Shown here: piece by piece, positions 1-64,000 of the stretch | How the letters are laid out: each line of letters starts with the position of its first letter | Position numbering within the stretch: position 1 is the first letter of the stretch | The notes under the pieces: model-generated | What the model was told of the DNA's origin: nothing | What the model saw: only the letters and a program-made list of their open reading frames with translations | The model's database searches: none | Program-made: the position numbers and the translations under genes | NCBI GenBank assembly: GCA_036511855.1 | Contig: DATCBN010000015.1 | Span: 1,566 to 65,565 of the forward strand | Origin: Candidatus Eremiobacteraceae bacterium | Lineage (GTDB): Bacteria > Vulcanimicrobiota > Vulcanimicrobiia > Eremiobacterales > Eremiobacteraceae | Reading direction: 5' to 3' | DNA: 64,000 nt

Positions 1-673
1 CGCCGGCACGGCAGAGATCCAAGGACGCCCGGCGTTCGACATCCTCGTCACGCTCCGAGACGATTTTGCGAAGCACCTCTACATCGACCAGACGACGTAT
101 TTGATCGTCGCGTCGCGCCAGACCGCGAAAGTGCACGCGTTCGGCAGTCGCGTCACCAGTCAAACGTTGTTCGGCGGCTATCGCCGCGTGGCCGGCGTAT
201 TGCTGCCGACCACTTCGCGCGAGGTCGATCTGGCAACCGGTAGAGAGCTCAATCGACTGACGTGGACGAACGTCGTCGCGAATCGTCCTATTTCCATATC
301 CGCGTTCTCGCCGCCGAGGTTCACCCGCACGCCGCTCTCCGCGCTGCTCGAAGATCTATACGACCATCGCGATGACGCGCGGTACGACGCGCAGGCGTAC
401 GAATCGTTTCGCCGTCGCGCCGCAGGTGTGAACACCGAGTCGGCAATCGAATTCATCGGCTATCAGATATTGAAGACGGGCGTCAGCGCATCGGCCATCG
501 CGCTTCTCTCAAAAAACGCGCGTGAATATCCGCGTTCCGCCGATGCGCAGTTCGGTCTCGGCCGCGCGTATCGAACCGCGGGCCTTTCGCGTTTGGCGGT
601 CGCGGCATTCCGCCAGGCCTTGCGCCTCAAACCAAACGGTGCGCGCGCGCGAGATGCGTTGAAGCAGTCGTAA
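1..673 (+). CDS. hypothetical protein, C-terminal TPR-like repeats (5' partial, continues off-window)
   Basis: Frame 2 is open from the window edge to the stop at 673; the track start at 101 is only the first TTG. The C-terminal part is TPR-like ('FGLGRAYRTAGLSRLAVAAFRQALRLKPN'). Confidence 0.6.
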   Translation, partial: AGTAEIQGRPAFDILVTLRDDFAKHLYIDQTTYLIVASRQTAKVHAFGSRVTSQTLFGGYRRVAGVLLPTTSREVDLATGRELNRLTWTNVVANRPISISAFSPPRFTRTPLSALLEDLYDHRDDARYDAQAYESFRRRAAGVNTESAIEFIGYQILKTGVSASAIALLSKNAREYPRSADAQFGLGRAYRTAGLSRLAVAAFRQALRLKPNGARARDALKQS

Positions 674-891
674 GCGTACCGACGAGGCGGTCAGTAGCGG
701 CGTTCGCCCTCAGGTCTTGAGATCGCACATGCGATCGTGGCGAGAAGGAGCGTGCCGGCCAGCAATACAGAGATCATAATCCCATCCTTTCGAGGCGGAA
801 GCGCGGCCTCATCATAACCGCTCAGCGTCGCGCCACCGTCCGAGCCAAACCGAGGACCGCGTCGAGCGCGAACAGAACCCATGGCGAGCTT

Positions 892-3800
892 GTGGAGCGG
901 AAGGGTATTGGGCCCGTGCAGCATGCTGCCGGCGATCCGAGTCGTCTAAGAATCCATCTCTTCGGGCGGCCCCGTTTTGTGGCGGACGGACAGCCGTACA
1001 AGTTCCGTGGGCCGGCCAAGGCGCTCAATTTCTTGGCCTATTTGCTCCTGCATCGGGGCACCCACGTCACCCGCGAATCTTTGGCCTTCACGTTGTTTCC
1101 CGACGACGCCGAAGAGATCGCGCGCGCGAATCTGCGGCGGCTGCTCTACGTCACGCAGAATGCGCTTCCCGTCATCGATCAGATGCGCTGGATCGAAGCG
1201 CACGACGAGACCGTCGCGTGGAATGACGGCGCACCGGCCTGGCTCGACGTCGCGGAGTTCGAGCGCCTTGCGGCGTCGCACGATGACGCGGCGGCAGCAG
1301 TGGAACTGCACACCGGCGAATTGCTGGACGGGCTCTACGACGACTGGCTCTTCCCATTTCGCGAACGATACCGGCAGAATTACGTCAGCGCTCTCTATCG
1401 GTTGGTCCTCGAAGCGCGGCGCTCGCGAGACTTCCGTCTAGCCGTCTCGTACGCGAACCGTTTGCTCGCCGATGATCCGTTCCGCGAGGATGTCGTCCGT
1501 CAGCTTCTTTCCGCGCTGTACGAATCGGGCGACCGCGCCGGTGCACTGTCGGCTTTCGATGCGTTCGGCGAACGGCTTCGCAAAGAACTTCAAGTAGAAC
1601 CGATGCCGGAGACGGTAACGCTGCGCGACCGGATTTGGCGCGGCGGAACGGCCGATGAGCAGACCGCTGAGATTTCCGAGGGGCCGCTCGAGCGAATGCC
1701 GGCCATGGGCGGCATGATGGTCGGTCGCGACGCCGAAATCGAACAGCTTCAAGAATACTGGAGCAGGTCGGCGCAAGGCCGCGGCCGTCTGGTCTTCGTC
1801 GCCGGTGAAGCCGGCATCGGCAAGTCGAGGCTCGTGAGCGAGCTTGCGCTCGTTGCCGAAGCTCAAGGGGCGCGCGTGCTGTGGGGCGCCACAACGTCGC
1901 CGGAAAATGCCCCGTTTCAGGCGTTGGCGGATGCGCTGCGTTCGGCATTGCCGCTCATCTCGGCCGTCGAACTCGATCCCGTGCGCCTCGCAGCCATCGC
2001 GCGCATCGTGCCCGACATCCGGGCGCACCGGCCGGACTTGCCCGAACTCGATGCGCTGGAACCCGAAGCCGACCTCCTGCGGCTCTTCGACGCATTGGCT
2101 TCGCTGATCGGAGCGCTCGCACGGCCGCGGCCCTTGCTCTTGATCTTGGAAGACGGGCATTGGGCCGGACGAACTTCTGCGTCGGCGCTTGAGTACATCG
2201 CGCGCGCATGCAGCGGCACCGCATCGCTGATCGTCTGCACGTTCCGGACCGAGGATGCTGGAACGGCCCATCCGCTGCGGGCGGTGCGCAAGCGGCTGCA
2301 GCAGGATCGGCTATCGGGCTATGTCGCGGTCGGCCGGCTGACGGAAGCGGACGTGAGGACGCTCGTGTGTGCGCGCGCGTCGATCGCTCCGCGCGCAGAC
2401 GAGATCGTCGCGAAGCTCCATGCCCGCAGCGCGGGGAATCCGCTTTTCCTTGTGGAGGCGATGCGGGATCTCGGTGATGAGTCCGAGCCTACACCACCGT
2501 CGGAGAACGGCGTTCGCGATTTGATCAATGGGCGCTGCGAACGGCTGTCCGCCGATGGGCGCGTGTTGGCTGAGATGTGCGCGACCATCGGCGACGCCTT
2601 CGACGTCGACGTGCTTCGCGAAGTCAGCGGATGGGATGAAGACGTGCTGTTGGACGGTCTCGGCGAGCTGCAGGATCGGACACTGATCCGAGAAGGGGGC
2701 GGGCGAAGCCGCTACGACTACGTGTTCACCCACAGCTTGGTGCGCGAAGCCATCTACGCGAGGAGCGATCCGGAATCCACGAGACGCCGCCACCGGCGCA
2801 TTGCGCGCGTTCTCGAAATCGCGCATGCGCCCCGGCTTGCCGACGTCGCCGGAGAGATCGCGCGGCATCACGACCGGGGCGGCAGCCGGGAGAGAGCGGC
2901 TGCGCTTTACCGGACCGCCGCCACCGCCGCATTTGAAGTCGCAGCGCTCGACGAGGCTCTTTCGTTTGCCGAAAGCGGCCTGTCGGTGGTGGACGATGCA
3001 GGCCTTCGCTTCGAGCTATTGAGCATCGTCGATGACGTGCACGCTCGCCGCGCCGAACATCGCAAGCGCAGCGCCGGCATCGACGAGCTGACCGCGTTGG
3101 CGCAAACGTTCGCCGACCCCGCGCGGCTCTTCGACGGCCTGGAACGGCGCTTCCATCACGCCCTCGCGACGGAAGACCGCGCGACGGCCCGCGCGACGCT
3201 TGATGAATTACGCACCGCAGCCGCCGGGGAACGCGCGCCGAGCACGAGTGAAATCCGAGTACTGCTGTGCGCCGCCGAACTTGAAGCCGCGGGCGGAAAC
3301 TACGAATCATCGCGCGAGCTGGCCCATCGCGCGTTATTGCTCTCAGAAAACATCGACGACAAGGCGCTCCAATTGACGTGCGTGTCGCGAATCGTCGAAG
3401 CGGCCGCCCAGCAAGACAGCTTGCAGGAGCTTCGCGCGATATTGGACCGCTTCAATGCGCTCTCAGCCGGCGCGAAGCCGTCGGCTCTGGTCGGAGTGAC
3501 GGCCGCGGCGGCGAACGCGGCACACGCGCTCCTGGCCTATCGCGACTGTAAGGCGCTGCAGGAGAAACGGTTGAACGCCGCGCGCGCGATCGGCGATAGG
3601 ATGGGCGAGGCGGCGGCCCTGCGCGGCCTTGGGGCCGCGGCGAACGAGCTCTTCGAGATCGAGCAGGCCCGCGAATTCTACCGCCAAGCGAACGAACTAT
3701 ACCGCCAGCTTGGCTGTCGCCGGGAACAAGCGGTCCTCGCGCACGATCAGGCCCTGCTCGACCTCAAGACGGGAAAGCTCACGCAAGCGATGGCGGAATT

Positions 3801-4425
3801 CGCGGATCTTGAGAAGACTTTCGCGGCTCTGGGATTCGCGCGCGGCGAGGGGTATGCGGCGATGAATCTCAGCGCGACCGCCACCTTCGTCGGCAGGGCC
3901 GACATCGCGGCCTCAGCCGCGCGACGATGTCTCGCGATCGCGGATCGGGAGAAACTTTCCGCCATCCGCTGCTCGGCGCTCACCAATCTCGGGGTTGCCG
4001 AACGGATTCGCGGCGATTTCGACAAGGCCGTGGACCATTTAGAGGAAGCGTGCCGGCTCGCCCGCGCGCTCGGCCTCGAGAAAGAAGTCCTCGATATTCT
4101 CGCCGAACTTGCGGCAGCGCGCCTGAAGAAGGGCGACCGCGATGGCGCGCTGGAAGCGGCGCGCGAAGTGGCGGCAAACCGGAGCCGGATAGACTCGGAG
4201 TTCCGGTTTCCCGAAACCGCGCTCTTCCACACCGCCCAAGTCCTCACGGCATGCGGCGAAGCGGGCGGGCTCGAATTGCTCGCGGCCGCGCACGATGAAG
4301 TCGAGCGCAGATCGGCCTCGTTTCGCGACCTGGATTCACGGCGGGGCTACACCTCCATACCATTTGTCGCTGAGATCAAAGCCGCGTATGCGGAATCCAA
4401 ATCGGAGTCGATCGTCCACCGCTAG
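892..4425 (+). CDS. SARP/AfsR-family transcriptional regulator (winged-helix + BTAD + P-loop NTPase + TPR)
   Basis: N-terminal OmpR/SARP-type wHTH ('LRIHLFGRPRFVADGQP'). BTAD segment ('DPFREDVVRQLLSALYESGDRAGALSAFDAFGERLRKELQVEP'). Walker A 'GEAGIGKSRL' and Walker B-like 'LLLILEDGHWA'. Roughly 500 aa of helical TPR-like C-terminus. Start is GTG 892 or in-frame GTG 916. Confidence 0.85.
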   Translation: MERKGIGPVQHAAGDPSRLRIHLFGRPRFVADGQPYKFRGPAKALNFLAYLLLHRGTHVTRESLAFTLFPDDAEEIARANLRRLLYVTQNALPVIDQMRWIEAHDETVAWNDGAPAWLDVAEFERLAASHDDAAAAVELHTGELLDGLYDDWLFPFRERYRQNYVSALYRLVLEARRSRDFRLAVSYANRLLADDPFREDVVRQLLSALYESGDRAGALSAFDAFGERLRKELQVEPMPETVTLRDRIWRGGTADEQTAEISEGPLERMPAMGGMMVGRDAEIEQLQEYWSRSAQGRGRLVFVAGEAGIGKSRLVSELALVAEAQGARVLWGATTSPENAPFQALADALRSALPLISAVELDPVRLAAIARIVPDIRAHRPDLPELDALEPEADLLRLFDALASLIGALARPRPLLLILEDGHWAGRTSASALEYIARACSGTASLIVCTFRTEDAGTAHPLRAVRKRLQQDRLSGYVAVGRLTEADVRTLVCARASIAPRADEIVAKLHARSAGNPLFLVEAMRDLGDESEPTPPSENGVRDLINGRCERLSADGRVLAEMCATIGDAFDVDVLREVSGWDEDVLLDGLGELQDRTLIREGGGRSRYDYVFTHSLVREAIYARSDPESTRRRHRRIARVLEIAHAPRLADVAGEIARHHDRGGSRERAAALYRTAATAAFEVAALDEALSFAESGLSVVDDAGLRFELLSIVDDVHARRAEHRKRSAGIDELTALAQTFADPARLFDGLERRFHHALATEDRATARATLDELRTAAAGERAPSTSEIRVLLCAAELEAAGGNYESSRELAHRALLLSENIDDKALQLTCVSRIVEAAAQQDSLQELRAILDRFNALSAGAKPSALVGVTAAAANAAHALLAYRDCKALQEKRLNAARAIGDRMGEAAALRGLGAAANELFEIEQAREFYRQANELYRQLGCRREQAVLAHDQALLDLKTGKLTQAMAEFADLEKTFAALGFARGEGYAAMNLSATATFVGRADIAASAARRCLAIADREKLSAIRCSALTNLGVAERIRGDFDKAVDHLEEACRLARALGLEKEVLDILAELAAARLKKGDRDGALEAAREVAANRSRIDSEFRFPETALFHTAQVLTACGEAGGLELLAAAHDEVERRSASFRDLDSRRGYTSIPFVAEIKAAYAESKSESIVHR

Positions 4426-4491
4426 ATAATACAATCGGCCTGCCGCGCAAATCCAAAACGGGCTTTGAGGCATCGAGCCGAATCGTCGCCC

Positions 4492-5424
4492 ATGACGAAA
4501 GCGGACACATCCCAGTTGATGATCTGGACGGCCATGATCATCGTCTATGTTGTGTGGGGTTCGACCTATTTAGCGATCAGGATCGCGGTCGAATCGATGC
4601 CTCCGCTGCTGATGGCCGGTGTCCGGTTCCTCATCGCGGGCAGCATCTTATTCGTGTGGCGCAAAGTGGCGCTCGGACGGACGGCGCCCCGGCTCACCGC
4701 TCGCCATTGGCAATCGGCTGCACTCATCGGCGCAGGACTCATGCTCGGCGGCAACGGCGGCGTCGCGGTCGCCGAGCGGACCATCCCATCGGGCATCACA
4801 GCGCTCGTCGCCGCCACCGTGCCGTTGTGGATAGCGCTCCTCGATCGCGTTTGGTTCAAGCACGCGCTGCCGGTCCAACGGATCGCCGGACTTGTGATCG
4901 GATTCGGAGCCGTCGCGCTCCTCGTGGGAAGACCCGATGCTGGTGCGATGAATATTTTCGGCGCTGTGACCGCCGTGTTCGCCGCCGTCGCGTGGGCCGC
5001 GGGCTCGCTTTACGCGCGCAGCGCGGAATTGCCCGACGACCCATCGACGGCGATCGGCATGGAGATGCTCGCGGGCGGCATCTTGCTCATCATCGCGGCG
5101 TTGGCAGGCGGCGAATTTGGCGACCCGGTGCTGCTGCACCCGACCGCGGCCTCCTGGTGGGCGTTCTGGTATCTTGTGGTCTTCGGGGCCCTCGTGGGAT
5201 TCAGCGCGTATCTGTGGCTGCTGCGCGTCGCGCCGATCGCGCGCGTGTCCACGTACGCGTACGTCAATCCGTTGGTCGCGGTCGCACTGGGCTGGTTGAT
5301 CTTGCGCGAACCCATCGGGCCGCATACCATCGCGGCGGGCGCTGCCATTTTGATCGCGGTCGCGCTCATCATCTGGGAGCCGAACACAAAACGAGCCGGG
5401 GACTTTGATTTAACCGGCGGATAA
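4492..5424 (+). CDS. EamA/DMT-family transporter
   Basis: About 10 hydrophobic helices in two EamA-like halves, with a 'VVWGSTYLAIRIAV' type N-terminal motif. ATG 4492 preferred over the upstream TTG 4465 of the track ORF. Confidence 0.85.
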   Translation: MTKADTSQLMIWTAMIIVYVVWGSTYLAIRIAVESMPPLLMAGVRFLIAGSILFVWRKVALGRTAPRLTARHWQSAALIGAGLMLGGNGGVAVAERTIPSGITALVAATVPLWIALLDRVWFKHALPVQRIAGLVIGFGAVALLVGRPDAGAMNIFGAVTAVFAAVAWAAGSLYARSAELPDDPSTAIGMEMLAGGILLIIAALAGGEFGDPVLLHPTAASWWAFWYLVVFGALVGFSAYLWLLRVAPIARVSTYAYVNPLVAVALGWLILREPIGPHTIAAGAAILIAVALIIWEPNTKRAGDFDLTGG

Positions 5425-5495
5425 CTATGGCTTAATCGAACGGGTCTATGCTAGGTGCGTACCACTACGGTTCACTTCCGAAAGGATCCGTTAGT

Positions 5496-6497
5496 ATGAA
5501 GGCTCATTTTGCCGCAATCGCCGCTGCGGCAGCGGCGGCTTGCTGTCTCTCGATGTCGCAGACCGCATCGGCGGCCGTGCGGCCGCTCGACCGCGTGTTC
5601 ATCATCTTTATGGAAAATCAGGGATTCGACAACGTCGTCGGCCATCTCGACGCCAACAACAATCCGGACACCCCGTTCATCACGCACCTTGCGGAGCGAT
5701 ACGGCCTCGCGACGCTCGAATTCGGCGTCACCCATCCAAGCCTGCCGAACTACGTCTCTTTGATCTCAGGCGACTACTACGGAATCCAAGACGACAACCC
5801 GTCTTGCTATGCCAAACCCACGCCTCAGCCGCCGTGCGACAAGATCGACGCGACGAACATCGTCGACGAGCTCGAAGGAGCCGGCATATCGTGGACGGCG
5901 TTCGAGCAGACCATGCCGACGCCCGGTTATCTCGGCGTGCAGTTCCCGAAGACCGGCGCACCGCTGTACGCGCAAAAGCACAACCCGTTCGTCTATTTCA
6001 GGGATATCGCCAATAACCCGGCCCGGCTTGCGAAGATCGTGCCGCTCCCGAACATGGACGCACTCTTGCAAGCGCTCGCGGGCGGGAGAACGGCGCCGCG
6101 TTACGTCCTGATCGTGCCGGACCAATGCCACGACATGCACGGCCAAACGCCGTGTTCGGATCCCGACCGTCTCCTGGTCCAGGGCGATATCTACGTGAAG
6201 AATCTGATCCATACCATCAACAATTCGCCTGCATACACGAAGAACTCGGCGATATTTTTGACCTGGGACGAAAACGACTTCTCGTCGTTCCTCGGATGCT
6301 GCGACTCGCCGGCGATCGGCGGCGGCCACATCGCGACCATCGTCATCACGCAGCGCACGACCAAACCAATACAGACCGCGACGTTCTACAATCACTACTC
6401 GATCCTGTCGACGATTGAACAGTCGTTCGGCTTGGGGCTCCTCGGGCATACCAAAGACACCGCCAACGTCGTTCCCCTCACCGATCTGCTGCCATAG
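5496..6497 (+). CDS. secreted phosphoesterase-family protein (acid phosphatase / phospholipase C-like, PF04185-type)
   Basis: Signal peptide 'MKAHFAAIAAAAAAACCLSMSQTASA'. Motifs 'FIIFMENQGFDNVVG', 'HPSLPNYVSLISGD', 'KHNPFVYF', 'LTWDENDF'. AAAGGA lies 10 nt upstream of ATG 5496. Confidence 0.8.
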   Translation: MKAHFAAIAAAAAAACCLSMSQTASAAVRPLDRVFIIFMENQGFDNVVGHLDANNNPDTPFITHLAERYGLATLEFGVTHPSLPNYVSLISGDYYGIQDDNPSCYAKPTPQPPCDKIDATNIVDELEGAGISWTAFEQTMPTPGYLGVQFPKTGAPLYAQKHNPFVYFRDIANNPARLAKIVPLPNMDALLQALAGGRTAPRYVLIVPDQCHDMHGQTPCSDPDRLLVQGDIYVKNLIHTINNSPAYTKNSAIFLTWDENDFSSFLGCCDSPAIGGGHIATIVITQRTTKPIQTATFYNHYSILSTIEQSFGLGLLGHTKDTANVVPLTDLLP

Positions 6498-6526
6498 ACA
6501 TCAGACAGCCAAACCCGCTCCCGTAT

Positions 6527-6556
6527 CGCCATCTGGACCCGTTGGTCCAGATGGCG
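6527..6556 (+). terminator. perfect 13-bp stem / 4-nt loop hairpin downstream of the phosphoesterase gene (no U-tract)
   Basis: CGCCATCTGGACC-CGTT-GGTCCAGATGGCG begins 30 nt after the stop at 6497. It lacks a T-run, so it is terminator-like only. Confidence 0.45.
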
Positions 6557-6625
6557 GTGTAACAGCCGTCACACTAGCACGGTCGTACTCTGGCAAGGCC
6601 AAGACTTGGCTAAAAGAGGTCGACC

Positions 6626-7084
6626 ATGCTCCGAACGGGTCGCGCGTTCACGCTCATCGAGTTGATGATCGTCATCGGGATCATCGCCGTCCTCGCGGCT
6701 ATCCTCATCCCGAATTTCCTGCATGCGCGAGCCGAGTCCGTGTCCGCGGCGTGCGAAGCCAACGAGAAGCAGATAGCCACCGCTCTCGAAGAATACGCGG
6801 TCGACAACAGCGGACAATATCCGGGCGCAGGGACGATCGACGTCGCGATGTTCGGCGGGCCGGGCAATGCTTATCTGGGTGAGACGCCCACCGATCCCGC
6901 CGACCGGCTGGACTACGCTCTCGTGGAACCCGGCTTTGGCGCGTGCTTAAACTCCGAAGCGTACAAGATAAAAGACAACAACGACCACGATTCGACGACG
7001 CTCACCGGCCTCAACGGCTATGTGCCCGGCGTCTCGGGCGTGCGGTATTGTCAGAGCTCAGGTCTTCACGCATCCACCGACTAA
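6626..7084 (+). CDS. prepilin-type N-terminal cleavage/methylation domain protein (type IV pilin / T2SS pseudopilin-like)
   Basis: N-terminus 'MLRTGRAFTLIELMIVIGIIAVLAAILIPNF' is the class III signal plus hydrophobic helix of pilins. AGAGG lies upstream of the ATG. Confidence 0.8.
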   Translation: MLRTGRAFTLIELMIVIGIIAVLAAILIPNFLHARAESVSAACEANEKQIATALEEYAVDNSGQYPGAGTIDVAMFGGPGNAYLGETPTDPADRLDYALVEPGFGACLNSEAYKIKDNNDHDSTTLTGLNGYVPGVSGVRYCQSSGLHASTD

Positions 7085-7665
7085 GACGACGCGGCAGAAC
7101 GCCTCCGCCAGATCGCGAACATGCCGACTGCGAGCAGTTCGAGCGCGCTCAAGCCGCTGCTGATCCACAGGTCAACCGCGCTGTTTTGAGCAGCCGACGA
7201 CGGATTCGCGTCGGTGGGAACCGTGCGGGTTCCGTCGCCGACAAGGACCGCGCGGCCGCGAAAGGTCTGGATCAAGACGCGATCGCCTGCTTGGGCTGAA
7301 TTCCACAAGGCGGCCGCCGCATCGCCATCGAGCGTTGCGAGATATTCGGCGCCGGCATCCGTGCGCAACCCGAGCACGTAACGCGTGAGCCCGGCGACGC
7401 CCTGCGATATTGTATCCTTCTCCGTCACCATCGCGCCGGCGACGGCGCAGGGCGCACCGTTGCGCAAGGGATCGGGGATCGGCCGCAGCGGCTGCGGCAA
7501 CCCGTGCGCCGCCGTTCCCGAACAGCCCGCGCTCGAGACATACGCGGTCGCCGCTGCGGCGAGCGGCGGACGAGCCAGCGCGAAAACGAAAAACGTGACC
7601 GGCGCGATCAGCAGGGCCGCCGCCACTGCGACACCGAGAGCGACGAGCAGGACGGATCTAGACAT
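7081..7665 (-). CDS. hypothetical membrane protein (N- and C-terminal TM helices), last gene of the ECF/ABC operon
   Basis: The ATG overlaps the stop of the upstream permease by 8 nt. TM segments 'VLLVALGVAVAAALLIAPVTFFVFAL' and 'LSALELLAVGMFAIW'. No recognisable family. Confidence 0.55.
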   Translation of the reverse strand: MSRSVLLVALGVAVAAALLIAPVTFFVFALARPPLAAAATAYVSSAGCSGTAAHGLPQPLRPIPDPLRNGAPCAVAGAMVTEKDTISQGVAGLTRYVLGLRTDAGAEYLATLDGDAAAALWNSAQAGDRVLIQTFRGRAVLVGDGTRTVPTDANPSSAAQNSAVDLWISSGLSALELLAVGMFAIWRRRSAASS

Positions 7666-8506
7666 CGCGCCGCTCGAACGACGTCACGGCCGTGACCAGC
7701 ATGACGACGATCCAGGCCGCCGTCCATATGAGATACGCTTGCGTGGGCGGCGAGGTGACCGTGATCGGGTCGAATCTGAGCTGTGTGCTCGCAGCCGCCA
7801 ACGCCACCGGTTCGAGGCTGTAGCTCGCGCCGCGCCACATGCCGCCGGACGGAATGATCAGACTGATGATCGTGCACGCGGTGCGGATCGCATCATTATT
7901 GTAGGCGGCAGCCAGTCCGTCGGCGACCTGACCGATCCACGAGATGCCGTAGAGAGCGACGGCGACGATTCCGACGGCGATCGGCGAAAAGCGCGTGCTT
8001 CCCGCAAGCGCGAGGGCGAGCAGGACGAGCGCGCCCGCGGAAAGATAGAGCATCGCTTGGACCGGATGCGGCGGCATGTAGCCGGTGTAGAAATTCACGA
8101 CGGCGAATTCGAGCGATCCCGTCAAGAAGACGAAGCTGACGGTGACGACGGCAACGCCCAAAAACTTTCCGAGCACGACGTCGCGCCGCCGGATGGGCCG
8201 TGGCAGGATGGCGAGCGCGACGCCGCCTTCGATCTCGTTCGCGATCGCCGGCGCGGCCAGAAACGCAGCGCCGATCGCAAGCACCATGCCGAACATGTGC
8301 GCGAGCAGGATGACTTGCATCGAATTTGCCAAGGCCTCGTCGCCGCGCGTGATCGTCGCTGCATGCGCGAGCGCATAGAGATGCAGCTTGTGAAAGGCCC
8401 AGCCGGTCAGCGCGATGCAGCCGGCCGTCAGCACGGCCACGGCGGCGATCACGCGGCGCCGCACGAGTTCTGCAACGGCGAGACTAGCGATGATCAGGAT
8501 CGGCAT
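7658..8506 (-). CDS. ABC-2 type transporter permease
   Basis: Multi-TM protein with 'ANEIEGGVALAILPRPIRRRDVVLGKFLG', typical of ABC-2/NosY-like permeases. ATG 8506 ('MPILIIASLAV') chosen; it overlaps the ATPase stop by 23 nt. The track ORF extends to 8611. Confidence 0.75.
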   Translation of the reverse strand: MPILIIASLAVAELVRRRVIAAVAVLTAGCIALTGWAFHKLHLYALAHAATITRGDEALANSMQVILLAHMFGMVLAIGAAFLAAPAIANEIEGGVALAILPRPIRRRDVVLGKFLGVAVVTVSFVFLTGSLEFAVVNFYTGYMPPHPVQAMLYLSAGALVLLALALAGSTRFSPIAVGIVAVALYGISWIGQVADGLAAAYNNDAIRTACTIISLIIPSGGMWRGASYSLEPVALAAASTQLRFDPITVTSPPTQAYLIWTAAWIVVMLVTAVTSFERRDV

Positions 8507-9401
8507 CGTCGGGCTCTTGCAATAATGCGAGAAAGCGGTCTTCGAGCGTTTGCGATTCGGGCACGACCGACCGTATGCGTGCGCCGGCGGCCACAAGCGC
8601 CGCAACGACATCCGGTATGCGTCCGGCCTCGACGCCGCCGATCACGATCTCTGTTCCGCCGGCGCGCTCGACGATGCCGAATCCCGACGCCGCGGCGGAT
8701 TGCGCGTCGGATGCGGCCTCGACACCGATGCGCACGCGGCGCGAACCGCCGATGAGTTCGGCCAGCGTTCCAAGCGAGACGACGCGGCCGCGATCGACCA
8801 CCGCGACGCGATCGCAGACCAGCTCGACTTCACTGAGCATGTGCGAATTGAGAAAGACGGTCGCGCCGCGCGCCTTGAGCGAACGGAGCACCTCGCGCAC
8901 GTCGCGCCGGCCGACCGGATCAAGCGCGGAGGTCGGTTCGTCGAGAAAGACGACATCGGGCTCCGCGACGAGCGCCACCGCGAGGCCGAGGCGCTGCTGC
9001 ATTCCTTTCGAATACGTGCCGACCCGGTCGTCGCGGCGAGCGGTGAGGCCGGCCAGCTCGAGCGACGCGTCGATGGCGCCGGAGCGACGGACGCGCGGCA
9101 ACCCGGCGAGCGCGCAATGCAATGCCAGCACTTCACGCGCCGTCAGCCAGTCCTGATAGCGGAAAAGCTCCGGAAGATAACCGATGCGGCGGCGCATCTC
9201 GAGGTCGGACGGCGGCGCGCCCAACACGCGCGCCTCACCGGAGGTCGGCCGCGCGAGGCCGAGCAGCAGCTTGACCGCCGTCGTCTTGCCGGCGCCGTTC
9301 GGCCCCAGAAAGCCGAATATCTCGCCGCGCGGCACGGACATGCTCAAGCCAGCGAGTGCCGTCACCGGGCCGTATCGTTTCGTCAGGACGTCGGTTCGCA
9401 C
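8484..9401 (-). CDS. ABC transporter ATP-binding protein
   Basis: Walker A 'GPNGAGKTT', signature 'YSKGMQQRL', Walker B 'VVFLDEPTSALD'. GTG 9401 ('VRTDVLTKRYGP') proposed as start. The track ORF reaches 9557 but would overlap the anti-sigma gene. Confidence 0.85.
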   Translation of the reverse strand: MRTDVLTKRYGPVTALAGLSMSVPRGEIFGFLGPNGAGKTTAVKLLLGLARPTSGEARVLGAPPSDLEMRRRIGYLPELFRYQDWLTAREVLALHCALAGLPRVRRSGAIDASLELAGLTARRDDRVGTYSKGMQQRLGLAVALVAEPDVVFLDEPTSALDPVGRRDVREVLRSLKARGATVFLNSHMLSEVELVCDRVAVVDRGRVVSLGTLAELIGGSRRVRIGVEAASDAQSAAASGFGIVERAGGTEIVIGGVEAGRIPDVVAALVAAGARIRSVVPESQTLEDRFLALLQEPDDADPDHR

Positions 9402-9472
9402 CGCGGCCGGCCGCCGCTGATCCGCAGCCGGACCGCGTAGATCCGTCGGCTCGCGAGCCTCGGGCGCAGTGC

Positions 9473-10624
9473 TCAGCGCAAGCTCTCCGCGATGTTGAGG
9501 ATGTCGCGTTGGCGCAGTTTCCCCGCCACCGCGAAGATGGTCCCGCCGCGCTGCCACACGACAACGCCGCCGACTCCGGTGTTGTCACCGATGCCGAGCC
9601 CGGCCACGCCGTGGACGGTCACCGGTTGACCAAATGCGCGATCGATCGGGATGAGCACGGGCATGGTGGTTTCCGGATCCCCGATCGCCCGGATCTCTGC
9701 CGCGAGCGCCGGCGAGATGCCGGGCTGGCGTAAGAGATAGTCCTCGATCTGAGCGACCGTCGCGCCGGTGGATTTCACCGTCGGAAGCGGAGCCTGTACG
9801 ATGATGAGCGGCGGCAGGTCGCCGCTATCGGCATTGCGCGCGCTCTGATGCCCGCGCGCGTCCTCGCCATGCGACGCAGATCGAACCGGCGGAAGGGTCG
9901 CACCGAACGCGATGATCACCGCGGGCCGCGTTGCAACTTCCAGCACCGCGCCGTCGAGCGAACGCGGCATAGCCAAGGCTATGCGCGACTGAGGCGGTGT
10001 GTTCGCCCACGCCTTTGCCGCGCTGAACGTGAATGCGGTATCGGAGCCGGAGGTGACGGCGTATCGCGCCGCGTGCGGCAGTTCTGCGGGAAGCCAGTGC
10101 GGCACTTCAACCGGAAAGCGGGCAAGCGCGGAAGCCTGCGAGGGGCCGGTCACTTCGCGCATATGCGGCGTGGTGCGCGCCACGACCGTGCCGAAGCTTC
10201 GCAAATCGGGCAACGTTCCAAGATCGGCGCGCGAGACCGGAACCGCGACAAACTGCTGCGGCTGGAAGATGGTGAGGAAACTTTGGGCGAGCGTACCGGC
10301 GGGAGTGAAGCCGAAGATGCCGGCGATCAGCGCGGCGGCAGCAGCCGACGCGAGCCATGGACCGTACGCGATCCGCCGCCGCACCTTACCTGTCCGCGCG
10401 CGCAACGCAGACCATGCCCTCGTCAAATCATCCGGCGCCGCCGCTTGTGACGAGTCGGAACCGGCCGCGCCCAAAACGCCGGCGGCAAACGCGGCGTCGG
10501 CACGGATCGCGTCCAGACGCGCGCCGCACGCGGGGCAAGATTCCAGGTGTGCGCGTTGCGCGTCGTCGAGTGCGTCGGGTTCGTCGCAAAAACGCCGGAG
10601 CGCGCCGTCGTCAGGATGGATCAT
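9473..10624 (-). CDS. anti-sigma factor (zf-HC2-like N-terminus, single TM, large extracytoplasmic domain)
   Basis: N-terminal 'HLESCPACGARLDAI' Cys/His motif, then TM 'WLASAAAALIAGIFGF'. Overlaps the ECF sigma gene stop by 14 nt. Confidence 0.7.
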   Translation of the reverse strand: MIHPDDGALRRFCDEPDALDDAQRAHLESCPACGARLDAIRADAAFAAGVLGAAGSDSSQAAAPDDLTRAWSALRARTGKVRRRIAYGPWLASAAAAALIAGIFGFTPAGTLAQSFLTIFQPQQFVAVPVSRADLGTLPDLRSFGTVVARTTPHMREVTGPSQASALARFPVEVPHWLPAELPHAARYAVTSGSDTAFTFSAAKAWANTPPQSRIALAMPRSLDGAVLEVATRPAVIIAFGATLPPVRSASHGEDARGHQSARNADSGDLPPLIIVQAPLPTVKSTGATVAQIEDYLLRQPGISPALAAEIRAIGDPETTMPVLIPIDRAFGQPVTVHGVAGLGIGDNTGVGGVVVWQRGGTIFAVAGKLRQRDILNIAESLR

Positions 10625-11198
10625 AGTCGAACTCCTTTTTCAGTGCGGCTTCGGCGCGTCGGAGCATGGTGCCGACCTGGCCGGAATCGACGCCGAGCGC
10701 GTTCGCCACTTCGGCGTACGACAGGCCGGCGTATCGTAACGCCAGCACGGTCGCATACCTTGGATTGATGCGGCCGAGCGCGCGGCGGACGGCGATGCGC
10801 CGCTCAACGGATTCGATGGTTTCCAAAGGATTGTCGTGGCGGGCGATCGCACGAGCGTCCGCTGCGTCGTCGAACTCCCGCCGTTCACGCCGCCTGCGCC
10901 CGCGGAGAGCGTTCAGGGCGGTATGGGCGGCGGCCGTGTACAGCCACTTCGCAGCGAAGGGCGAATCCGGAGCGTGCAAGCGATGAAACGAAACGAAGAC
11001 TTCTTGGGCGACGTCTTCGGCTGCGTGCGTGTCCGATAAGATCCGGCGCGCGATGCGTGCGACGTTGCTGTATTCCGCGCGGAAGAGCCGCTCGAACGCG
11101 TTGTCGCTCGATTCCGATGTCGATGTGGTCAGCGCGATACGTGCCGCAAATGCCAAAGACGCCTCCGCGATCTCGTGCCCGTCCGAAACGGATAGCAC
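10611..11198 (-). CDS. RNA polymerase sigma factor, ECF (sigma-70 family group 4)
   Basis: Region 2 'AEDVAQEVFVSFHR' and region 4 HTH 'LRYAGLSYAEVANALGVDSGQVGTMLRRA'. Size of 195 aa fits ECF sigma factors. Confidence 0.85.
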   Translation of the reverse strand: MLSVSDGHEIAEASLAFAARIALTTSTSESSDNAFERLFRAEYSNVARIARRILSDTHAAEDVAQEVFVSFHRLHAPDSPFAAKWLYTAAAHTALNALRGRRRRERREFDDAADARAIARHDNPLETIESVERRIAVRRALGRINPRYATVLALRYAGLSYAEVANALGVDSGQVGTMLRRAEAALKKEFDYDPS

Positions 11199-11328
11199 CG
11201 GACGCCGGCAGAATGTGGCAAGTGACTACTTTGCATGGCAAAGTTACTCCTGCTCGGGCGTGCGGGAGGTGGGTGACGGGGGTCGCCGGAAATTCGGGTT
11301 CCGGTCGATCCAAACCGAATACCCATCG

Positions 11329-11402
11329 GGCGACATAGCCAAGTGGTAAGGCAGGGCTCTGCAAAAGCCCGATCCCCAGTTCGACTCTGGGTGTCGCCTC
11401 CA
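11329..11402 (+). tRNA. tRNA-Cys (GCA), CCA encoded
   Basis: GGCGACA/TGTCGCC acceptor stem, GCC/GGC D stem, GGGCT-CTGCAAA-AGCCC anticodon arm (anticodon GCA), CCCAG-TTCGACT-CTGGG T arm, discriminator T plus CCA. Confidence 0.9.
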
Positions 11403-11450
11403 TCGAATATCGCCGGGGCCGCCACTTGACCCCGGTCTGCGATCCTCATA

Positions 11451-13619
11451 GTGCATCAAGCAACGGAGTTCATGGCGCGCGCGACGACACAAGACCGGCA
11501 GGCATCCGGCTCGCCGCTCGTCCAGCCGCTTCGCGAGCTGGCCGGCATAACGCCGGCGACGGCGGCTCTTTTCGAACGCATGGGAGTCGTGACCGTCGAC
11601 GACCTCATCCGTCACTATCCCTACCGGTACGACGATTTGCGTGAGGTGACGGCCATCGCCGGCCTGCGCAGCCTCGGTCCGGATCAAGTCGGCGAGCAGA
11701 ATGTCTGCGGCGTCATCCGGCAGTCCAAGCACGTGCGTCTTCGCGGGCGCGTCCGGTCGAAGACGAGCGCCGTGATCGACGACGGCACCGGACTTCTCGA
11801 AGCGACGTGGTTCGGACGCCCATATCTTGGCGCGCAGCTCAAAGCCGGCATGAAGATATTCGTCCGCGGTCGCGTCGAGGCGACGCTGACGGGAGCGCGC
11901 ATGGCGGTCGTACAGCATCGCGTCGTTCACGCCGAAGAAGCATTCGCGGGCGAGCTCGTCCCCGTTTATCCACAGACCGCCGGTTTGCGCAACTCTGTCA
12001 TCCGGCGGTTGGTGACAAGAGAGTTAGCGCGCGTTCTCGCCGACCCGCTCGCGGCGGACGAATTGGACCCGCTGCCTGCGCGCGTGAATGCCGCGCACAA
12101 GTTCAAGGACGCGCGCTTTGCTCTGCGCGCCATCCACGCACCGTCGTCTCCGGAAGAGGCCGCGGAAGCGCGCCGGAGGCTGGTCTTCGAAGAGTTCTTC
12201 CTGCTCGCAGCGCAAGCGGCGCTGCGGCGAGCGGCGCGCGCGAGCGAACGATCGCCGGATTTCGCCGCCGCGATGACGCCCAAAAAGCTGTCGCGGCTTG
12301 CGGCCGACCTCGACGCGTTTTTTCCATTCGCGTTGACGTCCGCGCAGCGGCGGTGCATCGCCGAACTGACGGAAGATATGTTGCGGCCGGCGCCTATGAA
12401 TCGGTTGCTCCAAGGTGATGTCGGATCGGGCAAGACAGCGGTGGCCGCCGCCGCGATTTTGCTTGCGGCGCGCGCGGGTTTTCAATCGGCGTTCATGGCC
12501 CCGACGGAGATCCTCGCGCTGCAGCACTTCCACAAGCTCAGCGCGCCGCTGCGGGCGGCAGGCGTCGAGAGCGCGCTGCTCGTCGGCGGCTTGAAGAAAC
12601 ACACTCGAGACGATCTTCTCGCACGGTTGCGCGGGCGGGAGATCGACCTCGTCGTCGGCACGCATGCGCTCTTGACCGATGACGTGGAATTCGGCGCGCT
12701 CGGACTCACCGTCATCGACGAGCAGCACCGCTTCGGCGTGCTGCAGCGCGCGGAATTGCGCTCGAAGGCCCGTGGCTACACGCCGCACACGCTGATCATG
12801 ACGGCGACTCCGATCCCGCGCACGCTCGCGCAGTCGCTCTACGCCGACCTTGACTTGAGCGTTGTCGACGAGCTGCCGCCAGGACGCACCGCGGTGAAGA
12901 CCTACGTCCGCGAAGCGGCGGACACGACGAAGATATTCGACTTTGTGAGAAAGCAAGTGGCGCTCGGCCGGCAGGCGTACATCGTCTGCCCGGCGATCGA
13001 CGACTCGGAACGAGCGCTGCATTCGGCCGTCGAACAAGCCGAGTCGCTGCGCAACGGCGATCTCAAGGGCTTGCGGGTCGCGCTCTTGCACGGCAAGATG
13101 ACCGGCAAGCAGAAAGACGAGATCATGCGCTTGCTCGGCGACGGATTCATCCAGGTGCTCATCTCGACGACGGTGGTGGAAGTCGGCGTCGATGTGCCGA
13201 ACGCTTCGGTGATGGTGGTCCTCGACGCCGACTACTACGGGTTGGCCCAGCTCCATCAACTGCGCGGGCGGGTCGGCCGCGGCGCCGCCAAATCGTATTG
13301 CATACTTGTGGCGTCCGAACGCGGCGAATCCGACTCGGCCCGGCTTGGCATTCTCGCGGCGACGAACGACGGCTTCGCCATCGCCGAAGAAGACTATCGC
13401 CTGCGCGGGAGCGGGGATGTCGCCGGCACCAGGCAACACGGCGCGCAAGAGTTCCGGCTTGCCAACCTTATCAGGGATCTGCCGGTCTTCGAACAAGCGA
13501 AGAAGGAGGCGGACGCTCTCGTGGCAGCCGATGCCGGCCTGGAAAAGCCAGAAAACGCAGGGCTCAAACGCGTCATCGACAGTCGCGAACGAACCCGCGG
13601 CCTGCGCTTCACGTCGTAA
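11451..13619 (+). CDS. recG: ATP-dependent DNA helicase RecG
   Basis: Wedge-domain region, helicase motif I 'GDVGSGKT', DEAH-type 'VIDEQHRFG', 'MTATPIPRT', motif VI 'QLRGRVGRG'. Start is GTG 11451 or ATG 11472. Confidence 0.9.
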   Translation: MHQATEFMARATTQDRQASGSPLVQPLRELAGITPATAALFERMGVVTVDDLIRHYPYRYDDLREVTAIAGLRSLGPDQVGEQNVCGVIRQSKHVRLRGRVRSKTSAVIDDGTGLLEATWFGRPYLGAQLKAGMKIFVRGRVEATLTGARMAVVQHRVVHAEEAFAGELVPVYPQTAGLRNSVIRRLVTRELARVLADPLAADELDPLPARVNAAHKFKDARFALRAIHAPSSPEEAAEARRRLVFEEFFLLAAQAALRRAARASERSPDFAAAMTPKKLSRLAADLDAFFPFALTSAQRRCIAELTEDMLRPAPMNRLLQGDVGSGKTAVAAAAILLAARAGFQSAFMAPTEILALQHFHKLSAPLRAAGVESALLVGGLKKHTRDDLLARLRGREIDLVVGTHALLTDDVEFGALGLTVIDEQHRFGVLQRAELRSKARGYTPHTLIMTATPIPRTLAQSLYADLDLSVVDELPPGRTAVKTYVREAADTTKIFDFVRKQVALGRQAYIVCPAIDDSERALHSAVEQAESLRNGDLKGLRVALLHGKMTGKQKDEIMRLLGDGFIQVLISTTVVEVGVDVPNASVMVVLDADYYGLAQLHQLRGRVGRGAAKSYCILVASERGESDSARLGILAATNDGFAIAEEDYRLRGSGDVAGTRQHGAQEFRLANLIRDLPVFEQAKKEADALVAADAGLEKPENAGLKRVIDSRERTRGLRFTS

Positions 13620-13620
13620 A

Positions 13621-14289
13621 ATGAACCCGGCGCCGGGCCGTCCAACTAAGGTCTCCATGCGTTTATCAGGCGGCGCCAAAGCGCGCCGGCCACTGCTCGC
13701 GCCGAAGGGCGTGCGGACGCGGCCGACGTCGGCGAAAGTTCGTGAAGCGCTCTTCGCGGTTTTGGGCAAGCGGATCGAAGAGGCGCGCGTGCTCGACCTC
13801 TTCGCCGGATCCGGCGCGCTCGGCCTTGAGGCGATGTCGCGCGGAGCGGGTTCCGTGGTCTTCGTCGACAACGACGCGGACGCGGTCATGGCAGTGCGGC
13901 GCAACGCCGTCCGCGTCATCGAAGAGAAAGATCGCTTCCGCATCATGCCGATGCTCGCCATACGCGCTCTGCGGGTGCTTCGCGGCACGTTCGACATCGT
14001 CTTAGTCGACCCGCCGTACGATCGCGGAGCGCGCGAAGAACTCGCCACGCTCATGCAACGCGGTCTGGTCGCGACCGACGGCGTCGTCGTCGTCGAACAC
14101 CGCACGGGCGAGGACGCGCCGCTGCCTGAATCGCTTAAGGTGCTCAAGTCGGCGAAATACGGCGACACCACGCTGACCTTCGCCGCCGTGCGGCCGGCGC
14201 GCGAATCATTGCCGGAGGATCGCGCGGCGGAAAGCGTGCTCGCCACGAAATCGCGCCAACCCGCGCGCCGCGAGAAGAGCCGCCGTTGA
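13621..14289 (+). CDS. rsmD: 16S rRNA (guanine966-N2)-methyltransferase RsmD
   Basis: 'RPTSAKVREALFAVLG', 'VLDLFAGSGALGLEAMSRGA', 'DIVLVDPPY'. ATG 13621 lies 1 nt after the recG stop (alternative ATG 13657). The track ORF start at 13306 overlaps recG. Confidence 0.85.
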   Translation: MNPAPGRPTKVSMRLSGGAKARRPLLAPKGVRTRPTSAKVREALFAVLGKRIEEARVLDLFAGSGALGLEAMSRGAGSVVFVDNDADAVMAVRRNAVRVIEEKDRFRIMPMLAIRALRVLRGTFDIVLVDPPYDRGAREELATLMQRGLVATDGVVVVEHRTGEDAPLPESLKVLKSAKYGDTTLTFAAVRPARESLPEDRAAESVLATKSRQPARREKSRR

Positions 14290-14849
14290 AACCCGTACTA
14301 GGGCAAGCCGTACTAGGGCAAGCAACGCTTGCCCAACCGGACGCCCAGCCGGACGCCCAACCCGGTGGCCTCGTCGTCTACCCCGGCAGCTTCGACCCGA
14401 TGACAAACGGCCATCTCGACGTCGCGCGCCGGGCGGCCCGGAATTTCTCGCGATTGGTGGTCGCCGTCGTCTCCAACCCGAACAAACGCCCGATGTTCGC
14501 GCTAGCCGAACGTGTGGAAATGCTGCGCGAGGCCTGCGCCGACCTCGCTAACGTCGAAGTCGACGCCTTCGACGGCTTGCTTGTGGAGTACGTCAGGCGC
14601 CGGGGCGCGAGCTTGATCGTAAAGGGTCTGCGGATCGTCGCGGATTTCGAGGGCGAATTCACCATGGCGCTCCTCAATCGCAAATTGGCAGGTCACGTCG
14701 ACACGATGTTTCTGCCGGCCAGCGTCGAATATGCCTATGTGTCGTCGTCGAGTGTCCGCGAGATCTTCGCGCTGGGCGGCGATGTCTCGGAATTCGTGCC
14801 GCCATCGGTGCTGCGCGCCATGGCCCGTCTGCGGGGGAAGGTCTCATGA
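14286..14849 (+). CDS. coaD: phosphopantetheine adenylyltransferase CoaD with REP-derived N-terminal extension
   Basis: 'VYPGSFDPMTNGHLDV' (T/HxGH) and 'ISSTLVRE-like SSSVREI' motifs. The only in-frame ATG/GTG/TTG upstream of the GSFDP motif is TTG 14286, which overlaps the rsmD stop as TTGA. Confidence 0.85.
   Translation: MKPVLGQAVLGQATLAQPDAQPDAQPGGLVVYPGSFDPMTNGHLDVARRAARNFSRLVVAVVSNPNKRPMFALAERVEMLREACADLANVEVDAFDGLLVEYVRRRGASLIVKGLRIVADFEGEFTMALLNRKLAGHVDTMFLPASVEYAYVSSSSVREIFALGGDVSEFVPPSVLRAMARLRGKVS
14295..14334. repeat. REP-like element: partial copy plus full hairpin GGGCAAGC-AAC-GCTTGCCC
   Basis: GTACTAGGGCAAGC (14295-14308) is duplicated as CGTACTAGGGCAAGCAACGCTTGCCC (14309-34), followed by the tandem CCGGACGCCCA(G/A) x2 at 14337-14360. 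Confidence 0.85.
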
Positions 14850-15334
14850 GCGTTTATCGCGTGATCGACAAGATGGAAGCCGGCGTCAAAGGCGGCGTTT
14901 GGCTGCCGTTCGGCTATCGCGTCATCGGGTGCGATCAGATGCTAGACCTTATCGAGAAACTGCGATCGAGTCTACCCGAAGAGGTCAGCACTGCCAAAGC
15001 CGTCACCAAAGAGAAAGACCGGCTGCTCTCACAGGCGAAAGAAGATGCGGATAAGATCCGCGCCGACGCCACGTTCGAGAAGACAAAGGCGCTCTCCGAC
15101 GCGGAGCTCGTCCGCCAAGCTCAGTCAAGTGCGGACGCCATCGTCGCAGAAGCCGAGACGCGCGCGCGCGAGATCAGGCGTGGCGCCGATGAATACGCCG
15201 ATCAGCTTCTCGCCGGGCTCGATGCCACGTTGAGCAATGCACGCGGCGCGGTCCAGAAGGGGCGTCAGACGTTGGCCGATGGCCTGACAAGCGCGGCCAA
15301 CGGGCGCGTTCGCACAAGAGAGCGCCAAGAATAA
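14846..15334 (+). CDS. hypothetical coiled-coil protein
   Basis: ATGA overlap with coaD. Ala/Glu/Lys-rich helical middle part. Conserved position between coaD and the PDZ/Lon-like gene. No family recognised. Confidence 0.6.
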   Translation: MSVYRVIDKMEAGVKGGVWLPFGYRVIGCDQMLDLIEKLRSSLPEEVSTAKAVTKEKDRLLSQAKEDADKIRADATFEKTKALSDAELVRQAQSSADAIVAEAETRAREIRRGADEYADQLLAGLDATLSNARGAVQKGRQTLADGLTSAANGRVRTRERQE

Positions 15335-15343
15335 GAGGGACGC

Positions 15344-16333
15344 TTGTCCGGCACCACAACGTTTCGGAACTACTTCCGGACGCTCGTTCTCATCGTGTTG
15401 ACGCTTGCGGTCGCGTTTGTCGGCTGGTACCCCATTCCGTTCTTCATCTACGGTCCGGGCGACGCCGTGAATCTCAATACCGCGATCGTCGTGCCGAAGA
15501 AGACGCCACCGTCCGGCGCGCTCTTCCTCACCGACATCAAGCTTTGGCCCGGCCGTCCGGCGTTTTACGCGATAGCGAAGATGTTCCCGGGATATGAGAT
15601 CGTGCCTCGCGAGCAGCTCGTTCCGAAGAACGTCACCGACAAACAGCTGAATGTGCAGCTCGTCGACGCGATGACCGAAAGTCAATTGAACGCGCAAGTC
15701 GTAGCCGAACGTGCGGCCGGGCTTCCGGTCAAAGTATCCATCGCGTACATCGTCAGGGGCACCAAACAGAATTCGCCCGGGGCACGATGCTTCAAATCGG
15801 GCGACGCGATCGTCGCGGTGGACGGCAAACGATTCGGCGCCGACGAGGATCTCGTGCGCATGGCGTCCTCCCACCCGCCCGGCACAAGATTCGCGCTCAC
15901 GGTCGAGCGCGGCACGAAGAGCATCGCCGTCGCATGCTCTACGTACATGTACCAGAAAAAGGCGAGATTCGGCATCTTGATCCAAGCGCAGACGCGCGCG
16001 TTCCGCCTGCCCGTGCCGATCACATACAAATTGCCCGACATCAACGGCTCGTCGGCCGGGCTCATGTTCGCGCTGCAGATATACCGCACGCTCACCGGCG
16101 CAGACATCACGCGCGGCCGGAACATCGCCGGCACCGGCGTGCTGGCGGCCGATGGCAGCGTGTCTCCGATAGCCGGCACGCGCGAAAAGATCGAAGCGGC
16201 GATCCGCGCCCATGCCGCGGTGTTCCTCGTTCCCGCCGACAACTATAGCGAAGTCGCGGGCACGAAAGGAATCGAAGTCATTCCAGTGCACTCGTTCAGC
16301 GAAGCGTTGCGCGCCCTTACGGCAAAGCGATGA
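15344..16333 (+). CDS. PDZ domain + Lon-protease-C-terminal (S16) domain protein, YlbL/SdrC-like
   Basis: N-terminal TM, PDZ 'FKSGDAIVAVDGKRF', Lon-like Ser site 'INGSSAGLMFAL' and 'IAGTGVLAADGSVSPIAGTREKIEAA'. TTG start. Confidence 0.8.
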   Translation: MSGTTTFRNYFRTLVLIVLTLAVAFVGWYPIPFFIYGPGDAVNLNTAIVVPKKTPPSGALFLTDIKLWPGRPAFYAIAKMFPGYEIVPREQLVPKNVTDKQLNVQLVDAMTESQLNAQVVAERAAGLPVKVSIAYIVRGTKQNSPGARCFKSGDAIVAVDGKRFGADEDLVRMASSHPPGTRFALTVERGTKSIAVACSTYMYQKKARFGILIQAQTRAFRLPVPITYKLPDINGSSAGLMFALQIYRTLTGADITRGRNIAGTGVLAADGSVSPIAGTREKIEAAIRAHAAVFLVPADNYSEVAGTKGIEVIPVHSFSEALRALTAKR

Positions 16334-16836
16334 AGCTACCCGTCACCCGGCTCTTCGGTTCCGATCCCGAGCCGATCGATGTCAATTGCGTCGTCGCGCC
16401 TGCAGGCGGCCTCGAAGATCGCTATCCGGACGGCGTCACGTTGCGGGCCGAGATCCGCCACATCTCGCACGGCGTCTTCATCGAGGGAACGATAAGCGGA
16501 CGAGAGAGCGAGACGTGCGCACGCTGCCTCGAACCCTTTTCCCGCAATGTCGACGTGGCGGTGGCAGAAGCGTATAGCGAAGACGTTCCCGAACGCGACG
16601 CACTCATCTCCGATGTCGCTCCCCTCGTGAACCGGGAGATAGACGTCGACGAACTCGTCAGTCAGCTCTTGGAAGTGGACGAGCCGATCGCCGCCGTCTG
16701 CGACCCCCGCTGCCGGGGCATCTGCCCCATCTGCGGCGGCAACCGAAACGTCCTGTCGTGCGCGTGCTCGGAAGCTACCATAGACCCACGGCTGGCAGGC
16801 CTGGCCCGTCTCCTAGAAGAACGCGGGACGGACTGA
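16330..16836 (+). CDS. YceD/DUF177 family protein
   Basis: ATGA overlap with the upstream gene. C-terminal Cys cluster 'CDPRCRGICPICGGNRNVLSCAC'. Classic position immediately upstream of rpmF. Confidence 0.8.
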   Translation: MKLPVTRLFGSDPEPIDVNCVVAPAGGLEDRYPDGVTLRAEIRHISHGVFIEGTISGRESETCARCLEPFSRNVDVAVAEAYSEDVPERDALISDVAPLVNREIDVDELVSQLLEVDEPIAAVCDPRCRGICPICGGNRNVLSCACSEATIDPRLAGLARLLEERGTD

Positions 16837-16861
16837 TTTAATCATCTCAATTACTGTAATA

Positions 16862-16911
16862 GGGCAAGCACCGCTTGCCCAAAACCGGATGCGGGCAAGC
16901 GTAGCTTGCCC
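16862..16911. repeat. REP-like hairpin pair in inverted orientation
   Basis: GGGCAAGC-ACC-GCTTGCCC (16862-80, head GTAATA on the left) and GGGCAAGC-GTA-GCTTGCCC (16893-911, TAATAC on the right). Confidence 0.85.
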
Positions 16912-16934
16912 TAATACACGATAGGAAGCCAATA

Positions 16935-17153
16935 ATGGCCAACCCAAAGCAACGACGAAGCAAGTCGAATACGCGTTCGCGGCGCGCCAACTGGAAGACC
17001 ACCGCGCCGACCATGTCCACATGCCCGCAGTGCAAGCAACCGCGCCGGCCGCATTTCGCGTGCGCCAATTGCGGTTTCTACGACGGACGGCAAGCGATCG
17101 CGCAGAAGGACGCGGCTCCGGCCGCATCGAGTTCGAAGACGGCGCAGGGCTGA
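16935..17153 (+). CDS. rpmF: 50S ribosomal protein L32 (with ~15 aa C-terminal extension)
   Basis: 'MANPKQRRSKSNTRSRRANWK' and zinc-ribbon 'CPQCKQPRRPHFACANCGFY'. Confidence 0.9.
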   Translation: MANPKQRRSKSNTRSRRANWKTTAPTMSTCPQCKQPRRPHFACANCGFYDGRQAIAQKDAAPAASSSKTAQG

Positions 17154-17163
17154 TCACCGCGCG

Positions 17164-18222
17164 ATGAACGGGTACGGTGTGACCATTGCCGGCATCGGAC
17201 GATACGCTCCGGCCGGCATTCTGAGCAACGCCGATCTCGAAAAGCTGGTCGACACCAACGACGAATGGATCTTACAGCGAACGGGCATGAAGCGCCGCCA
17301 TATCGCTGCGCCCGAGCAAGCCACATCCGATCTCGCCTACCCCGCGGCGCTCGCCGCATTGGACGCGGCCGGGCGTTCGCCGCGCGACATCGGGTGCGTC
17401 ATCGTCGCGACCGCTACGCCGGACTACTTGTTTCCCGCCACCGCGTGCCTCGTGGCGACGCGACTCGGGATCCCCGGCACGCCGGCATTCGACATATCGA
17501 TCGCCTGCTCCGGATTCATCTACGGCCTGACCACCGCCGCATCGCTCATCCGCTCCGGCGTGTTCAAATCGATTTTGCTGATCGGCGCCGAAACGTTGTC
17601 GAAGATCGTCGATTATACGGATCGTTCGACGTGCGTCTTATTCGGCGACGGCGCCGGCGCAGCGCTGCTCGAGCGCGCTGACGAAGACTGTTTCCTCGGC
17701 GCCGATCTCGGCGCGGACGGAGCGGATCCCACGGTGCTGTATCTGCCGGGCGGCGGGAGCCGGCTGCCGTTCAACACCAATGGCAAAGCGGACCGGAGCG
17801 CGGGCTTCGTGCAGATGCAAGGTCAAGCGGTGTTCAAGTTCGCGGTCAACATGATGGCGCAAGCGTCGCGCAACGCCCTAAATCGCGCGGGCCTCACGCC
17901 GCACGACGTCGACTTCCTGGTGCCGCACCAGGCGAACTCCCGGATCATCGACGCCACTGTGAAAATGCTCAAACTGCCGCCCGAGAAGTGCATCACGAAC
18001 ATCCAAGAATACGGCAACACATCATCGGCGTCGATACCTCTCGCGCTGTGCGACGCGGTTCTCAACGGCCAGATAAAGGACGGAAATGTCGTGGTCTTCG
18101 CAGCGTTCGGCGGCGGGCTTTCGTGGGGCGCCGTGGCCTGGCGCTGGCGCGGCGCGCGCGTGGGCGCACTTCCGCCAGAGTTCGTCGCGGCCGACCGGCC
18201 CGCGCACTTCGCGATAGCGTAA
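17164..18222 (+). CDS. fabH: beta-ketoacyl-ACP synthase III
   Basis: 'DTNDEWILQRTGMKRRH', active-site 'ACSGFIYGL', 'VPHQANSRI', 'YGNTSSASIPLAL'. Confidence 0.9.
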   Translation: MNGYGVTIAGIGRYAPAGILSNADLEKLVDTNDEWILQRTGMKRRHIAAPEQATSDLAYPAALAALDAAGRSPRDIGCVIVATATPDYLFPATACLVATRLGIPGTPAFDISIACSGFIYGLTTAASLIRSGVFKSILLIGAETLSKIVDYTDRSTCVLFGDGAGAALLERADEDCFLGADLGADGADPTVLYLPGGGSRLPFNTNGKADRSAGFVQMQGQAVFKFAVNMMAQASRNALNRAGLTPHDVDFLVPHQANSRIIDATVKMLKLPPEKCITNIQEYGNTSSASIPLALCDAVLNGQIKDGNVVVFAAFGGGLSWGAVAWRWRGARVGALPPEFVAADRPAHFAIA

Positions 18223-18231
18223 GCGTCGATC

Positions 18232-19188
18232 GTGCCCACGCTCGGCGTCGTCTTTCCAGGTCAGGGGTCGCAAGCGGCGCAGATGGGCGCGGACGTCGCG
18301 CGGCAATTTCCGGCATCGCGCGACTGTTTTGAGCGCGCATCGGCGGCCGTCGGCTACGACATGCTCGCCTTGGTCTCAAACGGCAGCGACGACCAGCTTC
18401 GCGAAACGCGCGTCAGCCAGCCGGCGATATTCACCGCGAATCTCGCCATCTACCGAGCCGTCGAATCGCTCGGCTTCACACCGGTGGTGTCCGCTGGGCA
18501 TTCTTTCGGCGAGTATTGCTCGCTCACCATCGCCGGGTCTTTGACGTTCGACGACGCGGTGCGGCTCGTGAACGAACGTGGCTTGGCGATGGGCGCCGCA
18601 GCGGATCTCGCGGCCGGGTCGATGGCGGCGATCATCGGCTTCGATAGAGAAAAGGTGGAAGCCGTGTGCGCGCAAGCCAGAGCGGCGAGCGGTGCGCGGG
18701 TCGACGTCGCAAATCTCAACGCGCCGCTGCAGATCGTCGTTTCCGGCGACGTCGCCGGCGTCAACGCCGTATGCGAGTTGGCAAAGACGGCCGGCGCGAA
18801 GCGAGTCGTCATCCTCAATGTCTCGGGCGCGTGGCACAGCGCGCTCATGGAGCCGGCCGTCGAACGATTTGCGATCCACGTCGAAGCCGCCCACGTTTCA
18901 GTGCCGGCCTTCGACGTGATCAGCAACGTCGACGTCGCGCCATACCGCTCGATCGATGACATCAAGCGCTGCCTCGTCGCAAGTCTCTGTTCGCGCGTGC
19001 GATGGCACGAGACGGCGATCGCGTTGGCCGCGAAAAAGCCCGACTTCATCATCGAGTGCGGCGCGGCGCCCGTGCTCACGCCGATGTTGAAACGGCTGCC
19101 CGGCGCCATCGCGGATCGGATCCTTCACGTGGGCGATGCGGCTGGGGTCGCTGCTTTCTCCGCGGCGGCAGAAAAGCTGCCCGCCTGA
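18232..19188 (+). CDS. fabD: malonyl-CoA:ACP transacylase
   Basis: 'VFPGQGSQ', active-site 'GHSFGEY', 'VSGAWHSALM'. GTG start. Confidence 0.9.
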   Translation: MPTLGVVFPGQGSQAAQMGADVARQFPASRDCFERASAAVGYDMLALVSNGSDDQLRETRVSQPAIFTANLAIYRAVESLGFTPVVSAGHSFGEYCSLTIAGSLTFDDAVRLVNERGLAMGAAADLAAGSMAAIIGFDREKVEAVCAQARAASGARVDVANLNAPLQIVVSGDVAGVNAVCELAKTAGAKRVVILNVSGAWHSALMEPAVERFAIHVEAAHVSVPAFDVISNVDVAPYRSIDDIKRCLVASLCSRVRWHETAIALAAKKPDFIIECGAAPVLTPMLKRLPGAIADRILHVGDAAGVAAFSAAAEKLPA

Positions 19189-19189
19189 T

Positions 19190-19945
19190 ATGCACGAGAC
19201 GGGCGTCTTGAATGGCAAGATCGCGGTCGTGACGGGGGCCGGCACCGGAATCGGCAGGGCGATCGCGCGAACGTTTGCGAACGAAGGCGCCACGCTGCTG
19301 CTCAACGGCCGCAGGCGTGAGCCGCTCGAAGCCGTCCGCAAGGAAATTGAGGAAGCCGGAGGCACGGCCCACATCCATCAAGGCGACGTCTCTTCGCAGG
19401 CGGACGCGCAGGCGCTGGTGGACGCCGCGAAGACGACCCTCGGCCGTCTCGACGTGCTCGTCAACAACGCCGGCAAATCCTACGACGCGTTGATCTTGCG
19501 CATGAAATGGGATGCGTTGGACGAGGCGCTCGCGGTCAATCTGAAGAGCGTTTTTTACCTGTGTTCAGCGGCGGGAAAGGTCATGCTGGCGCAGAAAAGC
19601 GGCGCCATCGTCAACGTATCGTCGGTGGTCGCATTGGGCGGCAATGCGGGTCAAAGCGCGTATGTCGCGGCGAAGGCCGGGGTGCTGGGCCTGACGAAAT
19701 CGCTGGCGCAGGAATTCGGCTCCCGCGGCATCCGCGTCAACGCGATCGCGCCAGGCTTTATCGAAACCGACATGACGTCGGTTTTGCCCGAAGCGGTCCA
19801 AACGACGTACAGGTCTCGCATACCGCTCGGGCGGTTTGGCGCGGCTGAGGAAGTCGCACGTACGGCACTGTTTCTGGCAAGCGATAGTGCGTCGTACATC
19901 ACGGGACAAACGCTCGCGGTGGACGGCGGGCTGACCATGCGGTAA
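19190..19945 (+). CDS. fabG: 3-oxoacyl-ACP reductase
   Basis: 'VVTGAGTGIGRAIA', 'NNAG', 'YVAAKAG', 'ITGQTLAVDGGL'. ATG 19190 lies 1 nt after the fabD stop. The track start at 19136 overlaps fabD. Confidence 0.9.
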   Translation: MHETGVLNGKIAVVTGAGTGIGRAIARTFANEGATLLLNGRRREPLEAVRKEIEEAGGTAHIHQGDVSSQADAQALVDAAKTTLGRLDVLVNNAGKSYDALILRMKWDALDEALAVNLKSVFYLCSAAGKVMLAQKSGAIVNVSSVVALGGNAGQSAYVAAKAGVLGLTKSLAQEFGSRGIRVNAIAPGFIETDMTSVLPEAVQTTYRSRIPLGRFGAAEEVARTALFLASDSASYITGQTLAVDGGLTMR

Positions 19946-19996
19946 GAAAAAGGCCCACTAACACACTCACCATCACCTGGAGGCTGAAAACGCCCG

Positions 19997-20236
19997 ATGT
20001 CCGTATTCGACAAAGTAAAAAAATGCATCGTCGAGCAGCTCGGCGTGGACGAAGAAGAAGTCGTCATGGATGCGTCGATCACCGACGATCTCGGCGCCGA
20101 TTCGCTCGACCAGGTCGAACTCGTCATGGCGCTCGAGACCGAATTCAATCTCGATATCCCAGACGAGGCCGCCGAAAAGATCAAGACCGTCGGTGATGCC
20201 GTGCGCTTCATCGAAGAGGCCGGCGAAAAAGCTTGA
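19997..20236 (+). CDS. acpP: acyl carrier protein
   Basis: 79 aa with phosphopantetheine site '[16 protein letters not shown]'. Confidence 0.92.
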
Positions 20237-20284
20237 TCTCCGCGCGCGGCCCCGCCACCTTTCCGCACCCGCGCTGATCCCGAT

Positions 20285-21595
20285 ATGCTGCAAGGGCTCT
20301 CCGATCGCCTCGGGGCGATCTTTCAACGGCTGCGTTCACGCGGAAAGCTGACCGAAAGCGACGTCTCGGAAGTGCTCCGGGAGGTCCGCATCGCGTTGCT
20401 CGAAGCCGACGTCAACCTCAAAGTCGTCAAGGATTTCATCGCTTCGATCCGCGAGCGGGCGATCGGCGCCGAAGTTCTGGAATCGCTGACGCCGGCGCAA
20501 GCCGTCGTCAAGATCGTGCACGACGGCCTGGTCGAGATGATGGGCGGGCAGATGGCGCCGATGCGGATGCAGCCGACCGGCTCCACCGTCGTCATGCTCG
20601 TCGGATTGCAAGGGAGCGGCAAAACGACGCAGGCGGCTAAGCTGGCCTTGTATTTCAAAGATCAGGGCCGGCGTCCGCTGCTCGTCGCGTGCGATGTCTA
20701 CAGGCCGGCAGCGATCACGCAACTGCAGGTGCTTGGCGCTCAGATCGACGTTCCCGTCTTCACCGCCGCCGAACCGCACCCGGTCGCGATCGCAAAACGC
20801 GCCCTTGAGGAAGCGCGCCGCGTGGGCAACGGCGTCGTCCTACTGGATACCGCCGGCCGGTTGCAGATCGACGACGCGCTCATGCGCGAGTTGGAGGAGA
20901 TCCGCGACACCGTACATCCGAGCGAAACGCTCCTCGTCGTCGACTCGATGACCGGTCAAGAAGCGGTCAACGTCGCGGTCGAATTCGACCGCCGTCTCGC
21001 GATCACGGGCACCGTGCTCACCAAAATGGACGGCGACAGCCGGGGCGGCGCGGCTCTGTCGATACGCGCCGTGACCGGCAAACCGGTGAAATTCATCGGG
21101 ACGGGTGAGAAGGTGACGGCGCTCGAGCCATTCCACCCAGACCGGCTCGTGTCGCGCATCCTCGGCATGGGCGACGTGCTCACGCTTATCGAGAAAAGCC
21201 AAGCCGTCTACGACGAAACCAAAGCGAAGGAGCTCGCTCAGAAGTTCCGCCGCCAAACCTTCACGCTGCAAGATTTCCTCGACCAGCTCCGCACGGTGAA
21301 GAAGATGGGTTCGCTTGGAGATATCGCCAAGATGATCCCCGGACTCGGTAAGCTTGTATCCGCAAATCCCATCGCGGACACGCAGGTCTCGCGTACGGAA
21401 GCGATCATTTGCTCGATGACGACGCTGGAGCGCGCCGATCCCAAGATCCTCAACGCGAGCCGGCGCCGGCGCATCGCAAAGGGATGCGGCCTCTCGGTGC
21501 AAGATGTCAATCAGTTGATCAAACAGTTCGACGCATCCAAACAGATGATGAAACAGTTCGGCCGAATGCGCCGCCCGCCCGGAATGGCCAATTAG
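20285..21595 (+). CDS. ffh: signal recognition particle protein Ffh
   Basis: N domain 'LSDRLGAIFQRLR', G domain 'GLQGSGKTT', 'DTAGR', 'TKMDGDSRGGAALS', Met-rich M domain. Confidence 0.92.
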   Translation: MLQGLSDRLGAIFQRLRSRGKLTESDVSEVLREVRIALLEADVNLKVVKDFIASIRERAIGAEVLESLTPAQAVVKIVHDGLVEMMGGQMAPMRMQPTGSTVVMLVGLQGSGKTTQAAKLALYFKDQGRRPLLVACDVYRPAAITQLQVLGAQIDVPVFTAAEPHPVAIAKRALEEARRVGNGVVLLDTAGRLQIDDALMRELEEIRDTVHPSETLLVVDSMTGQEAVNVAVEFDRRLAITGTVLTKMDGDSRGGAALSIRAVTGKPVKFIGTGEKVTALEPFHPDRLVSRILGMGDVLTLIEKSQAVYDETKAKELAQKFRRQTFTLQDFLDQLRTVKKMGSLGDIAKMIPGLGKLVSANPIADTQVSRTEAIICSMTTLERADPKILNASRRRRIAKGCGLSVQDVNQLIKQFDASKQMMKQFGRMRRPPGMAN

Positions 21596-21661
21596 GCGCT
21601 TCTCACCAGTCGTGGTACGCGCAGCCTCGCTGCACGCCACAGAAACGAAAGGAATCTCACC

Positions 21662-21958
21662 TTGTCAGTCCGCATCCGCCTCCGCCGCACGGGCCAGAAA
21701 AAACAGCCGTCGTACCGCCTCGTCGTAGCAGACGAACGTTCGCCGCGCGACGGGCGATTTCTGGAGATCGTCGGTCACTACAATCCGCGCAGAGATCCTA
21801 TCGAGCTCGTTCTCGATGAAGAGAAGATAAAGAAGTGGCTCGGTACGGGAGCTCAGCCTTCCGACACGGTGGCACGGCTTCTCGCCGACAAGGGATTGTA
21901 CGAGAAGAGCAAAGTGCGCGTGCGTAAGGCGCGCGCGAAACGCGACAAGAAGGCTTAG
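21662..21958 (+). CDS. rpsP: 30S ribosomal protein S16
   Basis: TTG start. 'VRIRLRRTGQKKQPSYRLVVADERSPRDGRFLEIVGHYNP'. Confidence 0.9.
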   Translation: MSVRIRLRRTGQKKQPSYRLVVADERSPRDGRFLEIVGHYNPRRDPIELVLDEEKIKKWLGTGAQPSDTVARLLADKGLYEKSKVRVRKARAKRDKKA

Positions 21959-21988
21959 TACTCCGCACTACCTGAAAGGCGCAGTGTC

Positions 21989-22405
21989 ATGCCCGACCGC
22001 CCGAAAGACCTCATTGACTACGACGATGACGAGCCTGCACCCGTCGGGCCGCCTCCCGGTTTGGATGTCGACGATGACGACGATTTCGCGCCGCCGGCGA
22101 TCGGCGTCGATGACGATGAGGCTGAACCGGCCGGCGACGACGACGCGGGAAATATCCGCGACGGCATCGGACGGGCCGCCGCCGTATTGAAATTCATCGT
22201 CGAGCGTATCGTCGACGAACCGGATCAGATCGCGATCGCGGCCACGGAAGACGATCGCGGCCCCGTGCTGCTGCTGCGAGTCGCCGAAGACGACCGCGGG
22301 AAGATCATCGGCCGCCAAGGCCGCATCGTGCATGCGATCCGCACGATCGTCAAGGCAGCGTCGGTGGGCTCGGGCGAGAAAGTCAACGTCGAGATCCTCG
22401 ACTAA
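21989..22405 (+). CDS. KH-domain RNA-binding protein (YlqC-like) with ~60 aa acidic N-terminal extension
   Basis: C-terminal 'DRGKIIGRQGRIVHAIRTIVKA' GxxG KH motif. Conserved slot between rpsP and rimM. N-terminus is Asp/Pro-rich. Confidence 0.8.
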   Translation: MPDRPKDLIDYDDDEPAPVGPPPGLDVDDDDDFAPPAIGVDDDEAEPAGDDDAGNIRDGIGRAAAVLKFIVERIVDEPDQIAIAATEDDRGPVLLLRVAEDDRGKIIGRQGRIVHAIRTIVKAASVGSGEKVNVEILD

Positions 22406-22408
22406 ACC

Positions 22409-22912
22409 GTGCCGCCAGACGATTCGCTCGTATCGCTCGGACGGATCGCCGGCGCTTTCGGCCTTCGCGGCGAAGTGAAAGTGCAGACGAATGACCCAGC
22501 CGACTTCGCCGCCGGACTGCGTCTCGTGGCGCGCGCGCCCGGCGGCACCGAGCGCGAGATGCTGATCGAGGCGGCGCGCATACACAAAGGCGACGCGCTC
22601 TTACGCTTCCCCGGCGTTTCCGATGCTACCGCAGCGGACGCTCTCCGCGGCGTCGTGGTCCTCGCGCGCCGGGAATATCTCAGGCCGCTGCCGCCGGACA
22701 CCTATCGCGACGCAGATCTCATCGGATTGACCGTGGTGGACGCGCGCCTCGGCGAACTCGGACTTGTGGAATCGGTGCGCCACTATCCCGGAGCGGACAT
22801 GCTTGTCGTAGGCTCGGCGCTCATCCCGATGCTCAATGCTTTCGACGTTCGGATCGACCTCGCCGCAAAACGAATCGCCGTAACGCTACCTGCGGGCTTC
22901 GAAGAACTGTAA
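22409..22912 (+). CDS. rimM: 16S rRNA processing protein RimM
   Basis: GTG start. 'LGRIAGAFGLRGEVKV' RimM N-domain and PRC-barrel-like C-terminus. Synteny with rpsP. Confidence 0.85.
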   Translation: MPPDDSLVSLGRIAGAFGLRGEVKVQTNDPADFAAGLRLVARAPGGTEREMLIEAARIHKGDALLRFPGVSDATAADALRGVVVLARREYLRPLPPDTYRDADLIGLTVVDARLGELGLVESVRHYPGADMLVVGSALIPMLNAFDVRIDLAAKRIAVTLPAGFEEL

Positions 22913-22944
22913 TAGGTCCCGTTCCGTAGGGGAATCTCGTACGA

Positions 22945-23067
22945 GGGCAAGCATCGCTTGCCCCGTTTTTGTTTCAACGCACGTACTAGGGCAAGCATCG
23001 CTTGCCCCGTCGTTCTGTAGGAGGGTGAGCAACGCTCACCCATTTTTTGGGCAAGCGATGCTTGCCC
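22945..23067. repeat. cluster of four REP-like hairpins (three forward, one reverse; one compensatory variant)
   Basis: GGGCAAGC-ATC-GCTTGCCC at 22945-63 and 22989-23007. GGGTGAGC-AAC-GCTCACCC at 23023-41. GGGCAAGC-GAT-GCTTGCCC at 23049-67. Confidence 0.9.
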
Positions 23068-23098
23068 TAGTTCGATTGCCCTCCTACAATAACGGCCC

Positions 23099-23776
23099 CT
23101 ACAACCAGGCCGCGATCGCCGCGTTGACGGCGACCGGTTGTTCCAGATGCGGCAGATGTCCGGCGCCATCGATCACGACGAGTTCACTCCCGGCTATCGA
23201 CTCGCGCAAGAACGTTGAATATTTCGGCGGGGTCATCTGGTCGTTCGCGCCGACGATGATCAGCGTCGGGAGTGAAATGCCGCGCACGCGATCCATCACA
23301 TCGAACGAGTTGCACGCCGCATAGTCGGTGCGCGTTGTGCTTTGTCCGGCGACACGATGCATATCGGCAAGCCGCCGGCGCAGATCGGCCGGACAGCCGG
23401 CGTCCACCGACAGATCGACGAGTTTGTCGATGCATCCCGGCCAATCTTCGTCGATCATCTCAAAGATCTGTCCGCCCACGCGCAAACGCGCGCCGCCCCC
23501 GATGAGGATGACGCCCGCGACACGGGCCGGATGCGACAAAGCCGTTTCGAGCGCCACCGCAGCCCCTAGTGAGTTTCCGCAGATCACCACCGGTTCGCCG
23601 GCCCGCGCCGCGACCTCGCCGGCCAGCCAAACCGCCAGCTCACCGACCGTGTCGAGGGGCGCTCCCGTCGGATGGCCCGGCAGCGCAAGCGCTTCGGAAC
23701 CGGCAAAGGCAAGCACTTGATTGGCAAACGACTCTGCCGTATGTCCGGAGCCGTGGAGGTACAATATTCGAGCCAT
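23099..23776 (-). CDS. alpha/beta hydrolase
   Basis: 'ILYLHGSGH', nucleophile elbow 'GNSLGA', C-terminal 'GAGHLPHLEQP'. ATG 23776 ('MARILYLHG') preferred over the track start at 23863. Confidence 0.75.
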   Translation of the reverse strand: MARILYLHGSGHTAESFANQVLAFAGSEALALPGHPTGAPLDTVGELAVWLAGEVAARAGEPVVICGNSLGAAVALETALSHPARVAGVILIGGGARLRVGGQIFEMIDEDWPGCIDKLVDLSVDAGCPADLRRRLADMHRVAGQSTTRTDYAACNSFDVMDRVRGISLPTLIIVGANDQMTPPKYSTFLRESIAGSELVVIDGAGHLPHLEQPVAVNAAIAAWL

Positions 23777-23861
23777 GGCCGCGCCGCTTCGGGCGCACCG
23801 CGAGCGGCTCCCGCGCTCTTCGGCGCGGGAATCGTACGGATGTTCGAGAAGCTCGAAAGCC

Positions 23862-25646
23862 ATGGCTATTCATGCGTGGCTGCCGTCGCCGTTTGAGGAG
23901 TCGCTCTCAAAGGCGACGTTGGCGGTCGACGCCGCCGGCGCTGCCCTCGCCCGGCGACTCGCAGAACTCGAATCGACTGATCTTTGGAGCTGCCCGTTTG
24001 CGGTCGTCGACATCGAGACCACGGGAAGCGTAGCCGGATCGGACGCGATGACCGAGATCGCAGTCGTGCGCGTGGATCAGGGAAAAATCGTCAAGCGCTG
24101 GCGATCGTTCGTGAACCCGCAGCAACCGATACCGGCATTCATCACGCAGCTCACGGGCATCACAGATGAGATGGTGGCCGGCGCACCGCACGTCCGCGAC
24201 GTACTGCCGGCTGTCTTGGGCCACTTCGGCGACGCGATCGTCGTCGGGCACAACGTGCGATTCGATGCCGGGTTCATCGATTTCGAGTTGCGACGCCATG
24301 GTTTTTTCGGATTGACGGGTCCCACACTCGACACGCTCGCCCTCGCGCGCCGGACGATCGCCGAAGTGGCGAACTACAAGCTGGGCACGCTGACGAGGGA
24401 GCTCGGCCTCGATGTCGAGCGTCATCATCGCGCACTTGCCGATGCCACTGCCACGGCCGAACTGCTCGTGCACTGCATCAAGCGCCTTGAAGATGCGGGC
24501 GTCTTCACGTTCGGCGCGCTGCAGCAGTATCTGCGCACCCGCCCCATCAAACGCAAGCGGCTTCCTCGCGCGCGCGCGTTCGGCGAGGTCAATCAGATTC
24601 CGGTCTGGACGTCGGTCCTCACCACCGAATTGGCCTCCGTCCCTTCAAGGCCCGGCGTGTACTTGCTCAAGGATGCCGGCGGGAGCGTTGTCTACGTCGG
24701 AAAATCGAATTGCTTGCGGGCGCGCATCCGCTCGTACGCGACGAGCGCAAAACCGGGAGGCGCGAAGGTCCGCGAGCTGCGCGGCGTCGTCGCGTCGTTC
24801 GACTTCATGGTGACCGGGAGCGAGTTCGAAGCGCTGCTGCTCGAAGCGGAACTCGTGCGCGCGTACGATCCACCGTACAACGACAGGCTGCGCAACTTCC
24901 GCGAATTCGCGTTCATCAAAGTCGCGCCGGGACCGCGCGGGCACCTGTGCACAACGACGAAGATGTCTGCGGACGGCGCGCGCTATTACGGGCCGTACAC
25001 AAGCATGCCTGCAGCGCGCGCGGCGGTCGAGGCCTTGCAGGACGCGCTTGGCCTGCGCGCGTGTGATGCCGATAGCGCAGTGCCGCGCACGCTTCCGGAC
25101 GGCCAGTATGAAGCGTTGGTGGATGAGGCGATCGCGTTTATCGAGGGTGCCGCGGATGATGTGCTCTTGGCCATCGCCCGGCGTCGCGATGAGGCGGCCG
25201 CTCGGGGTAAGTCTGAGATCGCGCAGCGTGAGGAAACGCGGCTCGACCGCCTGCGCCGGCTGCGCGAACGGCATGCAAGATTGGAGTTCGCGACCGGACT
25301 ATCGATGCTCGTGCTGGCTCCGTCGAGCGATCCGGCGGAGGAGGCATGCTTTCTCTTCAACGGGGGGCGGCTTGCGGCACAAGTTCGATTGCCACGACGG
25401 TTGCCGAACCGGGACGAAGCCCGGCGGCTGCTCGGAGAGCTTCTTTTGGAAAAATACCGGCCCGATGAAATGGACAGGTCATTCGCGCGCCAGGAAGAGA
25501 TCGATCAGCTCTTCATCGTGTCCACGTGGTTCCGGCGCGGTCGCGAAGGCTTAAGTTTCGTGCCGTTGCCGCTCAGCCGGCCGAGCACAGAGGATGCCGT
25601 GAAGTGGGCCGCTCAAGTCTTGGACGGCGATAAAATCTCGGGATAA
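23862..25646 (+). CDS. DEDDh 3'-5' exonuclease (DnaQ-like) fused to GIY-YIG (UvrC-N-like) nuclease domain
   Basis: Exo motifs 'FAVVDIETTG', 'VVGHNVRFDAGF', 'HRALADATA'. GIY-YIG 'PGVYLLKDAGGSVVYVGKSNCLRARIRSY ... EALLLEAELVRAYDPPYN'. ATG 23862 is divergent from the hydrolase start. Confidence 0.8.
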   Translation: MAIHAWLPSPFEESLSKATLAVDAAGAALARRLAELESTDLWSCPFAVVDIETTGSVAGSDAMTEIAVVRVDQGKIVKRWRSFVNPQQPIPAFITQLTGITDEMVAGAPHVRDVLPAVLGHFGDAIVVGHNVRFDAGFIDFELRRHGFFGLTGPTLDTLALARRTIAEVANYKLGTLTRELGLDVERHHRALADATATAELLVHCIKRLEDAGVFTFGALQQYLRTRPIKRKRLPRARAFGEVNQIPVWTSVLTTELASVPSRPGVYLLKDAGGSVVYVGKSNCLRARIRSYATSAKPGGAKVRELRGVVASFDFMVTGSEFEALLLEAELVRAYDPPYNDRLRNFREFAFIKVAPGPRGHLCTTTKMSADGARYYGPYTSMPAARAAVEALQDALGLRACDADSAVPRTLPDGQYEALVDEAIAFIEGAADDVLLAIARRRDEAAARGKSEIAQREETRLDRLRRLRERHARLEFATGLSMLVLAPSSDPAEEACFLFNGGRLAAQVRLPRRLPNRDEARRLLGELLLEKYRPDEMDRSFARQEEIDQLFIVSTWFRRGREGLSFVPLPLSRPSTEDAVKWAAQVLDGDKISG

Positions 25647-25684
25647 AACGGAGCACGCCGCTCGTCGTCCCTTTCAATTTCGTT

Positions 25685-25837
25685 TCACATATGACGCGGC
25701 ACGTACCACAAGACGAACGTCACCATACCGGCAAACGAGACCGCCAATAGATAGAAGAAAGCGGCACCGCCCCGGTCTTTTCTGAGAATCGTTTCGTCCC
25801 GCTGGTTCACTAGTACCGCCGGATCTGATCGGCTCAT
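25685..25837 (-). CDS. candidate 50-aa small membrane protein (not in ORF track)
   Basis: ATG 25837 is preceded by GAGGAA (5-nt spacer). It encodes MSRSDPAVLVNQRDETILRKDRGGAAFFYLLAVSFAGMVTFVLWYVPRHM, with one TM helix. Lies in an otherwise empty 377-nt gap. Confidence 0.3.
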   Translation of the reverse strand: MSRSDPAVLVNQRDETILRKDRGGAAFFYLLAVSFAGMVTFVLWYVPRHM

Positions 25838-26023
25838 TGGATTCCTCGTGAGACGGGATCGCTCGATCCCAAGCCCTTCTCACTAATTGAACCGCTGATC
25901 GCGCGCGCGGACAATGACGGGCATCACGTAGGAATGAAAAGTTCACCGCTATCTCGTAGAGTGCAGTACAGGGCTTTGACTAAAGACTGGAACTAAAGAA
26001 CGGGGCAGGAGCGTTTTCACCAT

Positions 26024-26605
26024 ATGATCTCAATGAAATTGATCGGCCCGCTCGCGGCCTTGATCGCCCTTTCGCCGCTCGCGGCCGCGCCTGCGCTCGC
26101 CATCCCCCACGCCACCACGCCTCTCACGGAGCAGACCAAGAACAGCCTGCTTCAGTCGGGTACGCTGATCCGCATCAGCCTCGACCAGACGCTTTCGTCG
26201 GCGCATAATAAGGTCGGAGACAAATTCGGATTCACCGTCGTGGACGATGTCAAGGTGGGCGATCGGGTCGTCATTCCCGCCGGAACCAAAGGCACGGGTG
26301 CGGTGGCCGCGGTGCGACCCGCTCACGGCGGCGGCGGGGACGGTATGCTGCGTGTCACGCTCGATCCAGTGCCGGTGCCTTCCGGAGTTCCGGTCTCGAT
26401 CGGCATCACTCAGGACAGCGTGATAGCAGACAGCAACCAGAAGAACGGCGCCGGTGGCGTGATCACAGACGTAGCGGACATCACAGTGCCCGGCTTCGTC
26501 CTCTTCGATATGCTCCGCAAGGGTTCTGACGTCACGCTTCGCGCCGGCGCTCCGTTCCACATCGCCGTCACCGAGGACGCGTTCTTCGACCCGCCGGCTC
26601 AGTAA
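26024..26605 (+). CDS. hypothetical secreted protein
   Basis: Signal peptide 'MKLIGPLAALIALSPLAAAPALA'. Coding-like composition. No family recognised. Confidence 0.55.
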   Translation: MISMKLIGPLAALIALSPLAAAPALAIPHATTPLTEQTKNSLLQSGTLIRISLDQTLSSAHNKVGDKFGFTVVDDVKVGDRVVIPAGTKGTGAVAAVRPAHGGGGDGMLRVTLDPVPVPSGVPVSIGITQDSVIADSNQKNGAGGVITDVADITVPGFVLFDMLRKGSDVTLRAGAPFHIAVTEDAFFDPPAQ

Positions 26606-26623
26606 ACCACGAGATTCGCGCCG

Positions 26624-27352
26624 CTACGACGCCGCAACAACGCGGTTCGTCAGCGTGCCGAGCCCTTCGATCTCCACAGCCACGGTGTCGCCGATCTGCA
26701 TCGGTCCGACGCCGCTTGGCGTTCCCGTCGCGATGACATCGCCGGGTTCGAGCGTGAAGGCCGCGCTGATATACTCGATCAGCACGGGAATGTCGAAGAT
26801 CATCGAGGCGGTCGACGCATCTTGCCTGACGGCCCCATTGAGCCGCGTCGTGAGCCGGACATCGCGCCAGTCAAGCTCCGAGACGATCCATGGACCGATC
26901 GGCGCGAACGTGTCGAAACCTTTTGCGCGCGCCCACTGACCGTCGGATTTCTGAAGGTCGCGTGCGGTGACATCGTTGATGATGGTGTAGCCAAGGACGT
27001 AGTCGAGTGCGGACTCGCGCGACGTCCCGCGGCAACGACGGCCGATGACGACGCCGAGCTCGCCTTCAAAATCAACGCGCGCGCTTTGCCGCGGATAGAC
27101 GATCGCGTCGCCTGGGTTGATCACCGCCGACGGTGGTTTGAAGAACAGCAACGGCTCTTTTGGCGGCTCGTTCCCCATCTCGCTCGCATGATCGGCGTAG
27201 TTCCGTCCGACGCAGACGATCTTCGAGGGCCGGCAAGGAGCGAGCAGCGTCACTTCGCCCAGGGGCTTGCGGAATCCGGAGGCCACCGCTTCGTCACCGT
27301 CGACGACGCCGTCGAAGTCCGCGCCGCCTACGCGAAAGCGAGCGATTTTCAC
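26624..27352 (-). CDS. fumarylacetoacetate hydrolase (FAH) family protein
   Basis: '[17 protein letters not shown]', 'FFKPPSAV', '[10 protein letters not shown]', 'NDVTARDLQ', '[13 protein letters not shown]'. GTG 27352 overlaps the upstream gene stop (GTGA). The track ORF N-terminus is spurious. Confidence 0.85.
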
Positions 27353-27786
27353 GCGGGCCGGCGCAGAGCACGCTGCGCCGCGAATATCCAGAGCGCCGCG
27401 GCGAGAAGATCGCGCACGATCGTCAGCCACATGACGGGGGCTGTGGCGATGTTCGACAGGAACATCACTCCCGCGGCAGCGGCCGATGCGACGACGGCGG
27501 GCTGCGCTGCCATGTTCGCCGCGGGCGGCGGTGCGCGGCGCATCGCGCGGTACGTGAAGCGAGCGGCATAGAAGCCGAGCGGCATCGTGATGACGATGCG
27601 CAAGACTAGGACGATCGCAGAAAAGGTAAGGCGCGCTGCATCGGGCAGCAGCGCGGCTGCGGCAGACACGCAATAGACGAACGCGGCATATGCCCCGAAT
27701 TGCGCGAGGATGGACGCTGCGAAGATGAACGCGAGGCGCCGGACGATGTTACGGCGCACGACGTCCGAGAGCGGCGGTGGGTGCAT
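27349..27786 (-). CDS. hypothetical membrane protein (about 4 TM)
   Basis: Hydrophobic helices, 4-nt coupling to the FAH gene. No family recognised. Confidence 0.5.
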
Positions 27787-27889
27787 CGAACGCCGCTTTA
27801 CATCCGATAGGCAACGCGACCTTTATCGAATCGCGTGCAGCGTCCGGCGTGCCGGCAATAGAGGTCGGTTCCGCGAGCCGCGGGTAATA

Positions 27890-29305
27890 ATGTGCTCCAT
27901 GGCAAGCAAACACGACTATGATTTTTGCGTGATCGGTGCGGGGAGCGCCGGCTTTGCAGGTGCGTCGATCGCGCGCTCGCTCGGCAAGAGCGTCGTCATC
28001 GCCGAATCCACGGCGCCGTTGGCGGGATTGTGCATCTTGCGCGGCTGCATGCCTTCCAAGACGCTGCTGAGGAGCGCCGAAATAGCGCACTTGGCGGCGG
28101 CGGCTTCACGATTCGGCATCGAAGCCGGAACGGTGCGCGCCAACGTTCCCGCCATCGTAGCGCGCAAGCGGCGCATCATCAAGGAGTTCGCCGACTATCG
28201 CATCGAGGCCATCGACAACTTTCCCATGCTGCGCGGCGCCGTCGCGTTCACCGGACCGCAACAACTGGCCGTCGACGGACACGAAGTCCGGGCCAAGAAA
28301 TATCTCATCGCGACGGGCTCCGAGATAAGCGTGCCCAAGATTCCCGGCCTGTTGGATGCGTGCTACGTCACGAGCGACGAGGTGTTGGAACTCGAGGCGC
28401 TGCCGCCGTCGGTCATCGTTTTAGGCGGCGGCGCCGTCGCGTGCGAATTGGCGCAATACTTGCGGCGCCTCGGCGTCGAGGTCACGATGCTTCAGCGCAG
28501 CCATACGCTTCTCTCGGGCGAGGACCCCGATGTCGGCCGCGCGCTCGCCAGTGCGCTCACCGACGAGGGCATGCAGATCCACACGGGCACGAAGATCTTG
28601 AAAGTGGAGAAATCGGGCGCGCGCAAGCGCGTGCATTTCGAGAGCACCGGCGTGCAGATGATGGTTGAAGCCGACGAGATCTTCGTGGCACTCGGACGGA
28701 AAGCGAGTGTCGAGGGGCTGCGCCTCGATGCGGCGGGGATCGAGTACGACGCTGCGGGCATCCATGTCGACGGCCATCTTCGCACGACGAACCCGGATGT
28801 CTATGCGGCGGGCGACGTGATCAAGAACAGCACCCAGCTCGTGCACGTGGCGGTGAATGAAGGCCAGATCGCCGCGCGCAACGCGCTGTCCGGCGCCGGC
28901 CTCACGATCGACTACGATCTGCACGGGGCGCGCGCCGTGTTCACGGACCCGCAAGTGGCGATCGCCGGCTTGACCGAGCGCGAGTGCAAAAAGCGCTCGT
29001 TGGACTATGCGATGTCGATGTTTCCGTTCGACGATCTCGGCAAAGCCATCGCGATCGGTGCGACCAAGGGCTTCATCAAGGTGCTCGCGGCAAACGACGG
29101 CACGATGCTCGGCGTCGCGATTGTCGGCGCGGAGGCGTCCGACCTCATCCACGAATGCATCGCGTTGCTCTACTTCAAGGCGAACGTCCGCGACGTGATG
29201 GCGATGCCCCATCTGCATCCGACGCTCGCCGAGATCCTGACATATCCGGCCGAAGATCTCTGCGAACGTCTCGAGCATGAAGAACATGCCCTCGTCACGC
29301 CGTAA
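27890..29305 (+). CDS. class I pyridine nucleotide-disulfide oxidoreductase (dihydrolipoyl dehydrogenase / mercuric reductase-like)
   Basis: 'DFCVIGAGSAGFAGA' FAD fold, redox disulfide 'CILRGCMPSK', NAD fold 'VLGGGAVACELA', C-terminal 'HLHPTLAEI'. Start is ATG 27890 or 27899. Confidence 0.85.
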   Translation: MCSMASKHDYDFCVIGAGSAGFAGASIARSLGKSVVIAESTAPLAGLCILRGCMPSKTLLRSAEIAHLAAAASRFGIEAGTVRANVPAIVARKRRIIKEFADYRIEAIDNFPMLRGAVAFTGPQQLAVDGHEVRAKKYLIATGSEISVPKIPGLLDACYVTSDEVLELEALPPSVIVLGGGAVACELAQYLRRLGVEVTMLQRSHTLLSGEDPDVGRALASALTDEGMQIHTGTKILKVEKSGARKRVHFESTGVQMMVEADEIFVALGRKASVEGLRLDAAGIEYDAAGIHVDGHLRTTNPDVYAAGDVIKNSTQLVHVAVNEGQIAARNALSGAGLTIDYDLHGARAVFTDPQVAIAGLTERECKKRSLDYAMSMFPFDDLGKAIAIGATKGFIKVLAANDGTMLGVAIVGAEASDLIHECIALLYFKANVRDVMAMPHLHPTLAEILTYPAEDLCERLEHEEHALVTP

Positions 29306-30134
29306 GGCGCCGGGCGCATCGCGCGCGAGAGCTCTGCCGTCGCGTTCGAGCCACGCGCTCTACGAGAATCCGCGGTTGTACGACCTCGCTTTCGGCTTCC
29401 GCCATATCGCGGCGGAATGTCGAGGACTGCTCGGCATCGCCGCGCTGCATGGAGTGACGCGGCCCACGGCGATCGCCGACATCGCCTGCGGGCCGGCCCA
29501 TCATCTGCGCGAGTACGCCCGGCTCGGACTCAAAGGGTACGGGGTGGACCTCAACCGCGAAATGCTCGCCTACGCCCGCCACCTGTCGGCGACCGAACAT
29601 CTCGCCATCCGTCTCAAGCGCGCGGACATGCGAGCGTTTGTCCTATCGACGAAGGTGGACATCGCGCAATGCTTGTTCGATTCGTTCAGTCACTGCACCA
29701 CCGATGACGATGCCGTCGCCACTTTGCGCTGCACCGCCCGCGCGTTGCGCAAGGGCGGCATTCTGCTGCTCGAGTTGACGCATCCCGCCGACTACTTCAC
29801 GTCGGCCAGCAAACGCACCGTGGGCCGGTGGAGCCAGGCCTATCCCGACGTCACCGTGCGGACGCGATTTCTCACGACCGGCATCGATCCGATCGCGGAG
29901 ACCTACGTCAAGAGCATGACGATCGACGCCACATATAAAGACGGACGACCGGCTAAGCACATCGTCGACCGCCAACTGCATCGCATGTGGCTGCGCAGCG
30001 GCATCAGCCATGTGGCAGCGGCGAGCGGCGTTTTTGATGTGGTGGCGTGGTACGGAGACCTTTCGCCGCGCGTGCCGCTGAGCGCCCGCATGTCGTCGTG
30101 GCGGATGGTGACGGTGCTCCGGCGCCGAAACTAA
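29277..30134 (+). CDS. class I SAM-dependent methyltransferase
   Basis: Motif I 'IADIACGPAHHLREY', post-I 'GVDLNREML', 'LLLELTHP'. Confidence 0.7.
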   Translation: MKNMPSSRRKAPGASRARALPSRSSHALYENPRLYDLAFGFRHIAAECRGLLGIAALHGVTRPTAIADIACGPAHHLREYARLGLKGYGVDLNREMLAYARHLSATEHLAIRLKRADMRAFVLSTKVDIAQCLFDSFSHCTTDDDAVATLRCTARALRKGGILLLELTHPADYFTSASKRTVGRWSQAYPDVTVRTRFLTTGIDPIAETYVKSMTIDATYKDGRPAKHIVDRQLHRMWLRSGISHVAAASGVFDVVAWYGDLSPRVPLSARMSSWRMVTVLRRRN

Positions 30135-31309
30135 AACGGGCGCCTGCTTGGACAGCACGAAGCCACACGGGGAGGCACGCCATCCGCTCATCCAAATTTC
30201 GTCACGCCGTCTGGGCGTTGCTATACATTCTTACCGCAGCGCTCGTCACTGGATCGAGCAATGCAAACGCTGCCGCAACGAGTTCTCCACTGCCGCTTGC
30301 AGCTGAGCTCACCGTTCCGTCCGGCTTCAAGGCGGAGATCTTCGAGCAGGGGCTCAGCGGCCCGCGCTTCATGACGGTCGCGCCGGATGGAGCCCTGCTC
30401 GTCGCACTGACCGGACGCGGTGACGTCGTGGCGCTGCACGGGCCGGCTTCCGCCCCGACCGTCGTCGCTTCGGGACTCGATTTGCCGCACGGTTTAGCCT
30501 TCGACGGTTCGACGCTCTACATCGCCGTGTGGGATGGCGTGGAGAAGTTGGTCTATCCGGGCGGGCCGGTGACGCGCGTGACCGGCGGTCTACCCGAGAA
30601 CGGCGATCACAACCGCCGCTCGCTGGCCGTCGCCGCGGATCATTCGCTGTTCGTCGGTGTCGGCTCATCGTGCAATGTCTGCGACGACGCGCTCCCGCTC
30701 GCCAGCATCGTGCACGTCGCAGGCGGCACGGCGCGACCTTACGCGCTTGGACTGCGCAATGCGAGCGGACTGGCGTTCGACAGCGGTGAACGGCTGTGGG
30801 CCGTGGTCAATCAACGCGACGGCATCGGACCCACTCAAGCGGTGACCGACGACCTGCCCCCCGATGAGCTTGACCTCGTCACTGCCGGCGCCGACTTCGG
30901 CTGGCCACGTTGCTACCCGGATCCGAAATTGCCCAAGCGCGATGCCAATCCCGAGTATCCGGACGCGGACTGTTCCGGCACCAAGCCCGCTTCGTTGGAC
31001 TTCCAAGCGCACTCGGCTCCGCTCGGCATCGTCTTTTACAACAAGACGCAGTTTCCGGAGTCGTATCGCGGCGGCGCGTTCGTGGCTTTCCATGGATCGT
31101 GGAATCGCAGCGCGCCCACGGGCGACAAGGTCGTCTTCGTGAAGTTCGCGCACGACCGGCCAACGGGCTACACGGACTTCGTCACGGGATGGCTGGCAAA
31201 CGGCGAGTACAACGGCAGACCTGCGGGTTTGGCGGTCGACGGACACGGCGCGCTCTTCATCAGCGACGATCAACGCGGCACCATTTATCGCATCAGCTAC
31301 GAGCATTGA
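30047..31309 (+). CDS. PQQ-dependent sugar (glucose/sorbosone) dehydrogenase-like beta-propeller, secreted; start uncertain
   Basis: 'DLPHGLAFDGSTLYIA', 'NRRSLAV', 'LGLRNASGLAFD', 'DELDLVTAGADFGWPRCY', 'HSAPLGIVFY', 'HGSWNR'. Signal-like 'KFRHAVWALLYILTAALVTGSSNANA'. The only ATG/GTG (30047) overlaps the upstream gene by 88 nt. Confidence 0.75.
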   Translation: MVRRPFAARAAERPHVVVADGDGAPAPKLKRAPAWTARSHTGRHAIRSSKFRHAVWALLYILTAALVTGSSNANAAATSSPLPLAAELTVPSGFKAEIFEQGLSGPRFMTVAPDGALLVALTGRGDVVALHGPASAPTVVASGLDLPHGLAFDGSTLYIAVWDGVEKLVYPGGPVTRVTGGLPENGDHNRRSLAVAADHSLFVGVGSSCNVCDDALPLASIVHVAGGTARPYALGLRNASGLAFDSGERLWAVVNQRDGIGPTQAVTDDLPPDELDLVTAGADFGWPRCYPDPKLPKRDANPEYPDADCSGTKPASLDFQAHSAPLGIVFYNKTQFPESYRGGAFVAFHGSWNRSAPTGDKVVFVKFAHDRPTGYTDFVTGWLANGEYNGRPAGLAVDGHGALFISDDQRGTIYRISYEH

Positions 31310-31313
31310 CGCA

Positions 31314-32282
31314 GTGAAAGTCGTCTCGATCTCCCACATCTGGCGCGAAGAGCTGCGCGCGTCGCTCGGTCCGGACGTCGACTACATCACGGCCGATCCG
31401 GATGACGAAGCCGCCGTGGCAGATGCCATAAGCGACGCCGAGATCCTCGTCACGACCAAATTCGACGCCGCCATGTCCGCCCACACGCGAAGTTTGAAGC
31501 TGCTGGTGTGCCCCTCGGCGGGCACCGAGGGCATCGATCGCGCGCACTTGCCGCGCGGCGTCGACGTCATCAACGGCCAAGGACATGAGATTCCCATCGC
31601 GGAGTACGTCATCGGCACGCTCGTCGCGCTTCGCCAAAAGCTCCTTCAGGCCGATAAAGCATTGCGCGACGGCCGCTGGGAATTTGGGTTTCTCGGACCC
31701 GGCGGATTCGTCGGTGAGCTATGGGGCTCGAGGCTCGGTCTCGTGGGCTTCGGCCGGATCGGAAAAGAAATAGTGCCCCGTGCGGCTGCTTTCGGCATGA
31801 CGACTGCCGCGCTCACCATGCATCCGGAAAAAGCCGCTAACTCAATAACGGGTCTCGCCCGCATCGGCGACTTGAAGAATGCGGATGAAGTGGACGAGCT
31901 GTGCAGCCGGTCCGACGCCATCGTGCTGTGCTGCGAGCTCTCGGACCGGACCCGGGGTCTCATTGACGCGCGCCGGCTGAGCCTGATGCCGCCGAACGCA
32001 TTGATCGTGAACATCTCGCGCGGACCGGTCGCCGACGAAGAAGCGCTGTACGAAGCGCTGCGCGACGGCGCGATCGCAGGCGCAGCGCTCGATGTCTGGT
32101 ACGACTATCCGCAAACGAAGGGCGAACGGACCTTTCCGTCACGCTTCCCGTTCAGCGAGCTCGACAACGTGATCATGACGCCGCACAGCAGCGGCTGGAC
32201 CGAAGGCCATTGGCGGCGCAAGCGCGCGCGCATGGCCGAGGTCATCAATACGTTTGCGCGAAAAGGGCGGCTCCCGCAGTAG
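31314..32282 (+). CDS. D-isomer-specific 2-hydroxyacid dehydrogenase family protein
   Basis: NAD fold 'LGLVGFGRIGKEI', 'NISRGPVADEEAL', 'GAALDVW', 'TPHSSG'. GTG start. Confidence 0.85.
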   Translation: MKVVSISHIWREELRASLGPDVDYITADPDDEAAVADAISDAEILVTTKFDAAMSAHTRSLKLLVCPSAGTEGIDRAHLPRGVDVINGQGHEIPIAEYVIGTLVALRQKLLQADKALRDGRWEFGFLGPGGFVGELWGSRLGLVGFGRIGKEIVPRAAAFGMTTAALTMHPEKAANSITGLARIGDLKNADEVDELCSRSDAIVLCCELSDRTRGLIDARRLSLMPPNALIVNISRGPVADEEALYEALRDGAIAGAALDVWYDYPQTKGERTFPSRFPFSELDNVIMTPHSSGWTEGHWRRKRARMAEVINTFARKGRLPQ

Positions 32283-32284
32283 CG

Positions 32285-32998
32285 TCAAGGCGTTTGGGTG
32301 TCAAGCAGCGTGCGGACGCGCACGAACACGTCGTCGAGCATGGCTTGCGTGAGTTTTCCGGTGTTGGTGTTCTGCCGGCTCGGGTGATACGTGCCGAAGA
32401 CCGTCACCGCACGATTATCCCGCTCGCGGAAAAGGCGGAACTCCACGCCGTGGCCGAAGCGCGGCCGCGGCTTAGGCAACGCAAAGCCGGTCTCGGCCAA
32501 CCGCGCGAGACCGACATCGAATCCGATCTTGCCCAATCCGACGACAATCTCTAGCCGCGGCAGCAGCGCGAGTTCCGCGCGCATGTGGCCGGCGCATCGC
32601 TCGAGCTGACGCGTCGTCGGCTTGTTCTTCGGCGGCGCACAGCGTATCGCGGCGGTTAGATATGCGTCGATCATCGCGAAGCCGTCGCCGCGCCGTTCGG
32701 ATCGGTCTTGCGTGGCGAATCCGGCACGGTAAAGGGAGCGCGCAAGCCACGCTGCCGATCCGTCGCCTGTGAACATCCTGCCCGTACGATTGCCGCCGTG
32801 CGCGGCCGGCGCGAGCCCGACGAGCATCACGCGGGCGCCGCTGTCGCCGAGGGGCGGGACCGGCTTGCCCCAATAGGTCTGTCCGGCAAATTCAGGTTTG
32901 CCCCGCCGCGCGATGTCGGCACAGTATTCGCGCAATTCCGGGCAGCGCTCGCACGCGACGATCGCTCGCCGGACCGCGCCGATCGTCGCAGGACGCAC
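32285..32998 (-). CDS. uracil-DNA glycosylase, family 5-like (UdgB-type)
   Basis: 'CERCPEL', 'VMLVGLAPAAHGGNRTGRMFTGD' (GLAPA..HG rather than the GEAPG of family 4), 'HPSRQN'. GTG 32998 lies 2 nt after the MFS stop. The rest of the 535-aa track ORF is a shadow of the MFS gene. Confidence 0.75.
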   Translation of the reverse strand: MRPATIGAVRRAIVACERCPELREYCADIARRGKPEFAGQTYWGKPVPPLGDSGARVMLVGLAPAAHGGNRTGRMFTGDGSAAWLARSLYRAGFATQDRSERRGDGFAMIDAYLTAAIRCAPPKNKPTTRQLERCAGHMRAELALLPRLEIVVGLGKIGFDVGLARLAETGFALPKPRPRFGHGVEFRLFRERDNRAVTVFGTYHPSRQNTNTGKLTQAMLDDVFVRVRTLLDTQTP

Positions 32999-33000
32999 CG

Positions 33001-34581
33001 CTAGTCCATCGCGACTGGATGTTGACCGGACCCGGCATGGAGATTCGGTGCTCGCGTCGAGAGCGCGAGCACGACGGCAGCCGCCGACACCCAGGTCAAC
33101 ATCCGGAATGCGTCGTCGAATCCGCCGATCAGCGATTGCCGGACGAGCTCCGATTTCAACGCGGCGACCGCTTGGATGTGGGCCGTCTGCGCGTCGCTGC
33201 CCGAGCGCGCGATGAACGCAGCCTGCAGTTGGTCGAGGCGCTGGATGGCTTGCGCGCCGAACTGCGTGACCGACTCGCTGTAGCGGGCGTAGTGGAACGC
33301 CGTGCGGTTGACGAGGAACGTGCCGAGCGCCGCAATGGCGAGCGAGCCGGCCAACGTGCGCGTGAGGTTGTATAAAGCCGACGCCTCCGGCTTTTCCGAT
33401 TGCGGCAAGTTCTGTATGCCGATGGCGGTGAGGGGAATAAAGATGAAGGGGAGCGCCATACTGCGGGTCATGTTGAGAAAGACCAGCCACCAAAACGATG
33501 TGTTGCCGTCGATGGAGGTGTTCAACCAGCACGACCATGTGAGCACTGCGAAACCGAAGCCGCAGAGGAGGCGCGCGTCCACTTTTTGCACGAGCCGCGC
33601 CACGACCGCAAAAAGCGGAAGCGACGCCACCGCCGCCGGAAGCAGCGAGAGACCGATGTCCAACGAATTGTAGCCAAGCACTTCTGCCGAAAACACCGGG
33701 ATCAAGAACACGGCGCCGAAGAGCGTGATCGCCACCACCGATCCCATGCCGTTGCCGACGGAAAAGTTGTAGTCCTTGAATATTCTCAAGTTGATGAACG
33801 GATGCTCTACCGTAAGTTCGGTGTAGATGAAGGTCACGCCGGATACGATTGAAAGGATCGTCAGCCATAGGATGAGCGGCGCATGGAACCAATCGTTGCG
33901 TTGACCTTCTTGCAGCACCACCTGAAACGTCGTCAGCCAGATCGCCGCCGATGCGAGTCCGAGCACGTCGATCGCTTTCTTCTCGGTGAATTCACGCTTC
34001 GGCGTGTGGATAGCGATGTAGGTCATGAATAGTCCGACGAGCACGATCGGAAGGTTGACATAGAAGATCCAGCGCCATGAGAAGTTCTCGGTGAGCCAGC
34101 CGCCCAAGGTCGGACCGATGATGGGCCCGAGGATCGTTCCCGATCCGAAGATCGCGGTGGCTGTGGCAGTCTGCTCGGGCGGAAAAGCTTCGAGCATGAT
34201 GGAGAAGGAGACGGGCAGCAGCGCGCCGCCGCCGATTCCTTGCAAGATCCGGAAGAAGATCAGCGACGGCAGATTCCAGGCGGCGCCGCAGAGCATGGAC
34301 GCGATGACGAACACGATCTGGCTGGCCATGTAGTACCGCTTGAGGCCGACCCCGTTGGCGAGCCAGCCCGTCATCGGAATGATGACGACGTTGCTGATGA
34401 GGTATCCGGTGAGCACCCAGGTGATCTGGTCGATGTCGGCGCCGAACGCCGCTTGGATGTTCGGGATGCTGACGTTGACGATGGTGGTGTCGAGGATGGC
34501 CGTCAGCGCGCTGATCATGACGGCGACGGAGATCAAATAGCGGTTGCCGGTGACTCGTGGTTGCGGACGGTTCTCTGCCAT
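33001..34581 (-). CDS. MFS transporter, DHA2 (EmrB/QacA, 14-TM) family
   Basis: 'LDTTIVNVSIPNI', 'GWLANGVGLKRYY', 'LQGIGGGALLP', about 14 hydrophobic helices. ATG 34581 ('MAENRPQ'). Confidence 0.85.
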   Translation of the reverse strand: MAENRPQPRVTGNRYLISVAVMISALTAILDTTIVNVSIPNIQAAFGADIDQITWVLTGYLISNVVIIPMTGWLANGVGLKRYYMASQIVFVIASMLCGAAWNLPSLIFFRILQGIGGGALLPVSFSIMLEAFPPEQTATATAIFGSGTILGPIIGPTLGGWLTENFSWRWIFYVNLPIVLVGLFMTYIAIHTPKREFTEKKAIDVLGLASAAIWLTTFQVVLQEGQRNDWFHAPLILWLTILSIVSGVTFIYTELTVEHPFINLRIFKDYNFSVGNGMGSVVAITLFGAVFLIPVFSAEVLGYNSLDIGLSLLPAAVASLPLFAVVARLVQKVDARLLCGFGFAVLTWSCWLNTSIDGNTSFWWLVFLNMTRSMALPFIFIPLTAIGIQNLPQSEKPEASALYNLTRTLAGSLAIAALGTFLVNRTAFHYARYSESVTQFGAQAIQRLDQLQAAFIARSGSDAQTAHIQAVAALKSELVRQSLIGGFDDAFRMLTWVSAAAVVLALSTRAPNLHAGSGQHPVAMD

Positions 34582-34708
34582 GACTGCGGGCGACTTCACG
34601 CCGCGTCCGGCGTGTCCTGTCGCGCGCGCGACGAGGTGTGCCGCTACGCAGCCCGGAACGGACGAACGATGACGCGCGCGAGTTTCTCGCACTCGCGAGG
34701 AGGTATTT

Positions 34709-35212
34709 GTGCAGGACGCGCCGGCCGAGGGCGGACTCGATCAAGCAAAAGTGCGGAGCTTCATGCAGAGGCGAAAAGCCGAACAAAGCATGCCGCTTGC
34801 TCTAGTGGCAGGCGTGGTCGCCGCGCTTGTAGGCGCCGCTGTCTGGGCCGTCGCCACCGATACGACCGGATATCAAATCGGTTGGATGGCCGTCGGCGTG
34901 GGCTTTCTCGTCGGATTCGCAGTGCGATTCCTCGGCAAGGGTATAGAGCGCCCATTTCAATATGTGGGCGCCGCTTGCGCGCTGCTCGGATGCGTGCTCG
35001 GCAATTATTTCGCCATCGTGGGGGCGGCCGCTCAAGACACGCACACCGGTTTCTTCACCGTGCTCGGTCGGATACCGCTGGATTCGGCGGTCACGGCCAT
35101 GCAGCAGTCGTTTCAATTCATGGACCTGCTGTTCTACGCCATCGCCGTTTATGAAGGTTACCGTTTTTCGCTGAAGCGCTTGAGCCCGGCGGAACTAGCA
35201 GAGCTCCAATAG
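34709..35212 (+). CDS. hypothetical membrane protein
   Basis: GTG start with GAGGAGG 5 nt upstream. Four predicted TM helices. Confidence 0.55.
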   Translation: MQDAPAEGGLDQAKVRSFMQRRKAEQSMPLALVAGVVAALVGAAVWAVATDTTGYQIGWMAVGVGFLVGFAVRFLGKGIERPFQYVGAACALLGCVLGNYFAIVGAAAQDTHTGFFTVLGRIPLDSAVTAMQQSFQFMDLLFYAIAVYEGYRFSLKRLSPAELAELQ

Positions 35213-35216
35213 CGGA

Positions 35217-35789
35217 TCAGAGTTCTACAACCCCGCTCGTTCCCGGCACGCGCTCATCATTATCGCCTGGGCCGGTAGCTCCGTGCTTGCGCGCCTTCGC
35301 GCTCCACGCGTCGATCTCGATCGCGACGAGCCTCGTGATGGCGAGATGTGCGCTGGTCGCGGCTGAAAAATCGCGGCCTTCCGTGCGGCCGGAAAAGTAG
35401 CGCTCGATCATGCGGCGCAGCACCCCGGCTTTACTTTGTTCGTCTGAAACTTCGGTCATCCGGCCGAATCCGACGACGCTGCGGTAGACCATCGAGTGAT
35501 TGAGCGCGGTTTTGGAGTAGACGAGACCGCTCACTTCGGTGACCGTGACGCAAGCGGGCGCGCCGCGCTCGGCGCCGGCGAGTATGCGCGCGTCGATGGA
35601 ACCGTGGATGTACAACACGTGGGGCGTGACCAAGTCGTACGCATACGTCATGGGGATGACGACCGGAAGGCCGTCCTCGACGATGCCGACGTGAGCGACG
35701 ATGCCTGCGGTGAGTATATCTCCGACTTCGTCCGGCACCGTTCGTTCCGGATGGCGGCGTAGCGTGCTGGAAACTGACGCGGGCTTCAT
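35217..35789 (-). CDS. pyridoxamine 5'-phosphate oxidase-family (FMN-binding split barrel) protein
   Basis: 'RRHPERTVPDEVGDILTAGIVAHVGIVEDGLPVVIPMTYAYD...LYIHGS' is typical of Pyridox_ox_2/NimA-like proteins. ATG 35789 with GGAAGG upstream. Divergent from the MocR regulator. Confidence 0.7.
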   Translation of the reverse strand: MKPASVSSTLRRHPERTVPDEVGDILTAGIVAHVGIVEDGLPVVIPMTYAYDLVTPHVLYIHGSIDARILAGAERGAPACVTVTEVSGLVYSKTALNHSMVYRSVVGFGRMTEVSDEQSKAGVLRRMIERYFSGRTEGRDFSAATSAHLAITRLVAIEIDAWSAKARKHGATGPGDNDERVPGTSGVVEL

Positions 35790-35871
35790 GGTTGCACCTT
35801 CCTTGCCGTCATGATACCATGTTAATGGACCTGGAAGAAGTGCCAATATCTCGCTTGACGATGGAGCCAAT

Positions 35872-37392
35872 ATGTCGAAGTCGCCGAACGCCGTGGCGAT
35901 TCCGGGCCTCGTGCTTGAGGGCCGCTCGCCGCTCCCGATGTACCGCAGGATCTACGACGGCATTCGCGCCCTCGTGTTGGACGGGCGATTGCAGCCCGGC
36001 CAGGCCCTGCCGTCATCGCGCTCGCTGGCGGCGGAACGCGGCATCTCGCGCAATACCGTCGTCGCGGCATTCGAACAGTTGGCGGCTGAGGGATTTCTGG
36101 TCACACGGGTGGGCGATGCCACGCGGGTCGCGCCCGGTCGCAAAGGCGGAGCGCCAAGCCACGGATCCACCCATCCGAGAATCGGGAGGCGGCCTCGCTT
36201 TTCGCGCCGCGGCGCGCCGCTTGCTGCGGCAGTTGTGAGCCTCCCCGCTTCGATTGGCCGCTGGCGGGCATTTCGCGCGGGCGTTCCGGCCCTCGACGCG
36301 TTTCCGTACGCGTTGTGGGCACGGCTGTCCGCTGCGCGCTGGCGCCGCGCCGATCGCTCGCTCGCGGCATACGGCGATCCGGCCGGCTACCGGCCATTGC
36401 GCGAGGCCGTCGCGGCCTATCTGAGCAGCGCTCGCGCCGTGCGCTGCATCGCGGATCAAGTGGTCATCGTGAGCGGATCGCAACAGGCTCTCGATCTGAT
36501 CGTCCGATTGCTGCTCGATGCCGGCGACCATGCCTGGATCGAAGATCCCGGCTACCTCGGAGCGCGCGCGGCGCTCTTAGGTGCAGGAGTCACGGCGGTT
36601 CCCGTACGCGTCGACGGCGATGGCTTCGATCCGGCCGCTGCGCTCCGCGCACACTCGGGCGCGCGGCTGGCGTACGTGACGCCGTCGCATCAGTATCCCA
36701 CCGGCGCTGTGATGAGTGTGGCGCGCCGTCTCGCGCTGCTTGCGTGGGCGCGCCGCGCGCGCGGATGGATAATTGAAGACGACTACGACGGCGAATTCCG
36801 GTACCGCGGCAAGCCGCTCGCTTCATTGCAAGGCTTGGACGACGATGGGCGCGTCATCTACGTCGGCACGTTCAGCAAGGTGCTCTTGCCCGGTCTGCGC
36901 TTGGGCTACGTCGTCGCGCCGCCCGAACTCGCCGCGGGGCTGATCCGCGCCAAAGCGGTCTCGGACCGGCATTGTGCGGGCATCGATCAAGCGGTCGTCG
37001 CCGACTTCATCACCCAAGGTCACTTCGCGCGGCACCTGCGGCGCATGCGCGAACTCTATCAAGAGCGCCAAGGCACGCTTGTCGCGGCCGCCGAGAAAGA
37101 TTTGTCCGGTCTGCTCGAAATCGCGTCGAGCCCTGCCGGAATGCACGTCGTTGGCTACACCGCGCGCGGCATCGATGACCGCCTCGCGGCAGCCGCGGCG
37201 GCGCGTGAAGGCGTGGAGACATCTGCGCTGTCGTCATTTCGCATGACGCGTCGGGGTCCGGGCGGTCTCGTGCTCGGCTACGCGCAGGCCGCGCCGGCCG
37301 AGATCGAATCCGGTGTGCGGTCGTTGCGCGCGGCGCTCATCGAGGCTGAAAGCAGCACCCGTTCACAAAAACACATCATGAAATCTCGCTAG
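35872..37392 (+). CDS. MocR/PdxR-type regulator (GntR wHTH + class I aminotransferase-like domain)
   Basis: HTH 'LPSSRSLAAERGISRNTVVAAFEQLAAEGFLV'. AAT fold 'YGDPAGYRPLREAVAAYL', 'TPSHQYPTG', PLP-Lys 'VGTFSKVLLPGLRLGY'. Confidence 0.85.
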   Translation: MSKSPNAVAIPGLVLEGRSPLPMYRRIYDGIRALVLDGRLQPGQALPSSRSLAAERGISRNTVVAAFEQLAAEGFLVTRVGDATRVAPGRKGGAPSHGSTHPRIGRRPRFSRRGAPLAAAVVSLPASIGRWRAFRAGVPALDAFPYALWARLSAARWRRADRSLAAYGDPAGYRPLREAVAAYLSSARAVRCIADQVVIVSGSQQALDLIVRLLLDAGDHAWIEDPGYLGARAALLGAGVTAVPVRVDGDGFDPAAALRAHSGARLAYVTPSHQYPTGAVMSVARRLALLAWARRARGWIIEDDYDGEFRYRGKPLASLQGLDDDGRVIYVGTFSKVLLPGLRLGYVVAPPELAAGLIRAKAVSDRHCAGIDQAVVADFITQGHFARHLRRMRELYQERQGTLVAAAEKDLSGLLEIASSPAGMHVVGYTARGIDDRLAAAAAAREGVETSALSSFRMTRRGPGGLVLGYAQAAPAEIESGVRSLRAALIEAESSTRSQKHIMKSR

Positions 37393-37397
37393 AGGCG

Positions 37398-38312
37398 TTA
37401 GACCGCCGCGTACTTGTGAAACCAGGCGAGGGTGCGCGACCACGCGTCGGCCGCCGCGGTCGCGAAGTAAGATGGGCGCGTGTCATCGAAAAACGCATGA
37501 CCGGCCCCGTCGTAGACTTTGAGATCGTTGGGAACCGTCAGGCGAGATCGCAGCGCCGCGACGTCGGCTGCGGGAATGCTGGTGTCGCGCGCGCCCCAGT
37601 TTCCGCACAACGGCATCTTGATCTCGTCCGCGTACGCGAGGGACATCTCGGTGGCCGCCCCATCGGTGCTCGTGGATTGCCGGATCTTGCCGTAGAACAC
37701 GGAGGCTGCCGAGAACTGCGGGCTGTCCACCGCGTTTCGAAGCGTGATGGTGCCGCCCATGCAAAATCCCATGATGCCGACTTTGGGCGCGCTCGCGGAA
37801 CTCGGCGCGCTCGCGCTGGAACGTATCCACGCAGCGGCCGCCTGAAGGTCGCCGTCAACCTGATCGTCCACAAGCGCTTGGGAGAACGGACTGAATATCT
37901 TGATGTCGGAGGCGCCGTCACCGCTCGGCGCATGCTGGCGCGCATAAAGGTTTGGCGCGATCGCGACGAATCCGGATTTTGCGAGGCGCCGCACGACATC
38001 GCGGATCTGCGCATCGACTCCCCAGATGTGCTGGGTGACCACGACGCCGGGAGTATCCGCGCCGCGGCCGGCGGGCATGGCGGCATACGCGTCGATCTTG
38101 CCGTCGGTGCGCGCGAGGGATGGCCGCTCGACCCGGATGTCGGGATCGTCTTCGGAGACCAGTGGGGGGTGCGGAGCGCCGAGCGTGGTGCCGTCGGCAA
38201 GCGCGCGTGCGATGGCGCTTGAAGCGGCGATCGCTCCCGAGGAGAGACCGACAAACACGCGTCTGCTCATGTTCGCGTGGGGGGGCGCGGTGGGATCGAG
38301 TATGTCCGTCAT
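37398..38312 (-). CDS. dienelactone hydrolase family protein with Tat-type signal
   Basis: Twin-arginine 'MSRRVFVGLSSGAIAASSAIARALA', 'VVVTQHIWG', 'IGIMGFCMGG', 'YDGAGHAF'. Confidence 0.8.
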   Translation of the reverse strand: MTDILDPTAPPHANMSRRVFVGLSSGAIAASSAIARALADGTTLGAPHPPLVSEDDPDIRVERPSLARTDGKIDAYAAMPAGRGADTPGVVVTQHIWGVDAQIRDVVRRLAKSGFVAIAPNLYARQHAPSGDGASDIKIFSPFSQALVDDQVDGDLQAAAAWIRSSASAPSSASAPKVGIMGFCMGGTITLRNAVDSPQFSAASVFYGKIRQSTSTDGAATEMSLAYADEIKMPLCGNWGARDTSIPAADVAALRSRLTVPNDLKVYDGAGHAFFDDTRPSYFATAAADAWSRTLAWFHKYAAV

Positions 38313-38442
38313 GGGCGGCCACTTGTGACGGACGCGACAAAAGGCCCTGCAAATGAAAAAACACTTGAGCCTTACGCGACGTCAGGCTTTACACTGGCGC
38401 TGGAGGAGATAGGCGACCGAGATGGATGGCCTTGGTGCGACG

Positions 38443-39180
38443 ATGCAGGCGGGAGAATTCGCCAAGCTTGCAGGCGTCACGGTGCGGACGCAGCATCACT
38501 ACGACCGGCTTGGGCTGCTGTCGCCGGGCACTCGCAGTGAGGCCGGTTACCGCCTGTACGGCGACGCCGACCTCGCGCATCTGCAGCACATAGCCGCATT
38601 GAAATTTCTCGGCTTGCCGTTGCAGCGCATTAAGGCACTGCTCGCGCAATCTCCAACTGATCTTGCCGCGACGCTAAAACTGCAACGCCGGCTGCTCAGC
38701 GACAAGCGTTCTCAGATCGACGCCGCACTGTTGGCTATCGAGCGGGCCGAACGTGCGATTGCCGGCAGCGATGGACAGCCCGACCGCGGATCGCTGCGCG
38801 TTATCTTGGAGGTTTTGACGATGCACAAGAATATGGAATGGGTGAAGAAATATTACAGCGACGAGCAATTGGCGGATCTCGCCACGCGCGACGATCCGGC
38901 GCTGCGTTCGCAGGCCGAAGGCGACTGGGCGAAGCTCATCGCCGACGCAGAAGCCTCGCTCGGTGAGGATCCGGCAGGCGAACGCGGACAAGCGATCGCG
39001 GCGCGCTGGTCGGAACTGATCCACGTGTTCACGGGCGGCGATGCCGGCATTCGCAGCGGTCTGCAAAAGCTGTACGCCGACCGTGCCAATTGGCCGGCCA
39101 CGTTTGAAAAGCCTTATAGCGACGCGGTCGGCGCGTTCATCGCAAAGGCGATGGCTGCGCGCGAACGCAATGCCGGCTGA
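38443..39180 (+). CDS. MerR family transcriptional regulator (TipAS-like C-terminal domain)
   Basis: 'MQAGEFAKLAGVTVRTQHHYDRLGLLSP...GYRLYGDADLAHLQHIAALKFLGLPLQRIKALL'. The track start at 38422 is also possible. Confidence 0.8.
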   Translation: MQAGEFAKLAGVTVRTQHHYDRLGLLSPGTRSEAGYRLYGDADLAHLQHIAALKFLGLPLQRIKALLAQSPTDLAATLKLQRRLLSDKRSQIDAALLAIERAERAIAGSDGQPDRGSLRVILEVLTMHKNMEWVKKYYSDEQLADLATRDDPALRSQAEGDWAKLIADAEASLGEDPAGERGQAIAARWSELIHVFTGGDAGIRSGLQKLYADRANWPATFEKPYSDAVGAFIAKAMAARERNAG

Positions 39181-39201
39181 CGCGTCATGCGGAAAACCCC
39201 G

Positions 39202-39381
39202 CTAACCTAAAAGCTTTGCGCGCGCCGCCTGATACTGTTCGTCGCTCAAGACCCCGGCGGTGTGGAGATCGTCCAGCTCGCGCAATTTGCTTTCTGCAAC
39301 GTCCAGCGATGCATCGGGCTGCGTTTCCGCCGTGCTCGGCGCGGCTTCTTCGGCCGAGTCATCAGCTTTCGCGGGCGACAA
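39202..39381 (-). CDS. candidate SHOCT-domain small protein (start unresolved; frame open up to 39504)
   Basis: C-terminus 'KLRELDDLHTAGVLSDEQYQAARAKLLG' matches the SHOCT pattern. The first canonical start is TTG 39381 (59 aa). The frame stays open and protein-like for 41 more codons upstream with no ATG/GTG/TTG. Confidence 0.4.
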   Translation of the reverse strand: MSPAKADDSAEEAAPSTAETQPDASLDVAESKLRELDDLHTAGVLSDEQYQAARAKLLG

Positions 39382-39475
39382 CAGCTTTCGCAGCTGCTCC
39401 TTGATCTGCGCCGCGTCGCCGCCTTCGATCTGGATCGTCGATGCTTTGGCAGGATGTTCTCCACATGCCGGCTTT

Positions 39476-40597
39476 TTAGTGTCGCAAGCCCAATATGCCG
39501 ACGACTATTTCTATCGCGATCAAGAGGATCACGATGATCTCGAGAAACTCTCCGCGCGCGATCTGCGCCTGATCGATGAGGTAACGGTACACTTCACCGA
39601 CGCTGTCGAGCTTGCCCTCGATTTGGCTCTGCCAGTCGGCGAGACCAAGTCGTGCGGCGATTCCGCGGTAGATGCGCGCGTAGTACGCGTCGCCGATGAT
39701 CTTCAACGCGTTGCTCGTGCGGTCGGCTAGCTCGCGGATATCGACCATGAGATATCGCAGTTGTTGTGCTCGAAGGTCGGCAGCGCGTCTGCCGAGCGGC
39801 CGCGCCGCTCCACGGCTTGGCACGTCCATTTCATAGATCACGTCGAGCTCGGCGTCGAGACGGGCGTCATACGTGCGAAATTCGACGAGCTGGGAATTGG
39901 CGAACTCGAGGATGTCTTCGATGACGTCGGCGTCGTCACTGTTTTCATAGACGAATGCGGAATCCCACAGCACGACCACAAGATCGTTCGGATAGTAGCT
40001 GTAGTGATGGCGCAGCGCCTCGGTCTGTTCTTCCTTGCCGAGCGCTTGGGCCTCGGCCATCATCAGCGACACGAGGGCTGCGCGGTTATCGCCAAGCAGT
40101 TCGCTCGCCTCTACCAATCGTGTGAACGCTTCGACGGTGTAGATGAAGTAATCCTCGACGAGCGGATCGTGCGGATCGTCGAGCGCAGTCGTGCAATCGC
40201 GGAGGGTTTCGAGCACGAGACGGCGCGCCTGGACGAGCAATTCCTCGTCCTGCCGCAACGTCGTCGCGAGCGCGGCGAAGCCTTCCCACGATCCGGCGTA
40301 GGGAAACGAGAAGCGGATCGAGATGACGCCAAAATCGTAGATCTTGACGCGTGACGTTCCCTTATTGGGGCCGACGGTGATCGGCGGCATGATAGCTGCA
40401 AGAGGTGGAACAGCGAATTGTATGTTGCCCGGCGACTGGGTGGTCCGGGGCCGCAACGGCGCGGGATGTGCGCTCGTGCCGCCGATCTGGCTCAACTGCT
40501 TGAGGTCGATGGCATCGGCGACATCGAAGATGAAACAGGCGTGGAAAGTTCCGGAAGCGATTGATGGAGCGCTCGACATCATGATGCGATTCGACAT
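39476..40597 (-). CDS. RMD1/DUF155-family protein with C-terminal TM helix
   Basis: Conserved-looking core 'VVLWDSAFVYENSDD...ILEFANSQLVEFRTYD' and terminal 'FLEIIVILLIAIEIVVGILGL' anchor, as remembered for DUF155 proteins. Assignment from memory only. Confidence 0.55.
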   Translation of the reverse strand: MSNRIMMSSAPSIASGTFHACFIFDVADAIDLKQLSQIGGTSAHPAPLRPRTTQSPGNIQFAVPPLAAIMPPITVGPNKGTSRVKIYDFGVISIRFSFPYAGSWEGFAALATTLRQDEELLVQARRLVLETLRDCTTALDDPHDPLVEDYFIYTVEAFTRLVEASELLGDNRAALVSLMMAEAQALGKEEQTEALRHHYSYYPNDLVVVLWDSAFVYENSDDADVIEDILEFANSQLVEFRTYDARLDAELDVIYEMDVPSRGAARPLGRRAADLRAQQLRYLMVDIRELADRTSNALKIIGDAYYARIYRGIAARLGLADWQSQIEGKLDSVGEVYRYLIDQAQIARGEFLEIIVILLIAIEIVVGILGLRH

Positions 40598-40683
40598 TGA
40601 CCGGGCGTGCCGGACTTCCTGGTCTCGCGCGCTCGCGCATTGGTCCAGAGGGTCGTAGCTGCGGCGTGCACAATCAAAAGCAT

Positions 40684-41598
40684 ATGGGCGACCTCAAGAC
40701 GGGCATCGCCATCGGAATCGACGGCGGCGGCACGAAGACGCTTGGTATTCTCGTGAACGCCGAGGGAAGAGAGGTGGCGCGCGCGCAAGCCGGGGGCGCC
40801 AATCCGTGGGATGTGGGGCCGGAAGCCGCGCGCCAAGCTCTTCAGCACGTGCTCGATGCTCTTATGACAGGTAGCAGCGTGCGGGCCGTCTGTCTCGGCA
40901 GCGCGGGAATCGGTCGCGAGTCGGACCTCATCACGACTGAGAAGACCATGCGCTCTTTGCTCCCCAGCAACATCGCCATCAACGTGCGCAACGATGCCGC
41001 CGCAGCGCTTGGAATCGTGGGCCCTAAAAGGCCGGCCGTCGTTGTTATCGCGGGGACCGGGAGCATCGCTTACGGCGAAGGCGCCGATGGCACCGTCGTC
41101 CGCGCGGGCGGCCACGGTGCCATCATCGGCGACGCGGGGAGCGCCTCTGCGCTCGGACTTGCCGCAATCCGCCATACTGCCAATGCGTTCGACGGCAGCG
41201 AACCGCGCGGACTTCTGGCCGAGGCTGTGATCAAGACGCTCAAACTCCGTCAGGCGTCCGATATCGTGCTGCGAATTCAGCACCCCAATTTCGACGTGCC
41301 GCTCGTCGCCTCGCTCGCGCCGCTCGTCGAGCAAGCCTATCAAGCCGGCGACCGGGCGGCAAAGGCGCTCGTGGACCTTGAAGCAAGCACGCTCGCCGCC
41401 AATGGGAAGCGAGTCGCGCAGGTCGTGCGGGGAGAGGCCGCGCTGCCCGTACTTCTCGTCGGCGGGGTATTCGGCGGATTCGCGGAAATTCGCGATCGCG
41501 TCAAGGCTGCGCTGCGTCAAACGGGCTCTGTCGTGATCCACGAGTCCTCCGAATGCGTGCACGGCGCAGCGCGCATCGCGCTCGAACTCGCCGGCTAG
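40684..41598 (+). CDS. BadF/BadG/BcrA/BcrD-type ATPase (N-acetylglucosamine kinase-like)
   Basis: 'IGIDGGGTKT', 'AGTGSIAYG', 'GHGAIIGDAGSA'. ATG 40684 preferred over the track TTG 40597. Confidence 0.8.
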   Translation: MGDLKTGIAIGIDGGGTKTLGILVNAEGREVARAQAGGANPWDVGPEAARQALQHVLDALMTGSSVRAVCLGSAGIGRESDLITTEKTMRSLLPSNIAINVRNDAAAALGIVGPKRPAVVVIAGTGSIAYGEGADGTVVRAGGHGAIIGDAGSASALGLAAIRHTANAFDGSEPRGLLAEAVIKTLKLRQASDIVLRIQHPNFDVPLVASLAPLVEQAYQAGDRAAKALVDLEASTLAANGKRVAQVVRGEAALPVLLVGGVFGGFAEIRDRVKAALRQTGSVVIHESSECVHGAARIALELAG

Positions 41599-42804
41599 TC
41601 AATCCGAGACCTGCTCCGCGTATCGTAGGATGGGCGAGAAGAGCACGACGCAAATCGTCGCCAAGCCGCATGCGATGCCCACGAACAAGACCGGGTATAC
41701 GCCGATGCGCTGCGCGAGTGCCCCGCCGAGGATCGATCCAAGCGGCAGCGCACCCCACGCAATGGTTCGGACCGTCGCGTTCATCCGGCCTTGCAACGCG
41801 ACCGGCACCAACCGCTGCCGCAGACTTACCTGCGTGATGTTGTAAAGAACGTTCGACATGTCGGCGATGAAGTTGGACGCCGCGAGTACCGCAAGCCCGT
41901 AACCCACGACCGCCAACGGGAGCAGGGCAGCGGCGAGGGTGAATCCGATGACGCCCGTCAATATCGTGCGGCCAAAGCCGAGCGCGGCCCCGATACGCGG
42001 CGCCAGCGCCGACGACAGCAGCATGCCCACCGCTCCGATCCCGCCGACCAGTCCGACTTGCAGCGGTGAGATGTGGATGAAACGATACGCGTACTGCAGC
42101 CACAGCGCGATGTTGATTCCGCTCCCGATATTGCTGATCGCCGTGCACAAAGTGACGTAAAGTATGATCGGCGTTTGAAAAACGATCCGGACCCCTTCGC
42201 GAAGCATATCGATCGGCCGTTCGCTTGCGACGTCAGGCGCGGTGTCCTTGCCGGGAATAAGCACGAGACTCGCGGCGGAGGCGAAGAATGAAAGCGCGTC
42301 AGCAACGACGGCGTTGGCCGCGCCGAAGATGCCGATGAGGACGCCGGCGAGCGGCATCCCTCCGAGCTCAGCAGCCGACGCGCTCATCTGCAGACGAGAG
42401 TTCGCGTGGATCAGGACTTCTCGTTCGACGAGCTCCGGCAAATACGACTGATACGTGATCTCGAAGAAGACCGAGCTGATGCCCACGACGGTCGCGATGG
42501 CGTAGAGCATCGTCAGCGAGAGCGCATGCATCAGAAATGCGATCGGCACGACCAGGAGCGCGCAGCCGCGGACGATGTCGGCGGCGATCAAAATCGGGCG
42601 CCGGCGCTGCCGGTCGGCGATGACGCCGACCGTGAGGCCCAAAATCGGAAACCACAGATACTCTAGGGTTCCGAGCAACCCCGTTTGTGCCGGCGTCGCG
42701 TGGAGCGTGAGAATGGCGATCGTCGGAATCGCCAACAGCGAGATCTGCGTGCCGAAACCGCTGATCGTCTGACCGGCCCAAAGGAGCAGAAAGCGGCGAT
42801 CCAT
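41599..42804 (-). CDS. MFS transporter
   Basis: 12 hydrophobic helices, 'GVIADRQRRRPILI' loop 2-3 motif. ATG 42804 ('MDRRFLLLWAGQ'). Confidence 0.8.
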   Translation of the reverse strand: MDRRFLLLWAGQTISGFGTQISLLAIPTIAILTLHATPAQTGLLGTLEYLWFPILGLTVGVIADRQRRRPILIAADIVRGCALLVVPIAFLMHALSLTMLYAIATVVGISSVFFEITYQSYLPELVEREVLIHANSRLQMSASAAELGGMPLAGVLIGIFGAANAVVADALSFFASAASLVLIPGKDTAPDVASERPIDMLREGVRIVFQTPIILYVTLCTAISNIGSGINIALWLQYAYRFIHISPLQVGLVGGIGAVGMLLSSALAPRIGAALGFGRTILTGVIGFTLAAALLPLAVVGYGLAVLAASNFIADMSNVLYNITQVSLRQRLVPVALQGRMNATVRTIAWGALPLGSILGGALAQRIGVYPVLFVGIACGLATICVVLFSPILRYAEQVSD

Positions 42805-42922
42805 CGGGCGACCCGTTAGTTGGCGGCGGGCCGGAAACCCTCGGCTTACGGCAGAGGAGCCAGAACTTCTGGGGAAAAAGGTTGAAGCAGTTTGTAGCAC
42901 GGGCCGCAACGGCGGTCACAGG

Positions 42923-44251
42923 ATGAGCATGGACGCGGACGTCGTCGTGATTGGAGCCGGCGCGGCGGGCCTGGCGGCTGCGCGAAGCATGGCACGCCGG
43001 TCGTTGCGGGTTATCGTGCTCGAGGCGCGCGACCACGAAGGCGGCCGGGTGTGGTCCGAGGTGTCTGCTGGAGATCGCGCGCCGGTCGAACTCGGCGCCG
43101 AGTTCATACACGGACCCGCGCGTGAGACGCTCAAATTGCTTCGCGACGCCGGTACAGCGTCGGTCGACACGGCCGGCGAGGCGTGGGTATGCGGTGACGA
43201 CGGGGAGCTGCATCGCGCGAATGACAACGAATTCCTATCCGCCGCCGGCATCTTCGAGGGCGCTCGCGCGCTCGCACACGACGAGAGCGTTGATCGCTTT
43301 CTCCGCCGCTTCGACGGCGATGTCGCAAGGCAGAATGACGCGCGCGCTGCGCGGTCGTTCGTCGAGGGCTTCGACGCTGCCGATCCAGCAATCGCGAGCG
43401 CCGTCGGGATCGCGGATGAGTGGCGGTCGGGTGTGGACATCGCATCCGCGCGGCCGATCGGCGGATACCAACCGATGTTCGAATACCTGCGCACGTCATG
43501 CATCGCCGCGGGCGTTCAAACGTTTCTGTCGACCGCCGTACGCCAAATCTCATGGAGGCGCGGCGAAGTCAGGGTCTCTGCGAAGAACGCACGAGAGGAA
43601 ACACGGACGATTAGCGCGCGAGCCGTCATCGTCACGGTACCGATCGGTGTATTGCGGCGGCGCGGCGGCGAGCCGGCGATCTTGTTTCAGCCCGGATTGC
43701 CCAAGGCGAAGCTCAAGTCGATCGCGAGCATCGAGATGGGTGATGCCGTCAAAGTGGTGCTCAAATTCCGTTCGCCATTCTGGGAGCGCATCCGCGATGG
43801 ACGCTATCGTGACGCCGCGTTCTTCCGCGGCGTGGCGCAGCCTTTCCCGACGTATTGGACCCAATTGCCCGAGCGGAGCGACTTGATCGTTGCCTGGGTC
43901 GGAGGCCCGAAGGCGACTGCGTTGAGCGGCGTTTCGCAGGATGAGCTTATCGATCGCGCGCTGAGCGGTCTCGACGCGTTGCTCGGCGAGCCGGCTCTTT
44001 TGCGCGCGGAATTTGAACGCGGATTCACGCACGATTGGCGCCGCGACCCGTTCGCGCGTGGCGCATACAGTTACGTGGCCGTCGGTGGCGGGGATGCGCG
44101 GGCGACGCTTGCCGCGCCCGTCGATGAGACGCTATTCTTCGCCGGGGAGGCGACCGCGAACGACGGCCAAGGCGGAACGGTGAACGGTGCGCTCGAAACC
44201 GGGGAGCGCGCTGCGAGGGAAGCGGCAGATTCTATCGGCGCCGCTGCGTAA
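42923..44251 (+). CDS. FAD-dependent amine oxidase (flavin monoamine/polyamine oxidase family)
   Basis: 'DVVVIGAGAAGLAAA', 'VLEARDHEGGRV', C-terminal 'FFAGEAT...GTVNGALETGERAA'. Confidence 0.8.
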   Translation: MSMDADVVVIGAGAAGLAAARSMARRSLRVIVLEARDHEGGRVWSEVSAGDRAPVELGAEFIHGPARETLKLLRDAGTASVDTAGEAWVCGDDGELHRANDNEFLSAAGIFEGARALAHDESVDRFLRRFDGDVARQNDARAARSFVEGFDAADPAIASAVGIADEWRSGVDIASARPIGGYQPMFEYLRTSCIAAGVQTFLSTAVRQISWRRGEVRVSAKNAREETRTISARAVIVTVPIGVLRRRGGEPAILFQPGLPKAKLKSIASIEMGDAVKVVLKFRSPFWERIRDGRYRDAAFFRGVAQPFPTYWTQLPERSDLIVAWVGGPKATALSGVSQDELIDRALSGLDALLGEPALLRAEFERGFTHDWRRDPFARGAYSYVAVGGGDARATLAAPVDETLFFAGEATANDGQGGTVNGALETGERAAREAADSIGAAA

Positions 44252-44255
44252 TCGT

Positions 44256-44804
44256 ATGGCTGAAAATGCGTCGTCCATCCTCACGCACTGGTCGAACTTC
44301 TACATACTGCTCGGCTCGGCCGCTGCGTCCCTGACCGGGTTGATGTTTGTCGTCATCACGTTGGTCATGGGCACGGAACGGCGACGGCAGGCAGAGGATG
44401 GGATCTCGACGTTCAGCACGCCAACCGTGGTGCACTTCGGCGCGGCGCTATTGCTAGCGGCGATTCTCAGCGCGCCATGGGACCGGCTGATCGACCCCGC
44501 TGTCTTGCTTGGACTCGTCGGGATATGCGGCGTTGCGTACGTATCGCGTTTGATCTACCGGACGACGCGAATGAATGGGTATAGCGCGGATGCAGAAGAC
44601 TGGGCCTGGTTTTCGATTCTACCATTGGTCGCCTACGCTTCGATCTTCGCAGGCGCGGTCGACCTTCCGATCGACCCAGCGCACGCGCTCTTCGTGCTCG
44701 CACTTGGGGCTGCGCTTCTGATACTCATCGGCATTCACAACGCTTGGGACATCGTGACATACATCGCGCTTGGAAACGCCGAAAAGCCGCCGGCATCGAA
44801 ATAG
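44256..44804 (+). CDS. hypothetical membrane protein
   Basis: ATG 44256 lies 4 nt after the oxidase stop. Four to five TM helices. No family recognised. Confidence 0.55.
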   Translation: MAENASSILTHWSNFYILLGSAAASLTGLMFVVITLVMGTERRRQAEDGISTFSTPTVVHFGAALLLAAILSAPWDRLIDPAVLLGLVGICGVAYVSRLIYRTTRMNGYSADAEDWAWFSILPLVAYASIFAGAVDLPIDPAHALFVLALGAALLILIGIHNAWDIVTYIALGNAEKPPASK

Positions 44805-44811
44805 CGTAGAA

Positions 44812-45783
44812 TTATTCGGGCCACGCCAGGCCGGTCAGGCGTTCACTCAATCCCCAAAGCGCTCGTGCTGTGGTCTTGTCGATAGCCCAGCGTCGTACGC
44901 CGGAAGAAAGCTGGCCGTCGTCGGGAATGATTTCGGCGATGTCGCAGTCTGCACAATAGACGCCGCCTTTGCCGCTCAGTTGAGGGCTCAGCGCACACCA
45001 CATGGTCGTCGCCGCGCCTTGCTCGATGGTCTTGAGGCCAGGTCCCTGCAGGACGCCGCCCACTCGAGATATCCCCGCCGCAATCAGATCGTCGTCGGTC
45101 ATGTAACGACCAAGGTTGGTGGTGACTATTCTGCCGGGATGAACGGCGAACGCGCGCGTGTCAAATTCTCGACCGCGGCGGTCGAGCTCGACTGAAAACA
45201 GAGAATTTGCGTTCTTGGATTGCCCGTAGGCGATCCATTTGTCATACGGCCGCGCAGTGAAGTTCAGATCTTCGAGATCGACTTGTGCAAATCGGTGCCC
45301 GGCTGAAGACAAAGTGACCACTCGTGAAGACTTCGCGCTCTTGAGCGCAGTCCAGAGACGCGCGGTGAGCTGAAAATGACCCAAGTGATTGGTCGCAAAT
45401 TGCATCTCGTAGCCACGGTGATCTCGCATCAGCGGCGTTGCCATGATTCCGGCATTGTTGATAAGTAGATCGAGGGACCGATTTGCGTCGAGAAATGTCT
45501 GGGAGAATTCGTCGATGGAACTCGGATCTGCAAGGTCCAAGCGCACCGCTACGACGTTGTTCAGTCCCGAGAGAGCGTCGCGCGCCTTTTGAAGATCACG
45601 GGCGCCAACGAACACGCTGGCGCCCGCATTTGCGAGAACTCGTGTCGTCTCGAGTCCAATTCCTGAGTGACCGCCCGTTACGACTACGACTCGTCCGCCA
45701 AGGTCCAGTCCTGAGGCGATTTCGTCAGCCGTGGTTTGCGGTCCATAACCCGATCCTAAGGGCTGTTGTTCCGTCTCCATCAC
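44812..45783 (-). CDS. SDR-family oxidoreductase
   Basis: 'VVVTGGHSGIGLET', 'NNAG', catalytic 'YGQSK'. Confidence 0.85.
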   Translation of the reverse strand: MMETEQQPLGSGYGPQTTADEIASGLDLGGRVVVVTGGHSGIGLETTRVLANAGASVFVGARDLQKARDALSGLNNVVAVRLDLADPSSIDEFSQTFLDANRSLDLLINNAGIMATPLMRDHRGYEMQFATNHLGHFQLTARLWTALKSAKSSRVVTLSSAGHRFAQVDLEDLNFTARPYDKWIAYGQSKNANSLFSVELDRRGREFDTRAFAVHPGRIVTTNLGRYMTDDDLIAAGISRVGGVLQGPGLKTIEQGAATTMWCALSPQLSGKGGVYCADCDIAEIIPDDGQLSSGVRRWAIDKTTARALWGLSERLTGLAWPE

Positions 45784-45831
45784 AACCGCGCTACAGCAGA
45801 AGAGCAGACGCCATTGAAATGAAGTGCGTTC

Positions 45832-48800
45832 TTACGAGCACCCCATGCTTCTTCCACACGAATCGCAGACGTAGCACGCTCCGTTGCGCCGGGTCAGCGA
45901 TCCGCACCCGTCGCACACCGGAGCGTCGCCCATCATCGAGGCCAACTGCGCCTCGCGCGAGCGAAGAGCGTTTAGTTGGGCCGCGGCCGATGGGTCGATC
46001 GGAGTCGCCGGTGATTGGGCAAGCGATGCTTGCCCTAGTACGGGTTTGGATTGGGCAAGCGATGCGTGCCCTAGTACGGGTTTGGACGAACTACTCGAAC
46101 CTGTTTGTGCGGACGGCGACAACGCGCGGCGCGCGATGACCTTCGCCGATTCCTCCGAAGCTTGCTGCTCGGCGACCATCGTCTCGAATTCGGAGAGCGC
46201 GTGGTCCTCGTGGTGGGTGTCGTCGACGTCTTTGTCTTCAGGTTTGACCTGAACGAAGTCGGTCCGTCCGAGATACTCCATACCGAGCACGCGGAAGATG
46301 TAGTCGATGACGCTCGTGCACGATTTGATGTTCGGGTGATCGACGAAGCCGTTGGGCTCGAACCGTGTGAAAGTGAACTTCTCGACGAATTCTTCCAGCG
46401 GCACGCCATACTGCATTCCGATCGAAACGGCGATCGCGAAGCAGTTCATGAGACTGCGGAACGATGCGCCTTCTTTGTGCAGATCGACGAATATCTCGCC
46501 TAAGGTGCCATCGCCGTATTCACCGGTGCGCAAGAAGACGGTGTGCCCCGCGATTTTCGCCTTCTGCGTCCAGCCGCGCCGTTTTGCCGGCAGCCGGTTG
46601 CGTTCGAGCACTTGCGCGACTTTGCGTTTGAAGTCGGTGTTGTCGGTGTTGGCGAGGATGCGTTGCGCGGCCGCGAGGATTTCGTCCGGCCGCAGTTCAT
46701 CGGCCGCGGACTGACGCGCCGCGGCGAGGCGGTCTTCGAACTCTTTGGACAACGCCAGCTGACGATCTTCGGCGGACTCGCTCGATTTGTCGGAGCCCTT
46801 GGTGGAGAGCGGCTGCGATAGCTTGGATCCGTCTCGATACAGCGCGATAGCCTTTAGCCCGAGGTCCCAGGAGCGCATGTACGCCTCTTGGATGTCTTGG
46901 ACGGTGGCTTCCATCGGCATGTTGATGGTCTTGGAGATGGCGCCTGAGATGAACGGCTGCGCGGCAGCCATCATGCGCACGTGACCCATGTGCTGGATAT
47001 AGCGGCGGCCGATCTTGCCGCACTTATTCGCGCAATCGAACGCGGCGTAGTGCTCTTCTTTGAGATGCGGTGCGCCTTCCACGGTCATCGTGCCGCAGAT
47101 ATAGTTGTTGGCGGCGTCCACCTCGTCGCGCGAGAAGCCGAGCAATCGCAAGAGGTCGAAGTCCGTCGCGCTGTATTGTTCGGGAGTGAAGCCCAGCCGC
47201 TGAAGCGTGGCCTCGCCAAGGCTCCATTGATTGAAGCCGAAGCCGATCTCGAACACCGCCGGCAAGCTGCGCTCGATGGCTTGGATGTCTTGGTCGTTGA
47301 AGCCGCGCGCGCGCAACGTTTCGACATTGATGTACGGCGAGCCGTACAGCGTGCCCGCGCCTTTGGCGTAGCGGATGATGTCGTCGATCTGCGCCGGCGC
47401 GTAGCCGAAGTTTCGCAACGCCACCGGAATGGATTGGTTGATGATCTTGAAGTAGCCGCCGCCTGAGAGCTTTTTGAACTTCACGAGCGCGAAGTCGGGC
47501 TCGATGCCGGTGGTGTCGCAATCCATCTGAAGGCCGATTGTTCCAGTAGGTGCAATGCATGTGGCCTGCGCGTTGCGATAGCCATGTTCTTCGCCAAGTT
47601 CGAGCGCCCGATCCCACGCTGCCCGCGCAGCGGCTAGCAGATACGGCGGGCACAACGTCTGGTCGATGCCCATCGGAACGACAGACACTTCTTCGTATTC
47701 CGCACCCGGTGCGTTGTATGCCGCGCGACGATGATTGCGCATGACGCGCAGCATGTCGTCGGAATTTTCTCTATAACGCGAAAACGGCCCAAGTTCGCCG
47801 GCCATTTCGGCCGACGCAGCATACGACTCACCCGTCAAGATTGCAGAGATCGCTCCAGATATCGCGAGCGCTCGAGGAGAATCGTACGGAATACCGGCGA
47901 CCATAAGCATCGTGCCGAGATTCGCATAGCCAAGACCGAGAGTGCGATACTCGTACGACTTTCGTGCGATGGATTGACTTGGAAAGTGCGCCATGAGCAC
48001 GGAGATCTCGAGCACCATCGTCCACAGCCGGATGGCATGACGATACGCTTCTACGTCGACGGTGTTCTTTTCGGCGTCGAAGAACTTCATCAAGTTTATA
48101 CTTGCCAAGTTGCAAGCTGTGTCGTCCAAGAACACGTACTCGGAGCAGTTGTGCACGATCAAGCCGTTGGCGACGAAATGGTGCGTGTCGGATTCGGTGA
48201 GATCGAAGACGGGCTCGAGCCCCAGGGCCTCAATTGTGTCGACTTCATCGACCAACGGTTCGGCGTACGTCGCCACATCGCGATTGATCGCGGCGAGCGC
48301 ATCGGCCTTTGCGGTTACCGGATCGAAGCCAATGTGCTGTTCGAATAATACGCGCGACGCACGGCTGACCCGCAGCGAATGCATCTCTTTCACTGGATAT
48401 GTGCGCATCCCGCCGCGGCCATCCGGCAACGCGGCTTCGAGCTTGCCATTGCGACGGCCGGAATAGATCTTCGCTTTGATGCCGAAGGAGAGCAGAAGTA
48501 GTTGAACCTGCTGGAGCAGTTCGAGCGATGTTGAATCGAGCGCCACATATTGGCTCTTGTCGCCGTAGTTGGCAACCGTGCCATCGGCGGAGAACAGGCC
48601 GCGAAGCACGAGACCGACGGATGCGCGGTCGAGTTCGTACACCGAGTCGGTGAATCGTTTCTGGTGGCTGCCCTGGTCGAGCACAGCGTATCGTTTGAAG
48701 ACGTCGACCACAGGTTGCGAGCCGAACGACAGCCGGGAAGTACTGGAGGTGTACGACGTGACCTGGACTTCGTCGTTTCGTCCGACGGAGCCGATGGCTT

Positions 48801-50400
48801 TCCGCGCGCGCTTTTCGTCGTTGACGGCGAGCGCGATCTTTTCGAGAATCGGCCACTCCGCCGCGGCCATGACTAGAGTTACATTCTCGCGGGCGCGCCC
48901 CGCGACGGTCGCATGAGCAAGATAGCCGTCGCCTACGGCGGCGCCGATGCCAAGCGCGATATCGTCGACAAGTTTGACCGAGCCGAAGCCCGATCCAGCA
49001 AGCGCGACGAGATCGCCCTTTTGCAGTTCGTTCGCGGCGACGTCGCCGCGCGACTTCGTGAACACCTTGTGGTCGCCGGTGAGGCGAAGCGAATAGCCGG
49101 CCTTGGTGCGCAGGCGGAACACTTGCTTCGTGCCGGTTGGGAAAATGCGGGAGACGAAGTGCGCCTTGCCGTCGGAGCCTATGACGAATGCGGACTTGCC
49201 GACGAGGGCATCGATGCGGTGCAGGCCGTCGGCTGTCGCGACGAATGTATCGCCCGTGACACACGGATTTGTCGCCCGGATCCGTCCGCCCTTAGGCGAT
49301 GTATGCCATGAATTGATGATGTCGTCATATTGCACGCCTGGATCTGCGCACGCCCACGCGGCGCGGCCGATCTGATCCCACAGATCGCGCGCGCGAACGG
49401 TGCGCGCCACCGAGCGATCCTTGCGCCACAGCAGATCCCACGAACCGTCGTTGCGCACGGCGTCGATGAACTTGTCCGGCACGCGCACGGAGTTGTTGGA
49501 GTTCTGACCGGAGACCGTCTGATAGGCCTCGCCCTCGTACGAACTGTCGTAGCCGGCGGCCATCAGCGCGGCGACTTTCTTTTCTTCTTGCACTTTCCAA
49601 TTGATGAACTTGTCGATGTCAGGGTGGTCCATGTCGAGGATGACCATCTTCGCGGCGCGCCGGGTTGTGCCGCCGCTCTTGATTGCGCCTGCGGCTCGAT
49701 CGCCGACTTTGAGGAAGGACATGAGGCCGCTCGACGTGCCGCCGCCGCCTAGCTTTTCGCCTTCGGCGCGGATGTTCGAGAAATTGCTTCCCGTGCCCGA
49801 ACCCATCTTGAAGAGGCGCGCTTCGCGCACCCACAGATCCATGATGCCGTTTTCATTGACGAGATCGTCTTCGACCGACTGGATAAAACAGGCGTGCGCC
49901 TGCACGCGTGTGTACGCGTCTTCGGAGCGCACGAGCTCTTGCGTATCGGGGTCGACGTAATAGTGTCCTTGCGGCGTGCCGGTTATCCCGTACGCATAAG
50001 CCAGCCCGGTGTTGAACCACTGCGGCGAGTTGGGCGCGGCCATCTGATTGATGAGCATGTGTGTGATCTCGGCATCGAACGCGGCAGCGTCTTCGTCGGT
50101 GTCGAAATATTTATAACGGCGTCCCCAATCGGTCCAGCATCCAGCTAAACGGCGCACCACCTGTCGCGCCGACGTTTCGCTGCCAAGCGAACTATCGGGT
50201 TGGGGCACCCCGGCTTTGCGGAAATATTTCTGCGCGAGGATGTCGGTGGCGACTTGCGACCACGCTTTCGGCACTTCGACATCGCGCATCTCGAAGACGA
50301 CGGTGCCGTCGGGCTCGCGGATGACCGATTCCCGGCTATCCCATTCGATGGTGTCAAGCGGATCGGTGCCTTGTTTGGTGAAACGCCGTTGGATCTTCAT
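45832..50400 (-). CDS. nrdJ: adenosylcobalamin-dependent ribonucleotide reductase (class II, NrdJ), intein-containing precursor
   Basis: '[11 protein letters not shown]', '[12 protein letters not shown]', 'TNPC|...|[18 protein letters not shown]' split by an intein, 'ISKTINMP', C-terminal zinc ribbon '[21 protein letters not shown]'. Confidence 0.92.
46017..46071. repeat. two REP-like hairpins (36-nt unit x2) inside the nrdJ coding sequence
   Basis: GGGCAAGC-GAT-GCTTGCCC-TAGTAC (46017-41) and GGGCAAGC-GAT-GCGTGCCC-TAGTAC (46053-77). The 36-nt unit spans 46014-49 and 46050-85. Confidence 0.9.
48148..49263 (-). mobile_element. intein (372 aa) with LAGLIDADG homing-endonuclease domain inside nrdJ
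   Basis: Residues 380-751 of the precursor. Block A '[13 protein letters not shown]', block B 'LTGDHKVFT', LAGLIDADG motifs '[12 protein letters not shown]' and '[12 protein letters not shown]', block F/G '[13 protein letters not shown]' followed by +1 Cys. Codons checked: TGT at 49261-63, AAC at 48148-50. Confidence 0.88.
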
Positions 50401-50544
50401 GGACCTTCCTAGTCCTTTCTCTCTATATCATGACTGCCGCGAACGGTGGTGATGATGCGAAAGGGACGCTCGAAACGCCTGGGGCTTTGCAGCCACCGAA
50501 CGGTCAAACTGATTGGAAACGTATGTTCGACGAACGTTCATTCG

Positions 50545-50609
50545 CCCCTACGTATAGTGGCTCCCGGAGTGACATCCCCCATTATATAGCGACGGAAGGT
50601 GATATGCAA
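50545..50609 (-). promoter_or_regulatory. candidate nrdJ promoter (TTGCAT-17-TATAAT) with two NrdR-box-like palindromes
   Basis: Minus strand: -35 TTGCAT (50609-04) and -10 TATAAT (50586-81). Box 1 is TCGCTATATAATGGGG (50592-77) and box 2 is CCACTATACGTAGGGG (50560-45). Each matches 11/16 positions of acaCwAtATaTwGtgt, with centres 32 bp apart. Confidence 0.5.
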
Positions 50610-50853
50610 TAGATTTTTCGAACAGCAGTTTGTACACAGGCCGCACTCATGCTGCGCCTGACATGGCGCGGTTTTCCGCAGATTCCCATGTACAGGAATT
50701 GCCCCGTGTGCAGAACTCCGCGTTTCCGGCATATGAATAGGATTAGGAGCGACGAAATATCTAGACGATCTAACCTCACAATTTCGAGCGGAAATGTGGA
50801 AATGGACGGATGGTCCCTATACGTCCGACCGTCCGCTCTGATAGCGTAGGCAA

Positions 50854-51624
50854 ATGGACTTTCACTTTTCCATCGCGGGCTTTGTCGTTGGCATACTCGT
50901 CGGTCTGACCGGCGTGGGCTCGAGCGCGCTCATGCTGCCGATCCTCGTGCTGTTTCTCGGTGTCAGTCCGCTTTTGGCGGTCGGCACCGACCTCGCGTAC
51001 AGCGTTCCCACAAAACTTGTCGGGGCGTTCATGCACGGTCAGCAGAAGACCGGAAACCGGCGCGTCGTGCTGTATCTCGCGTACGGGGGCGTGCCGGCGG
51101 CCATACTCGGTGTGCTCACGCTGCGCTGGGTTGAAGCGCACATCGGCCTTGCGGCGCTCAACACCGACCTCAAGCATGGCCTTGGAATATTGCTGTTCTT
51201 CGTCTCCGCGGTGGTGCTGGTCACGCCGTTGATTTTGAAAGCGCATAATCCCGACCCCTACGTCACGGTGAAAAATGCGAAATGGCGCATCATCGTCGTC
51301 GGCGCCATCGTCGGGTACCTCGTCGCGATCACGTCGATCGGCGCAGGCTCGATCACGATGACGGCGCTTTGTCTCATCCTCCCGATCGTTCGCCTGCGCG
51401 ATCTCGTCGGTTCCGACGTCGCGTTCGCCGCGCTCATCGTGCCGGTCGCGGCCATAGGACACGTCGCGCTTGGCAACGTGAATTGGGCCATGACCCTCGC
51501 GCTGATCATAGGATCCATCCCCGGTGTGTTGATCGGCGCCTGGCTATGCAAGAAGATGGAGACCAAATGGCTGCGCGTGACGATGGCTATCGCGATGGTC
51601 GCAGCCGGAACGCGCATGTTCTAG
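50854..51624 (+). CDS. TauE/SafE (DUF81) family anion exporter
   Basis: Eight TM helices, 'GLTGVGSSALMLPILV' and repeated 'SIGAGSITMTAL' halves. Confidence 0.8.
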   Translation: MDFHFSIAGFVVGILVGLTGVGSSALMLPILVLFLGVSPLLAVGTDLAYSVPTKLVGAFMHGQQKTGNRRVVLYLAYGGVPAAILGVLTLRWVEAHIGLAALNTDLKHGLGILLFFVSAVVLVTPLILKAHNPDPYVTVKNAKWRIIVVGAIVGYLVAITSIGAGSITMTALCLILPIVRLRDLVGSDVAFAALIVPVAAIGHVALGNVNWAMTLALIIGSIPGVLIGAWLCKKMETKWLRVTMAIAMVAAGTRMF

Positions 51625-51651
51625 CGGTTTCGTCGCAATCGGCCATACAAC

Positions 51652-51677
51652 GCCCCGCGCTCGTCGCGGGGCTTTTT
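51652..51677 (+). terminator. rho-independent terminator
   Basis: GCCCCGCG-CTCGT-CGCGGGGC followed by TTTTT, 28 nt after the TauE stop. Confidence 0.7.
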
Positions 51678-51703
51678 CGTGGCGTGGTCGAACGAGCGAT
51701 CCG

Positions 51704-52594
51704 ATGAGCTCGAAAACGCTCGACATCGCCCTCGTGCAATTCGCGCCGCGAAAGGGCGATCTCAAAGCCAACCTAAACGCCCTCACGGGGGCTTTTGCAA
51801 GTTTAAAGCGCGATCGCGCCGGTATGGCAGACGTCGTAGTCTTTCCCGAAACCTGTCTCTCCGGCTATTTTGTGGAAGGCGGGGTGCGCGAACTCGCGCT
51901 TTCCGCAGATGAGGCGCTGCATCACATCAATGCAAGCGCCGCCAAAGGCTGCGGCAAAGCGCACCACCCGTTCGACGTCATCGTCGGTTTTTACGAGAAC
52001 GACGGCGGCAAGCTCTACAATAGCGCTCTGTACGCCACGCTCGGTACGAAGCCGAAACTTCGCCACGTCCACCGCAAGATGTTTCTGCCCACTTACGGCG
52101 TCTTCGACGAAGAGCGGTTCGTGTCGCGCGGGAGCGCCATCGCGGCGTTCGACGTGCCGTACGGCCGGGTCGCGATGCTCATCTGCGAGGACGCTTGCCA
52201 TTCGCTTGCAACCACAGTTGCGGCGCTGCACGGCGCGCAGATAGTCTTTATCCCGAGCGCGTCGCCCGGTCGCGGGCTCGAAGACGCCGAGCCCGCAAAC
52301 GTGCGCATGTGGCGCGACATCATGCGCGTGACGTCGGCCGAACATGGCATCTTCACGGTGTACGCAGGCTTACTCGGCTTTGAAGGCGGCAAGGGCTTCA
52401 CCGGCGCTTCGCGCGTCGTCGGCCCTCTCGGCGACCTGCGAGCGGAAGCGCCGTTCGACCAGCCGGCCATCTTGCGCACGAAGATCCGTTTGGAAGACGT
52501 CGCCGTCGCGCGCGCCGCGCTTCCCATGCTCGGCGACCTCGAGGCCAATCTCGCCGAACTCGCCGCGCAACTGCAGCCGCAGGTGGAAAGGTGA
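51704..52594 (+). CDS. carbon-nitrogen hydrolase (nitrilase superfamily), probable glutaminase partner of NadE
   Basis: Catalytic-triad context 'VVFPETCLSGY' (Glu), 'HRKMFLPTYGVFDE' (Lys), 'MLICEDACH' (Cys). The stop overlaps the nadE GTG (GTGA). Confidence 0.8.
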   Translation: MSSKTLDIALVQFAPRKGDLKANLNALTGAFASLKRDRAGMADVVVFPETCLSGYFVEGGVRELALSADEALHHINASAAKGCGKAHHPFDVIVGFYENDGGKLYNSALYATLGTKPKLRHVHRKMFLPTYGVFDEERFVSRGSAIAAFDVPYGRVAMLICEDACHSLATTVAALHGAQIVFIPSASPGRGLEDAEPANVRMWRDIMRVTSAEHGIFTVYAGLLGFEGGKGFTGASRVVGPLGDLRAEAPFDQPAILRTKIRLEDVAVARAALPMLGDLEANLAELAAQLQPQVER

Positions 52595-53451
52595 ACGCCG
52601 GACCGGCCTTCGCCATCGTCCGCGCGCCGCGCGCGACCAACCCGCTCGCGGTTGATCCGGCGCTAGTCGAGCGCTGGCTCGTCCGATTCCTGCGCGACGA
52701 ACTCGTGCACCGGCGCGGGATCACGCAAGCCGTCGTCGGCATCTCCGGTGGCGTCGACTCCGCGGTCGTCGCGCTTCTGTGCAGCCGTGCGCTCGGCCCG
52801 AAGAACGTCCACGGAATCCGCATGCCATACCGCACATCGAGCAAAGAAAGCCTCGCGCACGGGGCGCTCGTCATCCGCGAGGCCGGCATTCGCGACCGGC
52901 TGATCGACATCTCGGCTGCCGTCGACGGCTACCTCAAATTCGAGCGCGGCGCAGACGGTCAGCGCCGCGGCAACGTCATGGCGCGCGCGCGTATGCTCGT
53001 GTTGTTCGACCAATCTGCAAAGGTCGGCGGATTGCCCATCGGCACCGGCAATAAATCCGAGCGGCTTTTCGGCTACTTCACGTGGCACGGTGACGACTCG
53101 CCGCCGATCAACCCGATCGGCGACCTGTTCAAGTCACAAGTCTGGGTGCTCGCCCGCCATCTCGGGGTGCCCACGGCCATCATCGACAAGCCGGCGACCG
53201 CCGATCTCATCCGCGGCCAAACCGACGAAGACGACCTCGGCATCACCTACGCGCGCGCCGACCGCATCCTCAACGCGATATTGCTCGGTTATTCGCCGGC
53301 CGACATCGCGGCGCAGGGGTTCTCCCATCGCGACGTCGCGCTCGTGAAGAAGCGCGTCGACGCCACGCATTGGAAGCGGCACTTGGCGACCACGGCGATG
53401 CTTTCGGCGACCGCCATCAACGAGTTCTACTTGCGTCCCGTCGATTTCTAA
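52591..53451 (+). CDS. nadE: NAD+ synthetase, synthetase (ATP pyrophosphatase) domain only
   Basis: PP-loop 'GISGGVDSAVVALL', 'GTGNKSERLFGYFTWHGD', 'PIGDLFKSQV'. No fused CN-hydrolase domain. Confidence 0.88.
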   Translation: MNAGPAFAIVRAPRATNPLAVDPALVERWLVRFLRDELVHRRGITQAVVGISGGVDSAVVALLCSRALGPKNVHGIRMPYRTSSKESLAHGALVIREAGIRDRLIDISAAVDGYLKFERGADGQRRGNVMARARMLVLFDQSAKVGGLPIGTGNKSERLFGYFTWHGDDSPPINPIGDLFKSQVWVLARHLGVPTAIIDKPATADLIRGQTDEDDLGITYARADRILNAILLGYSPADIAAQGFSHRDVALVKKRVDATHWKRHLATTAMLSATAINEFYLRPVDF

Positions 53452-53486
53452 GCCGGACGGGCCTTGCCGGCAGTCGTCTCACCGCG

Positions 53487-53972
53487 CTATTTGAACGTCA
53501 CGCCCGCCCACGCTTGCGAAGCCACCCGCCAGCCGACGCCCGCCTTCACCACCACGAACGTCCAATACCCAGTCTCGACGAACGGTTTGTCGTGGAAGAA
53601 CGGTGTGAACCTGCCCGGAAAAACGATGTACGCGCGCGTCGCCGATGCGACGTATTCGGTGGGCGCACCAAGCACGATGTGGGGCTTTGTGATTCCCGCC
53701 GCGTTATTGGATGTGGTGAAGCCGGTGCTCCACAGTGTTCCGGCGTCGGCCGACGTCCAATGAAAGGGCGCGAACTCATCGGTAATCGTCGCGCCTGCCG
53801 CATATGTGCCCGCCGGAATTCCGGCTCCGGTATTGACGAACGTGACGATTCGCCGCACGGGCGCCATCATCGCGGCGGTGGGCGCTTGCGCCGGCGCGGC
53901 AAACGAAGTCGCGGGCAGAACGCACGAGATCAAGATCGCTGCGATGAGCGAGCGGGGGCCGTGAACGAGCAT
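53487..53972 (-). CDS. hypothetical secreted protein
   Basis: ATG 53972 ('MLVHGPRSLIAAILISCVLPATSFA', signal peptide) lies 1 nt after the upstream stop (TAATATG). Small alpha+beta-looking domain. Confidence 0.55.
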   Translation of the reverse strand: MLVHGPRSLIAAILISCVLPATSFAAPAQAPTAAMMAPVRRIVTFVNTGAGIPAGTYAAGATITDEFAPFHWTSADAGTLWSTGFTTSNNAAGITKPHIVLGAPTEYVASATRAYIVFPGRFTPFFHDKPFVETGYWTFVVVKAGVGWRVASQAWAGVTFK

Positions 53973-53973
53973 A

Positions 53974-54735
53974 TTAGTCCCCCAATCTCCCAAAGAAACT
54001 CGTGATGTCGAAGAAAAACGAACGGCTGTCGTCGGATGACGAACACTTCGTGTCGATTTGATCGTACTTCAGGGATCCCGCGGCGCGCACCGACTGTTTT
54101 GTCCATAACCAAGTTCCGCCGTTCGCGCATGGCTGTTTTGCGATGTAGTCGTGCTCTGCGGTGATGCCGTCCGTCTCGGTCTTGGCCGTGATGACGATCG
54201 CAGTAGCGACGTTCGATCCATCGCGGCCTGCATCATCGGTTTTCGTAAGCCCGAGCGCTTCGTACGATATCGTCAAAGAGATGTCGGTGACCTTGCCGTC
54301 GTCGACACGATAGAACCAATGTCCGGCCGGCGATGCGTTATACTCAAGCGACCCGTTTGAGAGAGTCGCAAGCGGTGTGCCGCGGCGAAGCTGAATCGTG
54401 TCGGCCGCGGCGCCGATCGCCACACCATACGGATCGGTGATATCGGCGAACATCTTCGGCCGCAGTCCCGCTCCGACGAGAACGATCAAACCATCGTGAA
54501 CCTTGACGATCAGCGCCACCCCGCTTGCAAGGTTGTACACGCGAAACTCGCCATCACCCGCCGTTTTGACAAGCGTCGGGGTGCCGAATTTCGCGTCGAC
54601 GGCAGTGGCTTTTTCGCCGACCTCGATGCCGAGAAAGGAAGGCAACGCCGGCGCATGATACGCCGGAAGCTGATTCGACCAAGTACTGGCCGGCGCGAGA
54701 AAGGCAAGAAGCGCTGACAACGCGAGGAAAATCAT
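53974..54735 (-). CDS. hypothetical secreted protein
   Basis: ATG 54735 gives the signal-like 'MIFLALSALLAFLAPAST'. The track ORF's upstream 95 aa are Arg-rich and overlap the VOC gene region. Confidence 0.5.
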   Translation of the reverse strand: MIFLALSALLAFLAPASTWSNQLPAYHAPALPSFLGIEVGEKATAVDAKFGTPTLVKTAGDGEFRVYNLASGVALIVKVHDGLIVLVGAGLRPKMFADITDPYGVAIGAAADTIQLRRGTPLATLSNGSLEYNASPAGHWFYRVDDGKVTDISLTISYEALGLTKTDDAGRDGSNVATAIVITAKTETDGITAEHDYIAKQPCANGGTWLWTKQSVRAAGSLKYDQIDTKCSSSDDSRSFFFDITSFFGRLGD

Positions 54736-54918
54736 GAACACACCATCCCGAGAACGTAGGGCACCGATCGACTGTCGCGAGCCGGCACGGCGCCGTTCAC
54801 TTTTTCGCGGTCGCGTGATTGCACCTGCGTTTTCCCTCGCGAGCCGCGTGCGATCCGCAGGACAAGTCGTCTTTCGCAGCGGAGGGGCACGCTTGCAATT
54901 CAACAGGAGGGCCGAACG

Positions 54919-55305
54919 ATGTCTCGTTACTTGCACACGTCGATCTTCGTCAACGACATGGCGGAGTCGATCAAGTTCTATACGGAGAAGCTCGGGCTCA
55001 AGCTCTTGGATCAAGCGCACTATGAGGGTAACGCCGATATGGCATTCGTCGGTCGCGACTGGGATGCGTACGTCGAGCTTGTCTACGATTTAGAAGAGCA
55101 CGAGCCGTATGCGATCGGCAACCGTTACGAGCATCTCGCACTCGAGGTCGACGGCGATCTTCCCGGCGTCTGCGAACGATTGAAGAGCGAAGGCGTGAAA
55201 ATTCTGAAAGGCCCGAAGAAATCACCCGGCGGCACCCGGTGGATAGCGTTTGTCGAAGATCCCAACGGCATACCGGTGGAGCTTCTGGAGCCTAAGCCGC
55301 GCTAG
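54919..55305 (+). CDS. VOC-family protein (glyoxalase I / lactoylglutathione lyase-like)
   Basis: '[26 protein letters not shown]', '[10 protein letters not shown]', '[16 protein letters not shown]'. Confidence 0.85.
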
Positions 55306-55348
55306 GCGCGGACAGATCGATGCCGCCACAATAATGCGAGGGGATGCG

Positions 55349-57607
55349 ATGTACGGCTCGATCAAGATCCGCGGCGCCCGCGAGAACAACCTCAAGAACG
55401 TCTCGCTCGATATCCCCAAGCGCAAGATCACCGTTTTCACCGGCGTGTCGGGCTCCGGCAAGTCGTCCCTGGTCTTCGGCACTATCGCAGCAGAAAGCCA
55501 GCGGCTGATCAACGAGACCTATCCGGCCTTCGTGCAGCAGTTCATGCCGCGCTACGGCCAGCCCGACGCCGACTCGCTTGAGAACCTCTCGGCCGCCATC
55601 ATCGTCGATCAGCAGCGCCTGGGCGGCAATTCGCGCTCTACCGTGGCAACGGTCACCGACGCAGCCCAGATGCTGCGCATCATCTTCGCGCGCCTGGCCA
55701 AACCCCAGCTGGGATCACCCAGCCTCTATTCCTTCAACGATCCGCGCGGGATGTGCCCGGTCTGTGAAGGCATCGGGCAGGTGGCGGCCATGGATATGGA
55801 CGCCGTCATCGACAAATCGAAATCGTTGAAAGAAGGAGCGCTGCTTCCGGAGGCTTTTTCAGTCGACAACTGGTGGTGGCTGATCTACGCTCGCTCAGGG
55901 CTCTTCGACATCGACAAGAAGATCAAGAATTACTCAAAGGAAGAGCTCAACAACCTACTCCACCTCGACGACGGCCGGAAAGTCAAGATTTCAAAAGAAG
56001 GCATCAACCTCACTTACGAGGGCGTAATCCTCAAGCTCAAGCGCGGCCTGGGCTCGAAGGACCCCGAGCAGCTCCGGCCGCATGTGCGCGCCGAATACGA
56101 TAAGATATTCACCCGCGCCATCTGCACCGCGTGCCACGGCACCCGCCTCAACGAGCAGGCGCTGGCGAGCAAGATCAGGAGCAAGAACATTGCCGACTGC
56201 TCGGCCATGCAGGTTTCCGACCTTGGCCTGTTCATCCGGTCGATCAAGGCGCCGCAGCTTCAACCCATGCTCGATGCGCTGGCGGCGCGCCTGGACAACC
56301 TCGTGACCATCGGCCTGGGCTATCTCAGCCTCGCCCGCGAGAGCTCGACGCTCTCCGGCGGCGAGAGCCAGCGGGTCAAAATGGTGCGGCACCTGGGCTC
56401 CTCGCTCACCGACCTGACCTACGTCTTCGACGAACCCAGCGTTGGCCTCCACCCGCACGACGTGGGGCGTCTCGCCGGCCTCATGCAGCAGCTCAGAGAC
56501 AAGGGCAACACGGTGCTCGTCGTCGAGCACAAGCCCGACATGATCGCCATCGCCGACCACGTCGTCGACTTGGGCCCGCGCGCCGGGAACAATGGCGGCG
56601 AGATCGTGTACGAAGGGCCGTACGAGGGTCTGCTCAAGTCCGGCACGCTCACCGGCAACCACATCAAAAAACATCAACCGATCAAGGTGGACAGCCGGAA
56701 GCCCGACGGCGCCCTCAAGATCAAGAACGCGAAGCATAACAACCTCAAGAACCTCAACGTTTCCATCCCGCGCGGTGTGCTAACGGTGGTGACGGGGGTT
56801 GCAGGCGCGGGCAAGAGCTCGCTGATCGAGGGCTGCCTGCCGCGGAGCTATCCAGAGACTGTGATCATCGACCAGGACCTCGCGCGCGGCTCGCGCCGGT
56901 CCAACACCGCGACCTATACCGGCATGCTCGACAACGTGCGCAAGGCCTTTGCCAAGGCGAACAGCGTCGACGCTGCGCTGTTCTCGGCCAACTCCAAGGG
57001 CGCATGCCCCGACTGCAACGGACTGGGTGTCATCTTTACCGACCTCGCACACCTCGACCCGATGGTCAGCGAGTGCGAGACCTGCGAAGGCAAGCGCTTC
57101 ACCGATGAGGTGCTGAAGTACAAGCTTCGCGGCAAGTCGATTGGCGATGTCTACGAGATGCCGGTCGCCGACGCACATGTATTCTTCACCGAGCCGGCGA
57201 TCAAGAAGATCCTGCAAGGGCTCGTCGATGTCGGGCTCGGGTACCTCACGCTCGGACAGCCCCTTTCGACGCTGTCCAGCGGCGAGCGGCAGCGGCTGAA
57301 GCTCGCGGCCGAGCTCGGCAAGTCGGGAAACATCTATGTCGTTGACGAGCCCACGACCGGGCTCCACATGAACGACGTCGACACGCTCATCGGACTCTTT
57401 GACCGGCTGGTGGATGCCGGCTCGACGGTCATCGTCGTCGAGCACAACCTCGATGTCGTCTCCCGGGCGGATTGGGTCATCGACCTCGGACCTGGTGCCG
57501 GCCACGACGGCGGCACCGTCGTCTTCGAAGGCCATCCAGCCGAGCTGGCACGACACAAGACATCGCTGACCGGCAAGTTTCTGGCAGCGCGCCATCTGAG
57601 CCGCTGA
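55349..57607 (+). CDS. UvrA-like ABC ATPase paralog lacking the UvrB-binding domain
   Basis: '[35 protein letters not shown]', 'AIIVDQQ', 'FSFN-like [17 protein letters not shown]', 'LSGGESQRV', second half '[10 protein letters not shown]', 'CPDCNGLG', 'LSSGERQRL', 'VVEHNLDV'. About 752 aa. ATG 55349 with GAGGGG upstream. Confidence 0.85.
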
Positions 57608-57665
57608 AGTGCCGCGCGAATCCAAGACCGGCGATGAACGTCGTCCTCACAGAATTGTCCAGCGC

Positions 57666-59147
57666 TTAGACGTTGGATGCGTTCTTGGGATGCAGCGTGC
57701 TCTTGTGATACCCGTAAAAGCCGTAGATCGCAGCGCCGACGGCGAACCACACCAAGAACCGGATCCACGTCGGGAGCGAGAGCCCGTAGAGTATCAAACC
57801 GGTGCACATGAGGAACCCGAGTACGCCGATGAGGGGCCCCGCAGGTGCGCGGAATGGACGCTTTGCGTTTGGCGCGACGACGCGCAGGATCACGATGCCG
57901 ATGCTGACGATGGCGAACGCGGACAAGGTGCCGATATTGACGAGCTTGAGCAGATCGGCAAGCGGCACGATGAGGGCGAGAAACGCCACGACGACTCCGG
58001 TGATCATCGTGGTGCGCGCAGGCGTGAGGAACTTTGGATGCAGCGCCGACACAGCCGGCGGCAGCAGCCGGTCGCGCGACATGACGTAGAAGATGCGCGA
58101 TTGGCCGAGCAACGATGTCAGCATCACGCTGATGTTGCCGACCATCGCGCCGATCGTCACCGACACGACCGGAAAGAATTGATTGCCCGCCAGCCGGACC
58201 GCCTGGCTCATCGCTGAGTCCGCCGCGATCTTGTTATACGGCACCACGCCGGCCGTGACGGCGGCGATGGCGACGAAGAGCAGACCGCCGATGAAGAGCG
58301 AGCCGACGATCGCGATCGGCACGTCGCGCTGCGGATTTTTGGACTCTTCGGAGGCGACGGTGACCGTATCGAAGCCGATGTAGGCGAAGAAGACGAGAGC
58401 GGCGCTCGCGACGACGCTGTGAAAACCGAGTGGCGCAACGCCGGTGAAATTGCCTGGATGGATGAAGTGCGTGCAGACGATGAGGAAGATGACGAACGAA
58501 GCGATCTGCACGACGACAAAGATGGCGTTGGTCGACGCGGATTCTTTGATGCCGATCGCGAGCAGCGCGCTGACGACGACGACCGATACGGCGGCGATGA
58601 CATCGTACTGCGAATGCGCGAGATCGAATTGCATTAATTGGAGGTGCCAGCTGCCGATCGAGATCGGCCAAGGATTTGTGACGAGAGCCGCTGTCTGCAT
58701 CGAGGACGGCACGACGAGGTGGAAGTAACCGAGCAGTTCTTGGAAATAGCCCGAAAATGACGATGCGACCGGTGCCGCGCTGATGCCGTATTCGAGAACG
58801 AGATCCCAGCCGATGACCCACGCGATGAACTCGCCGAGCGTGGCATACGCATACGTATAGGCGCTGCCGGCGACCGGAACCATCGACGCGAATTCGGCAT
58901 AACAGAGCGCCACGAAGACGCAGGCCAGACCGGAGATCCCGAACGCGAGTATGACGCCGGAGCCGGCGGTCTGAATGCCGACGCCGACCGTGGGGAATAT
59001 CCCGCCGAGCATCGTGCCGAGGCCGATCCCGATGAGCCCCCACACGCCGAGCACGCGGCGCAATTTGGGTCCCTCATGATCGGAGCGCAGACGGTCGAGC
59101 GGCTGGCACGCCGCCAGCCGCTTGAGAAACGCCGCCACGCTTTGCAC
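57666..59147 (-). CDS. APC-superfamily amino acid/polyamine permease
   Basis: 12-13 TM helices, 'GIGLGTMLGGIFPT', 'SAYTYAYATLGEFIAWVIGWDLVLEY'. Confidence 0.85.
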   Translation of the reverse strand: MQSVAAFLKRLAACQPLDRLRSDHEGPKLRRVLGVWGLIGIGLGTMLGGIFPTVGVGIQTAGSGVILAFGISGLACVFVALCYAEFASMVPVAGSAYTYAYATLGEFIAWVIGWDLVLEYGISAAPVASSFSGYFQELLGYFHLVVPSSMQTAALVTNPWPISIGSWHLQLMQFDLAHSQYDVIAAVSVVVVSALLAIGIKESASTNAIFVVVQIASFVIFLIVCTHFIHPGNFTGVAPLGFHSVVASAALVFFAYIGFDTVTVASEESKNPQRDVPIAIVGSLFIGGLLFVAIAAVTAGVVPYNKIAADSAMSQAVRLAGNQFFPVVSVTIGAMVGNISVMLTSLLGQSRIFYVMSRDRLLPPAVSALHPKFLTPARTTMITGVVVAFLALIVPLADLLKLVNIGTLSAFAIVSIGIVILRVVAPNAKRPFRAPAGPLIGVLGFLMCTGLILYGLSLPTWIRFLVWFAVGAAIYGFYGYHKSTLHPKNASNV

Positions 59148-59153
59148 GGACTC

Positions 59154-60602
59154 CTACCGGTATTTCACGACGAGAGTCTTGAGCTCGGTCATCTCTTCCA
59201 TCGCGTAACGGACGCCTTCGCGGCCAAATCCGCTCTCCTTGACGCCGCCGTACGGGAAGTTGTCGACGCGGAGCGTGGGATAGTCGTTGCAGATCACGCC
59301 GCCGACGTTCAGCTCGTCGAATGCCTTGGCGATGCTGCGCACGTCGAACGTGAAGACGCCCGCCTGCAGGCCATACCGGGTTTCGTTTGCGCGCGCGAAC
59401 GCTTCATCGATCGAAGCGACCGGCGCGATCGTGGAAACCGGCCCGAAGATCTCTTCGGCCTCCACCTTCATCGCGGGCGTCGTGCCGGTGAGAATCGTCG
59501 GCTCGAGCACGTTGAGACGGCGCGCGCCTCCGGCCAAGACTTTGGCGCCCGCGCGCACGGCCTCTTCGACCCACGCGCTGACGCGGTCGGCGCTCGCGGT
59601 GTCGATCATCGGGCCGACTAATGTCTCGGGGCTTGCCGGGTCGCCGACGTGCAGCGCCGCGGTCTCTTGCCGGAAGAGCGTGACGAACGCGTCGAAAACG
59701 GTCTGCTCCACGAAGATGCGCTGCACCTTGATGCAGACTTGGCCGGCGTGCGCGAACGAGCCAAGCGCACAGCGTTTCGCCGCCCATGCGACGTCCGCAT
59801 CGGCGAACACGAGCGCGGCGGCGTTGCCCCCCAACTCCAACACGACTTTCTTCTTGCCCGCGACGGACTTCAAGTGCCAGCCAACCTTGGCCGATCCGGT
59901 GAACGAAAGCATCGCGATGCGCTCGTCCGCGGCGATTGTCTGCGCGACGCCGACCGGGCAATGCACCACGGAAAGTGCGGAAGCCGGAAGCCCGGCGTCG
60001 TAGCAGACGTCGGCGAGGAGCAGCGCGCTCAGGGGTGCTTGCGGCGGAGGTTTCAACACCACGGTGTTGCCCACCGCGAGAGCGGGCGCAAGTTTGTGTG
60101 CGACCAGGTTCAGGGGAAAATTGAACGGCGAGATCGCGCCGATGACGCCGATCGGGAAGCGGGCGACGATCGCTGTGTAGCCCTCGGTCGACGGCGCCAG
60201 ATCGAGCGGCAGCATCTCGCCGCCGAAGCGCGTGGACTCTTCTGCGGCAAGCGTGAACGTGCTGACGGCGCGGTCTACCTCGATGCCGGCGTACGTTCGC
60301 GGCTTGCCGCTTTCGGCGATCATGAGATCGACGAACTCCGCGCGCCGCTCGCGCAGTCGTGCCGCGACGCCGAGCAGCAAGTCCTTGCGTTTGTAGCGTG
60401 GCCAGCGTCGAAACGAATCGAAGGCAGCGGATGCGGCGGAAATCGCGTCGTCGAGGTCTGCAGCGGTGCCGACGCCGATGGTGGCCACGACGCTGCCGTC
60501 GTACGGATTGATCACCGGCTCGGCTGTCGCCGTCGGCCTGCGCTCACCTGCGACCGGGAGCACGCGGTGCACGACCGCCGGATTCGCCGTGCTTGCGCTC
60601 AC
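59154..60602 (-). CDS. aldehyde dehydrogenase family protein (candidate succinate-semialdehyde dehydrogenase by context)
   Basis: 'FNFPLNLVAHKLAPALAVGNTVVLKP', 'ELGGNAA', catalytic Cys 'AGQVCI', 'EEIFGPV'. GTG 60602 overlaps the upstream stop (GTGA). The track N-terminus is spurious. Confidence 0.85.
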   Translation of the reverse strand: MSASTANPAVVHRVLPVAGERRPTATAEPVINPYDGSVVATIGVGTAADLDDAISAASAAFDSFRRWPRYKRKDLLLGVAARLRERRAEFVDLMIAESGKPRTYAGIEVDRAVSTFTLAAEESTRFGGEMLPLDLAPSTEGYTAIVARFPIGVIGAISPFNFPLNLVAHKLAPALAVGNTVVLKPPPQAPLSALLLADVCYDAGLPASALSVVHCPVGVAQTIAADERIAMLSFTGSAKVGWHLKSVAGKKKVVLELGGNAAALVFADADVAWAAKRCALGSFAHAGQVCIKVQRIFVEQTVFDAFVTLFRQETAALHVGDPASPETLVGPMIDTASADRVSAWVEEAVRAGAKVLAGGARRLNVLEPTILTGTTPAMKVEAEEIFGPVSTIAPVASIDEAFARANETRYGLQAGVFTFDVRSIAKAFDELNVGGVICNDYPTLRVDNFPYGGVKESGFGREGVRYAMEEMTELKTLVVKYR

Positions 60603-62119
60603 CGGTCGGCGAACCAGCCGCTCGGCTCGACCGCCAGGTTGACGTTGATCTGCTTGACCTCGGTGTAGGCGTCGTAGCCGTAGGTGCCGAGTTCGCGTCC
60701 GATGCCCGACTGCTTGTAGCCGCCCCACGGCGCTTCATTGTACGTGGGATGGTACGTGTTGATCCAGGTGATGCCCGCGCGCAGCTTGCGGATCACGCGG
60801 TGCGCGCGCGCTATGTCGTTCGTGAAGACCGCGCCGGCGAGGCCGTAGATCGTATCGTTGGCCATTTCGACGGCCTCTGCTTCATCCTTGAATTTCTGCA
60901 CGACGAGCACGGGGCCGAATATCTCCTCTTGCACGATGCGCATCGACGGCTTCGTGTTCGAGAAGATCGTGGGCACGATGAAGTTGCCTTTAACCCCTAG
61001 CTCGCCGCCTAATCGTTCGCCCCCGCACTCAAGGGTGGCGCCCTCGGCGAGGCCGATCTTGATGTATGCCTCGACTTTTTCCTGATGCGCGCGGCTGACG
61101 ATCGGGCCCATCTCGACCGTCGGGTCGAAGCCGTCGCCGACCACGATTTTCTTGGCTCGTTCGACGAGCCGTTTGACGAAGCGGTCGTGAAGCGTGTCTT
61201 GGACGATGAGGCGCGATCCCGCCGAGCAGACCTGACCCGCGTTTGCATAAATGCCGAAAAGCGCGTAGTCGATCGCCGTGTCGAAATCCGCGTCGGCGAA
61301 GACGATGTTCGGCGACTTGCCGCCGAGCTCGAGCGAGATCTTCTTGAGGTTGCCAGTGGCGGCTTGCATGATCGAACGTCCGGTCTTCGTGCCGCCGGTG
61401 AAGGCGATCTTGTCGACGAGGTCGGATGCGGCGAGCGCGTGACCCACCACCGCGCCCGCGCCGGTGAGGATGTTCACAACGCCGTTCGGAAAACCGGCTT
61501 CCTTTATCAGCACGGCGAGGCGCAACGCGGTGAGCGGCGTGAGTTCCGAAGGCTTGAGGATGCAGGCGTTTCCCGCGGCAAGCGCCGGCGCAAGCTTCCA
61601 CGCGGCCATCAGCAGCGGATAGTTCCAAGGGATGATCTGACCGCAGACGCCGATCGGTTCGCGCACCGTGAAGCTTTGCGACGCGGCGGGCACGTCGAAG
61701 GTCTGGCCGTGCGGCTTCGTGGCAAGACCAGCGTAATAGCGGAAGCAATTCGCCGCATCGGTCATGTCGTATTGGGTTTCGCGCAACGGCTTGCCGTTGT
61801 TCAACGTCTCGAGACGTGAGAGCTCCTCGGCGTGCTCGTCGATGCGGTCGGCGAGTCTGTGGAGCAGACGCGCGCGGTCTTGAGCGAGCGACTCGCCCCA
61901 GGGTCCGTTTTGGAACGCCTCTCGGGCAGCGCGGATGGCCCGCTCGGCGTCCGCGAGCGTGCCTTCGGCGACTCGCACGATGAGCTCGCCGTTCGAAGGA
62001 TTGATGCACTTGCTCGTACCACCGTCGGACGCGGCGCTGAATACGCCGTCGATGAACATGAGCGCGACGCCGTTTTCGCGGTGAAGATTCTTGAGCAGAT
62101 CGTCCTGCATGGTCAACAT
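60599..62119 (-). CDS. aldehyde dehydrogenase (aminobutyraldehyde/betaine-aldehyde dehydrogenase-like)
   Basis: 'WNYPLLMAAWKLAPALAAGNACILKPSELTP', 'LELGGKSP', 'NAGQVCSAGSR', 'EEIFGPV', 'PWGGYKQSGIG'. Confidence 0.88.
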   Translation of the reverse strand: MLTMQDDLLKNLHRENGVALMFIDGVFSAASDGGTSKCINPSNGELIVRVAEGTLADAERAIRAAREAFQNGPWGESLAQDRARLLHRLADRIDEHAEELSRLETLNNGKPLRETQYDMTDAANCFRYYAGLATKPHGQTFDVPAASQSFTVREPIGVCGQIIPWNYPLLMAAWKLAPALAAGNACILKPSELTPLTALRLAVLIKEAGFPNGVVNILTGAGAVVGHALAASDLVDKIAFTGGTKTGRSIMQAATGNLKKISLELGGKSPNIVFADADFDTAIDYALFGIYANAGQVCSAGSRLIVQDTLHDRFVKRLVERAKKIVVGDGFDPTVEMGPIVSRAHQEKVEAYIKIGLAEGATLECGGERLGGELGVKGNFIVPTIFSNTKPSMRIVQEEIFGPVLVVQKFKDEAEAVEMANDTIYGLAGAVFTNDIARAHRVIRKLRAGITWINTYHPTYNEAPWGGYKQSGIGRELGTYGYDAYTEVKQINVNLAVEPSGWFADR

Positions 62120-62144
62120 CTGAACCCTCGTTTCCGGCGAGACG

Positions 62145-63470
62145 TCACGCGCTGAGCGTCTTGCGAGACATGGTTTCGAGCGAGTCGCCCAACGCCTTGC
62201 AGACGTACTCGATTTGCTCCTCCGTGATCGTGAGCGGCGGCTCGAAGCGGATGGTCCGCGCGTTCACAAGCGTGCCGGAGACGAGCACGCCGCGTTTGAG
62301 CATCTGCTTTCCCAGTTCGAAACCGAGTTCGTTCGTGACGAATTCGATCGCGATGAGAAGACCTTTGCCGCGCACGTCGCTCACGATGTTCGCGTGCCCT
62401 TCGACCGACTTGCGCAGGCCGGCGATGAACTTCGCGCCGATGACCCCTGCGCGCTCCGGCAATTTCTCTTCAAGCAGGACGTTGATGGTCGCGAGCGCCG
62501 CAGCGCACGCGAGCGGATTGCCGCCGAACGTCGTCGTGTGCAGAAACGGATTTTTGAAAAGCCGTGAGAAGACGGCTTTGCTTCCCACCACCGCCCCTGC
62601 CGGCATGACGCCGCCGCCGAACGCCTTTGCAAGGCAGATGAGATCGGGCGTGACGCCGTAGTGCTCGCAGCAGAACATCTTGCCGGTGCGGCCCATGCCG
62701 GTCTGAACTTCATCCAGCACGAGCAACGCGCCGTAGTCGTCGCAGAGCTTTCGCACGCCGGGGAGATAATCGTCGTCGGGCAGGTTCACGCCGCCTTCAC
62801 CTTGGATCGGTTCGAGCACAACCGCGCCCGCCTCTTCGCCGACCATCCGCAATTTGTGCATCTCCGTTCGCAGTTCTTCGAGATCGTTGAACGGCACGTG
62901 TTCGACATTCGGCAGCATCGGGCCGAACGGCATGCGGAATTCGCCTTTCGCGCTGACCGAGAGCGCGCCAAAGCTTTTGCCGTGGAATCCTTTCGTGGCG
63001 GCGACGATGGTCGGTTTTTTGGGATCGTACGCGCGCGCCAATTTCAAGGCGGCCTCGACCGCTTCCGTGCCGCTATTGCAGAAGAAGGCGTATTCCAGGT
63101 TGCCGGGCGTGACCATCGAGAGCGTCTTTGCGAGCATGGCGCGCAGCGGGTCGAGCAGATCCTGGCTGTGCAGGGCCTGGCGTTTCAGCTGGTCGGTGAC
63201 CGCCTTGACGACTTTCGGATGGCGATGACCCACGTTGAAGATGCCGAATCCGCCAAGGCAGTCGATGTACTCTTTGCCGTTGACATCGCGAAAGGCGTTC
63301 GGCCCGGCATCCTCCCATTCGACGGCTGCCGCCGCATGATCGACCGACAACGCCTTGCGATATTCGAGAAAACCCGGATTGACATGATCGCGAAATCCGT
63401 TCACGGTCTCCGCCGTGATCCACGCGGCGTCGTCGGGCGTGATCGCCGGCTTCGCGATAAGATCCAACAC
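62145..63470 (-). CDS. patA: putrescine--2-oxoglutarate aminotransferase (class III, YgjG/PatA-like)
   Basis: Long near-identical stretches to the remembered E. coli PatA: 'VNPGFLEYRK', 'IDCLGGFGIFNVGHR', 'HSQDLLDPLRAMLAKTL', 'LDEVQTGMGRTGKMF', 'FLHTTTFGGNPLACAAALATINVLLE'. Confidence 0.88.
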   Translation of the reverse strand: MLDLIAKPAITPDDAAWITAETVNGFRDHVNPGFLEYRKALSVDHAAAAVEWEDAGPNAFRDVNGKEYIDCLGGFGIFNVGHRHPKVVKAVTDQLKRQALHSQDLLDPLRAMLAKTLSMVTPGNLEYAFFCNSGTEAVEAALKLARAYDPKKPTIVAATKGFHGKSFGALSVSAKGEFRMPFGPMLPNVEHVPFNDLEELRTEMHKLRMVGEEAGAVVLEPIQGEGGVNLPDDDYLPGVRKLCDDYGALLVLDEVQTGMGRTGKMFCCEHYGVTPDLICLAKAFGGGVMPAGAVVGSKAVFSRLFKNPFLHTTTFGGNPLACAAALATINVLLEEKLPERAGVIGAKFIAGLRKSVEGHANIVSDVRGKGLLIAIEFVTNELGFELGKQMLKRGVLVSGTLVNARTIRFEPPLTITEEQIEYVCKALGDSLETMSRKTLSA

Positions 63471-63536
63471 GCGTTGCGTGTATGCTATGGTTTCGCTATT
63501 CGAGTTCGTAGGAATTTGTTTTCTCCGTTTGTATTA

Positions 63537-63591
63537 GGGCAAGCATCGCTTGCCTACTGGGTAATGCGACGTGGGCAAGCGATGCTTGCCC
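63537..63591. repeat. REP-like hairpin pair in inverted orientation
   Basis: GTATTA-GGGCAAGC-ATC-GCTTGCCT (63531-55) and GGGCAAGC-GAT-GCTTGCCC-TCCTAC (63573-97). Confidence 0.85.
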
Positions 63592-63608
63592 TCCTACATT
63601 CTAATTCG

Positions 63609-64000
63609 TTACGCAAGCACCGCTTCGCAGCTTTCGGTCAGCCTCGTCAGTGCGATCTCCAATTCGTCGTCCTTTATCACGAGCGGCACCAGCACGCGGA
63701 TGATGTCGCCTTTGGCGCCGGCCGCCATCAGCAGGAGTCCGCGGCTGCGGGCTTCGGCGACGATGAGCTTCGCGATCGTGGGCAGACCCGATGCGGGCTC
63801 ATCGACGAATTCGACCCCCATCATCGCGCCCAACCCGCGCACATCCCCGACGTGTGAGAAACGCCGCTGCAACTCGCGCAGAGAGGCTTCGACTCGCAGC
63901 CCGATGGCGATGGCGCGCTCGACCAGATGTTCTTCCTCAAAAATGTCGAGCGCGGCGAGCGCGGCTGCGCACGCGAGCGGATTGCCCGCGTACGTTCCTC
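63609..64000 (-). CDS. class III aminotransferase, C-terminal part (4-aminobutyrate aminotransferase-like); 5' end off-window
   Basis: The frame is open to the window edge: '..GTYAGNPLACAAALAALDIFEEEHL...VGDVRGLGAMMGVEFV...GDIIRVLVPLVI'. Confidence 0.8.
   Translation of the reverse strand, partial: GTYAGNPLACAAALAALDIFEEEHLVERAIAIGLRVEASLRELQRRFSHVGDVRGLGAMMGVEFVDEPASGLPTIAKLIVAEARSRGLLLMAAGAKGDIIRVLVPLVIKDDELEIALTRLTESCEAVLA

Follow-up and report, generated by a model that had tools for sequence, protein, structure and literature searches.

A dispersed REP palindrome probably translated as the N-terminal part of CoaD in a member of “Candidatus Eremiobacterota”

In the REPIN/RAYT system, doublets of REP sequences are mobilised by REP-associated tyrosine transposases, whereas the Rickettsia RPEs are palindromes of about 100–150 bp that correspond to 30–50 residues. 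REPs tagged with GTAG or CGTC have been described within genes, cases at the N-terminus included, by Di Nocera, De Gregorio & Rocco (2013, BMC Genomics; PMC3733652). Most of the N-terminal REPs of Pseudomonas, Citrobacter, and Stenotrophomonas were argued in that study to be really extragenic, and some GTAG families were found to carry degenerate tags and two extra bases (PMC3733652). In Rickettsia, as the work of Ogata et al. (2000) is cited in PMC3733652 and PMC3184786, RPEs are in-frame selfish palindromes, and the genes that carry them stay functional; according to the same two papers, RPE-1 decorates the N-termini of proteins expressed in vivo. In-frame fusions of BRE, RUP, and enterobacterial MITEs to either gene end (5′ or 3′) have also been reviewed (Delihas, 2011; PMC3184786). 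Our search of the literature on repeats in Eremiobacterota found nothing relevant.

Here, we analyzed a REP located at the junction of the rsmD and coaD genes in a 64-kb stretch of DNA from an uncultured bacterium of soil; the stretch is referred to below as the window. In an earlier note on this DNA, REP sequence was proposed to make up the 5′ end of the translated part of coaD. The conservation of frame and phase at the junctions supports this proposal, and the sequences suggest, with a probability that we put at about 0.85, that in the window organism the REP is translated as the N-terminal part of CoaD, with TTG 14286 as the putative site of initiation.

The REP family and the rsmD–coaD junction

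The REP unit consists of an unpaired tag GTAnnA, an 8-bp stem GGGCAAGC/GCTTGCCC, and a 3-nt loop A[ACT]C, with the family pattern GTAnnA-GGGCAAGC-NNN-GCTTGCCC and hairpin free energies of −13 to −15 kcal/mol. The tag variants were GTACTA, GTACGA, GTAGGA, GTAATA, and GTATTA. Approximately 4 of the 17 copies have GTAG, while the rest begin with GTAC, GTAA, or GTAT, and two extra bases precede the stem. A search of the window for GTACTAGGGCAAGC with no more than two mismatches gave 11 matches versus 0.07 expected; the bare hairpin GGGCAAGCNNNGCTTGCCC was matched 10 times, at five loci, versus 0.05 expected. With 10–11 copies at five loci against approximately 0.05 by chance, the REP is a genuine dispersed family, and its copies are present in relatives too. 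Of the five loci in the window, the three intergenic ones all contain inverted pairs. Every gene that flanks the REP loci of the window was identified, and none of them encodes a transposase. A regular expression for the RAYT motif, too crude to serve as a real test, gave no match, and no RAYT gene was seen either in the window or in the relative loci examined. The coordinates of the features are collected in Table 1.

Table 1. Features of the rsmD–coaD junction and of the other REP loci in the window.
Feature	Position	Strand	Evidence or remark
rsmD (16S rRNA m2G966 methyltransferase family, 210 aa)	13657–14289	+	Pfam PF03602, E = 3.7e-44, residues 1–175
TTG, putative coaD start	14286–14288	+	Overlaps the rsmD stop as TTGA; overlap kept in relatives
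coaD ORF (phosphopantetheine adenylyltransferase, 187 aa)	14286–14849	+	Homologs, PDB alignment, AlphaFold2
Partial REP (5′ flank, tag, 5′ stem arm: AACCCGTACTAGGGCAAGC)	14290–14308	+	Read as K P V L G Q A
Full REP (tag CGTACTA and hairpin GGGCAAGC-AAC-GCTTGCCC, 14316–14334)	14309–14334	+	Read as V L G Q A T L A
12-nt tandem, 2.7 copies	14331–14362	+	TRF and repeat finding; read as AQPD AQPD AQP
Tail–core boundary of CoaD			Sequence ...AQPGGLVVYPGSFDPMTNGHLDVAR
Inverted REP pair, intergenic, yceD/rpmF	16856–16917	.	REPIN-like, −40.4 kcal/mol (fold over 16850–16922)
REP cluster of four units, one with a compensatory stem variant	22939–23073	.	Intergenic, between convergent rimM and alpha/beta hydrolase genes
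Two tandem 36-nt REP units in nrdJ	46013–46086	−	Read as 24 residues
Inverted REP pair	63531–63597	.	Intergenic, between two tandem class-III aminotransferase genes (minus strand)

The ORF scan bore out the claim that TTG 14286 is the only canonical start available upstream: this codon is the first ATG, GTG, or TTG past the upstream in-frame stop of the coaD ORF and the sole one in frame before Y32-P-G-S-F-D-P. The reported overlap with rsmD was also confirmed, the rsmD stop being the TGA at 14287–14289. Overlaps of 4 nt are found in the operon not only at rsmD/coaD but also at coaD/next gene and between the PDZ-Lon_C gene and yceD. The Shine–Dalgarno-like sequence GAGAAGAG located 5′ of the TTG is weak and lies within the rsmD coding sequence. 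The rsmD gene was also called in L092.

Codons 2–28 of coaD (KPVLGQAVLGQATLAQPDAQPDAQPGG) comprise the partial REP, the full REP, and the 12-nt tandem. The earlier note had given this composition correctly, but its count of 25 codons needs to be amended, since 27 codons extend from the TTG to L29. The partial and the full copy are made up by a 15-nt tandem at 14293–14323 (2.1 copies), and the CAA at 14335–14337, which follows the full copy, encodes Q. The 12-nt tandem, which includes CCGGACGCCCAG/CCGGACGCCCAA at 14337–14360, begins within the 3′ stem arm of the REP. The hairpin has an 8-bp stem and a 3-nt loop (−13.2 kcal/mol, z = −4.1); counted from the TTG, it occupies +31 to +49, in agreement with the distance of about 30–50 nt given before. 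The fold of CoaD starts downstream of these repeats, with L29-V-V-Y-P-G-S-F-D-P (14370–14399).

The protein itself has the features of an ordinary CoaD, namely the nucleotidyltransferase fold with the (Y/C)PG(S/T)FDP and TxGH motifs. Pfam PF01467 was matched in the CoaD homologs, and matches to CoaD structures in the PDB reached E = 9e-50. Residues Y32, P33, G34, F36, D37, and P38 are invariant; therefore, translation must start upstream of 14379. If the next ATG (14400, M39) served as the start, the invariant YPGSFDP strand would be removed. The 34 solved CoaD sequences align only from residue 29 or 30 and contain no counterpart of the preceding segment, and the native solved CoaDs begin 2–5 residues ahead of the motif. 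In the AlphaFold2 model, based on 37 homologs, the pLDDT values were 58, 48, and 66 for residues 1–10, 11–20, and 21–30, respectively, versus more than 90 for the core; no secondary structure was predicted until residue 29, where the first strand (E29–34) begins. The model thus predicts that the REP-encoded residues 1–28 form a disordered N-terminal tail on an ordinary enzyme.

Reading frame and copy number in relatives and in other genes

The rsmD–coaD junctions were compared in relatives, a check that the earlier note had suggested. The overlap was kept, and the REP-bearing alleles were in frame. The named CoaD homologs belong to “Candidatus Eremiobacterota.” DNA was available for seven REP-bearing alleles, i.e., the window, L081, L083, L094, L093, L098, and L101. 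The way in which they were recovered bears on the reading of the counts: L081, L083, and L101 were found via gene calls, which favours open frames, and L093 and L094 came from metagenome contigs that were scanned for a DNA pattern irrespective of frame. L098 is also a frame-blind case, the gene caller having begun CoaD at an internal ATG and left the REP out. The strictly frame-blind set amounts to 3–4 alleles, and the alleles are related by descent, so that the statistics are indicative rather than rigorous.

The hairpin was in phase 0 (GGG CAA GCN NCG CTT GCC) in all seven alleles. The distance from the start to the Tyr codon was 93, 84, 72, 87, 75, and 117 nt in the six alleles with a visible junction, a multiple of three in every case (24, 25, 28, 29, 31, and 39 codons in ascending order). 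From the end of the hairpin to the Tyr codon, the seven alleles have 44, 32, 26, 35, 20, 32, and 20 nt, and all of these values equal 2 modulo 3. Frame +1 contains one to three stops in every allele. For a further allele, P0256, likewise recovered without regard to frame, gene coordinates alone give a gap of 132 nt from the rsmD end to the ATG, or 44 codons from the overlap start. Upstream of the REP, coaD has just the start codon and 0–10 leader codons. The overlapping start is the sole canonical one in the window, L081, L083, and L098; a canonical start downstream of the REP was found in L094 only, as an in-frame GTG two codons before Tyr, from which a short form of CoaD could possibly be made. 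Even so, this pattern of frame and phase is the one that purifying selection on a translated segment gives rise to, and it would be unexpected for an untranslated region.

The overlap of the coaD start with the rsmD stop, as xTGA or TGATG, was kept wherever the junction was visible, with or without the REP. Empty sites were exemplified by P0003–P0005, L103, and P0249. The outgroup alleles P0003, P0004, and P0005, which are 82–89% identical, have no REP, a 10-residue leader, and a GTGA or TGATG overlap. In the rest of the phylum, CoaD likewise has no REP and keeps the overlapping start, with leaders of 3–30 residues. Nine further alleles, known at the protein level and falling into two clusters of at least 90% identity, have GQA[STP]LAQ at the N-terminus, and the same clusters contain REP-less alleles that read LTEHPLVVYPG, LNPGLVVYPG, and VTVVVYPG. 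The copy number among CoaDs at least 90% identical was 0, 1, 1.5, 2 (P0261), or 3 (L101, with a 30-nt period). Over all its sites, the repeat varies in steps of 12, 15, 30, 36, or 42 nt. A scan of genome contigs for CoaD was uninformative for the junction, as the matches listed included only relatives from other phyla with no more than 57% identity.

The REP is also found within two other genes. The nrdJ gene (minus strand, 45832–50400, 1522 aa) encodes a class II ribonucleotide reductase that contains a LAGLIDADG intein, and its two REP units share the orientation and phase of the coaD copy. Their site is the variable linker that leads from the TSCPD domain to the C-terminal Cys-rich tail. 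Since the conserved Cys-rich tail is encoded downstream of them, these units are without doubt translated. In the closest relative (P0126/L095), a single hairpin occupies this site in the same phase; seven other Eremiobacterota relatives have an unrelated variable linker there, and nrdJ sites without the REP are those of P0121–P0125, P0127, and P0133. In the same assembly as the window, the ArsP_1 permease P0241 carries nine tandem REPs with a 42-nt period, again in the same orientation and phase, and the ArsP_1 profile is split by this array. In both nrdJ and the permease, the REP is flanked on both sides by homology, as expected of an in-frame insertion; empty sites exist for coaD and nrdJ, and the frame is kept across the coaD alleles. 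The permease was detected when the nrdJ REP peptide, in one frame only, was used for an exhaustive search; therefore, it demonstrates that the element recurs but not that a frame is preferred. The remaining six matches of that search were unrelated low-complexity repeats.

The identity of frame in coaD and nrdJ had been pointed out before. Orientation and phase do match, and the TAG said to occur in one of the other frames of CTAGGG is there; as evidence, however, the match of two genes carries little weight. Four of the six combinations of orientation and phase of the REP contain no stops, and therefore the agreement between coaD and nrdJ is not significant (p ~0.25). A frame-preference test in the protein database with a chimeric REP peptide that covered the four stop-free frames returned 28 word-sharing candidates, none with E ≤ 10. 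Anything beyond stop-codon filtering is not yet statistically established by the shared frame. It is a tentative and on the whole doubtful idea that the REP is “coding-competent,” i.e., that one orientation and phase yields a harmless flexible peptide VLGQA-S/T/P-LAQ, that the frame preference has been selected or strongly filtered rather than being a matter of chance survival, and that the element settles repeatedly in essential or housekeeping genes, expanding there into arrays with a triplet period within disordered tails and linkers. If this were true, CoaD, NrdJ, and the permease would vary rapidly in length between strains, and the copy number in coaD might also tune translational coupling with rsmD.

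Probable translation of the REP and alternative readings

The reading that we prefer can be outlined as follows. A lineage-specific Eremiobacterota REP, probably spread originally by a RAYT-type transposase acting in trans, sits a few codons past the putative coaD start, which overlaps the rsmD stop. Translation of coaD would initiate at TTG 14286, most likely by termination–reinitiation coupled to rsmD at the TTGA; we infer this mode from the tight coupling pattern of 4-nt overlaps along the operon. The ribosome would then unwind the hairpin at +31 to +49 and read through it. The product is expected to be a phosphopantetheine adenylyltransferase that is normal except for a disordered tail of 28 residues at its N-terminus, and the tail would be a tolerated, presumably neutral passenger rather than a functional domain. 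As coaD is essential and the canonical starts all lie upstream of the REP, only in-frame, stop-free variants would persist. Slippage or unequal recombination among the copies may alter the tail quickly, in units of 12, 15, and 30 nt.

The usual account of REPs annotated at N-termini is that they are not translated (PMC3733652). Applied to coaD, it would make the REP an intercistronic or 5′-UTR element, with the start of CoaD placed at some non-canonical codon that follows the hairpin and precedes YPGSFDP. The short leaders of the canonical CoaDs, which start 2–5 residues before the motif, speak for such a start, as do public gene calls that leave the REP out (P0250, P0256). However, a search for a non-canonical start nearer to the motif, which had also been suggested, found no ATG, GTG, TTG, CTG, ATT, ATC, or ATA among the codons at 14335–14378. 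The only near-cognate codon is an ACG in the hairpin loop, and no start-like codon is kept across the alleles (CTC GTC GTC, CTC GCG GTC). The conservation of frame and phase and the triplet lengths would also be left unexplained, and we regard an untranslated REP as quite improbable. There is a still smaller, very remote chance that the insertion has damaged coaD, leaving either a truncated inactive protein that starts from ATG 14400 (M39) or a pseudogene whose activity is supplied by another enzyme. Two database gene calls, of 149 aa, do begin at that ATG; against this, the LVVYPGSFDP strand upstream of it is conserved at the protein level in all alleles, the rest of the window gene is intact, with 91% identity to P0001, and the 149-aa call in L098 is an artefact, the frame being open from a GTGA overlap start. 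Short repeats can mislead short-read assemblers, but a misjoin at the repeat is practically negligible as an explanation of the junction, given that independent assemblies, made from at least eight samples and three sources, agree on the site of the REP.

A regulatory role of the hairpin would be compatible with translation of the REP. The hairpin might have been co-opted to act on rsmD termination, coaD reinitiation, or rsmD mRNA stability, and the copy number would then set the dosage of CoaD. In E. coli, REPs near stop codons are reported to influence both translation and the stability of mRNA. The coaD hairpin is stable and located 12–27 nt past the rsmD stop and at +31 from the coaD start, and close strains have 0 to 3 copies. 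We nevertheless consider co-option unlikely. The distance from the start to the hairpin varies from 3 to 33 nt among the alleles, and REP-less alleles coexist in the clade. The whole rsmD–coaD junction folds no better than shuffled sequences (z = −1.0), with no sign of sequestration of the start codon, and a scan of 13400–15000 revealed no promoter or terminator signal at the junction. The hairpin is not an intrinsic terminator, because it has no U-tract. A requirement for the hairpin to lie at +28 or further from the start was also considered and rejected; other alleles have 3–18 nt from the candidate start.

Translation of the REP as part of CoaD has consequences for annotation and beyond. 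The public calls of the CoaD start disagree within the clade, and some of them are placed at an internal ATG, with which the catalytic motif would be lost. The variation in copy number among strains, which obeys a triplet rule, offers a natural readout of selection on the reading frame.

Comparison with known palindromic elements

The REP described here resembles the GTAG REPs (PMC3733652) in its architecture, i.e., a short palindrome with a 6–9 bp stem, a small loop, and an unpaired 5′ GTA tag, and in its distribution, with mostly intergenic inverted dimers and a minority of copies wholly within ORFs. As in that survey, intragenic units, dimers, and clusters encode approximately 10–80 residues at N-termini and in flexible linkers, and the targets include genes of nucleotide metabolism or repair. 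The differences are that the Eremiobacterota tag is GTAN followed by NA and not a fixed GTAG, that the host phylum lies outside the coverage of the survey, that most N-terminal cases of the survey are suspected there of being misannotated (PMC3733652), and that coaD has no downstream start and keeps the frame at the population level. The permease array, with 9 units and 126 residues, exceeds the 43–82 residues reported there (PMC3733652).

The resemblance to the RPEs, as far as these are presented in the two papers that cite them, consists in a selfish palindrome inserted in frame, including at the N-terminus, into genes that stay functional. The RPE carries a CGTC tag. The two elements differ in length as well: the unit in the window has 25–36 nt, and the RPE is much longer. 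The intergenic copies are similar to REPINs in being inverted doublets that fold into long hairpins and in having a GTA-type tag; unlike in REPIN/RAYT, the coding copies occur singly or as direct tandem arrays, and the window and the examined loci contain no RAYT. In common with the BRE, RUP, and MITE fusions (PMC3184786), the 5′ end of a coding sequence is extended by a repeat, but those elements have terminal inverted repeats and measure 70–300 bp.

With this case, an uncultured phylum joins Rickettsia, Opitutus, and other genera in which selfish palindromes are known to lie in frame. The coaD gene is one of the cleaner cases of an N-terminal REP in an essential enzyme where translation is required; in earlier surveys, such cases were only suspected and were often dismissed as misannotation. 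Intragenic and N-terminal REPs, as well as RPEs, have already been described, and the coaD case joins that class and introduces no new mechanism. What is new here is the phylum, the lack of an alternative start in an essential gene, the maintenance of the frame at the population level, and the unusually large in-frame arrays.

Calling of the CoaD start

The handling of REP-bearing coaD 5' ends by annotation pipelines is inconsistent. In public annotation, the CoaD homologs P0250 (locus L098 1153-1698, a REP-bearing junction allele) and P0256 were called from an internal ATG, which gave proteins of 149 aa without the strand carrying the YPGSFDP motif. For P0250, the DNA of L098 was checked, and the in-frame reading was open from the start in the GTGA overlap on through the REP. 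In some relatives, represented by the REP-bearing allele L094, the coaD frame was open far upstream, through rsmD; therefore, CoaD ORFs there come out misleadingly long wherever a rule places the start at the earliest start codon following a stop.

Features discussed in this section (window coordinates unless a locus is named)
Feature	Position	Strand	Description
rsmD 3' end	14185-14289		basic tail of ~35 residues past the Pfam domain (...SRQPARREKSRR)
AACCCG, 6-nt direct repeat	14290-14295 and 14359-14364		on both sides of the whole REP and tandem-repeat block
162-aa ORF	14846-15334	+	directly 3' of coaD, ATGA overlap
Variant REP unit	23023-23041		stem GGGTGAGC/GCTCACCC, not GGGCAAGC/GCTTGCCC
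nrdJ	45832-50400	-	1522 aa; Pfam matches Intein_splicing (residues 414-751) and LAGLIDADG_3 (residues 598-691)
REP array in an ArsP_1-family permease gene	L096 3493-3847 (contig k141_657033, assembly ERZ27294320)		permease of 401 aa

Flanks of the coaD REP block

The AACCCG direct repeat may have arisen as a target-site duplication, or it may act as a deletion substrate. The predicted product of a deletion between its copies is TTG AAA CCC GGT GGC CTC (LKPGGLVV), and the REP-less allele L103, which reads TTG AAT CCC GGA CTC (LNPGLVV), is very near to it. On the other side of coaD, a Pfam search of the 162-aa ORF returned no match; in those loci from relatives that cover the whole downstream gene, this ORF had an equal length and the same 4-nt overlap with coaD.

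Other REPs and the nrdJ intein

In the variant REP unit, two stem positions were altered on both arms with pairing preserved; its neighbours in the cluster were standard units. The variant stem represents either a REP subfamily or evidence for selection on the hairpin. The length of the nrdJ product is due to an intein that sits inside the ribonucleotide reductase barrel domain and carries a homing-endonuclease domain of the LAGLIDADG type.

The permease contig comes from the same assembly as the window. The central region of the permease gene contained nine tandem REP units with a period of 42 nt, in the same orientation and phase as the REPs of coaD and nrdJ. Each unit reads as the REP peptide plus a spacer of 5 residues, and the array spans ~126 residues in total. 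This array is larger than the reported REP-encoded clusters of 43-82 residues (Di Nocera et al., 2013; PMC3733652).

Follow-up and report, generated by a model that had tools for sequence, protein, structure and literature searches.

A polar REP-like hairpin family dispersed in a Candidatus Eremiobacteraceae lineage and translated in frame within coaD and nrdJ

The window analysed here, a stretch of 64,000 nucleotides from a Candidatus Eremiobacteraceae bacterium, carries five clusters of a short hairpin repeat. The first (14295-14334) follows recG-rsmD and falls within the coaD ORF identified by a Pfam scan, and the second (16856-16917) separates yceD (Pfam YceD) from rpmF. The third (22939-23073) lies between the convergent rimM and alpha/beta hydrolase genes, the fourth (46017-46077) within nrdJ, a class II ribonucleotide reductase gene encoding 1522 aa, and the fifth (63531-63597) between two co-directional class-III aminotransferase genes on the minus strand. 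The original prediction had placed clusters at operon boundaries, and the Pfam assignments agree for the sites before rpmF, after rimM and between the aminotransferase genes, while the clusters at 14295-14334 and 46017-46077 proved to be intragenic. Three of the five clusters are therefore intergenic, two of them between unidirectional genes and one between convergent genes. The nearest named homologues of CoaD and NrdJ come from Candidatus Eremiobacteraeota and Candidatus Eremiobacteraceae (phylum Vulcanimicrobiota). A tRNA-Cys(GCA) gene at 11329-11402, just upstream of recG, is the only match to Rfam or ARAGORN in the window.

A search of the window with the pattern GGGCAAGCNNNGCTTGCCC, allowing up to 2 mismatches, returned 10 matches, compared with 0.05 expected and a maximum of 1 in 100 dinucleotide shuffles, so that within the window the motif is in clear excess; a lack of excess had been named beforehand as a finding that would speak against the family. 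A stem-variant copy, GGGTGAGCAACGCTCACCC at 23023, lies outside these core matches, and together with the partial copy at 14295 it completes the set of 12 copies that had been predicted, all of which are present at the coordinates given for them (Table 1). Perfect hairpins with an 8-bp stem and a 3-5 nt loop number 18 in the window, and 10 of these are members of the family. By an 11-mer census this is the only repeated family in the window besides CG-rich low-complexity words, and Rfam assigned no family to any of the copies.

Table 1. Copies of the hairpin repeat in the window.
Copy	Coordinates	Strand	Remarks
Partial copy, head GTACTA and left arm GGGCAAGC(C)	14295..14309	+	Duplicates in frame the first 15 bp of the copy that follows; coaD 5′ coding region
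Full copy, GTACTA-GGGCAAGC-AAC-GCTTGCCC	14310..14334	+	Read as VLGQATLAQ, CoaD N-terminal extension
GTAATA-GGGCAAGC-ACC-GCTTGCCC	16856..16880	+	Left half of heads-outward doublet, yceD/rpmF
Reverse-strand GTATTA-GGGCAAGC-TAC-GCTTGCCC	16893..16917	-	Right half of yceD-rpmF doublet
GTACGA-GGGCAAGC-ATC-GCTTGCCC, then CGTTTTTGTT	22939..22963	+	Terminator-like; 27 nt past the rimM stop
GTACTA-GGGCAAGC-ATC-GCTTGCCC	22983..23007	+	Predicted long-hairpin partner of the copy at 23049
Stem variant, GTAGGA-GGGTGAGC-AAC-GCTCACCC, then ATTTTTT	23017..23041	+	Terminator-like
Reverse-strand GAACTA-GGGCAAGC-ATC-GCTTGCCC	23049..23073	-	Head degenerate
nrdJ copy, sense orientation	46017..46041	-	Second unit of 36-bp in-frame tandem; 10 residues between (K) and (S)
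nrdJ copy, one stem mismatch (GGGCACGC)	46053..46077	-	First unit of 36-bp tandem; 10 residues between (K) and (S)
GTATTA-GGGCAAGC-ATC-GCTTGCCT, one mismatch	63531..63555	+	Left half of heads-outward doublet
Reverse-strand GTAGGA-GGGCAAGC-ATC-GCTTGCCC	63573..63597	-	Right half of doublet 63531/63573

In nine of the window copies the stem is immediately preceded, on one strand, by GTA-N-N-A. The tag is GTAG in 2 of 11 heads and otherwise mostly GTAC, GTAT or GTAA. Copies with the loops ATC, AAC or ACC have the head on the left, and the loops GAT and GTA are the reverse complements of loops on the opposite strand. Since the orientations of loop and head are concordant in every window copy, the unit is polar, and the asymmetry on which the original prediction had based its assignment of orientation is real. 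The inverted pairs that it had described in three clusters are likewise seen, at 16856/16893, 22983/23049 and 63531/63573. With the 9.5 kb of the source contig that lies beyond the window included, there are 14 copies in 73.5 kb, and a divergent promoter region just beyond the window holds a sixth doublet.

Beyond the source contig, we scanned genome contigs for the bare hairpin and found, among the matches listed, that most were unrelated uses of the same 19-mer, which is found across many unrelated genomes either as a terminator or as part of a different REP family. Hairpins with a head were confined, among the matches listed, to the Eremiobacterota MAGs DATBOZ01 and JABCYQ01. A metagenome scan with the pattern GTANNAGGGYRAGCNNNGCTYRCCC gave at least 120 stretches, and the MAG loci and metagenome stretches together hold at least 258 oriented copies in about 0.7 Mb and about 130 stretches. 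Copies are thereby spread across over 100 further, independent contigs of this lineage. Among the matches listed, the commonest heads were GTACTA (77), GTAGTA (77), GTAGGA (42), GTATTA (27) and GTACGA (17), the commonest stems GGGCAAGC (172), GGGTGAGC (38) and GGGCGAGC (37), and the commonest loops ATC (163) and AAC (49).

The asymmetry was also assessed in an orientation-blind census of 248 perfect hairpins, in which the regular expression itself imposed GTA in the head. Among the matches listed, a head was present on exactly one side in 229 of the 248, on both sides in 3 and on neither in 16. The two dominant loops always follow the side of the head (ATC and AAC with a left head, GAT and GTT with a right head), with a few rare loops deviating. 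Among the 229 headed hairpins listed, the fourth base of the tag was G in 112 (49%), C in 88, T in 20 and A in 9, and position -7 was T or C in 214. Nothing is conserved beyond -7 or +19, which sets the length of the unit at about 26 nt: a Y-GTA-N-K-A head, the 8-bp stem GGGCAAGC, a loop A-N-C and then GCTTGCCC.

Covariation of the stem was scored on copies picked by head and left arm only. Among the matches listed, the arms paired as CA:TG in 170 copies (GGGCAAGC/GCTTGCCC), as TG:CA in 36 (GGGTGAGC/GCTCACCC) and as CG:CG in 34 (GGGCGAGC/GCTCGCCC), with 12 mismatched. The right arm thus tracks the variant in the left arm, which shows that the hairpin is maintained, although amplification of three master copies may underlie the pattern in place of many separate compensatory changes. 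Inverted pairs less than 200 bp apart are nearly all of the heads-outward '+-' type, with only 2 '-+' pairs among the matches listed, and their starts are 26-43 bp apart. The units of direct arrays recur every 34-36 or 51 bp. A single unit is predicted to fold at -13.3 kcal/mol as RNA and -9.2 as DNA (z-scores -4.1 and -5.5), and for doublets a single long hairpin is predicted, with energies of -40 and -49 kcal/mol and z-scores between -7 and -9.

Syntenic loci in relatives were reached via CoaD homologues. There are 0 copies in L243 (CoaD 85% identical; 20.5 kb, from recG to rimM and beyond), in L244 (82%; 16.5 kb) and in L247 (89%; 7.4 kb). L249 and L250, both with a CoaD 91% identical, each carry a single copy at the 5′ end of coaD; in L249 an intact single copy also lies at yceD/rpmF, where the window has a doublet, and L250 stops short of that junction. 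The window itself has 1.6 copies in the coaD 5′ end, 2 at yceD-rpmF and 4 after rimM, a position at which rimM and the hydrolase gene overlap in L243 and L244, with no spacer at all. Because syntenic close relatives have 0, 1 or 2 copies at the same sites, the copies are recent insertions; an origin of all copies in a single local duplication, which had been named as the finding that would speak against a dispersed family, is contradicted by this variation at orthologous sites. The flanks of filled and empty sites are too diverged (82-91% protein identity) to define insertion boundaries or a target. At the fifth cluster, the DATBOZ01 locus (L026) is 81% identical to window positions 57678-64000 over 6.3 kb, and its orthologous spacer (6225-6400) holds one GGGCAAGC copy bracketed by two inverted copies of a different GTAG-tagged hairpin. 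This second family, GTAGTGCCGACC... (ATGTAGTGCCGAC...GTCGGCACTACAT), is absent from the window. A Logan short-read contig from the same organism (L122, 1780-1811) breaks off within the first of the copies that follow rimM, as assemblies are expected to do at multi-copy repeats.

Two of the five sites in the window are translated in frame within essential genes. In coaD, the conserved domain begins at residue 31 of the ORF, and direct reading of the sequence shows no in-frame ATG, GTG or TTG from the repeat up to the invariant VVYPGSFDP motif. This leaves the TTG at 14286 as the sole possible start; it overlaps the stop codon of rsmD, and the public gene call uses it too. With no start codon between the repeat and VVYPGSFDP, the coaD repeat must be translated (LKPVLGQAVLGQATLAQPDAQ...). 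The closest CoaD homologues, P0121 and P0122, contain (R/Q)GQASLAQ, and P0123-P0125 have a short N-terminus (VTEDKSAPVIYPG) without the repeat. Directly after the coaD repeat, at 14337-14362, a tandem of CCGGACGCCCA(G/A) x2 encodes PDAQPDAQ and adds another in-frame expansion to this N-terminal extension.

In nrdJ the repeat unit is 36 bp (12 codons) long and occurs twice in tandem, giving 24 residues in a linker that follows the TSCPD domain (residues 1285-1373) and precedes the cysteine-rich C-terminal tail. This tail is invariant in all aligned homologues, so the reading frame must cross the repeats. A relative with 89% protein identity (L251) has a single copy in the same place, with the hairpin intact (GGGCAAGCACCGCTTGCCC) and the head mutated, and in homologues at 74-78% identity the repeat site is taken up by a variable linker of unrelated sequence. 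The same nrdJ gene (45832-50400, minus strand; class II, that is, B12-dependent) also contains an intein with a LAGLIDADG homing-endonuclease domain at about residues 414-751. The repeat is read in the same frame in coaD and nrdJ, GTA CTA GGG CAA GCA TCG CTT GCC CAA. A composition-filtered screen suggests that about 18 of 253 copies among the matches listed fall in real, coding-like long ORFs. Among them is an array in L129 (6170-6302), where a 36-bp unit of the GGGCGAGC sub-family is repeated fourfold in tandem and reads in frame as LSTRASIARPDD x4, within a long ORF of coding-like composition upstream of a multi-pass membrane domain; the period here is 36 bp, whereas the non-coding arrays elsewhere have periods of 34, 35 or 51 bp.

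Among the 12 window copies, the two after rimM that are followed by T-runs score as terminator-like. A T-run was scored where the 9 nt following the hairpin, read on the head-first strand, included 5 or more T. By this measure 64 of 230 oriented copies among the matches listed (28%) have a T-run on the tail side, compared with 2.1% of 9-nt windows, a background drawn from all sequence and not from the AT-richer intergenic regions only. Inserted copies would often be transcribed, and from their sequence those with T-runs may act as intrinsic terminators or as 3′ stabilisers of mRNA.

We searched for a gene of the kind that mobilizes REP sequences, using a RayT HMM built from 120 homologues, an HUH...YxxNP regular expression and phmmer with an approximate E. 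coli RayT query. No Y1/HUH or RAYT gene was detected in the window, in the extra 9.5 kb of the source contig or in the approximately 0.75 Mb of REP-bearing Eremiobacterota DNA. The HMM gave no match in the window, as the original prediction had noted, although 64 kb is uninformative on the absence of a RAYT, and the approximately 0.75 Mb searched is much less than one genome and is thus not evidence of absence either. No REP-encoded peptides, which could have pointed to the cognate enzyme, were found in the termini of 139 RayT homologues. Over all loci, RayT matches were limited to L154, which is frameshifted and probably from Acidobacteriota, and L056, from a Phycisphaeraceae MAG. The frameshifted gene, on a metagenome stretch (L154, 130-770), has thousands of homologues annotated RayT and a C-terminal part that weakly matches Pfam Y1_Tnp, and it is flanked by GTAGAA-GGGCGAGC-GCC-GCTCGCCC-CTAC hairpins. 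Its closest relatives, P0004 and P0008, have inverted GTAG-GGGCGAGC-GGC-GCTCGCCC on both sides, the classical REPtron layout, and REPtrons with a RayT of 183 aa lie at L252 5930-6600 and L255 5930-6700. The nearest named homologue of this clade is from Candidatus Angelobacter (Acidobacteriota), and the contigs are 65-68% GC. By analogy, we take the clade to indicate the kind of enzyme that would accompany such hairpins, not the enzyme acting in the Eremiobacteraceae genome. In L056, the weak RayT-like ORF (6033-6605; E = 5e-6 against the RayT HMM) adjoins a GGGCAAGC-CCC-GCTTGCCC hairpin with CAT/ATG flanks, and the same flanks are found in several Planctomycetota loci.

These REPtrons resemble the Eremiobacteraceae family in having a nearly identical core (GGGC[G/A]AGC with a 3-nt loop) and a GTAG tag, and one L154 copy has a 2-nt spacer between tag and stem (GTAGAA-GGGCGAGC). 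They differ in that their loop is GGC/GCC rather than ATC, the tag usually abuts the stem, the host is 65-68% GC and there is no synteny with the window (L154, L252/L253 and L255). A GTAG-like tag is the feature recognised by RAYT in E. coli. Doublets of REP sequences are reportedly the subject of work by Bertels & Rainey in 2011, Nunvar in 2010 and Messing in 2012 on the REPIN/RAYT system of Pseudomonas fluorescens and on the REP/BIME elements of E. coli with TnpA-REP. The family studied here is like those systems in that inverted doublets are predicted to form one long hairpin and copy number varies among close relatives. Unlike them, it includes many singletons and direct tandems, its doublet spacing is 26-43 bp and it shows no IHF or L/S-type BIME linker motifs. 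With its variable spacing and common intact singletons, it falls outside the strict definition of a REPIN as a fixed-spacing doublet that replicates as a unit and of which singletons are decayed forms. In-frame insertion into essential genes, with a peptide added to a tolerant region, is a likeness to the Rickettsia palindromic elements and other intragenic palindromic repeats. RPE-1 elements are roughly 100-150 bp, and the 25-nt Eremiobacteraceae unit is much shorter, adding 8-12 residues per copy.

The closest correspondence is with the GTAG superfamily. As described in the survey by Di Nocera, De Gregorio & Rocco (2013, PMC3733652), GTAG-tagged REPs have a 6-9 bp stem, a 2-3 nt loop and an unpaired 5′ tag, with an unpaired dinucleotide between tag and stem in the GTAG-1 and GTAG-2 families. 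That text also describes compensated stem sub-families, preferred HH dimers including heterodimers, grouped or tandem arrays, placement mostly between unidirectional or convergent ORFs and occasional in-frame copies, often in DNA-synthesis or repair genes (PMC3733652). The Eremiobacteraceae family agrees in stem and loop sizes, an unpaired tag at one end (here GTA-N-K-A), the tag-stem dinucleotide, compensated sub-families, HH dimers, arrays, ORF placement and coding copies. The hosts given there are Proteobacteria, Cyanobacteria, Chloroflexi and the PVC group, and the degeneracy of the tag is at positions 2-3 (PMC3733652). Our family differs in its host (Eremiobacterota/Vulcanimicrobiota), in its relaxed fourth tag base and in having no REPtron in approximately 0.75 Mb. 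On the text descriptions of the GTAG families, the GGGCAAGC stem could be matched to no listed family.

Taken with the excess in the window, the original reading of a REP-like family is borne out by the dispersal and variable presence of the copies, their compensated stems, their heads-outward pairs and their GTA(G/C) tag. Copies of the family are scattered over contigs of the lineage, vary in presence at orthologous sites, keep their stems through compensated variants, form heads-outward doublets and tandem arrays, and are tolerated in frame in variable protein segments. The mechanism of copying is most likely RAYT-type single-strand transposition. In full, we consider it probable that this is a GTAG-type REP family that expanded recently in one Candidatus Eremiobacteraceae lineage and was copied by a RAYT-type Y1/HUH transposase encoded elsewhere. 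The unit would form a hairpin on single-stranded DNA, with an 8-bp GC-rich stem and a 3-nt loop, whose polarity would be set by the unpaired 5′ tag GTA-N-K-A. On single-stranded DNA, this transposase would recognise the hairpin together with its tag, and would cut and join next to the hairpin, as E. coli TnpA-REP does. The strictly conserved unpaired GTA tag (GTA being imposed by the census expression) and the polarity of the unit together suggest recognition by a protein. The same two features speak against a spread by replication slippage, gene conversion, hairpin recombination or some other enzyme, with no dedicated RAYT, an account that we regard as doubtful. Amplification of the slippage type is evident in the tandem periods of 34-36 and 51 bp and in the local 15-bp and 36-bp duplications, but slippage accounts for local arrays and not for new single copies at distant sites. 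Further points in favour of spread without a dedicated RAYT are the relaxed fourth tag base, the lack of a RAYT in any of the less than 1 Mb of Eremiobacterota sequence examined, a sample whose small size also weakens the point, and the CGTC-tagged REPs, which have no dedicated transposase and for which a spread of this kind has been proposed (PMC3733652). A related and unlikely combination is that the family propagated without a classical GTAG-specific RAYT, having either no Y1 enzyme or one with a relaxed GTAN preference, and that it routinely colonises coding sequence in frame as 5- or 12-codon modules (VLGQA; the 12-residue unit; LSTRASIARPDD). If this were true, essential enzymes, CoaD and class II ribonucleotide reductase among them, would regularly acquire new linker peptides from the REP family.

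Other readings do not invoke REP copying at all. Intrinsic terminators or RNA-stability elements that evolved in place, and came to resemble one another by convergent selection, would fit the terminator-like copies after rimM and the enrichment of T-runs 3′ of the hairpin, and in unrelated genomes, for example in Zoogloeaceae, the GGGCAAGC-N3-GCTTGCCC core is an obvious terminator with an A-run and a T-run. However, convergence would not be expected to give an identical 25-nt sequence that includes the unpaired head and the loop, the T-run is absent in 72% of the oriented copies among the matches listed, copies lie within coaD, nrdJ and a divergent promoter region, and copy number is unequal among near relatives. 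As the sole explanation, convergent terminators are thus largely refuted, and we judge this reading improbable. MITEs mobilised by a DDE transposase are very improbable: heads-outward doublets look superficially like terminal inverted repeats, but the unit is a single 25-nt hairpin that often stands alone, doublet spacing is variable, no transposase was seen near the copies, and the census flanks, which are not a direct test, show nothing conserved beyond -7 and no signal suggestive of a target-site duplication. The palindromic sequence and the regularly spaced arrays could also recall the operators of a regulator that binds palindromes, or what is left of a CRISPR-like array, and this we hold to be the least credible reading. 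Intragenic and 3′-end positions and hundreds of copies do not fit a regulon, and with periods of 34-36 bp neighbouring repeats are 9-11 nt apart, which is less than a CRISPR spacer would occupy. A CRISPR array was rejected on inter-repeat distances of 9-26 nt (periods 34-36 and 51 bp) and on 'spacers' that are themselves repeated; the MITE and operator readings were rejected on anatomy.

With this family the range of GTAG-type REPs extends to Eremiobacterota (Vulcanimicrobiota). Most of this soil phylum is uncultured and the published REP surveys searched do not include it; a full-text literature search found no description of REPs in Eremiobacterota. The family leaves the current view of REPs unchanged, the type of element being already known. 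The natural series of 0, 1 and 2 copies at the same junction in close relatives should be useful for the study of REP arrival and duplication. There are also practical effects, in that short-read assemblies of the lineage are broken, coaD start calls are shifted and REP-encoded peptides appear in annotated proteins.

The scans also brought to light a separate REP family, GTAGGGT-GGGCAAGC-N3-GCTTGCCC-ACC, in the Ramlibacter sp. MAG SMAG_U3128 (L002, L016, L019, L032, L049, L060, L084, L086, L099 and L111). It has the same 8-bp stem and a canonical GTAG tag, and similar copies occur in the Hyphomicrobiales MAG DASZVN01.

Follow-up and report, generated by a model that had tools for sequence, protein, structure and literature searches.

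Tandem GTAG-type REP units in frame within the C-terminal linker of the class II ribonucleotide reductase gene nrdJ of an uncultured Eremiobacterota bacterium

The stretch of DNA analyzed here (64 kb, hereafter the window) stems from an uncultured soil bacterium and carries on its minus strand an ORF for a protein of 1522 amino acids (45832-50400, stop codon included). Its matches to the Pfam families Ribonuc_red_2_N (PF08471; 5e-36), Ribonuc_red_lgC (PF02867; 4e-125) and TSCPD (PF12637) identify it as nrdJ, the gene for a class II, B12-dependent ribonucleotide reductase with a C-terminal cysteine-rich domain, and its homologues are annotated as vitamin B12-dependent ribonucleotide reductases. 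The C-terminal domain of these enzymes comprises 150-220 amino acids and ends in six conserved Cys residues, which coordinate zinc and restore the reduced state of the active site (Loderer et al. 2017, PMC5704485). The protein encoded in the window possesses the class II N-terminal domain, the ten-stranded barrel domain, and a C-terminal domain in which all six of these Cys residues are present. The TSCPD domain (aa 1285-1373; 46282-46548, minus strand; Pfam) lies upstream of a hypervariable linker within the C-terminal domain (aa 1414-1468; 45997-46161, minus strand), which is followed by a zinc-binding tail (aa 1496-1522; 45835-45915, minus strand) whose six Cys columns are invariant in our alignment. 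It is the linker before the Cys array, a segment not discussed by Loderer et al. (2017), that sets the window protein apart, since it is longer by 24 residues encoded by two REP units.

These units form a period-36 array at 46013-46086 (2.1 copies, 97% matches, no indels; Tandem Repeats Finder). Unit A, the first in the gene, spans 46050-46085 on the minus strand and supplies the 12 residues 1439-1450 (in register 46051-46086); unit B, the second, spans 46014-46049 on the same strand and supplies the 12 residues 1451-1462 (in register 46015-46050). The two are one base apart, a similarity for which the chance expectation is 0 matches, and a GSSSSS run directly precedes the residues that they encode. 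Each unit holds a 25-nt REP of the GTAG type, GTACTA-GGGCA(A/C)GC-ATC-GCTTGCCC, whose 8-bp stem and 3-nt loop make it a short GC-rich stem-loop within the 20-40 nt size range of such elements. REP copy B proper (46017-46041, minus strand) consists of the GTACTA tag and GGGCAAGC-ATC-GCTTGCCC and has a perfect stem; in REP copy A (46053-46077, minus strand), the same tag is followed by GGGCACGC-ATC-GCTTGCCC, with a single stem mismatch (A>C) that replaces Gln by His. An initial annotation of this DNA had proposed both the tandem arrangement inside the nrdJ ORF and a stem mismatch in the copy that comes second on the plus strand, where it reads GCGTGCCC; both are borne out. The two hairpins that it placed on the nrdJ mRNA are likewise predicted by folding, with -14.6 kcal/mol for the perfect copy B and -10.4 kcal/mol for the mismatched copy A when taken in isolation, and with -36.7 kcal/mol for the 121-nt region around them (z = -3.2 relative to shuffled sequences). 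An intrinsic terminator or attenuator can be dismissed, as AAUCC and AAUCA, and not a U-run, come after the hairpins. A scan for terminators and promoters found no site resembling either at the nrdJ units, and an Rfam scan of the window returned one tRNA only and no match at nrdJ.

The reading frame runs unbroken from 50400 to 45832, with the TSCPD domain upstream of the REPs and the intact, invariant six-Cys tail in frame downstream of them; the open frame and the in-frame zinc ribbon are as the initial annotation had stated. Its description of nrdJ as essential is an assumption, and its placement of the units, after the catalytic body and ahead of the zinc ribbon, needs to be refined. They do lie in the linker before the six-Cys tail, but strictly speaking this linker is situated inside the C-terminal cysteine-rich domain, and the actual neighbors of the REP segment are the TSCPD part plus a helix on one side and the six-Cys tail on the other. 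Measured from the EQQ motif to MGDAP, the linker comprises 75 residues in the window protein versus 48-66 residues in the other 29 orthologues, and a length beyond this range could carry some cost for NrdJ. In an AlphaFold model of the C-terminal 320 amino acids, the REP segment appears as the coil with the lowest confidence; the linker is probably disordered, although a model of such poor quality (mean pLDDT 52.7) cannot serve as proof.

The palindrome is not confined to nrdJ. A search of the window with the 19-nt hairpin GGGCAAGC-NNN-GCTTGCCC yielded 18 strand-matches versus 0.05 expected from shuffled sequences, which marks it as a genuine repeat family. The corresponding ten sites (14316, 16862, 16893, 22945, 22989, 23049, 46017, 46053, 63537 and 63573) are intergenic in eight cases, and the remaining two are the nrdJ copies. 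The copy at 14310-14334 (plus strand), just upstream of a coaD-like gene, has the flank AAACCCGTACTAGGGCAAGC in common with the nrdJ copies, and an orthologous copy is found in the related locus L106. A convergent inverted, REPIN-like pair occupies the region between yceD-like and fabH-like genes (16856-16917), and another convergent inverted pair separates two aminotransferase class-III ORFs (63531-63597). Three REPs, two direct and one inverted, are clustered at 22939-23073, with a related GGGTGAGC/GCTCACCC hairpin between the second and the third copy (approximately 23024-23042).

When one mismatch was allowed, at least 98 REP sites (at least 45 and at least 53 copies) were detected in the covered parts of two related metagenome-assembled genomes (MAGs) of the Eremiobacterota (Vulcanimicrobiota). 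Among the matches listed, the family is concentrated in the MAGs JABCYQ01 and DATBOZ01, the latter being the source of the closest syntenic DNA (about 81% identity to the window) among the loci compared, none of which is identical to the window. The 109 copies among these matches give the consensus GTA(G/C/T)TA-GGGCAAGC-AWC-GCTTGCCC. In these copies, the GTA of the tag is conserved to 92-96% although it lies outside the search pattern, and the fourth base of the tag is a G in 61% of them; the GTAC of the nrdJ copies is hence a minority form. Among the matches listed, neighboring copies are convergent in 13 pairs, direct in 8 and divergent in 0, an arrangement that is REPIN-like. The DNA of the nrdJ unit matches this genomic family exactly over the 25-nt element, tag and stem-loop included. 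The high copy number, the GTAG-like tag, the mostly extragenic location and the inverted pairs together support the assignment of the nrdJ palindrome to a GTAG-type REP family of the Eremiobacterota lineage.

We searched for a transposase that might mobilize this family in the window and in 8-kb pieces of its relatives (about 0.9 Mb). A tblastn search with an Escherichia coli RAYT query gave noise only throughout this DNA, its best match being an AcrB-like efflux pump in locus L095, and the Pfam domain Y1_Tnp was absent from the 20 window ORFs scanned. The gene located between the REPs in locus L048 is prs and no transposase.

Members of the same REP family are read in the same frame in two further genes of related MAGs. 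In uvrA, the REP is situated in a loop and accounts for a 20-aa insertion relative to the solved UvrA structure 9gxk; in a 2-oxoacid dehydrogenase E2-E1 fusion, it is positioned between the E3-binding and the catalytic domains. Three other intragenic candidates (L042:7036, L113:5627 and L117:6828) were discarded, as their ORFs are spurious (no family matches, the REP in another frame, or a known intergenic site), and those in L017 and L049 are uncertain.

An alignment of NrdJ orthologues, the check suggested in the initial annotation, resolves the history of the insertion into a graded series. In 26 Eremiobacterota NrdJ tails whose linker is complete, this segment is hypervariable, measures 48-66 residues and lacks the REP-encoded peptide (no GQASLAQ); the three close relatives L001, L122 and L154 each possess one unit at the position of the window pair, and the window possesses two. 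The interpretation of the segment as REP-derived rather than as an ancestral linker is upheld by the existence of REP-free orthologues and by the identity of the unit DNA with the REP family. With one unit already present at the same place in L001, L122 and L154, the insertion should date back to the ancestor of a small clade, which leaves the 36-nt duplication as the sole event particular to the window lineage. The three relatives also have a clade-specific AKVIAR motif in common. The two window copies differ at 1 of 36 nucleotides and have an identical 11-nt spacer, whereas the spacers of other direct REP pairs are unrelated. A duplicated unit made up of the 25-nt REP plus its 11-nt flank speaks for a local tandem duplication and not for two transpositions. 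The sequence comparison thus supports an old REP insertion in nrdJ and a recent 36-nt duplication that appears to be confined to the window lineage. Of the orthologues lacking the REP peptide, L123 probably derives from a MAG that is rich in the same REP family. Aligned with the REP unit, L123 and L124 are about 57-59% identical to it; this may represent a decayed remnant and is suggestive only.

In our assessment, there is a strong probability that a REP inserted into the nrdJ gene of an ancestor of this clade, that a 36-nt segment was duplicated later, and that the element is a tolerated passenger of the linker. The GTAG-type REP, as a non-autonomous mobile palindrome of 25 nt, would have entered nrdJ in the ancestor of the small clade and would have landed in the length- and sequence-variable linker by which the six-Cys zinc tail is attached to the remainder of the C-terminal domain. 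Inserted in the sense orientation, it would be read as V-L-G-Q-A-S-L-A, and since this frame contains no stop codon and specifies only small, flexible residues, NrdJ would have kept working and the insertion would have been inherited. Later, and in the window lineage only, the 36-nt segment consisting of the REP and its 11-nt flank would have been duplicated in tandem, likely through replication slippage aided by the hairpin and by a TC microhomology, which would have added 12 residues and produced the longest linker among the orthologues. The REP would most likely be translated as a mere piece of linker, with no dedicated function in nrdJ. That the decorated enzyme is made and active is suggested by the conservation of the NrdJ reading frame and tail over the four diverged REP-bearing lineages.

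Pure neutrality does not predict one aspect of the data, namely that the stems are far more conserved than silent sites in the four lineages while the tag has decayed in three of them. Pairwise comparison of window copy B, L001, L122 and L154 shows 0-1 changes among the 16 stem bases and 3-5 among the 6 bases of the tag. The third positions of flanking codons for the same amino acid are only 53-65% identical; silent divergence is nearly saturated. Conservation follows the boundaries of the hairpin and not the codon positions, since the middle base of the loop, a first codon position, varies and specifies Ser, Pro or Ala. Together with the better-than-shuffled folding of the region, this pattern could indicate that a hairpin derived from a mobile element has been exapted in nrdJ, and perhaps in other genes of this lineage, so that selection would maintain an RNA or DNA structure within the coding region and the duplication would be adaptive by doubling the signal. 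Such a structure might make the ribosome pause ahead of the folding of the zinc tail, act as an element for mRNA stability or processing, or serve as a protein-binding site. We judge this explanation to be unlikely. Orthologous intergenic REPs also combine perfect stems with varying loops and tags, so that stem persistence characterizes the family as a whole rather than nrdJ; only four lineages are available for the comparison, and the nrdJ locus showed no compensatory double change. Moreover, both stem changes that did occur, A>C in window copy A and T>C in L122 and L154, are tolerated although each disrupts a base pair, and 26 orthologues work without any hairpin. Templated correction of quasi-palindromes could in addition preserve stems without selection.

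Even less probable, in our view, is that the REPs of the window, L001, L122 and L154 trace back to separate events at a hotspot in the linker, be they independent insertions, re-insertions or conversions. The variability of the linker prevents the insertion point from being placed to the nucleotide, the GTACTA tag is intact in the window copies and not in the relatives, which would suit a younger or refreshed window copy, and the content of orthologous intergenic REP sites does change between the window and DATBOZ01, where a pair becomes a single copy and the orientation differs as well. A single event is nevertheless indicated by the 5' flank AA(A/G)CCC, which is not part of the family consensus and is common to three of the four REP-bearing lineages (AGACCC in L154), by the T>C stem change common to L122 and L154, and by the fact that all nrdJ REPs have one frame and one orientation and stand directly before the conserved (x)DP..AAQLNAL block. 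The decay of the tag in three lineages points to age and argues against a recent arrival. That the second unit is a spurious expansion in a short-read assembly is very improbable. The window probably derives from a MAG, given that its closest relatives among the matches listed are all MAGs, and each of the three REP-bearing relatives has a single unit; but an array of 72 nt is shorter than a normal read and poses no challenge to an assembler, a pure expansion artefact does not create a one-base difference between copies, and the reading frame is exactly preserved across the second unit. An ancestral insertion followed by duplication and passive toleration remains our preferred reading.

In-frame REP insertion is already documented in other phyla, and the nrdJ case is a further example. 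A minority of GTAG-tagged REPs is located in frame in known genes; more than 50% of these inserts are dimers or groups that encode 20-30 amino acids, and the same peptide recurs in different proteins (Di Nocera, De Gregorio and Rocco 2013, BMC Genomics 14:522; PMC3733652). In the same work, the genes affected include the DNA repair gene uvrA and those for E2 subunits of 2-oxoacid dehydrogenases, and the inserts are regarded as probably neutral at their sites in flexible linkers. The Eremiobacterota REPs resemble these elements in being short GC-rich stem-loops with a GTAG-like tag that are mostly extragenic and often form inverted pairs, in the 24-aa insert derived from a direct dimer, and in the uvrA and E2-E1 linker cases of the sister MAGs. 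They differ in the phylum of the host (Eremiobacterota/Vulcanimicrobiota) and in the sequence of the stem. Ribonucleotide reductase does not appear as a host in the text of that paper or in the supplements covered, the nrdJ dimer arose recently by tandem duplication of the REP together with its flank and does not belong to the inverted REPIN type, and for nrdJ an orthologous series from 0 via 1 to 2 copies is documented.

Palindromes that are read in frame within genes are also known as Rickettsia palindromic elements (RPEs; Ogata et al. 2000, cited in PMC3733652). They too are selfish palindromic repeats in frame in housekeeping genes, at permissive surface or linker positions of products thought to be functional; their hosts are alphaproteobacteria with a reduced, obligately intracellular lifestyle, the short RPEs are tagged CGTC and not GTAG (PMC3733652), and there is no sequence similarity to the nrdJ REP. 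With its GTA(G/C)TA tag and its length of 25 nt, the nrdJ element is not a member of this group and is RPE-like in action only. RPE-1 elements, at approximately 100-150 bp, are far longer than the nrdJ REP. With REPIN-RAYT systems (Bertels and Rainey 2011, PMC3116915; bioRxiv 10.1101/2021.07.10.451892), the family has in common the predominance of convergent inverted pairs, vertical persistence, and conservation at orthologous sites between species. Unlike in those systems, no RAYT gene was located in the window and the related loci searched, and the REPs of nrdJ occur singly or as a direct duplicate. As they do not form a REPIN doublet, they are probably immobile remnants.

With its orthologous series of 0, 1 and 2 copies, nrdJ provides a clean and datable example of a selfish palindrome absorbed by a central enzyme of DNA precursor synthesis, and it extends the in-frame decoration of proteins by REPs to the uncultured phylum Eremiobacterota. 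For those who annotate genomes, it cautions that a REP hairpin within an ORF need not mean a pseudogene or a misassembly. The conservation of the stems offers a small, testable handle on whether selection or templated repair acts as the keeper of REP hairpins. At the level of the protein, the tether of the NrdJ zinc tail accommodates no fewer than 24 additional residues, a fact of use to engineering and to an understanding of how the tail reaches the active site. The occurrence of the same REP family in the linkers of uvrA and E2, targets that are shared with Verrucomicrobia and Rickettsia, suggests that general rules govern the survival of such insertions.

The minus-strand ORF at window positions 45832-50400 (1522 aa) has domain matches to Ribonuc_red_2_N, the barrel of RNRs and TSCPD, and we consequently assign it to the class II (B12-dependent) NrdJ; its nearest proteins are those of Eremiobacterota. 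Within it, 36 nt are repeated head to tail at positions 46014-46085 (Tandem Repeats Finder: period 36, 2.1 copies, 97% matches, 0 indels), and both units carry the palindrome GGGCAAGC-NNN-GCTTGCCC. The first unit in the gene (unit A, 46050-46085, minus strand) encodes the 12 residues aa 1439-1450 and the second (unit B, 46014-46049, minus strand) the 12 residues aa 1451-1462, both on the sense strand of nrdJ. A GSSSSS run precedes the REP-coded residues, and the downstream frame is open into a 27-residue tail. The initial annotation had described two tandem REP units lying in frame within nrdJ, in Ser-rich surroundings and with the downstream tail in frame; repeat finder, ORF and domain matches recovered all of these features. 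Its placement of the units in a linker holds insofar as they precede the Cys tail, but the host segment actually lies inside the cysteine-rich domain.

Loderer et al. 2017 (PMC5704485) describe six Cys residues at the end of the NrdJ C-terminal domain, which bind zinc and carry reducing equivalents to the active site. The REP position is a variable tether immediately before a helix and this Cys array. For comparison, NrdJ C-termini were gathered among the protein hits and from 32 metagenome loci; 30 of these sequences, that of the window among them, have a complete linker. The flanks (TSCPD part, EFE..V..QQ helix, 15-residue helix, six-Cys tail) are almost invariant, and the intervening linker is hypervariable in sequence; it is longest in the window, with 75 residues, against 48-66 in the other 29 orthologues. 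Given this natural range of 48-66 aa, the site is permissive. When the C-terminal 320 residues were modelled with AlphaFold, the REP-coded residues (237-260 of the model) fell in the lowest-confidence coil (226-265), and the Cys tail scored ~80; overall quality was poor (mean pLDDT 52.7), so that this supports a permissive site weakly. As the sequence shows, the REP element can be read without a stop in five of six frames, and the one used in nrdJ codes only for Val, Leu, Gly, Gln, Ala and Ser.

The presence/absence comparison of orthologues proposed in the initial annotation was run on this set. A GQASLAQ-like peptide and the hairpin are absent from 26 of the 30 complete linkers; one of these, L123 (Ga0210384_10000466), is probably from a JABCYQ01-type MAG, in which this REP family is abundant. 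A single unit stands at the equivalent position in three close relatives: L001 (JGI 3300045982; AAGCCC GCATCA GGGCAAGC ACC GCTTGCCC, KPASGQAPLAQ), L122 (Ga0066790; AAACCC ATGACA GGGCAAGC AGC GCTCGCCC, KPMTGQAALAQ) and L154 (ENA ERZ27310957; AGACCC GTCGGC GGGCAAGC ATC GCTCGCCC, RPVGGQASLAQ). The linker motif AKVIAR is common to the four REP-bearing lineages, and the orthologous loci L123 and L124 are without it. At the REP position, the REP-less sister lineages L123 (3180-3215) and L124 read ...CTCGGAGCGCAGCCCACGGTCGCCAAC, with ~57-59% identity to the REP unit in the alignment; this stretch may be what is left of a fully decayed REP, or its likeness may be due to chance in GC-rich DNA.

The 5' flank AA(A/G)CCC lies outside the REP consensus and is common to the window, L001 and L122 (AGACCC in L154), which argues for one ancestral insertion. 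Independent REP insertions at a linker hotspot are unlikely, as the non-consensus flank, the frame and the position are all shared and the tags have decayed. The two window units differ by a single base in 36 nt (no such pair is expected by chance), and their 11-nt spacer AATCCAAACCC is identical, whereas all other direct REP pairs found have unrelated spacers; the second copy therefore arose recently and locally, by tandem duplication of the REP together with its flank, and not by a second transposition. The duplicated segment is bounded by TC microhomology. That the second unit is an artefact of assembly is likewise unlikely, for the 72-nt array is below read length and the copies are one base apart. 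As judged from these sequences, the insertion is old and the 36-nt duplication recent. The initial reading of a REP insertion into the nrdJ linker is thus supported in a refined form; among the refinements, the duplicated segment extends beyond the REP itself.

The 19-mer hairpin, allowing ≤3 mismatches, occurs at 10 window sites (14316, 16862, 16893, 22945, 22989, 23049, 46017, 46053, 63537 and 63573), which gives 18 strand-matches where shuffled sequence predicts 0.05. Eight of these ten copies are intergenic; the one at 14316 sits in a coaD-like ORF, in its over-long N-terminus, and the Pfam match of that ORF begins at residue 31. A consensus built from 109 oriented copies (≤1 mismatch) of the window and related genomes reads (C/T)GTA(G/C/T)TA-GGGCAAGC-A(T/A)C-GCTTGCCC. 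Its GTA triplet is conserved at 92-96%, although it lies outside the search pattern, and 61% of copies have G at tag position four, hence a GTAG tag. Adjacent copies, among 128 with ≤2 mismatches, form 13 convergent inverted, eight direct and no divergent pairs. In these respects the hairpin family matches what defines GTAG-type REPs and REPINs (PMC3733652; PMC3116915). A scan with TAGGGCAAGCNNNGCTTGCCC over 185,579 species-representative genomes gave at least 120 stretches, and among the 120 listed, 85 come from three MAGs: JABCYQ01 (Vulcanimicrobiota MAG31; 39), DATBOZ01 (Candidatus Eremiobacteraceae SMAG_U4064; 45) and PLED01 (1), none of them identical to the window. No RAYT transposase was found in the window and the related loci searched (tblastn with an E. 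coli RAYT query; Pfam on 20 window ORFs).

Several further features of the family were seen. Compensated-stem subfamilies, GGGCGAGC/GCTCGCCC and GGGTGAGC/GCTCACCC, occur at window 23024-23042 and in L010, L048, L095 and L107, and copies of the main family are interspersed with those of a different family of hairpins, GGCCGACC...GGTCGGCC. At window 14286-14340, 5' of the coaD-like gene, the REP 5' half is partially duplicated internally (AAACCCGTACTAGGGCAAGC-CGTACTAGGGCAAGCAACGCTTGCCC), with a left flank AAACCC identical to that of the nrdJ copies. Window and syntenic DATBOZ01 DNA are ~81% identical; REP content differs between the two at orthologous intergenic sites (16856-16917, 63531-63597 and 14310-14334 vs L042, L004 and L106), a pair has given way to a single copy, orientation has changed at the 63.5-kb site, and retained copies have perfect stems with altered loop and tag. 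Directly 3' of the nrdJ stop, L001 (690-725) has an extra hairpin not in the window, CTACGA-GGGCACC-TACCAA-GGTGCCC, which is probably another REP-like insertion.

Third positions of same-amino-acid codons in the conserved NrdJ flanks are 53-65% identical pairwise among the window, L001, L122, L154 and L123, near saturation. Over that divergence, the 6-nt tag shows 3-5 pairwise differences vs 0-1 each in the loop and the 16 stem bases. The middle loop base, a first codon position, varies freely to give Ser, Pro or Ala; conservation thus tracks the hairpin, not codons or peptide. Such persistence might reflect exaptation of the nrdJ hairpin and selection on its structure, a reading we regard as improbable: the intergenic REPs at 14316 and 16862 show the same pattern in stem, loop and tag against their DATBOZ01 orthologues, so that stem persistence looks general to the REP family and is not evidence for a nrdJ-specific function, and no compensatory stem change was seen at the nrdJ locus among the four lineages. 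For this family-wide persistence, selection on structure, templated self-correction of quasi-palindromes and limited conversion are possible causes. The nrdJ hairpins were also considered as terminators and rejected, as no U-run follows them and a terminator scan was empty at the units. Rfam gave no match at the units; its sole window match at gathering threshold is a tRNA gene at 11329-11399 on the plus strand.

Long ORFs crossing the 128 hairpins (≤2 mismatches) were screened, and candidates were checked against Pfam, NCBIfam and PDB. In JABCYQ010000015.1 (4190-4208; L015), a perfect REP reads VVGQASLAP in a 1466-aa E2-E1 2-oxoacid dehydrogenase fusion, between the E3-binding (aa 254-285) and acyltransferase catalytic (aa 316-546) domains. 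A uvrA REP with one stem mismatch (DATBOZ010000124.1, 589-607; L118) reads VGGQASVAQ between the UvrA_inter (UvrB-interaction) and UvrA_DNA-bind domains, inside a 20-residue insertion relative to the solved UvrA 9gxk_A. At the 3' end of prs (ribose-phosphate diphosphokinase; DATBOZ010000128.1, 3585-3617; L048), a ~40-aa C-terminal extension past the family profile ends in the REP-coded tail ...DPVLGQATLAQRT and the stop; a second REP lies just 5' of the prs start. Two JABCYQ01 candidates are uncertain, one at the N-terminus of an oligopeptidase A/Dcp-like M3 peptidase (L049:5332), possibly a signal region, and one in an ORF of 707 aa that is rich in Pro/Ala and matches no family (L017:3847). 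Orientation and frame of these in-frame REPs are those of the nrdJ copies; three more independent matches to the nrdJ frame have a probability of ~0.008 if five open frames are equally likely. Such agreement is consistent with filtering for harmless peptides, with an insertion orientation bias, or with both.

The nrdJ gene also carries a 372-aa intein (48148-49263, minus strand; aa 380-751; Pfam Intein_splicing, LAGLIDADG_3) with a LAGLIDADG homing-endonuclease domain. Its junctions are ...ATNP|CVTGDT...LIVHN|CSEYVF, the +1 Cys standing in the conserved NPC motif, which we take to be the catalytic cysteine region of NrdJ. With intein and REP, nrdJ thus hosts two unrelated selfish elements.

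GTAG and CGTC REPs inside genes are known from several species (Di Nocera et al. 2013, PMC3733652). Many REP-bearing genes are replication or repair genes, including uvrA, and in Opitutus terrae the 2-oxoglutarate and pyruvate dehydrogenases carry one and the same REP peptide in their E2 subunits, a type of site shared with the E2-E1 fusion; such inserts may be neutral, being in flexible linkers (PMC3733652). The Rickettsia palindromic elements (RPEs) are the classic case, and the nrdJ REP works in the same way. Ribonucleotide reductase as a REP host is absent from the text and supplements of PMC3733652 examined, and the literature searched holds nothing on REPs in Eremiobacterota. Judged by its sequence, the nrdJ insert follows the mode of known in-gene REPs and has the stem-loop, tag, copy number and arrangement of a REP family, which makes it an ordinary case of a housekeeping protein decorated by a REP, though one that is resolved unusually well. 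New relative to this literature are the host gene nrdJ, the phylum Eremiobacterota and a documented series from zero to one to two copies.

Follow-up and report, generated by a model that had tools for sequence, protein, structure and literature searches.

The nrdJ gene and its intein

The window analysed here (64,000 nucleotides of a single contig) comes from a metagenome-assembled genome (MAG; 112 contigs, 96.4% complete) of an uncultured soil bacterium belonging to the Eremiobacterota (Vulcanimicrobiota, Ca. Eremiobacteraceae). Its minus strand carries nrdJ, the gene for a class II, adenosylcobalamin-dependent ribonucleotide reductase (RNR), which contains one intein. The features of the locus are listed below in the order in which they are translated; residues within the intein are numbered from its first cysteine (Cys1).

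45832..50400, minus strand: nrdJ precursor ORF, 1522 aa plus stop, class II RNR with one intein
49264..50400, minus strand: N-extein, aa 1-379, ending in RIRATNP; aligns to 7b9p as far as 'irgsNP'
48148..49263, minus strand: intein, 372 aa, precursor aa 380-751; predicted HINT splicing domain with a LAGLIDADG homing-endonuclease domain of the double-motif kind set into it
49246..49263, minus strand: block A, Cys1-Val-Thr-Gly-Asp-Thr, N-terminal nucleophile; C1 and T3 invariant in 45 homologues
49069..49080, minus strand: block B, T62-G-D-H65 (TxxH); T62 and H65 invariant in 45 homologues
48289..48969, minus strand: homing-endonuclease domain, about intein residues 99-325, boundaries approximate; placed by the PF14528 match at residues 219-312 and the secondary structure of the model
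48922..48954, minus strand: LAGLIDADG motif 1, LGIGAAVGD112GY, catalytic Asp112; G111, D112 and G113 invariant in 45 homologues
48577..48606, minus strand: LAGLIDADG motif 2, LRGLFSAD227GT, catalytic Asp227; F224 and D227 invariant in 45 homologues
48163..48210, minus strand: block F, Asp354 at F:4; V352, D354, L355, E357, F363 and G367 invariant in 45 homologues
48148..48159, minus strand: block G, I-V-H371-N372, penultimate His and the terminal Asn that cyclises; H371 and N372 invariant in 45 homologues
48145..48147, minus strand: Cys+1, precursor Cys752, spliced Cys380, in the NPCSE finger loop; aligns to T. maritima NrdJ position 322
48112..48114, minus strand: Cys763, spliced Cys391, equivalent to T. 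maritima Cys333; no intein here in the window
45832..48147, minus strand: C-extein, aa 752-1522 plus stop, including the TSCPD domain and a C-terminal Cys-rich tail

The precursor matched the Pfam models PF02867 (4e-125), PF08471 (5e-36) and TSCPD (6e-10), and scored above the cut-offs of the NCBIfam equivalog models NF005122 (1232 bits, cut-off 859) and TIGR02504 (577 bits, cut-off 400), i.e. both the class II N-terminal domain (PF08471) and the RNR barrel (PF02867) are present. The score for NF005736 fell just below its cut-off (1688 versus 1737) because the match is split by the intein. This nrdJ is the sole PF02867 locus detected in the 96.4%-complete MAG, and no NrdD was found in it. An Rfam scan of window positions 44000-52000 gave no match at gathering thresholds. 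The part of the genome missing from the 112 contigs could hold a second RNR.

Intein borders and insertion site

A first-pass annotation, made from the letters of the window, had placed a LAGLIDADG intein at precursor residues 380-751, and this proved exact to the base: the codons for Cys1, the terminal Asn and Cys+1 lie at 49261-49263, 48148-48150 and 48145-48147 (minus strand), giving the junctions RIRATNP/CVTGDT...LIVHN/CSEYVFLDD, in which slashes mark the splice points. Three curated models recognised the splicing domain, all above their cut-offs and far outside what chance would give: Pfam Intein_splicing (PF14890; 60.1 bits, cut-off 35.8, E 2.8e-16), the N-terminal splicing region TIGR01445 on residues 1-69 (38.3 bits, cut-off 24.5) and the C-terminal splicing region TIGR01443 on residues 351-372 (23.7 bits, cut-off 15.6). 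The intein has Cys at positions 1 and +1, the TxxH of block B, the block F Asp and the His-Asn of block G; the WCT triad of class 3 inteins is absent and the F:4 residue is Asp. The description of the splicing blocks (Cys1, TxxH, HN-C) and of both LAGLIDADG motifs as intact was borne out by an alignment of 45 homologues (41-78% identity), in which C1, T62, H65, D112, D227, D354, H371 and N372 are all invariant.

We removed the intein in silico, which gave a predicted NrdJ of 1150 aa that is colinear and gap-free across the junction with the NrdJ structures 7b9p/7b9q and 1xje. The segment is thus an insertion, as had been proposed, and 13 relatives from the same family have the site empty. In the alignment to T. 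maritima NrdJ (1xje), precursor Cys172, Cys752 and Cys763 fall at positions 134, 322 and 333, and the N-P-C-S-E of the finger loop is present. We take Cys322 of T. maritima to be the radical site and Cys333 its redox partner, and we assign the active-site roles of the three NrdJ cysteines and of the finger-loop Asn and Glu after the T. maritima structures. The correspondence of Cys752 with position 322 upholds the earlier assignment of the +1 residue: Cys+1 is predicted to serve both as the +1 nucleophile of the intein and as the thiyl-radical cysteine of the RNR. The same annotation regarded RNR inteins as a known class, and no other site in RNRs holds contiguous inteins as frequently as the thiyl site (Dassa et al. 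2009, NAR 37:2560, PMC2677866).

Fold and endonuclease domain

The endonuclease domain is recognised by LAGLIDADG_3 (PF14528) with 65.1 bits (cut-off 22.5, E 7e-18). An AF2 model of the intein, with pLDDT 94 and pTM 0.93, has the HINT fold. The best Foldseek matches of this model were bifunctional inteins: TliVMA (7qsu), PI-PfuI (1dq3) and PI-SceI (1ef0), with E values of 1e-14 to 3e-18, and PI-TkoII. The Mtu RecA and DnaB mini-inteins matched as well, and the central endonuclease domain matched I-DmoI and I-OnuI-type structures with a target-normalised TM of ~0.7. A sequence comparison with the PDB gave inteins of DnaB and RecA as relatives.

Selection on the parts of the gene was compared by dN/dS. 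For G000 versus G003, dN/dS was 0.09 in the endonuclease domain, 0.07-0.14 in the splicing domain and 0.01 in the extein, values that are rough because dS among members of the host genus is near or above 1 (saturated); against G001, G002 and G007 dS reached 1.6-2.7 (saturated), leaving G000 versus G003 as the sole semi-usable pair. Purifying selection therefore appears to be equally strong on the endonuclease domain and on the splicing domain. The conservation of the domain and its dN/dS of ~0.09 make endonuclease activity of the intein plausible.

Distribution and history

A database search with the intein, capped at 8000 scored candidates, returned at least 1456 homologous proteins, the closest of the matches returned being at most 82% identical. 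All 120 of the 120 homologues listed lie in NrdJ at the thiyl site, with CSE directly after the intein, and 66 further genome loci, spread over 20 or more phyla that include DPANN archaea, have an intein at the same site; the pattern [ST]NP/C[SG]E holds across both sets. Carriers with an occupied site include cultured Chlorobaculum and Terrimonas strains. The phage search found as its only relatives the SPbeta-type bnrdE inteins, which are 28% identical, and no candidate vector.

Within the host family the thiyl site holds a full-length intein in 5 genomes and a mini-intein, which has no endonuclease, in 4; in 13 it is empty, with the identical, exact NP/CSE join in each. This pattern of occupancy requires at least five state changes. 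There are at least five other intein sites in nrdJ across the family, among them ones in front of each of the three catalytic cysteines. An unrelated intein lies directly before the Cys763 equivalent in the relatives G001, G003 and G011; in G011 the thiyl site is empty and the intein, 27% identical to the one described here, lies 11 residues downstream of it (DDTA/CNL). The suggested use of the intein as a lineage marker is limited, given the number of state changes in the family, although each of the four host-genus genomes carries it at the thiyl site.

We also compared intein and extein trees; in the extein alignment (--keeplength) the 11 residues between two intein sites were misplaced in occupied genomes, an error in 11 of 1119 columns that was disregarded for the tree. 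In the host genus the two trees have the same shape, which means that the intein has descended vertically there, and recent homing has left no direct trace. The inteins of the Eremiobacterota as a whole are split among at least three separate clades, and there are cross-phylum placements, e.g. Acidiferrales inside a Baltobacteraceae clade and Thermoflexales inside the Chlorobiota; transfers are therefore implied. Recent acquisition, as judged by composition, was rejected: GC and GC3 are equal in intein and extein, with a GC3 of 0.75 in the intein and 0.74 in the extein.

Proposed mechanism and alternative explanations

Taken together, the insertion is very probably a canonical class 1 intein with a double-motif LAGLIDADG endonuclease, lying in frame between Pro379 and the thiyl-radical cysteine of NrdJ. 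We strongly infer that splicing is active, on the basis of the intact catalytic residues and of nrdJ being the only RNR in the genome: as the sole PF02867 locus of a 96.4%-complete genome in which no NrdD was found, it is presumably needed by the cell in its spliced form. By the standard intein pathway, Cys1 would undergo an N-S acyl shift aided by Thr62 and His65 of block B, and the resulting thioester would be attacked by the thiyl-site Cys+1 (trans-thioesterification). Cyclisation of Asn372, aided by His371 and block F, followed by an S-N shift, would then restore the peptide bond in ATNP-CSEYVF, yielding active 1150-aa NrdJ and free intein. The free intein is probably still a site-specific endonuclease, which would cleave nrdJ alleles lacking the intein at their uninterrupted NP/CSE coding sequence, and the cut allele would gain a copy of the intein through repair, i.e. 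homing. The original description of an "active mobile intein" therefore divides in two: splicing competence is well backed by the sequence, while mobility leans on conservation and dN/dS. Sporadic occupancy of the site in the family and the non-monophyly of the Eremiobacterota inteins are further indirect evidence of cleavage and homing.

The alternative that survives best bears on this second half. Splicing may be intact while the LAGLIDADG domain has lost its nuclease activity, the intein being a vertically inherited passenger of long standing whose domain is kept only for folding or splicing stability. We consider this possible, though clearly the less likely reading. It would fit the presence of the intein in each of the four host-genus genomes with agreeing intein and extein topologies, as well as its fully ameliorated composition, and the mini-inteins of the four family relatives show that loss of the endonuclease is tolerated at this site. 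Set against this, both catalytic Asp residues and many others in the endonuclease domain (K202, Q238, K265, R270/R271) are invariant across phyla, the endonuclease domain has a dN/dS of 0.09, and transfers are implied by the separate Eremiobacterota clades and the cross-phylum placements.

A second alternative accepts splicing but adds a redox gate, such that under oxidation a disulfide between Cys1 and Cys+1 (or Cys763) would stall splicing and RNR maturation would follow the thiol state. The residues at positions 1 and +1 are both cysteines, with another redox-active Cys nearby, 11 residues downstream, and disulfide-controlled splicing has been documented in other inteins, e.g. the mycobacterial DnaB intein (PMC6195587; reviewed in PMC4031507 and PMC5874633). 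However, inteins most commonly have Cys at both of these positions, and the alignment of 45 homologues shows no extra conserved Cys placed for such a trap. We regard the gate as unlikely. Slightly less likely still is the proposal that the intein serves as a switch that gates NrdJ maturation by redox state and is not a mere passenger, with the disulfide holding NrdJ as an inactive precursor. Were this so, dNTP supply would be tied to redox state, and the occurrence of inteins before all three catalytic cysteines in one family would reflect selection and not only the targeting of conserved DNA by endonucleases.

It is highly improbable that the intein is splicing-dead and nrdJ a pseudogene or a non-functional precursor. 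The sole opening for this reading is that the MAG is incomplete and another RNR could exist, whereas the frame is open over 1522 codons with all catalytic residues intact, the extein dN/dS is 0.01 and nrdJ is the only RNR detected. Finally, the segment is neither a normal NrdJ domain, which is ruled out by the solved NrdJ structures and the 13 relatives that lack it exactly at NP/CSE, and also by its fold, its boundary residues and its matches to curated HMMs, each of which marks it as an intein, nor a chimeric assembly artefact, which is ruled out by independent assemblies from the same genus that carry the intein with congruent phylogeny.

Significance

The canonical intein that we favour is an ordinary one, i.e. 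a known type of RNR intein at the commonest known RNR intein site, and it matters little for discovery. Its value is more practical. Automatic annotation often mislabels such genes "LAGLIDADG family homing endonuclease", as the names of the database matches show, and the only RNR of this MAG can now be annotated correctly as an intein-containing, and probably functional, nrdJ. Intein catalogues gain a well-conserved intein of the Cys1/Cys+1 type, for which there is a model of high confidence. The mosaic within the host family, with full-length, mini and empty states at one site and at least five other sites, is a compact natural data set for the homing cycle.

Comparison with known inteins

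In SPbeta-family Bacillus phages the large subunit of an RNR (bnrdE) likewise carries a LAGLIDADG intein, reportedly described by Lazarevic et al. in 1998; this intein differs in its class Ib NrdE host and is only 28% identical to the window intein. One of the top structural matches was PI-PfuI (1dq3; TMq 0.64), which we take to be the RNR intein of Pyrococcus furiosus; it is larger, at 454 aa, and only 13% identical in sequence. The archaeal model for intein-bearing NrdJ (NF006207/PRK08332), the family of the Thermococcales NrdJ inteins, aligns to residues 40-372 of the window intein and continues into the C-extein, and because the alignment runs through the end of the intein in this way, the intein represented in that model is allelic.

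The NrdJ-1 split intein from metagenomes shares both the enzyme and the finger loop with the window intein. NrdJ-1 is inserted at NPC/SE and is split into two halves that flank a free-standing endonuclease gene (Dassa 2009, PMC2677866), whereas the window intein lies one residue more N-terminal and is contiguous, with the thiyl Cys itself as the +1 residue. The closest known systems are the contiguous RNR ("RIR1"/NrdJ) thiyl-site inteins (InBase; PMC2677866), which have the same enzyme family, the same NP/C insertion point, the same Cys1/Cys+1 chemistry and a LAGLIDADG endonuclease, and at least 186 proteins or loci have, at this very site, homologues that are 41-82% identical to the window intein. 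No functional difference from these was seen; the window intein differs from them in host lineage (Ca. Eremiobacteraceae), and through it the largest class of RNR inteins known gains an allele and a host phylum (Eremiobacterota/WPS-2) that had not been catalogued.

An intein interrupts the active site of the host ribonucleotide reductase

The gene concerned encodes NrdJ, a class II (B12-dependent) ribonucleotide reductase (RNR), and was delimited by translation of its open reading frame (ORF):

45832..50400, minus strand: nrdJ precursor ORF, 1522 codons
48148..49263, minus strand: intein, precursor residues 380-751, 372 aa

The encoded protein contains the Pfam class II RNR N-terminal domain (PF08471, 5e-36), the RNR barrel (PF02867, 4e-125) and TSCPD, and exceeds the cut-offs of two NCBIfam B12-dependent RNR equivalogs (NF005122, 1232 bits against 859; TIGR02504, 577 bits against 400). 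Both junctions of the insert were located in the translated ORF, the N-terminal one reading ...GGRIRATNP/intein and the C-terminal one ...LIVHN/CSEYVFLDD, and match exactly the coordinates and residues proposed in the first-pass annotation. When residues 380-751 were removed in silico, the resulting 1150-aa spliced product aligned with the solved NrdJ structures 7b9p and 7b9q at E = 0 and without gaps across the junction; these residues are an insertion into NrdJ. In the alignment with T. maritima NrdJ (1xje), which has no gap from chain residue 284 onwards, the cysteine following the insert (Cys+1) falls at position 322 and the next cysteine at position 333; precursor Cys172 falls at position 134. 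In the T. maritima enzyme Cys322 is the thiyl-radical cysteine and Cys134 and Cys333 are the redox pair, and the cysteine spacing and N-P-C-x-E context of the window protein agree with these roles. The +1 nucleophile of the intein is therefore, as had been claimed, the radical cysteine.

The inserted segment is an intein that carries a LAGLIDADG homing endonuclease. It scores above the cut-offs of the Intein_splicing (60.1 bits; cut-off 35.8) and LAGLIDADG_3 (65.1 bits; 22.5) profiles, and of TIGR01445 at intein residues 1-69 (38.3 bits; 24.5) and TIGR01443 at residues 351-372 (23.7 bits; 15.6), and its sequence relatives in the PDB are DnaB and RecA inteins. An AlphaFold2 model built with 45 homologues as input (mean pLDDT 94, pTM 0.93) was matched best by Foldseek to the bifunctional inteins TliVMA (7qsu, E 3e-18), PI-PfuI (1dq3), PI-SceI and PI-TkoII, with I-DmoI fitting the central domain and mini-inteins the splicing domain. 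In an alignment of 45 homologues that share 41-78% identity with the window intein, the residues invariant in all 45 include C1, T3, T62, H65, G111-D112-G113, F224, D227, D354, H371 and N372, which represent splicing blocks A, B, F and G together with the two catalytic aspartates of the endonuclease; the splicing blocks and both LAGLIDADG motifs are thus intact, as first described. With Asp at F:4 and Cys as its first residue, the intein belongs to class 1.

Elsewhere in the gene, a tandem 12-aa repeat (window 46014-46085, minus strand) lies within a low-complexity linker preceding a C-terminal tail (45832-45920) with CxxC...CxxC cysteines, which is kept in every family relative read and appears to resemble the Cys-rich zinc-finger tail of many class II RNRs. 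Upstream of nrdJ (50545-50609, minus strand), cgCTATATaatGGGG and caCTATAcgtaGGGG form a pair of similar A/T-rich boxes, spaced about 31-32 bp apart and overlapping a promoter-like TATAAT hexamer; they are consistent with putative tandem NrdR operators.

Splicing and endonuclease activity

The window genome is a metagenome-assembled genome (MAG) of 3.07 Mb in 112 contigs, 96.4% complete. Within this assembly the window nrdJ is the only PF02867 locus, and searches for a class III NrdD and for a second intein found neither. As the intein interrupts the finger loop, the cell's only detected RNR would work only after splicing. Compared with the genus relative G003, the extein has a dN/dS of 0.01, which shows the gene to be strongly constrained. 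Together, the single RNR, the interrupted finger loop and this constraint make it very likely that the intein is splicing-competent. The dN/dS of the endonuclease domain against G003 is 0.09, as low as that of the splicing domain (0.07-0.14), at a saturated dS of about 1.2-1.3, and many endonuclease residues are invariant across phyla in the 45-homologue alignment, which argues for a maintained function. The first-pass suggestion of an active mobile intein is very likely right as regards splicing, and for the endonuclease these data lean modestly towards activity. Redox-sensitive splicing has been shown for other inteins (PMC6195587, PMC4031507); by analogy, the Cys1/Cys+1 pair and the redox-active cysteine 11 residues away could confer it here, which we consider very unlikely.

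Occupied, reduced and empty sites in the host family

The first-pass annotation had proposed checking relatives for occupied and empty sites. We searched 40 relatives, retrieved full nrdJ genes and mapped insertions against the intein-free protein of G012. At the NP/CSE site (the slash marks the insertion point), full-length inteins of 371-372 aa were found in five genomes: G007 and every one of the four host-genus genomes (G000-G003), whose copies share 69-78% identity with the window intein. Four others carry mini-inteins of 149-162 aa that lack the endonuclease and end ...FDANGFY(V/A)HN (G005, L038; G015, L044; G021, L046; G024, L048). Their splicing region is only about 40% identical to that of the full-length allele, so they represent a lineage of their own. 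Thirteen family genomes have an empty site. Mapped on the extein tree, the three states require five or more changes, and G006, which is precisely empty, is sister to the mini-intein genome G015 with 99% support. Compared with naturally empty alleles, the joined flanks of the window gene show 8-17 differences over 48 positions; in the translated flanks that were compared the amino acid sequence was almost unchanged, and most differences therefore appear synonymous. As read from these alleles, the family mosaic is the classic picture of a homing cycle, in which an intein invades, becomes fixed, undergoes decay of its endonuclease and is then precisely lost.

A second, unrelated LAGLIDADG intein (366-373 aa, ~27% identical to the window's) occurs in G001 (L034), G003 (L036) and G011 (L007) at DDTA/CNLAS, 11 residues downstream of NP/CSE and directly before the Cys333 equivalent (window codon 48112-48114); G001 and G003 hold both inteins with only 11 extein residues between them, and this site is empty in the window nrdJ. 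Inteins at PQPHA/CFIQS, directly before the Cys134 equivalent (window Cys172, about 49885-49887), occur in G001, G004, G006, G009, G010, G015, G017, G021 and G024 (loci L034-L049). All three active-site cysteines of NrdJ are thus preceded by inteins within one bacterial family. Further putative sites are GSG/TGTNF (G004, G015), ISK/TINMP (G014, G020) and SLMN/CFAIA (G015), and in some relatives 3-5 inteins lengthen the NrdJ ORF to 2100-2250 aa; these extra inserts were called from their junction sequences. In G022:C3:744000-751200 (L047) nrdJ or its intein is split into several frames, has an in-frame TGA or lacks a clean ORF, as in L094, L117, L118, L120, L121 and L125 from Eremiobacterota MAGs of the 'MFD' series; the L125 intein match covers 1575 nt against the usual 1116 or so. 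Indel errors from long reads, inteins in decay or a nested insertion could account for these loci.

Distribution across phyla

A protein-collection search with the intein region gave at least 1456 matches; the best 120 of these were all NrdJ, with inteins 55-82% identical and all at [ST]NP/CSE. GTDB representative genomes yielded 66 clean copies at this site in at least 20 phyla, among them Chlorobiota (with cultured Chlorobaculum), Bacteroidota (Terrimonas sp. R1), Armatimonadota, Planctomycetota, Chloroflexota, Acidobacteriota, Nitrospirota, Patescibacteria and DPANN archaea. In the intein tree most copies group by phylum, with 22 label changes (minimum 19; shuffled-label expectation 41). 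The exceptions are clear: inteins of Eremiobacterota (formerly WPS-2) fall in at least three groups, an Acidiferrales copy lies within a Baltobacteraceae clade, and a Thermoflexales copy within the Chlorobiota clade. This pattern indicates an old allele, inherited mostly vertically with occasional transfer. The intein equals its extein in GC (0.614 and 0.599) and GC3 (0.75 and 0.74) and is therefore a long-term resident. In a phage collection the sole relatives found were SPbeta-type bnrdE inteins, 28% identical. Many intein-containing NrdJ proteins (e.g. P0011, P0014, P0038, P0076) carry the automatic NCBI names 'LAGLIDADG family homing endonuclease' or 'hypothetical protein', which obscure the RNR of the cell in annotated MAGs.

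Comparison with known RNR inteins

The position directly N-terminal to the thiyl-radical cysteine is the most frequent site of contiguous RNR inteins (Dassa et al. 2009, PMC2677866), whereas the split NrdJ inteins of that study lie one residue further on than the window intein. About 80 RNR inteins had been curated in RNRdb by 2009 (PMC2795772). The NCBIfam model of an archaeal intein-bearing NrdJ, NF006207, aligns past the end of the window intein into the C-extein, so that archaeal family has an allelic intein too. The window intein was therefore correctly identified, and it belongs to a very well-known kind of RNR intein.
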